Source of the DNA: Macrostomum lignano
Taxonomy: Eukaryota
Direction of reading: 5' to 3'
Assembly: GCA_002269645.1 (NCBI GenBank)
Contig: NIVC01001401.1
Coordinates: 1-64,000 of the forward strand
DNA: 64,000 bases
How positions within the stretch are numbered: position 1 is the stretch's first letter; every line of letters starts with the position of its first letter. The translations under genes and the position numbers were made by a program. Under the pieces are notes generated by a model, which worked only from the letters and a program-made list of their open reading frames with translations, searched no databases and was not told where the DNA came from. This document shows positions 1-64,000 of this stretch, piece after piece.

Positions 1-965
1 AGAAGCCGCAACAGCAGCAGCAGCAGAGCAGCATCAGAAAATCAATCTGAACCTGCTACTAATAGCACTGCACAACCGTTTTCATTCAACCTGTTGGACA
101 ACTGGTCCGAATCTGATGATGCAGACGACGGCAACAGCGACGCGATGTTGTTCCTCAGTCCAGACAGGCGGCTGGCAGGCCGGGATTCGCCTGCTTTGTT
201 GACATGCCTCAACAGTTGGCCAGACTGGCCGCAGTGGCGCCGGATCGGCCGGCGGGACCAGCAGCGGGGCCAAGGTGAAGCTGTCACTTTGGAGCCTCTG
301 CGGCGGAGCAGCGGCGACTCGTCCGCCTCCTCGTTTGCTAGGACCAGCGCGCCTGTCGCTCAGGGGGAATCTTCTTCAACCAAATATTTTGTTGAGCAGA
401 AATCTGTCTCGTCTTATAGTGGCGCTCTCACATCATCTTTTACTATGAGTAGCCAGTTGCAGATGCCTGTTGATAAATTTAATTCCGCAGCTGTTGCGCC
501 TAGAGACGCCACCAACCAATCCGTCAAACAGCAGCAGCAGCAGTCGGTCTCAGCTCAGAGCCGTAAGCGCTCATCTGGCAAAGCTAAACTTCTGCAGCCT
601 CCTGCGGATAAACGCAATACGCTTCATCATTATTGGGCTCAAAACAGTCAGCAACAGCAGCAGAAACAGAAGCAGCATCGTCATGAGGAAGCAATTAAGA
701 AGCAACTCGGAGACGTGTCAATAAACATCCTAGACGGCTATTACAAGCGCGGCTGTATTGACGCGCCCAGCTTCAAGCTCGTGGCGTCGGCTGACTCACC
801 AGCTGATGGCCCAGTTCGCCGGCCCAGACAATCGTGACAGCCTCGCTTTTATTAGTAGAGTCGGCCAAAGTCCAGGCGAGCGCTGGGTTAACCGGCTGTT
901 TGCTGCTCACGGCGGCTACGTTGGGCGGTGAAAGCAATATCGATTGGAGTCAGATGGCTGGATGA
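1..965 (+). CDS. 3' terminal exon of a gene ending in an SRI (Set2-Rpb1-interacting)-like domain, RECQL5-like; apparently frameshifted
   Basis: Frame 1 is open from base 1 to TGA 837. DVSINILDGYYKRGCIDAPSFKLVA resembles the RECQL5 SRI start ([26 protein letters not shown], from memory). Shifted frames continue as RLTHQLM, AKVQA, ERWVNRLF and ESNIDW to TGA 963-965. The gene start lies outside the window. Confidence 0.45.
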
Positions 966-1284
966 CGTAATATTATTTGTTTTTTAGAGCAATTCTGATA
1001 GAACAATGAGCATGCGTATTCATGTCTCTGAGTCTCAAGCAGCTACACGGTGTGTACAGATAATTATCTATTGCAATTCATCGTTAGTCAATGTTGAATT
1101 ATATGCATTTAAAAGTAAGCTGACGTGTGGATTATACTTAATTTGATCTTTCAAGGTATCGATACTATTCTAAAATAAATCCTAGTTTAGAATTCATTTT
1201 CAGATATGCATAATACTATTTGCCTATGCTGTATCTCTAGTTACCGGTGCCATGAAACTAAATTGTGCCTAACCCTAACCACCT

Positions 1285-1625
1285 CCACTCCGCCACCCAC
1301 CTCACTCACCCACCACTTCTCACCCACCACCCTCACCCACCTCACTCCGCACCTCACCTCCTCAACCTCACTTCACCTCACCTCATCCGCACCCATCTCA
1401 CTCCTCACCCACCTCACTCCTCACCCACCTCACTCCTCACTCACCCTCACCCACCTCACTCCTCACCCACCTCACTCCGCACCCACCTCACTTCTCACCC
1501 ACCCCACTTCTCACCCACCTCACTCCTCACCCATCTCACTCCGCACCCACCTCACTCCGCACCCACCTCACTCCGCACTCACCTCACTCCGCACCCACCT
1601 CACTCCTCACCCACCTCACTCATCA
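1285..1625. repeat. C-rich minisatellite (CACCCACCTCACTCCT / CCGCACCCACCTCACT-like units)
   Basis: Visible tandem units; the His/Pro/Thr-rich ORFs here are artefacts of the repeat. Confidence 0.85.
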
Positions 1626-2354
1626 CGCATCATGCAGATGTTAAAGTTTTAGCCAAAAAAGGTTCTGCATTTCTCACAGTTAGACAAGTATTCTGATTAG
1701 TTTATGTCAAGCATGCTTGATAATTAATATTAATACTGTAAAATTATCGTTACTACATCCTTATAATTATTGTATGCCAAATCACGTATGTTTATTCCAT
1801 ATAGGAATCGAAAAAAACTTGTTCATTTAGTCCGTAATATCCAATAATTGAATTTTTTTATTTTAGCAAGCTTTATCTTTCGCATTAGTAATGTTTGCTA
1901 TCCATATGTTAATTTTAATCTATTAGAATGGCTAAATGTAGCTTAACACTATTGAATACACTACTTGCTACAAGTAGTACGTGTCCTGCTAGTGCCTGTG
2001 CTAAATTCCATCTGAGCTTCATCGATTAAAATGGCTATCTACTATAGCTAAGTTTATAATTGTTCGAGTTGTCCCTGGGGGCCTTTTCTGTTCAAGGAGT
2101 TCTGTGTACTTACTTAGTTTATCATATATCCTGGTTGCCTACCAAAGTGAAATTTGTACTTCCTGTTTGTTTGTAAGTCTGGCTTTTGACTTGATTTATT
2201 TTCTATGTTCATATTAATTCTGTAATATTGCAAATGTGGATCATTGTATAGTCTGTTGAATATTCCACAAGATATTATTCAGTTTGTTAGCAAAATACAA
2301 GGTTTTGTCTATTCTGAAACTTCACTTGTTATCAGTTAGCTAGTTAGCTATTTA

Positions 2355-2726
2355 GGGGGCCGTAGCCCAGCGGTAGCGCAGCTGCTCTGGTGTGCCAGCG
2401 ACCCAGGCTCGATTCCAAGTGCAGTCACATTAATTTGGGGCTGAATTGGAATCTCGGCTTGGCTCTGCTCGTGCAATTAACGGCCTTGAGGTTGAGAGCC
2501 AACCCCCCCAAGGCGCAGTGAAGTGTACATGCCTAACGATAATATAAAGTTAGGGCCGCTGTACACTCCTGTGTGAGTGTGTGCCTGCGTACGTATCCGC
2601 GCACTTGTATGCCTGCTCAGGGGAGTCGGCGGAATGGGCAGTAATGCCTCTCGCCGGTTGTGTGCCTATGTCGCTTAAAGTGCGCCAGGGTGCACACAAC
2701 CCCCCTGCCTCTAATAAAAAAATAAA
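2355..2726 (+). mobile_element. tRNA-derived SINE, about 370 bp
   Basis: A-box-like TAGCCCAGCGG and B-box-like GGCTCGATTCC near the 5' end, A-rich tail AATAAAAAAATAAA, and a 12-bp direct repeat TAGTTAGCTATT at 2341-2352 and 2727-2738. Confidence 0.7.
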
Positions 2727-3310
2727 TAGTTAGCTATTCAATGTGTTAGCTAATTAGCAATTCATTGAGTTAGCTAATTAGCAATTCAGTGAGTTAGCTA
2801 ATTAGCTATTCAGTGAGTTAGCTAGTTGGCTATTCAGTGAGTTAGCTAATTAGCTATTCAGTGAGTTAGCTAATTAGCTATTCAGTGATTTAGCTAGTTA
2901 GCTATTTAGTGAGTTAGCTAGTTAGCTATTCAGTGAGTTAGCTAATTAGCTATTCAGTGAGTTAGCTAGTTAGCTATTCAGTGATTTAGCTAGTTAGCTA
3001 TTTAGTGAGTTAATTAGCTATTCATTGAGTTAGCTAATTAACTATTCAGTGAGTTAGCTTGTTAGCTATTCAGTGAGTTAGCTTGTTAGCTATTTAGTGA
3101 GTTAGCTAGTTAGCTATTCAGTGATTTAGCTAGTTAGCTATTTAGTGAGTTAATTAGCTATTCATTGAGTTAGCTAATTAACTATTCAGTGAGTTAGCTT
3201 GTTAGCTATTCAGTGAGTTAGCTTGTTAGCTATTTAGTGAGTTAGCTAGTTAGCTATTCAGTGAGTTAGCTAATTAGCTATTCAGTGAGTTAGCTAGTTA
3301 GCTATTCATT
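2727..3310. repeat. 24-bp minisatellite AGTGAGTTAGCTAGTTAGCTATTC
   Basis: About 24 tandem units with minor variants. Confidence 0.9.
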
Positions 3311-3529
3311 CAGCTGGCTCGCTATCTAGTTACCAATTTCTTCAATAGTACTCGCAAGTGGTTACTTAGTAAAGTAGTATATAGACTAACAACTAATCAA
3401 GCTGACTCCCTCATAAACATCAGTGTGTAAACTTACCCATTGGTATTCATTTCCTATACTTTCAGCGCAGCTCTTGAGACCCGTTCCGCCAATTAAAAAA
3501 TCGATTAACTAATTGACTAATTGGAAACA

Positions 3530-6500
3530 ATGGTGCAGTACAATTTCAAACAGATCACGGTGGTGCCAACCGCCAAAGACTTTGTTGACATAGTGCTGTC
3601 AAAGACTCAGCGCAAGACTCCAACTGTGATCCATCGGCACTATCAGATCTCTCGAATCAGGCAGTTCTACACTCGCAAAGTGAAGTTTACTCAGCAGACA
3701 TTCTACGACAAGTTGACAGCCATTGTGACCGAGTTCCCCAGGCTGGAGGAGCTGCACCCGTTCTATGCCGATCTCATCAACGCCCTGTACGATCGGGACC
3801 ACTACAAACTGGCCCTGGGCCAGATTAACACGGCCAGGCACCTGGTTGCCCGAGTCGGCCAGGACTATTCCCGGCTGTTGAAGTATGGCGACTCGCTGTA
3901 CAGGTGCAAACAGTTGAAACGGGCCGCTCTGGGCCGCATGGCTACTATTATGCGTGGACAGTCTTCTACGCTGGCTTACCTGGAACAGGTGCGCTGGGGA
4001 TTCTTGCTTTTATTGTGTTCAGTGATAGTCCAATAGCCAGCTTGCCAGATCCTCAGTTGCTGGGTCAGCTTCCCAGATCTTCAGTTGCTGGGCCAGCCTC
4101 CCAGATCCTCAGTTGCTGGGCCAGCCTCCCAGATTCTCAGTTGCTGGGTCAGCTTCCCAGATCCTCAGTTGCTGGGCCAGCCTCCCAGATCCTCAGTTGC
4201 TGGGTCAGCTTCCCAGATCCTCAGTTGCTGGGCCAGCCTCCCAGATCCCCAGTTGCTGGGCCAGCTTCCCAAATCCTCAGTTGCTGGGCCAGCCTCCCAG
4301 ATCCTCAGTTGCTGTTCCAGCCTCCCAGATCCTCAGTTGCTGGGCCAGCCTCCCAGATCCTCAGTTGCTGGGCCAGCCTCCCAGATCCTCAGTTGCTGGG
4401 CCAGCCTCCCAGATCCTCAGTTGCTGGGCCAGCCTCCCAGATCCTCAGTTGCTGGGCCAGCCTCCCAGATCCTCAGTTGCTGGGCCAGCCTCCCAGATCC
4501 CCAGTTGCTGGGCCAGCCTCCCAGATCCTCAGTTGCTGGGCCACCGCTCTCCCAGATCCCCAGTTGCTGGGCCAGCTTCCCAGATCCTCAGTTGCTGGGC
4601 CAGCCTCCCAGATCCTCAGTTGCTGGGCCAGCCTCCCAGATCCTCAGTTGCTGGGCCAGCCTCCCAGATCCTCAGTTGCTGGGCCAGCCTCCCAGATCCT
4701 CAGTTGCTGGGCCAGCCTCCCAGATCCTCAGTTGCTGGGCCAGCCTCCCAGAGTGTCAATTGCTGGGCCAGCCTCCCAGATCCTCAGTTGCTGGGCCAGC
4801 CTCCCAGATCCTCAGTTGCTGGCCCAACCTCCCATATTCTCAGTTGCTGGGCCAACCTCCCATATTCTCAGTTAATGGGCCAGCCTCCCAGATCTTCCGC
4901 CTGGACCCATTGATCCTGCCATCTATATGTCGTTATTTCCCAGTAATTCCCACTAAAACTACCCTCGCTCAGGTGCGCCAACACCTGTCCCGATTGCCGT
5001 CAATCAACCCGACTGGCCGGTCGCTAATCCTGTGTGGCTTTCCCAACGTCGGCAAGTCCAGCTTTCTCAACAAGATGACGCGCGCGGATGTGGAAGTCCA
5101 ACCGTATCCGTTCACTACTCGAAGCCTGTACGTTGGCCACATGGATCACGAGTACCTGCGCTGGCAGGTGATTGACACTCCGGGCATTCTGGACCACCCG
5201 CTGGAGGATCGGAACAACATCGAGATGCTGGCCATCACGGCCCTGGCTCATCTCCGGGCCGCTGTACTGTTCTTTCTGGACCTTTCTGGCCAGTGCGGAT
5301 ACACCGTGCCTCAGCAGGTGCGCCAGTTGGTCTTTGATGTCTGAAGTGTTTATTTCAATGCCATTTTATAAGAAATTTTTGTGCATCTGAAAAAAGTGAG
5401 CAGCTTCCTGATCCCAACAATGAACTGTCTATTACACTCATCGATAAGCTGTCTATGACGCCAATCAATGAGCTAGTTATGACACCCATCAATGAGCTGT
5501 CTATGACACCCATCAATGATCTAGTTATGACACCCATCAATGATCTAGTTATGACACCCATCAATGATCTAGTTATGACACCCATCAATGAGCTAGTTAT
5601 GACACCCATCAATGATCTAGTTATGACACCCATCAATGATCTAGTTATGACACCCATCAATGAGCTAGTTATGACACCCATCAATGATCTAGTTATGACA
5701 CCCATCAATGAGCTAGTTATGACACCCATCAATGATCTAGTTATGACACCCATCAATGATCTAGTTATGACACCCATCAATGATCTAGTTATGACACCCA
5801 TCAATGAGCTGTCTATGACACCGATCAATGAGCTAGTTATGACACCGATCAATGAGCTAGTTATGACACCCATCAATGAGCTGTCTATGACACCGATCAA
5901 TGAGCTAGTTATGACACCGATCAATGAACTAGTTATGACACCGATCAATGAGCTAGTTATGACACCGATCAATGAGCTGATTATGACCCCAATCAATGAG
6001 CTGTCTATGACACCCATCAATGAGCTGCTTATGACACCCATCAATGAGACACTCCTTTTCGGCAGTCTTGAATGCTGAAGGAAACCAAATGATCAGGATA
6101 ATAAGATCAGCATTTGCCTTTTCTGTCAGGTGCACCTGTTCAACAGCATCCGGCCGCTGTTCGCCAACAAGCCCCTGGTTGTCTGCGCCAACAAAGCCGA
6201 CGTGCTGAAAATTGCCGAACTGGACGAAGAGAGCCGGGCTCTGCTTGACGGCCTACAGAGCGAGGGCGTCCCAGTGATGGAGATGTCCAACCTCACGGAG
6301 GAGGGGCTCATCCGGGTGAAGAATGAAGCTTGCGACCTGTTGCTTAAACAGCGGGTGGAGGCCAAGCTGGCTGGAAAGAAGATTGGCGAGGTTGCCAACA
6401 GGCGAGTTTCTGAGGAGACGGGGATTTAAGGACTGGGGGAGCGGAGAAGCAGATTCAAGGACACTGAGGGAAGGGAGAGGCAGATTCAAGGACACTGAGG

Positions 6501-9500
6501 GAAGGGAGAGGCAGATTCAAGGACACTGAGGGAAGGGAGAGGCAGATTCAAGGACACTGAGGGAAGGAAGAGGCAGATTCAAGGACACTGAGGGAGCGGA
6601 GAGGCAGATTCAAGGACACTGAGGGAGCGGAGAGGCAGATTCAAGGACACTGATGAAGCGGAGAGGCAGATTCAAGGACACTGATGAAGCGGAGAGGCAG
6701 ATTCAAGGATACTAGGGGTGTGGACAGCGTCAAGTAATATTGAGGTGCATAAACCCTTTCCCCATGCCGCCTGCCCAACAGGCTGTACGTGGCCCTGCCC
6801 AAGCCGCGCGACGACAAACCGCGCCCGCCGATGATCCCGGAGGCCGTGACTCGGAAGCGCCAGCTCGCCGCGCAGGGCATCGAGGTGGAAAAGAAGCCAA
6901 GGAAGCTGGAGCGTGAAATCGAGCTGGAGATGGGGCACGACTATGTGCTGGATCTGCAGAAGAACTGGCTGCTGGAAAAGGAGGAGTGGAAGCAGGACGC
7001 CATCCCGGAGATCTGGGAGGGTCACAACATCCAGGTGAGACGCTTTGACTTCTCCGGTGCTCGCATTTGAAAAACTAAAGCTCTCCTGTTATGAAGAATG
7101 CTAGGCTACCACTCTTCCGGATCTGCAGTTGCTGGGCCAGCCTCCCAGATCCCCAGTTGCTGGGCCAGCCTCCCAGATCCCCAGTTGCTGGGCCAGCCTC
7201 CCAGATCCTCAGTTGCTGGGCCAGCCTCCCAGATCCCCAGTTGCTGGGCCACCGCTCTCCCAGATCCCCAGTTGCTGGGCCAGCCTCCCAGATCCCCAGT
7301 TTGAACCCCTTCCTACAATGAACTAATCAAGCAACATTCAAACAACACTCGTAAATCTCCGCTCAGGACTTCATCGACCCGGACATTCTGGAACGACTGC
7401 GCCAGCTGGAGCGCGAGGAGGACGCCCGGGCCGGGGCCGGCTACTACGATATCGACCAGCCGGAGTCGGACGACGAGATGCAGGCCATCCGGCACACGGC
7501 CCGCCTCATCCGCGAGAAGAAGGCGCTGCGCAAGTTGGAGAGCCGAGAGCGCAAAGGCGTGAAAGGCGCCAAGATGCCGCGCACGGGCAAGAAGGTTAGC
7601 GGCTGGGGGAGATACTCTGGCTGTGATAGTTCCAGACACTCCGTTGCTAAATCGTCTGAGAATTGCCCTTCAATCCCCTCCTAAGAATCGCCCTTCACTC
7701 CCCTCCTAAGAATCGCCCTTCACTCCTCTCCTGAGAATCGCCCTTCACTCCCTCTCCTGAGAATCGCCCTTCACTCCCCCTCCTGAGAATCGCCCTTCAC
7801 TCCCCCTCCTGAGAATCGCCCTTCACTCCCCCTCCTGAGAATCGCCCTTCACTCCCCCTCCTGAGAATCGCCCTTCACTCCCTCTCCTGAGAATTGCCCT
7901 TGACTCCCCCTCCTGAGAATCGCCCTTCACTCCCCTCCTGAGAATCGCCCTTCACTCCCTCTCCTGAGAATCGCCCTTCACTCCTCTCCTGAGAATCGCC
8001 CTTCACTCCCCCTCCTGAGAATCGCCCTTCACTCCCCCTCCTGAGAATCGGCTTTCACTCCCCTCCTGAGAATCGCCCTTCACTCCCCTCCTGAGAATCG
8101 GCTTTCACTCCCCTCCTGAGAATCGCCCTTCACTCTCCCTCCTGAGAATCGCCCTTCACTCTCCCTCCTGAGAATCGCCCTTCACTCCTCTCCTGAGAAT
8201 CGCCCTTCACTCCCCCTCCTGAGAATCGCCCTTCACTCCCCCTCCTGAGAATCGGCTTTCACTCCCCTCCTGAGAATCGCCCTTCACTCCCCTCCTGAGA
8301 ATCGGCTTTCACTCCCCTCCTGAGAATCGCCCTTCACTCTCCCTCCTGAGAATCGCCCTTCACTCTCCCTCCTGAGAATCGCCCTTCACTCCTCTCCTGA
8401 GAATCGCCCTTCACTCCCCTCCTGAGAATCGCCCTTCGCTCCTCTCCTGAGAATCGCCCTTCACTCCCCCTCCTGAGAATCGCCCTTCGCTCCTCTCCTG
8501 AGAATCGCCCTTCACTCTCCCTCCTGAGAATCGCCCTTCGCTCCTCTCCTGAGAATCGCCCTTCACTCCCCTCCTGAGAATCGCCCTTCACTCTCCCTCC
8601 TGAGAATCGCCCTTCACTCTCCCTCCTGAGAATCGCCCTTGACTCCCCCTCCTGAGAATCGCCCTTCACTCTCCCTCCTGAGAATCCCCCTTCGCTCCTC
8701 TCCTGAGAATCGCCCTTCACTCCCCTCCTGAGAATCGCCCTTGACTCCCCTCCTGAGAATCGCCCTTCACTCTCCCTCCTGAGAATCGCCCTTCACTCCC
8801 CCTCCTGAGAATCGCCCTTCGCTCCTCTCCTGAGAATCGCCCTTCACTCCCCTCCTGAGAATCGCCCTTGACTCCCCCTCCTGAGAATCGCCCTTGACTC
8901 CCTCTCCTGAGAATCGCCCTTCACTCTCCCTCCTGAGAATCGCCCTTCACTCCCCCTCCTGAGAATCGCCCTTGACTCCCCCTCCTGAGAATCGCCCTTG
9001 ACTCCCCCTCCTGAGAATCGCCCTTGACTCCCACTCTTAAGAATCGCCCAAGAATCCTGAGTCTCTGTAAGCTGCTGTTACCGCCCTCATTTAAGACACT
9101 ACCTATTAATAAACCACCTTTAGCATATCGCAGCTACTAACAGTAGTATCTCCCCCATTGTTCAACGCAGATGAGCACGGACGACGTCGAGGAAGGCATG
9201 GAGGAGCTCGGCGTAGACGTGGACGCCGACGCCACTGCCCACATGTCGGCCGGACGGTCCCGCAGCCGCCTGCGCGACCGCTCCGCCCAGCGCCGTCGTG
9301 ACGCCGACGTTGCAGCCGACGAGGAGCGCCGTTCGCGGTCCCGCTCGCGGTCCAGGCCGCCCCGTTCGGAGAGCGGCGTTCGCGACGCGGCCATGGCCGG
9401 CAAGGCGCGCCTCATGGCCAAGCAGTCGCAGAGGAAGAACAACCAGCTGGCTAGGAAGGGCGAGGCTGACAGGCACGTGTTCATCGCCAAGCCCAAGCAC

Positions 9501-9545
9501 CTGTTCAGCGGCAAGCGCGGCATTGGCAAAACCGATCGCCGTTAA
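3530..9545 (+). CDS. GTPBP4: Nucleolar GTP-binding protein 1 (NOG1/GTPBP4), 6 coding exons
   Basis: Exons 3530-3988, 4973-5317, 6130-6401, 6782-7034, 7367-7594, 9171-9545; all phases are compatible. Motifs [59 protein letters not shown] and the C-terminal [17 protein letters not shown]. Intron 3 is GC-AG. Confidence 0.96.
4047..4893. repeat. 28-bp minisatellite CCAGATCCTCAGTTGCTGGGCCAGCCTC in NOG1 intron 1
   Basis: About 30 tandem units. Confidence 0.92.
5420..6047. repeat. 24-bp minisatellite ATGACACCCATCAATGAGCTAGTT in NOG1 intron 2
   Basis: About 25 tandem units. Confidence 0.92.
6432..6712. repeat. About 31-bp minisatellite GGCAGATTCAAGGACACTGAGGGAAGGGAGA in NOG1 intron 3
   Basis: About 9 tandem units. 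Confidence 0.9.
7120..7300. repeat. 28-bp minisatellite in NOG1 intron 4, same family as intron 1
   Basis: About 6 units of CCAGATCCYCAGTTGCTGGGCCAGCCTC. Confidence 0.9.
7655..9050. repeat. 25-26-bp minisatellite CTGAGAATCGCCCTTCACTCCCCCTC in NOG1 intron 5
   Basis: More than 50 tandem units. Confidence 0.92.
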
Positions 9546-9904
9546 CTTTGCGTTTATTAATCATCTATTTATTATACTACTTACTAGCGCTGAGATCTGT
9601 AAGTAGTATAAGTAAGTGTGGAAGTTTTAAAACTGAATAAAAGCAGAAGAAAATCGTTTTAAATGGCTGATAGTTGAGTCAGTCAGGCCTGATTGTCCCA
9701 ACTAATTTCTCTGCTTAGCGGCAATGTTTGTGACAGAAATCCGGTGCCTACTCTGCGCTTTCTTTGTTTCTCTTTTCTGTAGCCTGGAGCTGTGATCTCT
9801 TGCGCATATTTTGGCCTGAGGATATAGCGACTTCCATAAATTCAGGTAACTGACTGCTTAAAGTAAGTTTGTTTGGTTAAATGAAGCTAGTGTGCTTGGG
9901 CAGG

Positions 9905-10175
9905 CAGATGTGCAACCGACAGCTCAGCCGCAGCTATTGCGCGGCGCATCTGAAGGCTGCGTACGGCTGCCCAGTCCAAGGACTGGGGGGTCGCCACACA
10001 CAGCCTCAATTACCCCAGCTAATGCTGGCACCCATTTTACAGCTGGGTGAACTGAAGCAATGCAAGAGTTAAGTGTCTTGCTCAAGGACACAGATTGTTC
10101 CGAGTGGGATCGGGAATCGAACCCCCGACCTTTCAGTCGTGAGTCCGACGCTCAAACCACTGCTCGAATGCCGTC
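9905..10175 (-). mobile_element. tRNA-derived SINE with a CORE (MIR-like) central domain
   Basis: The minus strand reads CAGTGGTTTGAGCG...GGTTCGATTCC (tRNA-like head), then CCTTGAGCAAGACACTTAAC...CAGTT...CTGTAAAATGGG (10031-10089), which matches the MIR/CORE consensus pattern from memory. Confidence 0.65.
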
Positions 10176-10394
10176 ATGCCAGCAACAGATTCGATGAAAT
10201 TTGGTGGCTCGAAAATGTACTACTCTTATCATTCAGTAGTAAGGGTGTGTAGATAACTTTATATTTAGTTTTCAGGTTGAATAAAAAAGCTTTGATAAGT
10301 TGACGTGTTCGGTGCTTAAAGCTGAGTCAGAAAGAGAGAAAAAACATTTGAGAGAATGATGGCAATGCCTCGTGCTCAGAATCAGCTCAAGCGT

Positions 10395-11417
10395 CTAGCG
10401 CGGCGGAAAAGCTTCAAAAACCTGTCGCATCTGCAGCTCGGACATTTTCACTTTGGCAATGGCCACTGCGCTGACGACTCCCTCCAGATAGCGGCTGCTC
10501 GAGCCAGAGAATCTGCGGCCAAGCCCCATAAAGAAGCAATTGTACGGCCGCGTGATGTGATTTCGCGAAGTTCGAACCGTAGCAAGCATTTGTTGGCCTG
10601 CAAACAGGCTGCTAGTAGTATCGCTAGGCCCGGCAGCAATGCCAACATCAATCCAGGTGTTCTGGTCGCCGGGCATAACCGAAGAGTCCGAGTGAATAGA
10701 GAAATCGGTGCCCTCAGACGATGGCCCGGCTTTATTAAAAAACAGCATGTTGGCCTCGTCGAATTCCCACAGCTGGGGTCCCTGAGAACCGTCTGAGCAG
10801 GCCACGAATTCGATGAACGGCTGAATTTTTGGCACCCGCTTCAGCCGGATCAGCCAGGTGAAATTTGACAAACTATTATTCGATACAAAGTGCTCATTCC
10901 TCAGCAGACCGTAAGAAGTTGAGCCGTCAAAGCTGGCGCCTTCATCAGTCCAAAGCAGATTGGTGCTCTCAAATTGATAATTGCTGGGCTCGGGCTGGCA
11001 CACCAGATTGCTCAGCCTGTGCCGCCTACCGGCCAGCCACACGCCAATCAGTGGAGAGCCGATTGTCACAGAAGCCTCGCAGGTGGCCAGTGCTTGAAGC
11101 CGATAAGTTGAGCAGTCGCTTACCACAGCACTGCTAGCGGCTCGGCATATCTGCTGGTATTGGAATATCGAGCACACGCCGGTCTGCCCGTTCCACTGCA
11201 CCAGTGAATCTTCTGTTGAGTCTGGCTGGCGACTAGCTTTAAATAAGCAGCTCTGCAGGCTTGTCATCGAATGCCATTTAATCAGGGCCAGGCTCGCATT
11301 CAAGCACTGGATAGTTGGGTATTTGCACCAGCGACTGCTGGCACTGCAGGCGGCAGTTGATTCGGCCGAGAGCAGCAGCACCTGCAGTGCCAGAGTTGCC
11401 GTCAAACTCGTGCCCAT
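10395..11417 (-). CDS. Intronless 340-aa secreted protein: signal peptide, Cys-rich PAN/apple-like region, C-terminal LamG/ConA-like domain
   Basis: ATG-to-stop ORF with a hydrophobic N-terminus. The motifs ASFDGSTSY, NFTW, WIDVGI, LGRRF and YLEGVVSAVAI fit the Laminin_G_3 pattern. Domain calls are by eye. Confidence 0.7.
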   Translation of the reverse strand: MGTSLTATLALQVLLLSAESTAACSASSRWCKYPTIQCLNASLALIKWHSMTSLQSCLFKASRQPDSTEDSLVQWNGQTGVCSIFQYQQICRAASSAVVSDCSTYRLQALATCEASVTIGSPLIGVWLAGRRHRLSNLVCQPEPSNYQFESTNLLWTDEGASFDGSTSYGLLRNEHFVSNNSLSNFTWLIRLKRVPKIQPFIEFVACSDGSQGPQLWEFDEANMLFFNKAGPSSEGTDFSIHSDSSVMPGDQNTWIDVGIAAGPSDTTSSLFAGQQMLATVRTSRNHITRPYNCFFMGLGRRFSGSSSRYLEGVVSAVAIAKVKMSELQMRQVFEAFPPR

Positions 11418-12029
11418 GACTTTGTTGTTTGCTAAATTGCTTAGTATAGAAGGATGAGGCTTGGAATGAGCTGATAAATCCTACCAGCTAAATTTATATA
11501 TAAAATGTGAGGCATGTAATAACTGGAAGCCACAACCCCCGCGCCCCCAGTCGCGATGGGATAATTTCTACCCCTCCGGGTAGCAACGAAATAAAACACT
11601 GAAATATTGCTTTTCCAGACGAGAGTTAACGATGTTGAGGTAGGGCAGAGCTGGGGCTTCTCAACATACCTGCAGCTCAACTCAATGCTATAGACGCGGG
11701 CGGGACTGCAGACAAGAGTTATGAGAGACTTCATGGGGTCCAGCTTTTTATGATAACTGCTCAGTCATTGCAAATCAAATATGAATTATTTAGCAGGGCT
11801 AGAGTCAGCAGACCGGCACTTAGGGCTTTTGGCTTATTGCCTTCAATTTGGAAAAATGAAATAAAATTTATCAAATGGTCCTTAGCTTATGAAAAATCAT
11901 CTGATGCCCGGTATTGGCTTAGGGAGTTTAAAGTCTAGTGAGATACAATTTAACTACTTTAAGTAAGAAAAGAAGTGTTTAGCTCGTAAAGTTCATAATA
12001 TGTGCATGTACTGCTGTCGAAGGGTGAGA

Positions 12030-14093
<2,064 letters not shown>

Positions 14094-14094
14094 A

Positions 14095-16246
14095 GGTGCG
14101 ATTAGGACAGAAGGGTGAGATTAGAACAGAAGGGTGAGATTAGGACAGAAAGGGTGAGATTAGGACAGAAAGGGTGAGATTAAGACAGAAGGGTGAGATT
14201 AGAACAGAAGGGTGAGATTAGGACACAAAGGGTGAGATTAGGACAGACAGGGTGAGATTAGGACAGAAAGGGTGAGATTAGGACAGAAAGGGTGAGATTA
14301 GGACAGAAATGGTGAGATTAGGACAGAAGGGTGAGATTAGGACAGACAGGGTGAGATTAGGACAGAAATGGTGAGATTAGGACATAAAGGGTGAGATTAG
14401 GACAGACAGGGTGAGATTAAGACAGACAGGGTGAGATTAGGACAGAAAGGGTGAGATTAGGACAGACAGGGTGAGATTAGGACAGAAATGGTGAGATTAG
14501 GACAGACAGGGTGAGATTAAGACAGACAGGGTGAGATTAGGACAGAAAGGGTGAGATTAGGACAGAAAGGGTGAGATTAGGACAGAAATGGTGAGATTAG
14601 GACAGACAGGGTGAGATTAGGACAGACAGGGTGAGATTAGGACAGAAATGGTGAGATTAGGACAGACAGGGTGAGATTAAGACAGACAGGGTGAGATTAG
14701 GACAGAAAGGGTGAGATTAGGACAGAAAGGGTGAGATTAGGACACAAAGGGTGAGATTAGGACAGAAATGGTGAGATTAGGACAGACAGGTTGAGATTAG
14801 GACAGACAGGGTGAGATTAGGACAGAAATGGTGAGATTAGGACAGACAGGGTGAGATTAGGACAGAAGGGGGAGATTAAGACAGAAATGGTGAGATTAGG
14901 ACAGAAGGGTGAGATTAGGACATAAAGGGTGAGATTAGGACAGAAATGGTGAGATTAGGACAGACAGGGTGAGATTAGGACAGAAATGGTGAGATTAGGA
15001 CAGACAAGGGTGAGATTAGGACAGAAAGGGTGAGATTAGGACAGAAAGGGTGAGATTAGGACAGAAATGGTGAGATTAGGACAGACAGGGTGAGATTAGG
15101 ACAGACAGGGTGAGATTAGGACAGAAATGGTGAGATTAGGACAGACAGGGTGAGATTAAGACAGACAGGGTGAGATTAGGACAGAAAGGGTGAGATTAGG
15201 ACAGAAAGGGTGAGATTAGGACACAAAGGGTGAGATTAGGACAGAAATGGTGAGATTAGGACAGACAGGTTGAGATTAGGACAGACAGGGTGAGATTAGG
15301 ACAGAAATGGTAAGATTAGGACAGACAGGGTGAGATTAGGACAGAAGGGGGAGATTAAGACAGAAATGGTGAGATTAGGACAGAAGGGTGAGATTAGGAC
15401 ATAAAGGGTGAGATTAGGACAGAAATGGTGAGATTAGGACAGACAGGGTGAGATTAGGACAGAAATGGTGAGATTAGGACAGACAAGGGTGAGATTAGGA
15501 CAGACAGGGTGAGATTAGGACAGAAATGGTGAGATTAGGACAGACAGGGTGAGATTAGGACACAAAGGGTGAGATTAGGACAGACAGGGTGAGATTAGGA
15601 CAGAAATGGTGAGATTAGGACAGACAGGGTGAGATTAGGACAGAAGGGGGAGATTAAGACAGAAATGGTGAGATTAGGACAGAAGGGGGAGATTAAGACA
15701 GAAATAGTGAGATTAGGACAGAAGGGGGAGATTAAGACAGAGGGGGGGATTAGGACAGAAAGGGTGAGATTAGGACAGAAGGGTGAGATTAAGACAGAAG
15801 GGGGAGATTAAGACAGAAGGGGGAGATTAAGACAGAAAGGGTGAGATTAGGACAGAAATGGTGAGATTAGGACAGAAATGGTGAGATTAGGACAGAAATG
15901 GTGAGATTAGGACAGACAAGGTGAGATTAGGACAGAAAGGGTGAGATTAGGACAGACAAGGGTGAGATTAGGACAGAAGGGGGAGATTAAGACAGAAGGG
16001 GGAGATTAAGACAGAAGGGGGAGATTAAGACAGAAAGGGTGAGATTAGGACAGAAATGGTGAGATTAGGACAGAAATGGTGAGATTAGGACAGACAGGGT
16101 GAGATTAGGACAGAAATGGTGAGATTAGGACAGACAAGGTGAGATTAGGACAGAAAGGGTGAGATTAGGACAGATAAGGGTGAGATTAGGACAGAAGGGG
16201 GAGATTAAGACAGGGGGGATTAGGACAGACAGGGTGAGATTAGGAC
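14095..16246. repeat. 19-21-bp minisatellite GGGTGAGATTAGGACAGAAA
   Basis: More than 100 units; a short copy recurs at 19722-19876. Confidence 0.93.
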
Positions 16247-16519
16247 GCGAAATTTCCCTGGGAAGCAGTGCATGATCATTTAGCCAACAATGGACTTGAA
16301 TACTTATTGTTTATGACTTCAAACTTCAAAGTTTTTTTGAGATGCAAACAAGTCAATTTTGATCGGTTACTCTGGACCTTGATGGCAGAATGGTGGATTA
16401 TGCAAAAAAAGTTGTAGTAAAATATCGTCTCAGCAGGGCATGCAGGGTCCCGAACTCGGGGCAGTAAGTTAATAACATGAATTCATTATTAATTAGGCCG
16501 TGCTCTCACGGTGACCCCT

Positions 16520-16985
16520 GTGTTAGCACGGGGGCGGCCGGAAAACTCTGGCCCTCGCTGGGTTCTTTGAAACTTCACAATACGCTCGTGGCAATCCGGC
16601 CCGCTCAAGCTTTGTGTCTCTTCTCACCTCTCTCATCTCCTTTCTTCTCCTTTCCTCTCCTTTGCCTCTCCTTTCTTCCTCTCTTCTCTTATCTCTCTCA
16701 TCTCATCTCTCTCCCTCTTTTCTCATCTCTGATCTCCTCTCTCGCTTCTCCATTCTCTTCCTTCTCTCATCTCCGATCTCCTCTCTTACTTCTCCATTCT
16801 CTTCCCTCTTTTCTCATCTCTGATCTCCTCTCTCGCTTCTCTATTCTCTTCCTTCTCTCATCTCTGACCTCCTCTCTCGCTTCTCCCTTCTCTTCCCTCT
16901 TCTCTCATCTCTGATCTCCTCTCACCTGGCCAGCAGCCATAAGCTAGATTCTTGATCTGGCCTGTTTGTTTGCTAACCGCCCTGC
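16520..16985 (+). mobile_element. Degenerate copy of the CAGGGGTCGGCAAAC hAT-type MITE with an expanded CT-rich interior (duplicate at about 20151-20616)
   Basis: Shares GGCCCTCG...TTTGAAACTTCACAAT...GGCAATCCGGCCCGCTCAAG and CTGGCC...AGATTCT...CTGGCC with the reverse complement of 55234-55508. Confidence 0.6.
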
Positions 16986-17005
16986 AATAAAAACTGAAAG
17001 CCCTC

Positions 17006-17515
17006 CTACTTGTACGCATTAGTAATATTGAGCCGTTTAAACTGATCAAAATTAATTGACTGCCCCAGGCCGGCCAGCTCCTGCAGCACCGGTTTTGTCA
17101 GAATCGGTTCGCAATAAATTGTCAAATCCAGCTGGTTCACCCTGCCGGAGTTCTGGCCGTCAATCAGCTGGAACAGCCGCTGGGACACGCTGCACTCTCG
17201 GCCGTTGCCGTACACCGTAATGACAAAGTCCACGAGCTCCGATTTAGTCACATGATCCGGCAGAGTCTGCGAGAACAGCTCGCAACCGATAAACTTCAGC
17301 ACTCGAAAGTCGCTCTGCAGTTTCTCTTCGTCCAGCTTGTAGATCGGGCGCAGCTTGGCGTTGCGCGTGTTCTCAATGTACTGCCTGCGAGCCTTCTCCT
17401 CGGCTAGCACCAGCTTCTTGGCCAGCTCTGAGCAGTTCACCACCTGCTGGCCATCCACTGGCCGGCTGAGGGCGCTGTGGATCAGACAGGCTTTGGCCTC
17501 CAACAGTGCGTGCAT
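17006..17515 (-). CDS. Small intronless protein (169 aa) with an EF-hand-like segment, copy 1
   Basis: ATG 17515 follows a TTTGTCACAG acceptor-like site; GC-rich codon usage; LFQLIDGQNSGRVNQLDL resembles an EF-hand loop. No family recognised. Confidence 0.5.
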   Translation of the reverse strand: MHALLEAKACLIHSALSRPVDGQQVVNCSELAKKLVLAEEKARRQYIENTRNAKLRPIYKLDEEKLQSDFRVLKFIGCELFSQTLPDHVTKSELVDFVITVYGNGRECSVSQRLFQLIDGQNSGRVNQLDLTIYCEPILTKPVLQELAGLGQSINFDQFKRLNITNAYK

Positions 17516-18399
17516 GTTGTTGCTGCTGGTAGTGACCTTGACTGTGACAAATGACAATCGCAGAGAGTGCTGAGACTGCTCAGTATGGAGCTACTCACAA
17601 ATACGAGGATTGTGTCAATACAAAAAGTTCTGTATATTGAGGCATATCTTGATTTTAAAGGTTTTGCCATAGACAGTTTCATATGTAAAGAGCTCGTAGC
17701 TTCAGATTTGAGTCTTAAAAATAACTTTCTGTCTACGTAGTGAATATTTTCCTCTAGCACAAACTGGGGTGACTGTTAGTCCCGAACGCGACAGGATTGC
17801 ATCAAATGAGCATTCCAACGGGTCCTGAGAAAACTTTACCGTCATGAGGTATCTCAAAGGCTTGAAGTCTTCACCCTCTTAGAAGAGTGAAGAGCTAAAG
17901 CAAATCTGCTCAACTGCCGCAATGCTGCTCAGATAACCAATAGCCCATGTTTTCTGGGCAGTGTTGACCAGAAGCTGGTCATTTTGGAACTTACAACCTT
18001 TCAAAGTAGTTAACGAAGTCTCTTAGTTTCTTCATGATGTCATCAACGTTTTGACTGACTGACTGAGTCAATTGTTGTCAAATGATGCCGATTAAAGCTT
18101 AGTATTATTATTCACAGGCCAATATTGAATGCGTGAAGCTATAACTAATGAGAACTGATTGACAACAATCGAAGTCATAGGCATTGGAACACAGTACCGG
18201 TAAGACTTAAAGCACACCATGGTATCAAGCAACTCAGTTAAACGGTGTTCCAGCCCTGCAGAAAGTTTGCTCGTAAAAATGCGCTAGAAATTATGTTGCG
18301 GAGTCAGTCAGGGGAGAAAGGTCATATGCAAAAAGGATGAGAAGGAAAATGGGAGAGGGGGAGAGAGTGAGAGAAGGGCATAGGGAGAGAAGAGGGGAG

Positions 18400-18770
18400 C
18401 GTAGAGGGAGGGCAGAGAGGAAGGCAGAGGGAGAGCAGAGGGGAGGGCAGAGGGAGGGCAGAGGGGAGGGCAGAGGGGAGGGCAGAGGGAGGGCAGAGGG
18501 GAGGGCAGAGGGGAGGGCAGAGGGGAGGGCAGAGGGAGGGCAGAGGGAGGGCAGAGGGGAGGGCAGAGGGAGGGCAGAGGGGAGGGCAGAGGGAGGGCAG
18601 AGGGGAGGGCAGAGGGGAGGGCAGAGGGGAGGGCAGAGGGGAGGGCAGAGGGGAGGGCAGAGGGGAGGGCAGAGGGAGGGCAGAGTGGAGGGCAGAGTGG
18701 AGGGCAGAGGGGAGGGCAGAGGGAGGGCAGAGAGGAGGGCAGAGAGGGCAGAAGGGAGGGCAGAGGGAGG
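18400..18770. repeat. 11-12-bp GAGGGCAGAGGG repeat just 3' of the CDK5RAP1 stop (second copy about 22040-22394)
   Basis: Tandem units are visible and the number differs between the duplicated copies. Confidence 0.88.
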
Positions 18771-18774
18771 GCCC

Positions 18775-19720
18775 CTAAGCCGGCAGCGGGCGGGAGCTGT
18801 CCAGTTCGGCCAGAGCGCTGGCAAACCCGGCCGGTCCGTCGGGCACCGGCGCCAGCGGCTCGGCCAGCAGCGTCTGCGCGCCGGCGCTGTCGACTCGGGC
18901 GGCAACGAAATCACCGACGCGAATGTCGAACTGGTGAATTCGCTGCGCAGACTGCGGCAGCTTGGGCAGCAGCACCCGGATGCCCTGGTCGTTGCGGCCG
19001 CGCCACCAGTCAGCGGAGCGCCGACTGTCGCCTTCGATGAGAACCAGCTGGCGCTGCCCGACAGACAGCTGGTTGTCGGCGCTGGCGATGTCGCGGAACA
19101 CCCGATCGACCTCGGCGCTGCGGCGCATCTGCAATGATGTACACGGTATCCATAGCAACCGATGGCTGGGTAGATGTCTACCTGAACTCTTCCTGACATC
19201 TACCTGACATCCACATAAAATCTACATGACATCAACCTGACATCTACCTGACATCTACCTGACATTTATCTGACATCTACATGAAATCTACCTGACATCT
19301 CTCATCTACCTGACATCTACCTGACATCCACATGAAATCTACATGACATCTACCTGACATTTACCTGACATCTCTCATCTACATGACATCTACCTGACAT
19401 CTACCTGACATCTACATGAAATCTACATGACATCTACCTGACATCTACCTGACATTTACCTGACATCTACATGAAATCTACCTGCCATCTACCTGACTGA
19501 TATCTACATGGCATCTACATGAAATCTACCTGACATCTACCTCATACCTTAAAGTCTAACCAAATACAACGCACAGCTCCCAAAGTAAATAAGAATCAGG
19601 TAAACAAAACCGTCACCTTAACCTCCTCGGGCACATCATCCTTCATCAGCCGGTGAGCCCTGGTCCGCTCTCTCACGCTATAGGCATAGTGGTACACAAA
19701 GCTGTAACGCACCAGCCGCA
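18775..19720 (-). pseudogene. CDK5RAP1: Duplicated 3' fragment of CDK5RAP1 (partial penultimate exon 19617-19720 and last exon 18775-19128)
   Basis: Essentially identical to 22399-23344 but truncated mid-exon at the duplication junction. Confidence 0.8.
19185..19545. repeat. 11-bp ATCTACCTGAC minisatellite in the last CDK5RAP1 intron (second copy about 22810-23170)
   Basis: Tandem units are visible. Confidence 0.88.
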
Positions 19721-20636
19721 CCAGACAGGGTGGGATTAGGACAGAAATGGTGAAATTAGGACAGACAGGGTGAGATTAGGACAGAAAGGGTGAGATTAGG
19801 ACAGACAAGGGTGAGATTAGGACAGAAGGGGGAGATTAAGACAGGGGGGATTAGGACAGACAGGGTGAGATTAGGACGCGAAATTTCCCTGGGAAGCAGT
19901 GCATGATCATTTAGCCAACAATGGACTTGAATACTTATTGTTTATGACTTCAAACTTCAAAGTTTTTTTGAGATGCAAACAAGTCAATTTTGATCGGTTA
20001 CTCTGGACCTTGATGGCAGAATGGTGGATTATGCAAAAAAAGTTGTAGTAAAATATCGTCTCAGCAGGGCATGCAGGGTCCCGAACTCGGGGCAGTAAGT
20101 TAATAACATGAATTCATTATTAATTAGGCCGTGCTCTCACGGTGACCCCTGTGTTAGCACGGGGGCGGCCGGAAAACTCTGGCCCTCGCTGGGTTCTTTG
20201 AAACTTCACAATACGCTCGTGGCAATCCGGCCCGCTCAAGCTTTGTGTCTCTTCTCACCTCTCTCATCTCCTTTCTTCTCCTTTCCTCTCCTTTGCCTCT
20301 CCTTTCTTCCTCTCTTCTCTTATCTCTCTCATCTCATCTCTCTCCCTCTTTTCTCATCTCTGATCTCCTCTCTCGCTTCTCCATTCTCTTCCTTCTCTCA
20401 TCTCCGATCTCCTCTCTTACTTCTCCATTCTCTTCCCTCTTTTCTCATCTCTGATCTCCTCTCTCGCTTCTCTATTCTCTTCCTTCTCTCATCTCTGACC
20501 TCCTCTCTCGCTTCTCCCTTCTCTTCCCTCTTCTCTCATCTCTGATCTCCTCTCACCTGGCCAGCAGCCATAAGCTAGATTCTTGATCTGGCCTGTTTGT
20601 TTGCTAACCGCCCTGCAATAAAAACTGAAAGCCCTC

Positions 20637-21146
20637 CTACTTGTACGCATTAGTAATATTGAGCCGTTTAAACTGATCAAAATTAATTGACTGCCCCAGG
20701 CCGGCCAGCTCCTGCAGCACCGGTTTTGTCAGAATCGGTTCGCAATAAATTGTCAAATCCAGCTGGTTCACCCTGCCGGAGTTCTGGCCGTCAATCAGCT
20801 GGAACAGCCGCTGGGACACGCTGCACTCTCGGCCGTTGCCGTACACCGTAATGACAAAGTCCACGAGCTCCGATTTAGTCACATGATCCGGCAGAGTCTG
20901 CGAGAACAGCTCGCAACCGATAAACTTCAGCACTCGAAAGTCGCTCTGCAGTTTCTCTTCGTCCAGCTTGTAGATCGGGCGCAGCTTGGCGTTGCGCGTG
21001 TTCTCAATGTACTGCCTGCGAGCCTTCTCCTCGGCTAGCACCAGCTTCTTGGCCAGCTCTGAGCAGTTCACCACCTGCTGGCCATCCACTGGCCGGCTGA
21101 GGGCGCTGTGGATCAGACAGGCTTTGGCCTCCAACAGTGCGTGCAT
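20637..21146 (-). CDS. Small EF-hand-like protein, copy 2
   Basis: Translation is identical to 17006-17515. Confidence 0.5.
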   Translation of the reverse strand: MHALLEAKACLIHSALSRPVDGQQVVNCSELAKKLVLAEEKARRQYIENTRNAKLRPIYKLDEEKLQSDFRVLKFIGCELFSQTLPDHVTKSELVDFVITVYGNGRECSVSQRLFQLIDGQNSGRVNQLDLTIYCEPILTKPVLQELAGLGQSINFDQFKRLNITNAYK

Positions 21147-22398
21147 GTTGTTGCTGCTGGTAGTGACCTTGACTGTGACAAATGACAATCGCAGAGAGTG
21201 CTGAGACTGCTCAGTATGGAGCTACTCACAAATACGAGGATTGTGTCAATACAAAAAGTTCTGTATATTGAGGCATATCTTGATTTTAAAGGTTTTGCCA
21301 TAGACAGTTTCATATGTAAAGAGCTCGTAGCTTCAGATTTGAGTCTTAAAAATAACTTTCTGTCTACGTAGTGAATATTTTCCTCTAGCACAAACTGGGG
21401 TGACTGTTAGTCCCGAACGCGACAGGATTGCATCAAATGAGCATTCCAACGGGTCCTGAGAAAACTTTACCGTCATGAGGTATCTCAAAGGCTTGAAGTC
21501 TGCACCCTCTTAGAAGAGTGAAGAGCTAAAGCAAATCTGCTCAACTGCCGCAATGCTGCTCAGATAACCAATAGCCCATGTTTTCTGGGCAGTGTTGACC
21601 AGAAGCTGGTCATTTTGGAACTTACAACCTTTCAAAGTAGTTAACGAAGTCTCTTAGTTTCTTCATGAGGTCATCAACGTTTTGACTGACTGACTGAGTC
21701 AATTGTTGTCAAATGATGCCGATTAAAGCTTAGTATTATTATTCACAGGCCAATATTGAATGCGTGAAGCTATAACTAATGAGAACTGATTGACAACAAT
21801 CGAAGTCATAGGCATTGGAACACAGTACCGGTAAGACTTAAAGCACACCATGGTATCAAGCAACTCAGTTAAACGGTGTTCCAGCCCTGCAGAAAGTTTG
21901 CTCGTAAAAATGCGCTAGAAATTATGTTGCGGAGTCAGTCAGGGGAGAAAGGTCATATGCAAAAAGGATGAGAAGGAAAATGGGAGAGGGGGAGAGAGTG
22001 AGAGAAGGGCATAGGGAGAGAAGAGGGGAGCGTAGAGGGAGAGCAGAGAGGAAGGCAGAGGGAGAGCAGAGGGGAGGGCAGAGGGGAGGGCAGAGGGGAG
22101 GGCAGAGGGAGGGCAGAGGGGAGGGCAGAGGGAGGGCAGAGGGGAGGGCAGAGGGGAGGGCAGAGGGGAGGGCAGAGGGGAGGGCAGAGGGGAGGGCAGA
22201 GGGGAGGGCAGAGGGGAGGGCAGAGGGGAGGGCAGAGGGGAGGGCAGAGGGGAGGGCAGAGGGGAGGGCAGAGGGGAGGGCAGAGGGGAGGGCAGAGGGG
22301 AGGGCAGAGTGGAGGGCAGAGTGGAGGGCAGAGGGGAGGGCAGAGGGAGGGCAGAGAGGAGGGCAGAGAGGGCAGAAGGGAGGGCAGAGGGAGGGCCC

Positions 22399-25300
22399 CT
22401 AAGCCGGCAGCGGGCGGGAGCTGTCCAGTTCGGCCAGAGCGCTGGCAAACCCGGCCGGTCCGTCGGGCACCGGCGCCAGCGGCTCGGCCAGCAGCGTCTG
22501 CGCGCCGGCGCTGTCGACTCGGGCGGCAACGAAATCACCGACGCGAATGTCGAACTGGTGAATTCGCTGCGCAGACTGCGGCAGCTTGGGCAGCAGCACC
22601 CGGATGCCCTGGTCGTTGCGGCCGCGCCACCAGTCAGCGGAGCGCCGACTGTCGCCTTCGATGAGAACCAGCTGGCGCTGCCCGACAGACAGCTGGTTGT
22701 CGGCGCTGGCGATGTCGCGGAACACCCGATCGACCTCGGCGCTGCGGCGCATCTGCAATGATGTACACGGTATCCATAGCAACCGATGGCTGGGTAGATG
22801 TCTACCTGAACTCTTCCTGACATCTACCTGACATCCACATAAAATCTACATGACATCAACCTGACATCTACCTGACATCTACCTGACATTTATCTGACAT
22901 GTACATGAAATCTACCTGACATCTCTCATCTACCTGACATCTACCTGACATCCACATGAAATCTACATGACATCTACCTGACATTTACCTGACATCTCTC
23001 ATCTACATGACATCTACCTGACATCTACCTGACATCTACATGAAATCTACATGACATCTACCTGACATCTACCTGACATTTACCTGACATCTACATGAAA
23101 TCTACCTGACATCTACCTGACTGATATCTACATGGCATCTACATGAAATCTACCTGACATCTACCTCATACCTTAAAGTCTAACCAAATACAACGCACAG
23201 CTCCCAAAGTAAATAAGAATCAGGTAAACAAAACCGTCACCTTAACCTCCTCGGGCACATCATCCTTCATCAGCCGGTGAGCCCTGGTCCGCTCTCTCAC
23301 GCTATAGGCATAGTGGTACACAAAGCTGTAACGCACCAGCCGCAGCAGCTCCAGCGTATCCTCGTGATCAGCCTCCGTCTCGCCGCAGAATCCGCAGATG
23401 ATATCCCCGGTGATGGCCAGATTTGGCACCGCGGCCCGGGCGTCGTCAACCAGTCGCAGATAGGCCTCCCGACTGTAGCCTCGCCGCATCCGTTGCAGCA
23501 CGGCGGTGGAGCCGCTCTGCGCCGGCAGGTGCAGCTGCCTGGCCAAGTTGGGCCGCTCCCCAATCAGCTGCAGCAGGCTGGCTGGGAAATCTTTCGGATG
23601 CGGCGAAGTGAAGCGAAACCGACAGGCCGGATATCCGGCGCTCAGCCTGTCCAACAGGTCAGGGAATTGCAGCCCGCCGATTCGTTCGGCGTAGACGGCC
23701 GAGAAGCCGGGCGTCCGGCCAGCGGCGGACACGCCTGCGGAGCTGACGTCCCGATAGCTGTTGACGTTCTGGCCAAGCAGGGTGACCTCGCGGACGCCTC
23801 CGTCCACCAGGCGGCCGACTTGATCCGCCACGGCGTCCGCCGGTGTCGACCGCTCTCTGCCGCGCGTCTGCGGCACAACGCAGAATGCGCAATGATTGTC
23901 ACAGCCGCGCATGATGGACACAAATGCGGCCGGGGACTCCGGCTGGGCCCGGATCGAGTTCACGTCTGCGTAGGTTTCCTCTAGGGACAGCTGCGTGTTG
24001 GCTGCGGGGGTTGTGTGACACCCATCAGAGAGCTGTCTGACACCCAACAATGAGCTAGTTATGACACCCATCAATGAGCTGCTTATGACACCCATCAATG
24101 AGCTGTCTGACACCCAACAATGAGCTAGTTATGACACCCATCAATGAGCTGCTTATGACACCCATCAATGAGCTGTCTGACACCCAACAATGAGCAAGTT
24201 ATGACACCCATCAATGAGCTGCTTATGACACCCATCAATGAGCTGTCTATGACACCCAGCAATGAGCTGTCTATGACACCCAGCAATGAGCTGTCTATGA
24301 CACCCATCAATTAGCTGTCTATGACACCTATCAATGAGTTGTCTATGACACCCATCAATTAGCTGTCTATGACACCCATCAATGAGCTGTCTATGACACC
24401 CATCAATTAGATGTCTATGACACCCATCAGTGAGCTGTCTATGACACCCATCAATGAGCTGTCTATGACACCCATCAATGAGCTGTCTATGACACCCATC
24501 AATGAGTTGTCTATGACACCCATCAATAAGCTGTCTATGACACCCGTGACAGCCCGCAGTCTACAGTCAGTCACTCACCGCCCCTTTGCCCGCTGTCAGC
24601 ATCCACCAGCAGTCTGGGCAGGTCTCTGTACGCGTCCGGACCGCAGATGACGCGAACCACGGACGACTCGTCGAATAGCTTCGATTTGAGTCTCTCAGCC
24701 ATGCAGCCTAGCGGGAGAAAATTTAACAGATTGTAGTACTGAAGCGGTAGCTTGTGTGTGTGTGTGCTTGTGTGCGTGTGTGGCATACTCATATTGGTGA
24801 ACAGTCACTACTCTCTTACTCACAGGTGTAACACATATTGGTGAACAGTCACTACTCTCTTACTCACAGGTGTAAACACATATTGGTGAACAGTCACTAC
24901 TCTCTTACTCACAGGTGTAAACACATATTGGTGAACAGTCACTACTCTCTTACTCACAGGTGTAAACACATATTGGTGAACAGTCGCTAAGCCTAGTCAC
25001 GTGTGTTAACACATATTGGTGAACAGTCGCTAAGCCTAGTCACGTGTGTTAACACATATTGGTGAACAGTCGCTAAGCCTAGTCACGTGTGTTAACACAC
25101 ATTGGTGAACAGTCGCTAAGCCTAGTCACGTGTGTTAACACATATTGGTGAACAGTCGCTAAGCCTAGTCACGTGTGTTAACACATATTGGTGAACAGTC
25201 GCTAAGCCTAGTCACGTGTGTTAACACACATTGGTGAACAGTCGCTAAGCCTAGTCACGTGTGTTAACACACATTGGTGAACAGTCGCTAAGCCTAGTCA

Positions 25301-26645
25301 CGTGTGTTAACACACATTGGTGAACAGTCGCTAAGCCTAGTCACGTGTGTTAACACACATTGGTGAACAGTCGCTAATCCTAGTCACAGGTGTGTGAACA
25401 CATATTGGTGAACAGTCACTACTCCTAGTCACAGCTGTGTGAACACATATTGGTGAACAGTCACTACTCCTACTCACAGGTGTGACATTGTAAAGCAGCT
25501 TACCTAATACGCCCACAGTATGCGGCCGATGCTGTTTCAGGTTTGACAGCCAGTGCAACTTTTTTCTAATTTTATTTTCGGCTCCTTCGCGAATAGCGCA
25601 AGTCATTATTAAGTAAATATTTGCCTGCAAAAATAGGAGTGGAAATATCCCTCTTAACTACTGCAAGTAGAAAAGGCTACTATTGCGTGTGTGATGAATA
25701 CCCCAAAGCTGCCTACCTCTTGCCCGGACGACACAATTCTGTAGCCGGCCTTTGTTAAAATCGACATGACAACCTCCGTGTCGGCAAAGTTCATCTGGCA
25801 GCCGCGAGTCTCTATGAATACTGAGGGAATTGAGGCGGGTACTGAGGTGAATGAGACGGGTACTGAGGGGAATGAGGCTGGAACTGAGGGTAATGAAGAG
25901 GGTACTGAAAGGGAATGAGGCGGGTACTAAGGAGAACGAGGCGAGAACTGAGGGGAATGTGGCGGGTACTGAGGGGAATGAGGCGGGTACTGAGGGGAAT
26001 GAGGCGGGTACTGAGGGGAATGAGGCTGGAACTGAGGGTAATGAAGGGGGTACTGAAAGGGAATGAGGCGGGTACTAAGGAGAACGAGGCGAGAACTGAG
26101 GGGAATGTGGCGGGTACTGAGGGGAATGAGGCGGGTACTGAGGGGAATGAGGCTGGAACTGAGGGTAATGAAGGGGGTACTGAAAGGGAATGAGGCGGGT
26201 ACTAAGGAGAACGAGGCGAGAACTGAGGGGAATGTGGCGGGTACTGAAGGGAATGAGGCTGGTACTGGAGGGAATGAGGCGGGTACTGAAGGGAAGGAGG
26301 CTGGTACTGAAGGGAATGAGGCTGGTACTGAAGGGAATGAGGCGGGTACTGAAGGGAATGAGGCGGGTACTGAAGGGAATGAGGCGGGTACTGAAGGGAA
26401 TGAGGTCAGAGGCGGTGAGAGAAACAAAGCAAGCTACGCTAACCTGACTTTCCAAAGTGATTAGATAGATCCGATTGCTGCATCTTCTTTTGCAAAGCAG
26501 CATCTTGCAGAAAGTGTTGCAAACCCGGGCCGCTTTGCAGCAACGGTTCCTTGGAGGTGCGGGTTGCGGAGTACCGGCTGCAGAGGCTGCGACACCTCAG
26601 AAGCCGCAGCGCCAAAGAGGAATTCGCAATAAGAATCGAAGGCCG
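22399..26645 (-). CDS. CDK5RAP1: Mitochondrial tRNA methylthiotransferase CDK5RAP1 (MiaB family: UPF0004, radical SAM and TRAM domains), 6 coding exons
   Basis: Exons 26645-26444, 25820-25717, 25624-25504, 24707-24579, 24001-23241, 22752-22399 with compatible phases. Motifs [43 protein letters not shown], the radical-SAM [18 protein letters not shown] and the TRAM LVLIEG/GRND. No genomic ATG precedes the presequence. Confidence 0.95.
24016..24545. repeat. 24-bp minisatellite ATGACACCCATCAATGAGCTGTCT, same family as NOG1 intron 2
   Basis: About 22 units. Confidence 0.9.
24787..25484. repeat. 43-45-bp minisatellite (ACATATTGGTGAACAGTC core) in CDK5RAP1 intron 3
   Basis: About 16 units of two subtypes. 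Confidence 0.9.
25818..26405. repeat. 21-bp minisatellite GAGGGGAATGAGGCGGGTACT with higher-order repeats, CDK5RAP1 intron 1
   Basis: Tandem units abut the exon boundary at 25820. Confidence 0.9.
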
Positions 26646-27179
26646 CTGAAAGCACAGACAAAATATAAGTCTCGCATCGCATTTGTAGCGACTTTGCTGC
26701 TTTTGCTACTTATTAGTAAGACACTTGCGAGTTTTAATGCTTTTTTCAATGCTACGCATTTAATGCGAAATGATTAGCACAGAAACAGTGAAATGTATAT
26801 GAGTATTTTAGTAATTAAATACACATTTAAGACAAAAATCAGTATGACACAGCTGAATGGCCAAGTATATTTATTGTTTTCAGAGAAATATATACGTCGG
26901 CAAAACAGGACACAACAAGTGAGTCACATGGGCGTTTCGACAATTGATCTGCGGGTGGAACTGGCCACGCGCAACGAACGGATCAAACAGTCCAGGGCAG
27001 CATGCAGCGCTTCCAGGGCAAGTGAAATTGTGGCTTGGCTTTTTGACACTTGCTATGTGCTCTTGTCTGCAGATCCTGCCTTGCATCGAGACCTATTAGG
27101 GCGCTGGGATACAATATTGATGATTTAATGGACTGAAATGCGACGGTTGAGAATTGGGACAGGAAAACTCAGATTTATA

Positions 27180-27570
27180 GACTGGGGTTTGCAGATTTAG
27201 GTTTGGAGATTGGGACTTTAAGATAGGGATTTATAGATCGGGACTTTAAGATAGGGATTATAGATTGGGACTTTAAGATTGGGATTTATAGATTGGGATT
27301 CATAGATTGGGATTTATAGATTGGGACTTTAAGTTTGGGATTTATAGATTGGGATTTATAGATTGGGATTCATAGATTGGGATTTATAGATTGGGACTTT
27401 AAGATTGGGATTATAGATTGGGACTTTAAGATTGGGATTTATAGATTGGGACTTTAAAACTGGGATTCATAGACTGGGATTTATAGATTGGGATTTATAA
27501 ATGGGGATTTATAGATTGGGGATTCATGGATTGGGATTCATAGATTAGGACTTACAGATTGGGATTATAG
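27180..27570. repeat. 14-15-bp minisatellite AGATTGGGATTTAT / AGATTGGGACTTTA
   Basis: About 26 units. Confidence 0.88.
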
Positions 27571-28458
27571 GCCAAACAATGGTGAATAGATGGCGGCAAT
27601 GTGCAAAATATATAGACAACATGCATACACTGGCGCAGCTGCTCATTACACAAATAAGGTAGAAAACTGATCAATTACAATGAACACAGAACAGAACAGG
27701 GCAGAACAGAGAAGCAGACAAGCACATTGGTTAATGTCAGGAAAGCAACAACAGCATTAAATAGCCCGAAGTATTAATAATAGTTAATATTAGTAATCGG
27801 CGTCCTACTGACAGTAGAAATAGCAGGGTATTTTTGTTCTTAAATGTTTATCCAGCACATTCAACTCTGTGCATTACATCATTGAGAGAGATAGATAATG
27901 AAATGCCGGCTGGCTGAATTTAATAAACAACATTAATTTTAGCGCGAATACGCAGAACTCAGTAGTAATAAGCTACAAACAATTAAGACGGTGCTTTCTT
28001 TATATATTAAATAATATGAACAAGACTGAAGAGGCAGAGACAGCTGCATTTAGAAGGAAACATGTTGAAATCAAATGCGCACACCTGCCTACTCATAAGC
28101 GTGGTCACTATTCAGTAGTAAGTATAGCCTTAGATGTTATAGGATGAAAATTGGACAAAAATATTGGTGATAAGCTGTTTTGTAGAGTTTTAGGGTAAGA
28201 AATTTATTAAATAATAATAGTTGATGACAAACACGGTGTGAAGCATAGAATAGGGGACAGAGCCAAAAAACAGTGTATATATAATAAATATATAGACTAA
28301 TTTTAGTAGCAAATAATCGCTTTTTTGTTGCACCAAATAATAGTGCCAAACTCCGACACGATGAAATTTGCAGCCATATATTTTCCAGTATGTTTAGGCC
28401 AACCGCATGTGCCTTGACAGTGTCGTACTGTATTGGTATATAAAAATACTGTGGTAAT

Positions 28459-37420
<8,962 letters not shown>

Positions 37421-37464
37421 GCACTGCCTGGAATTTATATGGGCAGTTATAGTATGTTTAATCC

Positions 37465-37530
37465 TTACTGATTAGATGGCGAAGCATTATAGCCTTCGGA
37501 TAGAGTCATAGTTGCTCTTGCCGTTTACCC
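37465..37530 (-). other. 66-bp diverged fragment of 28S rRNA (H69-H71, R2/I-PpoI target region), copy 1
   Basis: About 47/66 ungapped identity, counted by hand, to the conserved eukaryotic GGGTAAACGGCGGGAGTAACTATGACTCTCTTAAGGTAGCCAAATGCCTCGTCATCTAATTAGTGA. Confidence 0.6.
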
Positions 37531-40500
37531 ACTGAATAATTTCTGGAGCATTAAAAGCGAATGCAATATAGACATCTCTAACACACACAAATATTTCAGT
37601 ATTAATATTTATAAGATACAAAGTTAATGATTACTAATACACAGAAAGCCTAAAAACTATAAAAAGCAGACTTGAAATAATGTAAAAAATAGAAATACAC
37701 AGATTAAATAAACTCATTAATTAGAATAATAGCTAAAATATAATAAAATATGCATATTGCATAAATATTCTTCTAATGCAAAACTGCATCATTTTTAGAA
37801 TTTAATAATTTATAATACTTTAATGTTTAAACCCCAAAAATATATTGTATCAAACTAGCAATTGCCTATCAATCTTGCATTGCCAAATTGTTTAATTGCA
37901 TTAATAATACTTATCAATTAAATGTACTTATGACTATATTATATTATGCTATATTATTATAATAAAAAACTATGAAGTTTTGATTGTTATACAAGATAAT
38001 TTAGTCTGATTCTAAATATTATATTCTAGGTATAACTAAATATAAATGCCATTATCCTAATATAATTAATACTTCTAAAATACCATTGAATTTTTGCTTT
38101 TAATAAATATATATTCAGCTTTTCATAATCAATTGGCCAGCTTCTATTAAATCTATACAATTATAGCTATCAAAAAACAATTATTTGTAGTTCACCATTT
38201 ATATTTCTATATAACAAAGAAAAATCTAAAGGTTTTGGCAAAGGTGACTTTAGGAAAAGAGGTTTTGGTGATAGCAATATATTTTAGTGAAAAGGTTTGG
38301 GCAATACAATACCATTGGCTGATAAGTTCATGTGCTATTGCATGAGTAAATATTATGCTTATATTGTCTAAAATAGCTTTTAGTCATACATGGTCTAGAG
38401 ATTATATATGATTTATATGCTAGGATCTAATAGGTTAGGATTTCAAAAATTTTGTGTAATTTAATAAAACATTTATCATAAAATGTTGCCATCCTAAATA
38501 GTGGTGATATGTGTTTGCTTTGCAGTCAGCAAAAAACACCACATCTGATTAATGCTTATGCAACCTACAAACTCATGTTGGCAACTTGGCAACATTCTAT
38601 ACAATGGCAACATTAAATAATAAATGTAATATGTAACAAAAAATTACACACAAATGCAAATCCCGACCTGCTAGATCCCAAACTCTAGCCCACGCATGCC
38701 AGCCGCCATCTTGGACAAGCAAGCATATAAGATTCGCTCATGTAATAGGCACACAAACTTACCAGCCAGTGCTGTCGCCAAAACATTCTTCTGCTCTGCC
38801 GAAAAATCTTCGCCGAAACATCTTGTTCTCGACAAAGTAAAGCCTCTTCATAGAGTCTTTGACTTAACATGCAAGAACCAATTTTAAAGCTTGCATGCAT
38901 GCTGATTTTCATCCTGTAATGAGTTTGTTGCATTTTACTTCTAAAGCCTGCACTCCACTGAGATCAGCCACTGAAAAACGTCTCGTCGTTATGTTGGAAT
39001 TCGCGACAGTTCGATTGGGGAGGGCGGGGACCATGATTTCAGTGTGCCCGTGTGCCGCGACTCCACGATGTTCTGTTCAAAAAAGGAACGAGCTAATTAG
39101 GCAAATCATTAAACTGCTAACGGTTGATAAATGAGGTCGGAGAGCCTTCTGAATATTCTTTTCGCTTCGGACTTTAGTCGGTTTACTTTGTTCTTAAATT
39201 CATGATTAAAAATCTGACAAGTAAAGTCTAGCTGTCAAATTTCCGCGACGATAATTTTATTTCTAAGAAACAATATTTAAACATCACATATTACAAATTT
39301 TTTACAAATATAAGTAAGGAATATAGAACTTATCACGTACCAAAGTTTTTTATATTTTAAAGCTTAAACATGAGCAAACGCATTTCGACGTTATGTTTAT
39401 ATGCATAAGATTTTATGGCAACATTTTAACACGAAGGATTCCATTCTTTTTATGGTGAGCATTTCAACCTTCGTCTGCCTGTGCTTTCGAAAATCGTATG
39501 CATATAAAAGATTTTGTCTCAGCCAAAGTAAAATTATTGATAAGATTGCAGTTGTTTTTAAAATATTAAATCGTTTAATATTTTTTATTAATCAATCAGA
39601 TCAATAGAGCTTTTGATTTTTTATACTAAACTCTAGTCTAGAGAAGAGGATCGCTATTAGTATTACTAATAAAATCTGCAGCCTGCAGGTAATGAATTTT
39701 AAATTGCCTTGCATTAATGTGAATAGGGGGAATATAGGATTTCTTTTTTGCTATATTTAACATTTTGGTGGCCGAAAAAATACAATAACAATAAATATAT
39801 GTATTATACTAACTATAGCTATAAAAAGCTTAGTTTTTATGAACCTGGAATTTACTGTTGAAATTTAGAAATGGTTATTACAAACAGCACTAGTAAAACA
39901 AATCCTATATTTTATTCTCTAAGTCTAAATTTATTATGTTAGTGAATTTCGCCATACTAATAAGTCATTCGCTTGATTTGTATTGTTTTTATTTTCAAAA
40001 AAGGCAATTTATTACACACATGTATAAATACAACTGAAGTACCTTTGGGTGACAATATTTCTCTGTCTTTGGGCAACGGTATCAATAATTTCGATGAAAT
40101 ATGTTCATTTTAGGAGACAGACCGTTATGGGGTCTGTTTGCATAATTTACCTTTCCATTAAATAGAGAGATTACACATGGCTGTGGAAGAGGCTAGGAAT
40201 TTGTCACATATTGTAAAACTATGATTTAAGTTATTACAACTGATGCCAAGTCCTTGCTTTGTCCTCGATTTTGTTTCTCATTTGTTGTTTAGAAAAATAG
40301 TTAATTTAAGAGTTTAGAATAGCCCATGGCGCACTGTATTTTCTTAAGCAAACTAAACATACTAAAAGAAAATGCTTGAAGTTCTAAGTTTGCAATCTGT
40401 TAGCGTTTTAATAAATAACCAAAATTAACAATATACCGCCTTTTCTTACTCGCACTGCGGCTAACAATTTGCTTTTGAACCGCTTTCAGACTCACACGCA

Positions 40501-40617
40501 CAAGCGGCTTCAGTGCAGGGTTTTAACCGCGTTAGCCACTGGTTTGCGTTAACCCCGCGAGCCCCAAGAGGGTAGAGAGAAGCTAGAGAGTAAAAGAGGG
40601 CCGATCCCTCCTGTTTC

Positions 40618-43600
40618 ATGTCCGGCAGTCGAGGCTCCGTTCGTCGTCAGGACTCCAGGGAGGACTCATTCTACGGCGGCGGTCGCCAAAGCTCCACAGG
40701 CGAGAATCGTCGCCACAACGGTGTTAGCCGGGACCGGAGTCCGTCCCCGGCGCGCACTTTCTCTCGTCGAAGTCGGACGCCGTCACAGTCGCCGCAGCGG
40801 CAGCAGCAGCAGCCAGGCAGTCCGGCCTACAGCGAAGAGTTTGAGTCCGATCCCGAGTACGATCAGCATTCCAAGACTGCTCTCAAAGGTAAAGTAGATA
40901 TGGATTTAGTTAGCTTATCAAGAGCTTAAGTGGCATGCAAGTTTCAGCTAAATTTATTCATTAACACTAACACGCCTAATCCATTTTTTAACTATTTTAT
41001 TTGGTTTTCATATGCCCAAGGTTGACTCCCTCTGCGTCACGGTATCTAATTACTGGCTGTTTATTGTTCCTGCCCAATCTTGTCATCCAACTGTTGCAGA
41101 CGAAGAGCCTGAAAAACCGCGACAGGCTAAACGAAAACCGGGTTCCGGCCCGTCTGGGGCCTCTAGTGGACCGGTTAAAGGTAAAATAAATGTATTGCGG
41201 CGCTTCCATTAGCTGTGCAAGCCTCAGGACATGAGAAGACATGATGAGGTTGTCATAAGAATACATCCAATGAGCAGTCCCTCAGTGCAAAGTCCTGCAG
41301 CCATGGGCCGCGCTGTACTCTCTACTGAAAACAAATGTTTTAAAGTTGCAAATCAAACAACTTGAAAAACTAAAAATCCATAAAATTCTGAACTGACATC
41401 CTTCTGATTTGTTGTTTTGATTTTGCTGTTATTTGCAATACCAATTGCACGTCTATTCTTGCAAATTGATGCATATTTACATTATATGAGTATGATTAGT
41501 GCAGCACAGGCAGACTCCGCATGCAATGCCTCGTAAATTTGTTGTTATCAAAAATTTTTCATTTTATTTAAGAATTCCAGCATTCAATACAAGACACGGC
41601 CAGACATATTCAACCCATGCTCCGACAACTGTCTATGGGCAAAAGCGTGTATGGGGAGAGAATTCAATTTAAGCCACGGCCAGCCATATTCAACCCATGC
41701 TCCGACAACTGTCTATGGGCAAAAGCGTGTATGGGGAGAGAATTCAATTTAAGCCACGGCCAGCCATATTCAACCCATGCTCCGACAACTGTCTATGGGC
41801 AAAAGCGTGTATGGGGAGAGAATTCAATTTAAGCCACGGCCAGCCATATTCAACCCATGCTCCGACAACTGTCTATGGGCAAAAGCGTGTATGGGGAGAG
41901 AATTCAATTTAAGCCACGGCCAGCCATATTCAACCCATGCTCCGACAACTGTCTATGAGCAAAAGCGTGTATGGGGAGAGAATTCAATTTAAGCCACGGC
42001 CAGCCATATTCAACCCATGCTCCGACAACTGTCTATGGGCAAAAGCGTGTATGGGGAGAGAATTCAATTTAAGCCACGGCCAGCCATATTCAACCCATGC
42101 TCCGACAACTGTCTATGGGCAAAAGCGTGTATGGGGATGGAATTGAATTTCAGATATCGAGCAGTTTCAATGCTCTGTCGGTGTCTGTGCCATAGACTAT
42201 GGACAGTGTTTTGACCATAGACGAAAGTTGAGTATGATTGTCAGTGTCTTAAAATGAATACTGGAATTATTAAAACTAAATGAAAAAAATGAACGCTATA
42301 ATTAATTTATGCAATGCAAAATTACACCCATCATTGGGGAACTTCATATACTCTATAATATTTTTGCTTGCTTTGCTGTGTTCTAACTAGCGAAAGAGTT
42401 TGAAACAAAAGCTTTTAATATGCCACTGTAACTTAGACAGCAAATTAAGGGTTCAAAGTAGAGATGGAATTGTCCAAATAGCACCTAGTAATTGCCATGT
42501 AGAAACAGCAGCTGAGAGTTGATACCTAATCCTGTCCGGGATATGTCATTTGCACTGTCATAGCTGTAGTCATGATAATGCAATCTATCTATTCTGTGAG
42601 TTTTAAAGCATGCTAAATCATATGATGGCAATCTCTCTCTCTTTGCACAAGGCATACTGAAGTCAAAGTAGATGCACCATAAGCCACTCGCAAAACCCTC
42701 GAGCTACAACCCTGAGTCATCCTCAGAACTCCTGCAACCCAGAGTAACCCTCATAGCTGCAACCCTAAGTCACCCTCAGAGTTCCAACCCTGAGTCACCC
42801 TCATAGCTGCAACCCTAAGTCACCCTCAGAGCTCCTGCAACACTGAGTCAACCTCATAGCTACAACCCTGAGTCACCCTCAGAGCTCCTGCAACACTGAG
42901 TCACCCTCATAGCTACAACCCTGAGTCACCCTCAGAGCTACAACCCTGAGTCACCCTCAGAGCTACAACCCTGAGTCACCCTCAGAGCTACAACCCTGAG
43001 TCACCCTCAGAGCTACAACCCTGAGTCACCCTCAGAACTCCTGCAACACTGAGTCACCCTCATAGCTACAACCCTGAGTCACCCTCATAGCTACAACCCT
43101 GAGTCACCCTCAGAGCTACAACCCTGAGTCACCCTCATAGCTACAACCCTGAGTCACCCTCATAGCTACAACCCTGAGTCACCCTCAGAGCTACAACCCT
43201 GAGTCACCTCAGAACTCCTGCAACACTGAGTCACCCAATCGAATTGCAGCCAAAAGGACGGTGGCAGGCGGCAGGCAAAACCAGCAGCACCGAAGCAACA
43301 CCCAGCGGTCGCAGCAGGCCGGAGCGAGGCCTCATCACTTGTCGCCAAGGCAACTGGACCAAGCTACCAGGCGAGTGATGAGCGCCAAAAACCGTAAAAT
43401 GGCCGAGTTGAAGAACGAGCTGGAGTTCGCTATGAAGGAGCTGAACGAATTGCGCACAGAGAATCGGCTGCTGCAAAAGCAGAATCGGATTAACGAGCGC
43501 GCTCTTAACAAATACGATAATGAGGACTCCCAGCTGTCGCAGACCATCGCGAGGCATCAGGAGGAGGTGCGCACCCTAAAAGAGCAACTGCGCCGCTACA

Positions 43601-46600
43601 AAGACCGCTGCTCTGAGGCCGGCGCTAGAAACAAAGACTTAGAAGCGGAGAATGCCAGGCTGAAGAAGTTCAACGACCGGCTGCGGGAGCAGGCGAGCCA
43701 GGAGGGCCTGCCGGACCGGGAGGCGCTGGCGAAGCGAGTCTCCGAGCTGGAGAATGACAACGCTGAGAAGGAGAAGAAAATTCAGGTGCGCGAATGTCAC
43801 CTACATTCTGTTATAATTATGTAGCGGAAATCCGCAGTCTGTTTATAACCTATCTACAGTCTGTTTATAACCTATCTACAGTCTGTTTATAACCTATATA
43901 CAGTCTGTTTATAGCCTATCATCAGTCTGTTTATAGCCTATCTACAGTCTGTTTATAACCTATCGACAGTCTGTTTATAACCTATCTACAGTCTGTTTAT
44001 AACCTATCTACAGTCTGTTTATAACCTATCTACAGTCTGTTTATAGCCTATCTACAGTCTGTTTATAACCTATCGACAGTCTGTTTATTACCTATCTACA
44101 GTCTGTTTATAGCCTATCTACAGTCTGTTTATAACCTATCTACAGTCTGTTTATAACCTATCTACAGTCTGTTTATAGCCTAACTACAGTCTGTTTATAA
44201 CCTATCGACAGTCTGTTTATTACCTATCTACAGTCTGTTTATAACCTATCTACAGTCTGTTTATAGCCTATAATCAGTCTGTTTATAGCCTATCTACAGT
44301 CTGTTTATAACCTATCTACAGTCTGTTTATAACCTATCGACAGTCTGTTTATAACCTATCTACAGTCTGTTTATAACCTATCTACAGTCTGTTTATAACC
44401 TATCTACAGTCTGTTTATAGCCTAACTACAGTCTGTTTATAACCTATCTACAGTCTGTTTATAACCTATCTACAGTCTGTTTATAGCCTATCAACAGTCT
44501 GTTTATAGCCTATCATCAGTCTGTTTATAGCCTATCATCAATCTATTTATACCCTATCTACAGTCTGTTTATAGTCCACCCTCAGTCTGTTTATATTCTA
44601 TCCTCAGTCTAGCTGTTTAAAGTCTATTCTCAGTCTGTTTATAGCCTATCATCAGTCTGTTTATAGTCCACCCTTAGTCTGTTTATAGCCTATCATCAGT
44701 CTGTTTATAGCCTATCATCAGTCTGTTTATATCCTATCATCAGTCTGTTTATATCCTATCATCAGTCTGTTTATAGTCCACCCTCAGTCTGTTTATAGCC
44801 TATCATCAGTCTGTTTATAGCCTATCATCAGTCTGTTTATGGTCTGTCCGCAACCTTCGAGCAGGACCTTGAGCGGCACCTGGAGCACCTGCAGAAGAAC
44901 CATCGGCACGAGGTGGCAATCGAGGTCCACCGGCACAAGGAGACGCAGCGTAAAGTTCGCGAGCTTGAAGAGCAACTGCAGGAAGCCACCACCGCTCTCA
45001 AGGTTAGTATTTCGGATCAGCATGCACTATGTATAATCGCATAGATACAAAGATTAACCGAGATCCCTAAAGATCCATACAAATCAATAAATGAGCTCAT
45101 TCATTATGCTGCTGACTGTAATAGGATACCGCTTTGTGCTCAAGAATTGATATCAGAGTAGGCAAAAAGCATGAATAGTGTGTTTAAGGTAGAAGTCCTT
45201 GGTTCGAATCTAGAGCGTCTATCTTGAGTACGCTTCCACAAAACCAGAATTCCAATTCTACAATAACTACATTAAATATCACCGGCTCCCCACAATCCCC
45301 AAGTTCACAATCACCAAGTTTCACAATCCCCAAGCTTAACAATCCTCAAGTTTCACAAACTCCAAGCTCCACAATCCCCAAGCTTCACAATCCCCAAGCT
45401 TCACAATCCCCAAGCTTCACAAACTCCAAGCTTCAGTTTCACAATCCCCAAGCTTCACAATCCCCAAGCTTCACAAACTCCAAGCTTCACAAACTCCAAG
45501 CTTCAGTTTCCCAATCCCCAAGCTTCACAATCCCCAAGCTTCACAATCCCCAAGCTTCACAATCCTCAAGCTTCACAATCCCCAAGCTCCACAATCCTCA
45601 AGCTCCACAATCCCCAAGCTCCACAAACTCCAAGCTTCACAAACTCCAAGCTTCAGTTTCACAATCCCCAAGCTTCACAATCCCCAAGCTTCACAATCCC
45701 CAAGCTTCACAATCCCCAAGCTTCACAATCCCCAAGCTTCACAATCCCCAAGCTTCACAATCCCCAAGCTTCACAATCCCCAAGCTTCACAAACTCCAAG
45801 CTTCAGTTTCCCAATCCCCAAGCTTCACAATCCCCAAGCTTCACAATCCCCAAGCTTCACAATCCCCAAGCTTCACAATCCTCAAGCTTCACAATCCCCA
45901 AGCTCCACAATCCTCAAGCTCCACAATCCCCAAGCTCCACAAACTCCAAGCTTCACAAACTCCAAGCTTCAGTTTCACAATCCCCAAGCTTCACAATCCC
46001 CAAGCTTCACAATCCCCAAGCTTCACAATCCTCAAGCTTCACAATCCCCAAGCTTCACAATCCCCAAGCTTCACAAACTCCAACCTTCAGCTTCACAATC
46101 CCCAAGCTTCACAAACTCCAAGCTTCAGTTTCACAATCCCCAAGCTTCACAATCCTCAAGCTTCACAATCCTCAAGCTTCACAATCCCCAAGCTTCACAA
46201 TCCCCAAGCTTCACAAACTCCAAGCTTCAGTTTCACAATCCCCAAGCTTCACAATCCCCAAGCTTCACAAACTCCAAGCTTCAGTTTCACAATCCCCAAG
46301 CTTCACAATCCCTAAGCTTCACAAACTCCAAGCTTCAGTTTCACAATCCCCAAGCTTCACAATCCCCAAGCTTCACAAACTCCAAGCTTCAGTTTCACAT
46401 TCCCCAAGTTTCACAATCCTCAAGCTTCACAAACTCCAAGCTTCAGTTTCACAATCCCCAAGCTTCACAATCCCCAAGCTTCACAAACTCCAAGCTTCAG
46501 TTTCACAATCCCCAAGCTTCACAATCCCCAAGCTTCACAAACTCCAAGCTTCAGTTTCACAATCCCCAAGCTTCACAATCCCCAAGCTTCACAATCCCCA

Positions 46601-49600
46601 AGCTTCACAAACTCCAAGCTTCAGTTTCACATTCCCCAAGTTTCACAATCCTCAAGCTCCACAATCCCCAAGCTTCACAATCCCCAAACCTCACAATCCC
46701 CAGCTTCACAATCCATTTTAAAATTCAAAAATTTTATTGTATGTTTTAAGATTTTTAAATACAAGCAAATTTGAAATCACATCTCGATGAATGCGATTAC
46801 TTATAGTAGTAAGATTGTGTTCGGGTTGTGTTATTTTGCTAATTGATCAATCTCGCGATCCACCCAACGCCAGGAGAAGGAGAAGATTCTGGACATTCAG
46901 AATATCTACACTCAGAGGGCCGTCCGACCGCCTCATCATCTCAACAGCTCAGCCGGAGGCGGTTCGGTGCAGAATCTGCGGTTCAACAGCGCCTCGAGAT
47001 CCGACTACTCAACGCCAAGAGACAAAATGAAGGCCTACGAGGAGAAACGGCGGCAGCAGATGGAGGTGAGTGACTTGAGCTTTAAAAAATTTTCATCTAA
47101 TTTGAGAACTGTTAAAATTGACATGAAAATCATCAATTCAAAATGGCGCCATCTTCGATTCAAAGTGGCAACATCTTTGATTCAAAATGACAACATCTTC
47201 GATTAAAAATGGCAACATCTTTGATTAAAAATGGCGCCATCTTTGATTCAAAGTGGCAACATCTTCGATTAAAAATGGCAACATCTTTGATTAAAAATGG
47301 CGCCATCTTCGATTCAAAGTGGCAACATCTTCGATTAAAAATGGCAACATCTTCGATTAAAAATGGCAACATCTTTGATTAAAAATGGCGCCATCTTTGA
47401 TTAGAAATGGCAACATCTTTGATTAAAAATGGCAACATCTTTGATTAGAAATGGCAACATCTTTGATTAAAAATGACATCTTTGATTAGAAATGGCAAAA
47501 TCTTTGATTCAAAATGGCAAAATGTGGCAATAAAAAGGACATCTTAGATTAACAAAAGATTGGCAGTTTCAAGTTTTTTAGTGGTTTGGTTCTGTTTTAA
47601 AAACGCGGTTGTTTTTTAAAATAAAATTGAAATAATTCGCTCAAGTCTAGGCTGTTTAGGACTTGCTGTGCACACACTTACGAGCTACGTTGCCGGTGTG
47701 AACACAAAGCTTCATTTTTCTAGACCTGCAAAAAAATTAATCAATACTCGTAAGGCTGGTGCAAGTAGTAGCTAGAGAGAGAAAGAGAATAAACAACTCC
47801 CATTGTTAGCTCAACTTTTTTCGCTGACTCATTCAAGTGTGAATTACAACGTTTTATTTGCCAAAGCTTGTATAGAAACTCTCTCGTAGAATTGAAATAT
47901 TGAAATATAGAGAGGTTTTCAATCGGCTGCAAGCATTGAGGGCCGCGTGGCGCAATGGATAACGCGTCTGACTACGGATCAGAAGAATCCAGGTTCGAGT
48001 CCTGGCGTGGTCGTTCTCTTTTGTTTTTTAGTAAACTACCAAAACTATTAATTTTATTTTTTTTATACAGGCACAGAAAAAGAACAGTACCAACGGAGTA
48101 AGTTATTGATTTATTTAAGACTTCGCTTTTTATTCACCTGTCGTTAACTCAACTGCATTTTTTATGTACGGCTTATTGCTTTCACTCACTTAACGGGCAC
48201 AAGTATACATGGAGTGATCAGGAGCGGCCACCTATTAGGAATTCACTTCACGAATTTTCTAAGAAACATTTGTAACACCGGAAATATTTTGCAGCAGAAA
48301 GGTTTAGCTGAAAGCAGCTAATTATTGTTTTGTGTAGTGGTCTAGTTGAATAGCTCTGTGTTGAAAAGTGGGTTGTATTGTACTCATAGATGTACTCGTA
48401 TCTTATTATTTTATTGTACTTTTGTTATAATAATTGCATTATAAAATTTATTTAATACTACTTAATGTAATAATAATTACTATATGCGGTCTACAATATA
48501 ATAAAATCGTTACTATTATTCAAGTCAGGGGCGTAGCCAGAGGGGGGCAAGGGGGCCGTGGCCCCCAATCACCAACTCTGGCCTTGGCGCCCCCCCTAAA
48601 AGAAACTGGCGCCCCCCCCCCCTATAAGAAACTGGCGCCCCCCCCCCTTATAAGAAACTGGCGCCCCCCCCCTAAAAGAAACTGGCGCCCCCCCCCTATA
48701 AGAAACTCGCGCCCCCCTAAAAGAAACTGGCGCCCCCCCCCCCTAAAAGAAACTGGCGCCCCCCCCCTATAAGAAACTGGCGCCCCCCTAAAAGAAACTG
48801 GCGCCCCCCCCCCTATAAGAAACTGGCGCCCCCCCTAAAAGAAACTGGCGCCCCCCCTAAAAGAAACTGGCGCCCCCCCTAAAAGAAACTGGCGCCCCCC
48901 CCCTATAAGAAACTGGCGCCCCCCTAAAAGAAACTGGCGCCCCCCCTAAAAGAAACTGGCGCCCCCCCTAAAAGAAACTGGCGCCCCCCTAAAAGAAACT
49001 GGCGCCCCCCCCCCTATAAGAAACTGGCGCCCCCCTAAAAGAAACTGGCGCCCCCCCTAAAAGAAACTGGCGCCCCCCCCTAAAAGAAACTGGCGCCCCC
49101 CCTAAAAGAAACTGGCGCCCCCCCCTATAAGAAACTGGCGCCCCCCTAAAAGAAACTGGCGCCCCCCCCTAAAAGAAACTGGCGCCCCCCTAAAAGAAAC
49201 TGGCGCCCCCCCTATAAGAAACTGGCGCCTTCCCTAAAAGAAACTGGCGCCCCCTATAAGAAGCTGGCGCCCCGTAACTCACGGCCCCCCCCAATCAAAA
49301 TTCCTGGCTACGCATCTGATTCAAGTTTTATTATATTATACCGTCGTATTACTGTGGTATCAATCTATGAGCATAGATAAAAATTAAAAAGCATTAGTTA
49401 CTACTGACTTGTGCGGGATGTTGTTCAATTAGTTTAGTTAGTGTAATTCCGTTGTGTTTTTCTGACGTATTTTTTCCCTCAAAATCTCGTGCGCCGACCA
49501 AAAATAAGCACTTTTATTTATTTAAAAATGGATATACCCATCGCTTTGATCAAAAGATGCTGGTCATGCTTCATCGTTTTCTCTGCCGATTTTTGCGACG

Positions 49601-52600
49601 ACTTGTGGCTACAAACAATTACTTATTTCAGTAGTAAATTTCCAACTAACTGATAAAATTCTTAAAAATGCTTTTCCGCGCACAAATCGGCCTTTCAAAC
49701 ACCACTTGCGAGAGCTAGAGCGACGCTGACTTGGCTTCATCCTTCCTTAGATAAAAAGTCTCATTTTGCTTGCTTTTCGTCTCCTTTACTTATATTCGTA
49801 CGAGCTACTATTAGTAGGCGACCTACGAACTACTTAATTTAAAAGCTGCGTCACGCGTAGATGTCCAAGTTTTAGTTTTCACTACTGACAGTAGGCAGTC
49901 AATAAATTGCAATTTTTTTGTTCATGTTTTTCTCCAAACGCACGCAGGAGAAGCGCAAGAAGCAGAAGGAGGCCATTGTTGAAGAGCCGCCGAAACAGAC
50001 GAAGCCGGATTCGACGCCTCCGCCCGAACAGGAGCTGCCGGATGATGGCGGCAGCAGTGACGATGAGGCGGAGAGGCTGCACCAGCAGGAGGCGGAGAGG
50101 GCCAGAGAAGAGGAGGAGAGGCAGCGACGCGAGGCCAAGGAGAGAAAAAGGCGGGAGGAAGAAGAAGAGGCCAGGAAGGAGAGACAGCAGTGAGTCAGAG
50201 CATGACTGCATGTGACTGACTGAACTGTATGACTGCATGTGACTGAACTGCATGACTGCATGTGACTGAACTGTATGACTGCATGTGACTGAACTCTATG
50301 ACTGCATGTGACTGAACTGCATGACTGCATGTGACTGAACTGAATGACTGCATGTGACTGAACTCTATGACTGCATGTGACTGAACTGTATGACTGCATG
50401 TGACTGAACTCTATGACTGCATGTGACTGAACTGTATGACTGCATGTGGCTGAACTGAATGACTGCATGTGACTGAACTGTATGACTGCATGTGACTGAA
50501 CTGTATGACTGCATGTGACTGAACTGTATGACTGCATGTGACTGAACTCTATGACTGCATGTGACTGAACTCTATGACTGCATGTGACTGAACTGCATGA
50601 CTGCATGTGACTGAACTGAATGACTGCATGTGACTGAACTCTATGACTGCATGTGACTGAACTGTATGACTGCATGTGACTGAACTGAATGACTGCATGT
50701 GACTGAACTGTATGACTGCATGTGACTGAACTCTATGACTGCATGTGACTGAACTCTATGACTGCATGTGACTGAACTGTATGACTGCATGTGACTGAAC
50801 TGTATGACTGCATGTGACTGAACTGTATGACTGCATGTGACTGAACTGCATGACTGCATGTGACTGAACTGTATGACTACATGTGACTGAACTGTATGAC
50901 TGCATGTGACTGAACTGTATGACTGCATGTGACTGAACTGAACTTCATGACTGCTCACAGTTCCCAAACACCCTGCACTCTCCCGTCCCCGTTTCTCAGG
51001 ATGAAGCAGCAGCTGGAGGATGAGGCCACCCAGCGTCGCCTGGAAGAGGAGGAGCGGCAGCGCCGGCTGCAGGCGGAACGGGAGCAGGAAGAGCTGGAGG
51101 CGCAGCGCCGGCAGCAGCAGCAGCAGCGGGAACAGGAGGAGGCCAGACAGAGGGAGCTGGAGCTGGAGGAGCTGAGAAAGGTTCGAGGGATTGGAGTCAT
51201 TGGAAATTCTTGTTGTTCCGTTGATATGGAATCTTTCCAATTGGAATTCCCCACTCACCCGACTGATTGGGATTCGCGACATTCCGATATATATTGGCTA
51301 CTGGGATTTCCCTCTTACCCGATAGGCTCAGATAGACGGGATTTCCCTCTTACCCGATAGGCTCAGATAGACGGGATTTCCCTCTTACCCGATAGGCTCG
51401 GATAACCATGATTTCCCTTTTACCTGATAGACTCAGATGACCGGGATTTCCCTCTTACCCCATAGACTCAAATGACCGGGATTTCCCTCTTAACTGATAG
51501 ACTCAGATGACCAGGATTTCCCTCTTACCCGATAGGCTCGGATAACCGGGATTTCCCTCTTACCCGATAGGCTCGGATAACCGGGATTTCCCTCTTACCC
51601 GATAGGCTCTGATAACCAAGATTTCCCTCTTACCTGATAGACTCAAATGACCGGGATTTCCCTCTTACCCCATAGACTCAAATGACCGGGATTTCCTCTT
51701 ACCCCATAGACTCAAATGACCGGGAGTTCCCTCTTACCTGATAGACTCAGATGACTGGAATTTCCCTCTTACGTGATGGATTCAGATGACCGGGATTTCC
51801 CTCTTACCCAATACGGTAGACTCAGATGACCGGGATTTCCCTCTTACCCAATACGGTAGACTCAGATGATCGGGATTTCCCTCTTATCTGATAGACTCAG
51901 ATGACCGGGATTTCCCTCTTACCTGATAGACTAAGGTTGGATGACTGGGATTTCCCGCTCATCTTATAGATAGGAATTCCCAGGATTCCCAATTCCTCCA
52001 ACAGTCTTTCTTCCTCTGTCCTATAAACTTCGAAATTTCCATTTCCTGAATTCCCAAATTCCCGCAGAAGGAAGAGGAGGAGCGCAAGCGGAAGGCGGCC
52101 CTGCTGGCCAGGCTGAAGGAGCTCGATATGCCGCCAGACGAGAAGGAGGACGAAGCCGAGAACAAGAAGCCGCCGCCGCACCCGTCGCAGCAGCAGCAGC
52201 AGCAACGGCAGCGCAAGCAATACGACTTCAAGCCGTCCGTGGAGAATCTCCACCAGGGCAGGCCGGCCTACGATAACGCGGCCGTCCCCGGCTACACACA
52301 GCAGCAGCAGGGCAGCAGCAACGCCTCCAGGCGGGAATCCGGCAGCGGCCCCGCCGCACCCGCCGACACCTCCGCCGCCGTCGACTCGGCAGAGCTACGC
52401 GACCGTCGGGCGGCCGAGAAGGCTCGCGAAGAAAAGATGATGGCCGACCTGTTCGGCGGCTCGGGCGACAACACGCCGCCGTCGAGCAAGTCGGAGCAGC
52501 GACAGCCGCTACAGCCGGATCGGAGCGGCAGCGGCGAGTCCGGCGGCCGTCGACGGCGAAATTTGGACGCGGACGGGTCGGACCCGCTGGCCGAGCTGCT

Positions 52601-52769
52601 GAACGGCAACTCGGGGACCGGCTACCAGCCCAGTAGCTTCTCCGGCGGCGCCGACAGCCGCTCCGGCAGCGGCAAGTTGCTGCCGCGGCGACCGAGCGCC
52701 GGCAGCGGAGCCAGACAGGCTGTCGGGCACTCTGAAGATGTCGACGACATAGAAGAGATGATGCTGTGA
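40618..52769 (+). CDS. LCA5: Lebercilin (LCA5/LCA5L family) ciliary coiled-coil protein, 8 coding exons
   Basis: Exons 40618-40888, 41100-41180, 43250-43785, 44865-45002, 46874-47065, 49948-50189, 51000-51180, 52068-52769 with compatible phases. Lebercilin domain RVMSAK...ERALNKYD...IARHQEEVRTLKEQL...LPDREAL, then EKEKILDIQNIY, and C-terminal MMADLFG and DIEEMML, which parallel human LCA5. Confidence 0.88.
41595..42135. repeat. Nearly perfect 80-bp tandem repeat in LCA5 intron 2
   Basis: About 6.7 copies at exact 80-bp spacing; one substitution seen. Confidence 0.93.
42705..43236. repeat. 25-bp minisatellite GAGCTACAACCCTGAGTCACCCTCA
   Basis: About 20 units ending about 13 bp before the exon 3 acceptor. 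Confidence 0.9.
43835..44840. repeat. 22-bp minisatellite CAGTCTGTTTATAACCTATCTA
   Basis: About 45 units filling LCA5 intron 3. Confidence 0.92.
45295..46715. repeat. 16-bp minisatellite CAATCCCCAAGCTTCA
   Basis: More than 80 units in LCA5 intron 4. Confidence 0.92.
47140..47525. repeat. About 22-bp minisatellite AAAATGGCAACATCTTTGATTA
   Basis: About 17 units. Confidence 0.88.
47941..48013 (+). tRNA. tRNA-Arg-ACG: tRNA-Arg(ACG), inside LCA5 intron 5
   Basis: 73-nt cloverleaf: acceptor stem GGCCGCG/CGTGGTC, anticodon arm TCTGA-CTACGGA-TCAGA, T arm CCAGG-TTCGAGT-CCTGG, followed by T runs (Pol III terminator). Confidence 0.95.
48526..49318. mobile_element. hAT-type MITE whose interior is a 22-26-bp minisatellite (AAGAAACTGGCGCCCCCCCTAA)
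   Basis: TIRs CAGGGGCGTAGCCAG and CTGGCTACGCATCTG (13/15 match); perfect 8-bp TSD ATTCAAGT at 48518-48525 and 49319-49326. Confidence 0.9.
50195..50945. repeat. 23-bp minisatellite ATGACTGCATGTGACTGAACTGT
   Basis: About 32 units filling LCA5 intron 6. Confidence 0.92.
51320..51945. repeat. About 35-bp minisatellite GGGATTTCCCTCTTACCCGATAGGCTCAGATGACC
   Basis: About 18 units in LCA5 intron 7. Confidence 0.9.
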
Positions 52770-53009
52770 GCAGTGGCTAGGGCGGGTTACTAATCCGACC
52801 GCGAGATTCCAAATCGTATGGAGCTTTGATTTACTTTTCCCGAACTTATTGCGTGGGACAGGAGAAGAGTAAAAAGGACTCTGCGCACTTTTGAACTGTA
52901 CAGATTTTGTTGGAATTTTGTGCTTTGATTGATAAATTCAACGGTGAGCCAAGGCACGAAAATATTGACGAGATTGAGGCGAAATTAGGTGTGATTCTAG
53001 AGCTAATCA

Positions 53010-53812
53010 GTGGGTTAGGGTCATTATGGTTAGGGTCATTATGGTTAGGGTCATTATGGTTAGGGTCATTATGGTTAGGGTCATTATGGTTAGGGTCATT
53101 ATGTTTAGGGTCACTATGTTTAGGGTCCTTATGGTTAGGGTCCTTAGGGTTAGGGTCATTATGGTTAGGGTCATTATGGTTAGGGTCATTATGTTTAGGG
53201 TCCTTATGGTTAGGGTCCTTAGGGTTAGGGTCATTATGGTTAGGGTCATTATGTTTAGGGTCCTTATGGTTAGGGTCCTTAGGGTTAGGGTCATTATGGT
53301 TAGGGTCATTATGGTTAGGGTCATTATGGTTAGGGTCATTATGGTTAGGGTCCTTATGGTTAGGGTCATTATGGTTAGGGTCATTATAGTTAGGGTCATT
53401 ATGGTTAGGGTCATTATGGTTAGGGTCATTATGGTTAGGGTCATTATGGTTAGGGTCATTATGGTTAGGGTCATTATGGTTAGGGTCATTATGGTTAGGG
53501 TCATTATGGTTAGGGTCATTATGGTTAGGGTCATTATGGTTAGGGTCATTATGGTTAGGGTCATTATGGTTAGGGTCATTATGGTTAGGGTCATTATGGT
53601 TAGGGTCATTATGGTTAGGGTCATTATGGTTAGGGTCCTTAGGGTTAGGGTCCTTAGGGTTAGGGTCATTATGGTTAGGGTCCTTAGGGTTAGGGTCCTT
53701 ATGGTTAGGGTCATTATGTTTAGGGTCCTTAGGGTTAGGGTCATTATGGTTAGGTTCCTTATCGTTAGGGTCATTATGGTTAGGGTTAGGGTCATTATAG
53801 TTAGGGTCATTA
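53010..53812. repeat. 15-bp telomere-like minisatellite GGTTAGGGTCATTAT
   Basis: About 53 units, each containing TTAGGG. Confidence 0.92.
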
Positions 53813-55233
53813 GGGTAGACATAAAAAAGTGTCCATGCTACAATGCTACGTATAAAACCGAAAATTTCCTATCTCGCCGTTGACGGAGCATTTTGCTAGG
53901 AAAACGAGCCTCGACCCGTAACATCTTGCACGATTTAGTAGTTCACAGTGTCCTTTTCTATTCAGCAGTATCTGAGGCAACTATAGATGGAGATTTTAGT
54001 CATTTCCAACTGCAGACGCTCGCTTACCAATCCATTGGCTGTCCCCACTCCATGTCATGATTGTTGGCGATTACATGTTCAACCGTTTTTTTCATTGGGT
54101 TGTGATGCTTCGATTATACATGCAATCCGCCTGTTTATGTTTAGAAACCGATCCGACCCCAATATATCTGAACTGAGATCGATTTGGATTGATTCTGTGC
54201 AGACTTGCGCTTTAGAACTGCACTCCTCCCCATAAATCACTGCTAATCAGATGCTTTATTGGCTCTATACTTATTTATCAAATACTTTTGATTTCCGCGC
54301 GGTTTTTCAAGTAATAGTTTCTAGAGAATTAAATTAAGCAAACATCCGGGTTTTCTTTAAGAAAATATTTTTGTTTAATGCGATCAAATATTTTCCGGAT
54401 ACTGAATCAAGACCCATAAATCCATAGTACACTCTAAACCTAAGCAACTCTTTGACAGAGTTGTCACTAATGATAGAGCACTGCTGTGTCGTGTCGATTT
54501 CGCATGCACAACTCAACTCCTGTTGTCAATTTGCTCAGATTAAGTTAGTGACCTGCATACAAGCCGACCGCTTATTTAGAGAAGAAATCTGTGTAGATTT
54601 GCACCTGCAGTCACACACACAAGAATTCAATATATTTTGCTCGATTAATTTTAAGCGAGTTTACTATAACAAAAACATTCAAGCCGGTTTTTCAGTTAGA
54701 AGAGTCCGCCACCGTCTTCTGTTGTCCCTATGCCTCTATTTGATTGATTAGACGTAGCTCGTACTTGAATTGACTTTGACATCGGCCTCCTCCGCTTCTT
54801 GTCCTTTAATTATTATTGGCAAAGTTATTTATTTACTTGCGTTATAACAAAGTGACTAAGTGAACGTGTTATATGCTAATTTTTTTTTCCACGGGCAAGT
54901 CTAAGCCACTATGGTGTTGTTTTATGTTTTATACAATACACTCTGCAAGCACGCTTTACAAAAGTCGCATTATAAATTTGGAATATCACAATAAAAAGTT
55001 ATTTTTGTTTTTTATTTAGTAGTAATAGTCATAAAACCTATAGTATTCTTAATGAAAAATGATGCATGTACACGACTATATATTTAAATCTACTGTCTTA
55101 GTTTCATCCCACACTCGTATACAAGACGTGTACTTTCTTAAAAGGACTCCACAACCCAAGATGGACTCGAATGACGAGGTATTAATACAAGTTATTTTCT
55201 CAAGAACAATGCAAATCTATAATACGCCTAGAC

Positions 55234-55508
55234 CACATGGGTCGGCGAACCTTTTTAACTCTTAAGGGCCAGGTATAGAATCTGCGCACGGCTTGCGGGC
55301 CAGAGAGAGGAGAGGAAAGAAGAGAGAGAATAGAGAAGAAGAGAGAAGAGAGAGGAGGGATCGGAGGGTAGATGAGAGAGGAGAGAGGGGAGATAAGAGA
55401 GCTAAGAAGACAAAAACCTTGAGCGGGCCGAATTGCTATTGTGAAGTTTCAAAGGATCCGAGGGCCGCGGATAGAGAGGCTTTGCGGGCCGGAGTTTGCC
55501 GACCCCTG
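55234..55508 (-). mobile_element. hAT (Charlie/Buster-like) MITE with a GA/CT-rich interior
   Basis: Right TIR GTTTGCCGACCCCTG; left TIR is a degenerate CA..GGGTCGGCGAAC. The 8-bp TSD GCCTAGAC/GCGTAGAC (7/8) has a central TA. Confidence 0.75.
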
Positions 55509-55689
55509 GCGTAGACTATAAGTATTGCTTTAACGATTGGAGTTTATCATTTGATATACATGAACATGCTCCATACGTGCTCCGGTCGATGCTGATTTTC
55601 CTTGCTGCCAAGAGTTAATTAATCTACCTCGGCGGTCTAGTGCCAAGCATCATGGACGAAATGGCACGGCGCAGGGCGCTTGCCTTTTT

Positions 55690-56080
55690 CGCACCGTGCG
55701 GACTGGACTGTCCTGCAGTGCCCCGAGCTGCCGGATCGGCTGAGAGGGCGGCTGTTCCAGGCAGTCATATACAAACCGTCCTCCTCTACAATGCTGAAAC
55801 GTGGACACTGACCGGCCGGCCAGGAGCGGCTCTTCGGACCGCCCTGCAGCTAAGGCCAGGAGCGGTAACGATCGACGCCCTCACGCTGGACTTCTGTAAG
55901 CCGCTTTCGGTGTCCACTACTCGCCGACCGCCATCACTAATACCAGCAATGACGAGATTTATATACTGTCGGGCCAGCGATCTCCCGACCCAGCCAGCTG
56001 CTGCGCATCCGGCGTCCACACAGCTGGCCGGCCACGTCATCCGAGAGCAGAGCAGTACTGCCCTGAGCCGCTGCATGATG
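55690..56080 (+). mobile_element. Degraded RTE-like non-LTR retrotransposon remnant
   Basis: VLLYNAETWTLT and QLAGHVIR resemble post-RT motifs of RTE-type ORFs (VLLYGSETWTL, WAGHVIR). The sequence is otherwise scrambled. Confidence 0.55.
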
Positions 56081-58843
56081 TGCTGCTGCTATTCCTTCTA
56101 GGGCAGCGGCGGCTTGGTCAGGCGAGAAGTCTGCGTTTCGTCGACCATATACAGTGGTCCTTGCTCAGGCCCTCATTCGACCCCATCACATTCCACTTCT
56201 GGAAAGAAGTTGCAATTTTACATGTAGTATTGAACAATCTATTCTTCAATTACTACTATTGCAATGACAGTCCACCGGCAGTTATTGATGGTGATTGGTG
56301 AGCCAATCCGATGACCATTCAATTAAAGTTGTGGTAAAGTCTTATAAGTCGTCGTGGAGTTCGCAAAAATTTACAATTCGCTTGTACGGATGCATAACTT
56401 ATATAATAAAAAGTGTAATAAACACTCGAAACTAATTTATATTTTTGCAACATGTAAACATTTTAAACATTAGATTTAAAATTCGGAAATAGAAATTAAA
56501 CGCATTTGTTAGGCTTCTGAATAAACTTTGCGCCTATTTAAAATCGCTGAATTTCTCTTTTTTCCCAAGAAAGAGGTGTTCACTCAAACTCTTACTGCTC
56601 TGATATTCAGGCCGAATCTAACCATAACTAAACATGCTGATTGCTGTATAAATATGACTGAATATATTATGAACCTCATTATACAAGAGTTTCAACGATT
56701 TTTACCTGTCAACCTAGTGTTAATTTGATAAAACTGCAACAATTCTTGCAAAGCCTAAAGTCAGCCTTCGCCTCGGTTTCGGGTTCGGTGTTCGAGCTAG
56801 GCCAAAAATGCATGACTGACGCTATTTGCAAAAAATATTTTCGCCATTTTCACTATATCCAGTCACTTTAATTTCTTTTTCTTATTGTAGTAGATATAAT
56901 TCGGCATATTAAAAGTTAATTCCTGACTGTGTCACTGGGGCAATAAAGGCAGGTAGGCAGCTTACCTGCTAAAAAGTAAAGACAATAAGATTATAAGAAT
57001 AAGAATTTGTCAAAAAATTAAGTATTTTTAATAGAAAGTTGCTTGCAATGCTAAGCTAAGCAATGTAGCTCAGTAGACTCTTCTGGGATTATAAATAACA
57101 TAAGTTTTGACACTGACTTGCCAATATTGTAGGAGTTCACTTGCAACACACACAACACATACACACACACACATACACACAAACATTCCTAGAGTTTTAG
57201 TATTAGTAGAGGTCATTGTTTTTTCAACTTATTTTTGCTACTTGTATTTGTTGCTTGCTCTGCTAATACTTCTTATCAAACAAAGCCTTATCCTTGGCTT
57301 AACCTCAAATCTATTACATAAAAGGTCTATACCAAAAAATGACCCCTTATGTCATAAATTCAAGTTTAGGTCTATATGTTAGAAAAGTTTTTGCATATAA
57401 TATCTATGCCAGAATGAAATTGCCTCACTATATCAAATTTTAGCTAAAATTTTAATTTAAAAAATTTTTGCTTTTAGCTCATTTTAGGTTCTAAAGTTTT
57501 AGTTTTTTAAATCAGTAAAACTTTTTAGTAAATAAATAATTATTGTTGTATAGCATTGATTATTTTTATTTTGTTTTATTATTTTCTACAAAACATATAT
57601 TTTAAAAGTAATTTTTTATATACCAAATATGGCAATACCATATGCTAGCACAGTTGCACAATTTATCATGGTATAGCTATTATGGTATACAAGATATTAT
57701 TATATATGCCAAGAATTTTTTAGGTCCATTGTATATTAGAATTTTCTAGCATATAAGATTTGGGATTAAGAAAACAAAGCAATATACTTAAGACAAGTAT
57801 AATCTTTTGGAGATGCTTGCATATAAAATTGAGTTAGCCCACTATACTATACTTTAACTATATATTATAAGCACTAGAAAAATTAGCTTATAATAGTCAA
57901 ATAGCTTACCAAAATTGTATTTTAAATGTTGCCACTTGGGATAGATCACAATCAATAGTGGCAGCATCATTGATGACTATTTTCTTGCATATAATGCAAT
58001 ATGCAATAGTCTATGGTCATATTAAAATTGAGTATACAAAGAAATAATTTAACTTAAATGCAACTTTAGCATCTATTCTACTATACTATAGCATATTGAG
58101 CTAATATGCATCTTTATATCATAGACCAAAAACTCAATTAAATCCAAATTATCATATTATTTGGATTTGGGTATATTATATTATCATAATTTATATGCTA
58201 GATTCTACACTCATTGAATTGTTACTCTTTTATCTTTGCTTTGTATATTTTTTTAAAACAAAAATAATTTTCTAAAGTATGAACATATAAGAGATTAGAT
58301 AAGATAAAAAATGGGATTAGGCAGATTTAGTATCCCAATATGTTTTTGGATATTAGGATCCTAGAATTGGAATCCTATCCTATCTTTACAAATAAAAATG
58401 CAGAATATACAACTAATAGAAGCTAAATAGCTGAATTCATTTCTGTTTAATAAATTTAATTAGATAAATTTATATAAATGGAAAATAATATAGGCCTAAT
58501 ATTGCTTTTTTGAAGATTTTTTTAATATTTGAAAAATATTTATAATTAAATTGTAATCACTCTAATTTAGATGCCTCAATAAGATTATTTTATATTCTTA
58601 TTTTTCTAATAGTAGTTTAATGTACCATATTGCATGTTTTATTTAGACTGTTTGTTGATAGCTAAAAGGAAATATTTTATAATGACCAATTTTTCATTTC
58701 ATTTAGATACATACTACCTAGAATATCCATACTAATAAAACTTTTTTCCCAAATAGGTACAATTTTTTAAGACTATATAAACATAAATATGGTATAATAG
58801 TATAATATAGTATAATTATGATCATAGGGTATTGCATTTTGAC

Positions 58844-59391
58844 TAGTGATGGATCTAAATATAAGTTTTATTAAGTAAAGTTAATCAACTTTGGGACCTT
58901 TGAGGCATTCAACCTATGCTTGTAAAGTTGCAGAAACATTTTTAGGTAATCATTGTTTAAGTTGAATCATTACTTTGTTTTTTTTCAAAATGCAAATGCA
59001 ATGGACTTTATGTGTACTGTACATGGTAAAGTTATCAATTGCACAAATGTAATGTGAGTTAGTATTAGTAATTGGAAATCAGTTAGATTAGATACTCTTA
59101 TATAACAATTAAGTTCAATTCTAAGTTCAATTCAATTCAGATACTAGATAGATATAGTATAAGCCTGAGATAGATTGAATCTTGTCAGTAAATTAATGTA
59201 CAGTACTAATACTATTACTAATTAGATGATGAGGCATTTCTTCCACTAAAAGGGGTCATAGTTACTCCCGCCGTTTACCTTTAACTTTTTAGGAAGCACA
59301 TTCGGATATTCAGATTCAGATTCAGAATTTTTTATGTACATTCGGATTCTGTTTCGGAAACTTGCAAAAATCTACATTTGGTCCATCACTA
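58844..59391. mobile_element. hAT-type MITE (548 bp) containing the second 28S-like fragment
   Basis: TIRs TAGTGATGGATCTAAATATA and TACATTTGGTCCATCACTA; 8-bp TSD ATTTTGAC/ATGTTGAC (7/8); subterminal ATTCGG/ATTCAG repeats. Confidence 0.72.
59215..59280 (-). other. 66-bp diverged fragment of 28S rRNA (H69-H71, R2/I-PpoI target region), copy 2
   Basis: About 53/66 ungapped identity by hand, including an exact 25-mer GTCATAGTTACTCCCGCCGTTTACC. Confidence 0.75.
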
Positions 59392-59969
59392 ATGTTGACA
59401 TGTTTATTGTTTTTTAATGAATAAAGTCTTCTGTCTAAGTGATTTATATTGTGACAAAGTTGTCAATATGCATTTAACAAAAATAGATAGCCTTATAGGG
59501 CCTTCATTATAAAAAGTGACATCTTTAGTGTATAATTGTCTATATTTATTGTATATTGTTTAGAATATTTATCTAGTAAGATTTACCTCTCATTGGTTAG
59601 ACTATGTGATTAAAAAATTAAGCATTATTAATTTCTTGCCTTTTTATGCATTCTATTTGTCAATGAATGGCTATCAATGTCTTTGCAAAACAAAATTTTG
59701 AACATTTGTCTTTCAATTAGATTATATGTCAAAGCTTGTAAAGCTTACAAGTGAAATCTAATTTTAAATTTCAAAGCAATTTTGTTTTCTTTGCATGTTT
59801 GCAGCAAGGCTGGCATATCAGTTGTCAATAAATCATCCCCCCAGTTGCCATAGCGGCAACAGCAGCACCACTTGGCAGAAAACTGATATTTAGCCAGTTG
59901 AGTTCGTTAGCAGTGGGATCATCTGGACAGAAGTAGCCCGGTCTATTCAGCTGCTCCCTTCTAGAAGCA

Positions 59970-62446
59970 ATGCGCTACCATAGACAGTCAGAGGAGCTGG
60001 AGCCCGCGCCAGCTGTACCGGCAACTGCAGATGGCATTGTCATTGTTGGCAGCGGCGGAATGGACGCCACCGATGGGGACGCCGACAGCGGCCTGATGGT
60101 GAGCGGCCGGACTGGATCCAGAGTGCCCAGACCACTAGCCTGGGCCCAGCTAATCCTAGGCGTCCTTGGCTTTGTGCTGGGCGCCACCGACGTTGGAGTT
60201 CGAGCAGCGGCTGGGGCCAGCAATGCTACAGTTGTTGCATTCCATTCTGTGCGCCCTGTGCAAGCCTTTGACGTCACAGGCGCGTTCGGCTTTCCTATCT
60301 GGTGCTCCCTGTCCGTGAGTACCGGGTCTGTAGCTGCTTGCTTAGCTTCCATTATTTGCTACTGCTGTCTTAGTGTAAAGAGTCTAAAGAGTGATTGCAA
60401 ACAACTCACTAGTGACTCTAGCGATTCTGGGGTGACTCCAAGAACGACTCAAACGACTGCAATGCGACGGAGAGGCGACTGTTGAGTCACGAGCGCAACA
60501 CGTGCATTGTAGAATCGGAAAAGAGTCGTTGTGTTAGCGTCTAACTTTCTACTATCGCAAGTAGAGTTAATAGAGTTGTTTTGAATGCGATGTGCGATTC
60601 TAATGCATAAAGTGAGGGTTGGCAAACTCCGGCTCGCTCAAAGTTTGCGTCTCTTCTCAGTTCTCTCTTCTCCTCTACTTTCCTCTCCTCTTCTCTCTTG
60701 TACCGTGACATGTCGTCGTTCTAGAGTCGTCCAAAAGTCACTTACTTCGTATTTTACGTGTGTTAAAATTATGTACGTATTTATTATCGTCAATTTTACA
60801 CAATAATGAATTACTGGATAGAAAGTTAATTTTTTTAAATTATTTCGGTTTTTCGGTTTTTTAAAGCTTCTCGTAAAATCAATGCATTCGTATTATCTCT
60901 TCATGACGTAAAATGTAAGACATTCCCCGTGCATTTTTATTACAGATGCTAGTTTCCAGCGGTTTGGCATTGTGGTATGCAAACACTCAGCTGCAAAAAA
61001 TGGTGAGGGTTTTCAAAGTTTTTTTTATGAAGTCCACTTGTAAGTCTTAAGACTCACTTTTTCTAGGGTATTCCCTGTTGCTAGGGTATTCCCTGTTGCT
61101 AGGGTATTCCCTGTTGCTAGGGTATTCCCTGTTGCTAGGGTATTCATTGTTGCTAGGGTATTCGTTGTTGCTAGGGTATTTGTTGTTGCTAGGGTATTCC
61201 CTGTTAGGGTATCCCTGTTAGTGTATCCATGTTGCTAGGGTATTCCCTGTAAGGATATCCCTTTTGCTAGGGTATTCCTTGTTAGGGTATCCTTGTTGCT
61301 AGGGTATTCCTTGTTAGGGTATCCTTGTTGCTAGGGTATTCCCTGTTAGGGTATCCTTGTTGCTAGGGTATCCCTGTTGCTAGAGTATCCTAAATGGCCT
61401 TTATGTAGCTTTCCTCGAGGCTTGGATGCTGAAGTGTGAGGCCATCTGCCACTAATAAGCAGTACAAGGCGCAAATTTCCAACCCATTCCAGCTGAGACT
61501 GTACCGCCTGTACTCCCTGTTCAACCTGGGCATTCAGTCGGTCGGCTGCCTGCTGCTAGTGGTGGCCTGGATCGCCCTGTCCCAACCGTCCGACTCGCCT
61601 TCGCCCGATCCGACAGGCGTTTCGCCTTCTCAGTCGCCGTTGCAGCCTCAGCAGCAGGAGCATCAACAGCTGCGGGTGTTTTTGGCGCTGTGCTCAATGG
61701 TGCTGACGGCCAGCTGGCTGCTGGTGCTGGCCTGCGTTTCCTGCGATTGGTGCGTTGGCAAAAATCTGCTCCAAGTGCTGGGCATCTTCGTGAGAACTGT
61801 GTTTCACAGGTCCCAGCGGGACTCCTTCTCCGAGCTGAAGCGGAGCACGAATTCGCTGAATGTGAGTGCAGTGTTTTATAAATTGTCCACTGAGTGATCT
61901 TTGTGAGCATTTGGGTAACACAGATGTCCACTGAGTGATCTTTGTGAGCATTTGGGGTAGCGCAAATGTCCACTGAGGGATCTTTGGGAGTATTTGGGTA
62001 GCAAAGATGTCCACCGAGTGATCTTTGTGAGTATTTGGGTTAGCGCAAATGTCCACTGAGTGATTTTCGTGTGCTGGGGTAGCGCAAATGTCCACTGAGG
62101 GATCTTTGGGAGTATTTGGGTAGCAAAGATGTCCACCGAGTGATCTTTGTGAGTATTTGGGTTAGCGCAAATGTCCACTGAGTGATTTTCGTGTGCTGGG
62201 GTAGCACAAATGTCCACTGAGTGATCTTTGTGAGCATTTGGGTAACGCAGATGTCCACTGAGTGATCTTTGTGAGCATTTGGGGTAGCGCAAATGTCTAC
62301 TGCGTGATCTTTGTGAGTATTTGGGTAACACAAATGTCTACTGAGTGATTTTTTGTGCTGGGTTAGCACGACAAGTGTCCACTGAGTGAAATTGATATCA
62401 CTTTGCCCCACCCCTCTCCCATTTGCAGTCCATGCACATGGAGCCG
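59970..62446 (+). CDS. MS4A/CD20-like four-pass membrane protein, 5' part (continues past the window)
   Basis: Exons 59970-60314, 60946-61002, 61493-61861 and a probable 18-nt micro-exon 62429-62446, all phase 0 with GT-AG ends. Four hydrophobic helices; GFPIWCSLSMLVSSGLALW resembles the MS4A TM2 motif. No stop within the exons found. Confidence 0.7.
60612..60700 (+). mobile_element. Deleted remnant of the CAGGGGTCGGCAAAC MITE family
   Basis: GAGGGTTGGCAAACTCCGGC followed by CGCTCAAAGTTTG and a CT-rich tract. Confidence 0.45.
61070..61388. repeat. About 18-bp minisatellite TAGGGTATTCCCTGTTGC
   Basis: About 18 units. Confidence 0.88.
61885..62390. repeat. About 41-bp minisatellite (ATGTCCACTGAGTGATCTTTGTGAG core)
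   Basis: About 12 units. Confidence 0.88.
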
Positions 62447-62934
62447 GTGAGTGCTATGCTGCTAAGTTGCACAATTGCAAGCAATGCAAAAAGTTTGTTA
62501 TAAACCATCCGAGTGCAAATTTGAATAACCGTACATAAGCAGAGGGTGTTGTGGCACCATTTGCACACAGACACCCCGAGTTGCACAATTTCCCGATCAC
62601 GTCGCGATTTTTTGCGGTTATTTGTTACAAGCCATAATATATTTAAGCAATTTTTTTCAGTTGAGCTCAAACTATAGTATTAGTATATGCACCTAGATAT
62701 CTGTCACCTGCGAAATCAAATATATATATATATGTCCTTATGACTTGTACAATCACTTAATTAACAAAATATGTTGCAACAAATCCCTCCCTTAGCAACC
62801 TCAATTAACAAAACGCCCCATATTCGCCCTCTCCCACATCCAAAAAATCCATAATTGACAATCACAGTTTTATAGGGAATCTCCTATTAGGAATCCATAT
62901 TAAAATATCGCCCCGATCTTTCAATATGGAAAAT

Positions 62935-64000
62935 TCCCTATTAGAAAATAGCCCCCATCTGGGGAATTCCCTTCTTTATAAAAAATCGCTCCAATATCCA
63001 GGGAATTCCCTATTTTAGAATAAGTCCCAATCCAGGCAATTCCCTATTTTAGAATAGGTCCCAATCCAGGGAATTCCCTATTTTAGAATAGTCCCAATCC
63101 AGGCAATTCCCTATTTTAGAATAAGTCCCAATCCAGGCAATTCCCTATTTTAGAATAAGTCCCAATCCAGGGAATTCCCTATTTTAGAATAGGTCCCAAT
63201 CCAGGCAATTCCCTATTTTAGAATAGGTCCCAATCCAGGGAATTCCCTATTTTAGAATAGGTCCCAATCCAGGCAATTCCCTATTTTAGAATAAGTCCCA
63301 ATCCAGGGAATTCCCTATTTTAGAATAGGTCCCAATCCAGGCAATTCCCTATTTTAGAATAGGTCCCAATCCAGGGAATTCCCTATTTTAGAATAGGTCC
63401 CAATCCAGGCAATTCCCTATTTTAGAATAAGTCCCAATCCAGGGAATTCCCTATTTTAGAATAGGTCCCAATCCAGGCAATTCCCTATTTTAGAATAGGT
63501 CCCAATCCAGGGAATTCCCTATTTTAGAATAGGTCCCAATCCAGGGAATTCCCTATTTTAGAATAGGTCCCAATCCAGGCAATTCCCTATTTTAGAATAA
63601 GTCCCAATCCAGGGAATTCCCTATTTTAGAATAGGTCCCAATCCAGGCAATTCCCTATTTTAGAATAGGTCCCAATCCAGGGAATTCCCTATTTTAGAAT
63701 AGGTCCCAATCCAGGGAATTCCCTATTTTAGAATAGGTCCCAATCCAGGGAATTCCCTATTTTAGAATAGGTCCCAATCCAGGGAATTCCCTATTTTAGA
63801 ATAGGTCCCAATCCAGGGAATTCCCTATTTTAGAATAAGTCCCAATCCAGGGAATTCCCTATTTTAGAATAGGTCCCAATCCAGGGAATTCCCTATTTTA
63901 GAATAGGTCCCAATCCAGGCAATTCCCTATTTTAGAATAGGTCCCAATCCAGGCAATTCCCTATTTTAGAATAGGTCCCAATCCAGGGAATTCCCTATTT
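62935..64000. repeat. 34-bp minisatellite GGGAATTCCCTATTTTAGAATAGGTCCCAATCCA
   Basis: About 30 units running to the window end. Confidence 0.92.

Follow-up and report, generated by a model that had tools for sequence, protein, structure and literature searches.

The window analyzed here, a stretch of 64,000 nucleotides, corresponds to positions 1-64000 of scaffold NIVC01001401.1 of the flatworm Macrostomum lignano, and its UniRef and GenBank matches at 99% identity are from this species. The window contains, on the minus strand, one copy of the gene for CDK5RAP1 (Mlig001456.g2), which has six exons. Coding exon 1 (26444-26645; 202 nt) ends in phase 1 and is followed by the donor CAG|GTTAGC at 26444/26443 (GT 26443-26442). 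The gene model places exon 2 at 25717-25820 and exon 3 at 25504-25624, and exon 4 (24579-24707) was located by tblastn and the gene model. Exon 5 (23241-24001) encodes the radical-SAM core with the cluster motif CDNHCAFC (CxxxCxxC), and exon 6 (22399-22752) encodes the TRAM domain and ends with the stop codon TAG at 22401-22399. The N-terminal cysteines for the second Fe-S cluster are present in the motifs GCQMN, TCAIRE and GCMAE, encoded by exons 2-4. Upstream on the same strand lies a SOCS-box gene, whose stop codon at 28459 is separated by 1.8 kb, including a tandem repeat of ~400 bp, from the acceptor site of CDK5RAP1 described below. It should be noted that this distance is close to the repeat-adjusted operon threshold, for which a value of 1 kb has been published.

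CDK5RAP1, a radical-SAM methylthiotransferase of the MiaB type, is responsible for ms2i6A37 in mitochondrial tRNAs. That the gene encodes this enzyme, as proposed in the initial annotation, is borne out by a MiaB equivalog HMM, by its domains and by its best named matches outside Macrostomum. The gene model scores 360 bits with TIGR01574, the MiaB equivalog (cutoff 355.3), and contains UPF0004 (PF00919; 91 bits, cutoff 27), beginning at residue 69, and Radical_SAM (PF04055; 76.8 bits, cutoff 29.5); the TRAM domain (PF01938), at 20.9 bits, is marginally below the 21-bit Pfam cutoff. The scores of MtaB-type models are under their cutoffs. The best named non-Macrostomum matches are CDK5RAP1 proteins (45-53% identity over 84-95% of the query); these identities apply to vertebrate and invertebrate CDK5RAP1, and the orthologs bear the name mitochondrial tRNA methylthiotransferase. 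Judged by its sequence, the model is an ortholog of animal CDK5RAP1 and not of CDKAL1 or MtaB.

The frame that encodes GPGLQHFL (26508-26531, minus strand), the conserved N-terminal motif of metazoan CDK5RAP1, is closed by an in-frame TAG (26706-26708) located 20 codons upstream of the CGG codon at 26645-26643, and this stop is kept in all three copies of the gene. Reading of the frame confirmed the earlier observation that it contains no ATG ahead of the motif; the ATGs at 26682 and 26677 indeed belong to the other two frames, with ORFs of 73 and 26 codons, and all coordinates given in the initial annotation were verified on the minus strand. The next in-frame ATG, correctly assigned to the sequence KKM, is the first one that is encoded by the genome (26481-26483; context aagaagATGc), and corresponds to Met55 when counted from the methionine that the spliced leader (SL) would provide. 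Initiation at Met55 would generate a protein of 502 residues that retains all catalytic domains and lacks the presequence and the GP motif. Another ATG (26501-26503; context caagATGc), which is out of frame and opens an ORF of 22 codons, had been overlooked, and scanning ribosomes reach it before the ATG of KKM. Without trans-splicing, five ATGs (26826, 26759, 26682, 26677 and 26503) precede the first productive one.

The motif GPxxxx[FY][ILVMF] is present in 16 of the 16 metazoan orthologs examined, 32 to 143 residues after the annotated methionine, and therefore translation must start upstream of it. In the M. lignano protein it would occupy residues 40-47, counting the SL-encoded methionine, and a tblastn search with the human CDK5RAP1 sequence also located GPGLQHFL. 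Hence, a full-length N-terminus that matches those of the orthologs is impossible from any genomic in-frame AUG at this locus, and full-length CDK5RAP1 would need the AUG of the SL. An indel error that would bring the ATG at 26682 or 26677 into frame had been suggested as a way out, but the three separately assembled copies are free of gaps from these ATGs through the GP motif and the rest of exon 1, and such an error thus appears unlikely to be behind the missing start codon.

As had been noted, 26646 is the last position of an acceptor-like TGCTTTCAG, which is in phase 0. The predicted trans-splice acceptor, TTTCAG (26646-26651, minus strand), places the junction at 26646/26645 and matches [T/C]TNCAG, the top trans-acceptor motif published for M. 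lignano (PMC8629364). It is the sole in-phase match to this motif between the stop codon TAG and the GP motif; the only other in-phase AGs from the stop to CGG are those at 26700 and 26697, which are in a purine-rich context. Since each strand has one match to the motif per ~320 nt (399 matches on both strands of the 64-kb window), the prior for an in-phase match within the 63 nt from the stop to CGG is roughly 6-7%, and the match taken alone is not compelling. The 63 nt contain, however, no second match to the motif. The junction coincides, in addition, with the start of an independent transcript-based GenBank CDS, that of the paralog g3. At 26648-26670, the sequence offers a candidate branch point, ACTTATA, whose A at 26666 is 20 nt away from the AG, and a pyrimidine-rich tract with 13 pyrimidines in the 18 positions 26665-26648. 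The putative outron spans 26646-26900, of which the upstream limit is nominal and was set just upstream of TATATAT at ~26893-26887. Its four ATGs (26826, 26759, 26682 and 26677) open only short or out-of-frame ORFs. This region shows 98% identity in two paralogous loci with three indels, and exon 1 has none.

M. lignano has a single SL of 35 nt, CGGTCTCTTACTGCGAAGACTCAATTTATTGCATG, the 3' end of which is ATG (PMC8629364). The SL and its ATG are conserved in two other Macrostomum species, for which the ATG has been labelled translation start codon (PMC10468722). [quoted passage not shown] No match to the SL gene was found within the 64-kb window. When ATG is placed in front of position 26645, translation yields the 33 residues that had been noted and 14 more in continuation, and joining of the SL to exons 1-6 produces an ORF of 557 codons that begins at the SL ATG and is in frame with the conserved ORF. 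The context of this AUG on the joined mRNA is tattgcATGc, with U at -3 and C at +4; it is a weak context, and leaky scanning is therefore possible. The junction expected at 26646/26645 on the minus strand is ...TTATTGCATG followed by CGGCCTTCGA[T/C]TC; for the individual copies, the SL part TTTATTGCATG would be followed by CGGCCTTCGATTC in g2 or by CGGCCTTCGACTC in g1 and g3.

The genome of M. lignano is a hidden polyploid, and two paralogs of the window copy from the same assembly, g1 (L002) and g3 (L001), were compared with it. All six exons are intact in both; however, they have TTTCTG|CGG at the junction and, hence, no AG at the acceptor. Either trans-splicing at the 26646 site is impossible in these copies, or the base in question is a polymorphism or an error; models in UniProt that are derived from an older assembly imply CAG together with the T-variant. 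In residues 2-33, the paralogs differ by replacements of the types I/T, S/T and T/A and by a single synonymous change, without indels.

RNA-seq-derived CDSs of the three copies are present in GenBank, and all of them are 5'-partial and lack an initial methionine. PAA60495 (g3) starts with RPS, exactly at CGG (0 nt after the predicted junction), PAA68374 (g1) with PST, at +3 nt, and PAA68361 (g2, the window copy) with IAN, at +15 nt (window position 26630). In the Mlig_3_7 pipeline, SL reads were trimmed and mapped, transcripts were cut at SL peaks, RNA-seq reads were mapped end-to-end, and ORFs were called by TransDecoder. If a transcript had extended further upstream, its CDS model would be expected to show the ORF back to the TAG. 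As the three starts differ, a single SL-read peak probably did not define all of them. The CDS fragments comprise 112-117 aa, and all three stop inside exon 3, just before the A-rich GAAAATAAAATTAGAAAAAAG. Methionine is likewise missing from the UniProt models of the older assembly, whose first residues are FQRPS, and none of the five members of the 90% protein cluster is an M-initiated CDK5RAP1 entry. No SL-bearing read, EST or cDNA of M. lignano CDK5RAP1 was retrieved from the sequence collections queried. A search of an index of 5.8 billion proteins with the N-terminal 144 aa returned only bacterial MiaB fragments, its sparse word index having missed even the 99%-identical UniRef entry, and an exhaustive phmmer search of 1.84 billion representatives with the peptide of exon 1 gave a single match, a frameshift-garbled M. 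lignano model, and no other Macrostomum ortholog. A literature search with the locus name Mlig001456 retrieved nothing.

Codons for residues 2-33 of the predicted protein (26550-26645, minus strand) encode a putative mitochondrial presequence. Including the SL methionine, residues 1-33 have a net charge of +7, no Asp or Glu (the first acidic residue is E34) and nine Ser/Thr, and there are six leucines in the first 30 residues. Sites resembling R-2 cleavage sites of MPP are present after residue 26 (RY|SA) and residue 31 (RT|SK). The reading of this stretch as a presequence relies on its composition and on orthology to a mitochondrial enzyme. Its hydrophobic moment does not exceed that of shuffled sequences: in a crude test, the maximum Eisenberg moment in an 18-residue window was 0.26 versus a shuffle mean of 0.42, and 94% of the composition-preserving shuffles reached 0.26; in an 11-residue window the moment was 0.48. 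The first ~33 residues are probably a matrix-targeting presequence.

Together, these data lead us to consider it likely that CDK5RAP1 g2 takes its initiator AUG from a leader trans-spliced at 26646 and that the resulting 557-residue protein is imported into mitochondria. A start at the SL AUG accounts best for the sequence of this gene; trans-splicing exactly at 26646, the use of this AUG and the import into mitochondria are inferred. The primary transcript would begin upstream, either from a promoter of its own or by read-through from the SOCS-box gene, and would carry an outron with several unproductive ATGs. The spliceosome would then attach the 35-nt SL at TTTCAG|CGG (26646/26645), with removal of the outron, so that the 3'-terminal AUG of the SL would become the first AUG of the mRNA, in frame with CGG. 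Translation would produce the 557-residue protein, in which ~33 basic, hydroxylated and acid-free residues would act as matrix-targeting signal ahead of GPGLQHFL and the catalytic domains. It is improbable that trans-splicing goes beyond this and constitutes a true switch, in which molecules spliced at 26646 would use the SL AUG and reach the mitochondria, whereas leaky scanning or transcripts of the CTG-bearing paralogs would give rise to the Met55 form or to nothing, and a single acceptor nucleotide would decide, copy by copy, on both the start codon and the targeting signal.

Translation could also start at Met55 (26483), yielding the 502-aa enzyme without presequence and leaving the upstream frame, including GPGLQHFL, as 5' UTR, or both forms could be made by leaky scanning past the SL AUG, resulting in dual localization. 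The context is good for the ATG of Met55, with A at -3, and poor for the SL AUG (tattgcATGc), and the UPF0004, radical-SAM and TRAM domains would all be kept. This possibility is nevertheless unlikely, as the GP motif is part of the protein in every one of the 16 orthologs, which are named mitochondrial tRNA methylthiotransferases, and 74 open codons precede Met55, with paralog differences that are exclusively in-frame and conservative. Moreover, the out-of-frame ATG at 26503, which itself has an A at -3 and opens 22 codons, is positioned 20 nt before Met55.

Another view would be that a cis-spliced 5' exon with a conventional ATG joins the same TTTCAG acceptor, and that the annotated models are 5'-truncated. 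The initial annotation had already considered such an exon, and the GenBank models are fragmentary (112-117 aa, and truncated inside exon 3 as well), which points to poor annotation quality at this gene. If any GT is permitted as donor, there are 24 upstream phase-0 ATG...|GT combinations; none of the 24, however, has the dominant M. lignano donor GT[AG]AG, and the 1.8 kb that end at the stop codon (28459) of the upstream gene, which bounds the region, contain no phase-0 first exon with such a donor. Nor did an upstream exon emerge from the three loci or from two independent annotations, and we regard this possibility as very unlikely.

It is highly improbable that the SL is joined instead to one of the other in-phase AGs, at 26700 or 26697, which would lengthen the protein by 17-18 residues (e.g., M-QSRYK...). 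The two AGs follow the in-frame TAG and have the required phase 0, a branch-point-like TACTAAT is found just upstream (~26718-26712), and, unlike the AG at 26646, they are kept in all three copies, so that their use would let the CTG-bearing paralogs still gain the SL AUG. Their context gtagcaaaagcag, though, is purine-rich, without a pyrimidine tract or a match to [T/C]TNCAG, only ~11-14 nt separate them from the branch-point-like element, and the transcript-derived CDSs start at or after the CGG at 26645, never upstream of it. Use of CUG as a near-cognate start codon in the absence of trans-splicing, at the in-frame CTG four codons upstream of CGG (26657-26655) or at the acceptor-site CTG one codon upstream in g1 and g3, is extremely unlikely, as the four outron ATGs would catch scanning ribosomes first, mature transcripts, judged by the annotation, do not reach upstream of 26645, and such a start is without precedent for CDK5RAP1.

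Initiation at the SL AUG, if confirmed, would make this gene a clear case, in a free-living flatworm, of an essential mitochondrial tRNA-modification enzyme without a genomic start codon, of which both the initiator methionine and the access to the targeting signal depend on the SL. It also has value for annotation: Mlig001456.g1-g3 and the UniProt FQRPS entries are recorded as 5'-partial, and with the SL ATG in front their ORF would probably be complete. Systematic addition of the SL ATG at phase-0 trans-splice sites would mend many such models of M. lignano. The case leaves the understanding of the SL-AUG mechanism, known since 2006, unchanged.

With respect to its protein, the M. lignano gene resembles those of metazoan CDK5RAP1 and bacterial MiaB in its UPF0004, Radical_SAM and TRAM architecture with CxxxCxxC, and it shares with metazoan CDK5RAP1 the GPxxxx[FY][ILVMF] motif behind a leader of variable length. 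It differs from the metazoan genes in having no genomic initiator ATG, and its leader is short, with the motif at residue 40 (32-143 in the orthologs). With respect to initiation, the use of the 3'-terminal AUG of flatworm SLs as initiator methionine is established (Cheng, Cohen, Ndegwa and Davis, 2006, J Biol Chem 281:733). In Schistosoma mansoni, 28% of the trans-spliced mRNAs have the SL AUG in frame, and over 40 cDNAs depend on it; in Echinococcus granulosus, 143 of 187 SL clusters are full-length with the SL ATG as start, and these include a putative NADH-ubiquinone oxidoreductase and a COX6B-like protein. The cases of Cheng et al. and the "slORFs" of PMC9851317 share with CDK5RAP1 an SL that ends in AUG and an acceptor in phase 0 with the main ORF, and in both settings a genomic in-frame AUG is absent upstream of the conserved N-terminus. 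In contrast to the Schistosoma and Echinococcus cases, the host is here a free-living macrostomorph and trans-splicing of CDK5RAP1 is predicted from sequence.

The accessible text of the flatworm SL-AUG literature makes no mention of CDK5RAP1. The phytochelatin synthase gene of S. mansoni, considered as a precedent for an SL-dependent mitochondrial isoform, was set aside because it is not trans-spliced (PMC3101182). For thioredoxin glutathione reductase (TGR) of E. granulosus, alternative trans-splicing is reported to give rise to a mitochondrial and a cytosolic variant (Agorio et al., 2003, J Biol Chem 278:12920). The localization of this flatworm enzyme, mitochondrial or cytosolic, is thus reportedly set by 5' trans-splicing, which is the idea put forward for CDK5RAP1 in the initial annotation; for CDK5RAP1, alternative trans-spliced forms are not documented. 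The novelty implied by the initial annotation was therefore overstated, given that SL-AUG initiation is established, trans-splice variants of TGR are reported and the SL ATG of Macrostomum is already labelled start codon. CDK5RAP1 of M. lignano would thus represent a new instance of a known mechanism.

CDK5RAP1, on the minus strand, was modelled by tblastn with human CDK5RAP1 combined with manual splice-site reading, which gave six exons (26645-26444, 25820-25717, 25624-25504, 24707-24579, 24001-23241 and 22752-22399), GT...AG at every intron boundary and 556 codons in the start-less model. Its domains, equivalog score and named best matches show that the initial annotation identified the gene correctly: UPF0004 and Radical_SAM are both over their Pfam cutoffs, TRAM reaches 20.9 bits against a cutoff of 21 bits, and the MiaB equivalog TIGR01574 passes with 360 bits (cutoff 355.3). 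The best matches are Macrostomum lignano proteins (99% identity), and the best named matches outside Macrostomum bear the name "mitochondrial tRNA methylthiotransferase CDK5RAP1" or a close variant (45-53% identity). The locus of the GenBank protein PAA68361.1 agrees with the window at every base, which places the window at NIVC01001401.1:1-64000 of the Mlig_3_7 assembly.

The initial annotation had proposed that the spliced leader (SL) supplies the start codon of this gene, and every coordinate on which it relied was verified. TAG 26708-26706 shares its frame with CGG 26645, ATG 26682 and ATG 26677 occupy the other two frames (ORFs of 73 and 26 codons), and the next in-frame ATG after the predicted junction is 26483 (Met55). 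It overlooked a further out-of-frame ATG, at 26503, which has an A at -3 and opens a 22-codon ORF 20 nt before Met55. The pattern GPxxxx[FY][ILVMF] is found 32-143 residues past the annotated Met in 16/16 orthologs, which span vertebrates, insects, ticks, molluscs, annelids, nemerteans, echinoderms, hemichordates and nematodes, and the corresponding M. lignano motif, GPGLQHFL, falls at residue 40 once a Met is added. A start at Met55 would therefore entail the loss of a motif kept in every ortholog examined.

The single SL of M. lignano is 35 nt long (CGGTCTCTTACTGCGAAGACTCAATTTATTGCATG). In this species, ~30% of the genes are trans-spliced, and the top trans-splice acceptor motif, placed at the junction, is [T/C]TNCAG (PMC8629364). 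TTTCAG at 26651-26646 fits this motif, and TGCTTTCAG ends at 26646 in phase 0. Each strand of the window has about one such motif every 320 nt, and the prior for an in-phase occurrence in the 63-nt interval is only ~6-7%. From the stop to the GP motif, TTTCAG is the sole occurrence, barring the out-of-phase CTGCAG at 26583-26578; the remaining in-phase AGs, 26700 and 26697, have purine-rich surroundings. A candidate pyrimidine-rich tract and a yUnAy-like ACTTATA may be recognized 2-24 nt upstream of the acceptor.

In the predicted trans-spliced mRNA, the first AUG is that of the SL, opening the full 557-codon ORF; a transcript without trans-splicing would carry ATGs 26826, 26759, 26682, 26677 and 26503 before the first productive ATG. 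A start at the SL AUG is the best explanation of the start-less CDK5RAP1 frame, and a probable one. There may be some leaky scanning past the SL AUG to Met55, given the weak context of the former (U at -3, C at +4), although ATG 26503 would catch part of it. The stretch opened by the SL AUG, previously proposed to be an Arg/Ser/Leu-rich, acid-free presequence, has the expected composition (net +7, nine Ser/Thr, first acidic residue E34), but its Eisenberg hydrophobic moment does not exceed that of composition-preserving shuffles. R-2-like sites lie past residues 26 and 31 of this putative presequence. Judged from the sequence, it is plausible that mitochondrial import would depend on the predicted SL-AUG start.

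A cis-spliced upstream exon that supplies the ATG is an unlikely alternative: no phase-0 ATG-initiated open frame at a consensus donor GT[AG]AG is present in the 1.8 kb to the stop of the upstream gene. Searches brought up no SL-bearing read or cDNA of this gene: none of the five members of the 90% protein cluster starts with Met, and an N-terminal index search and exhaustive phmmer gave no useful match. Independent, transcript-based support for the predicted junction comes from GenBank, which holds CDSs for the copy in the window (g2) and for two paralogous loci, g3 (NIVC01002145.1, L001) and g1 (240-253 kb of the window's scaffold, opposite orientation, L002); all are marked partial and 0/3 start with Met. 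PAA60495 (g3) starts RPSTLIAN immediately past the predicted junction, at L001 position 6001; PAA68374 (g1) starts 3 nt downstream of that point, and PAA68361.1 (g2, BOX15_Mlig001456g2) 15 nt downstream of it, at 26630. If the mature transcript continued upstream, a 5'-open ORF would reach back to the TAG. For the Mlig_3_7 annotation, SL-containing reads were trimmed and then mapped, TBONE cut transcriptional units at SL peaks, RNA-seq reads were mapped end to end and ORFs were called by TransDecoder (PMC5730564); the starts are 0, 3 and 15 nt from the junction, so they were probably not all set by one sharp SL peak. In UniProt, the models derived from the older ML2-type assembly are likewise without a Met, opening with FQRPS. 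Read in the frame set by its terminal AUG, the M. lignano SL (PMC8629364; not part of the window) has no stop codon (..VSYCEDSIYCM), so for each gene trans-spliced in phase 0, ORF callers on SL-containing transcripts would yield a 5'-open ORF that carries this prefix. At their other end, all three CDS fragments stop at ...AIREGA in exon 3 (within 25560-25504), right before the A-rich GAAAATAAAATTAGAAAAAAG. This suggests that the annotation pipeline mistook internal priming for a poly(A) site and so divided the gene; GenBank has no annotation for exons 3b-6, the second of the two parts.

An assembly frameshift that hides ATG 26682 or 26677 is unlikely, because the L001 and L002 loci, 98% identical to the window over 600 nt, have zero indels from these ATGs through exon 1, their three small indels all being in the upstream non-coding part. 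The same comparison revealed a difference at the acceptor: the window has TTTCAG/CGG (AG at 26647-26646), whereas g3 and g1 have TTTCTG/CGG and lack the AG (L001:5999-6000 and the L002 equivalent), despite having 6/6 exons intact. The older-assembly UniProt models carry the amino-acid variants of g1/g3 (RPST...), yet start FQ, which implies a CAG at the acceptor. Either the acceptor base is polymorphic, or it was mis-called in one assembly, or the acceptor has been lost in two copies.

Four of the five CDK5RAP1 introns (1, 3, 4 and 5) are nearly all minisatellite, with a different array in each (22801-23166, 24016-24545, 24790-25477 and 25819-26405; units of 21/42, 43, 24 and 11 nt), and arrays of 12-nt and 14-nt units occupy the 3' flank (22006-22396) and the upstream region (27172-27570). 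The 21-nt unit of intron 1 (25819-26405, minus strand) contains acceptor-like C[TC]TCAG sites, and the true acceptor, ccctcag/TA (25821/25820), is its final repeat unit; as the unit is 21 nt long and keeps the frame open (VPASFPS), splicing at an acceptor in one of the units upstream would insert in-frame heptapeptide repeats. A tandem direct duplication of ~3.6 kb (16169-19724 and 19800-23348, 99.3% identity) repeats the 3' end of CDK5RAP1 exon 5 along with intron 5 and exon 6, as well as the beginning of the downstream gene (MHALLEAKACLIHS...), an arrangement mirrored by a chimeric 934-aa UniProt model. The upstream same-strand gene (28459-29139, minus, continuing to ~36630) is entered in GenBank with 745 aa; at its end, a SOCS-box-like sequence (SLQHLCRFEI...LPLPKSMRDYL) precedes long poly-Gln tracts from (CAA)n. 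Its stop codon and the CDK5RAP1 acceptor are 1.8 kb apart, which makes membership of an operon a borderline case under the published repeat-adjusted threshold of 1 kb.

The view that flatworm SLs end in AUG is true of all those reported so far, which have a terminal ATG (PMC12582326), and the use of this AUG as initiator is established (Cheng et al. 2006). Of the 187 SL-bearing clusters of Echinococcus granulosus, 143 become full-length through the SL ATG, among them one for a COX6B-like protein and one for a putative NADH-ubiquinone oxidoreductase; SL AUG use is conserved throughout the Neodermata (PMC3510090). Agorio et al. (2003) reported trans-splicing that yields mitochondrial and cytosolic variants of the thioredoxin glutathione reductase of this species; for Macrostomum itself, the SL ATG has been labelled a translation start codon (Wiberg et al.). 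Since the SL AUG is already established as an initiator in flatworms, CDK5RAP1 would add no new mechanism, but a plausible new instance of a known one.
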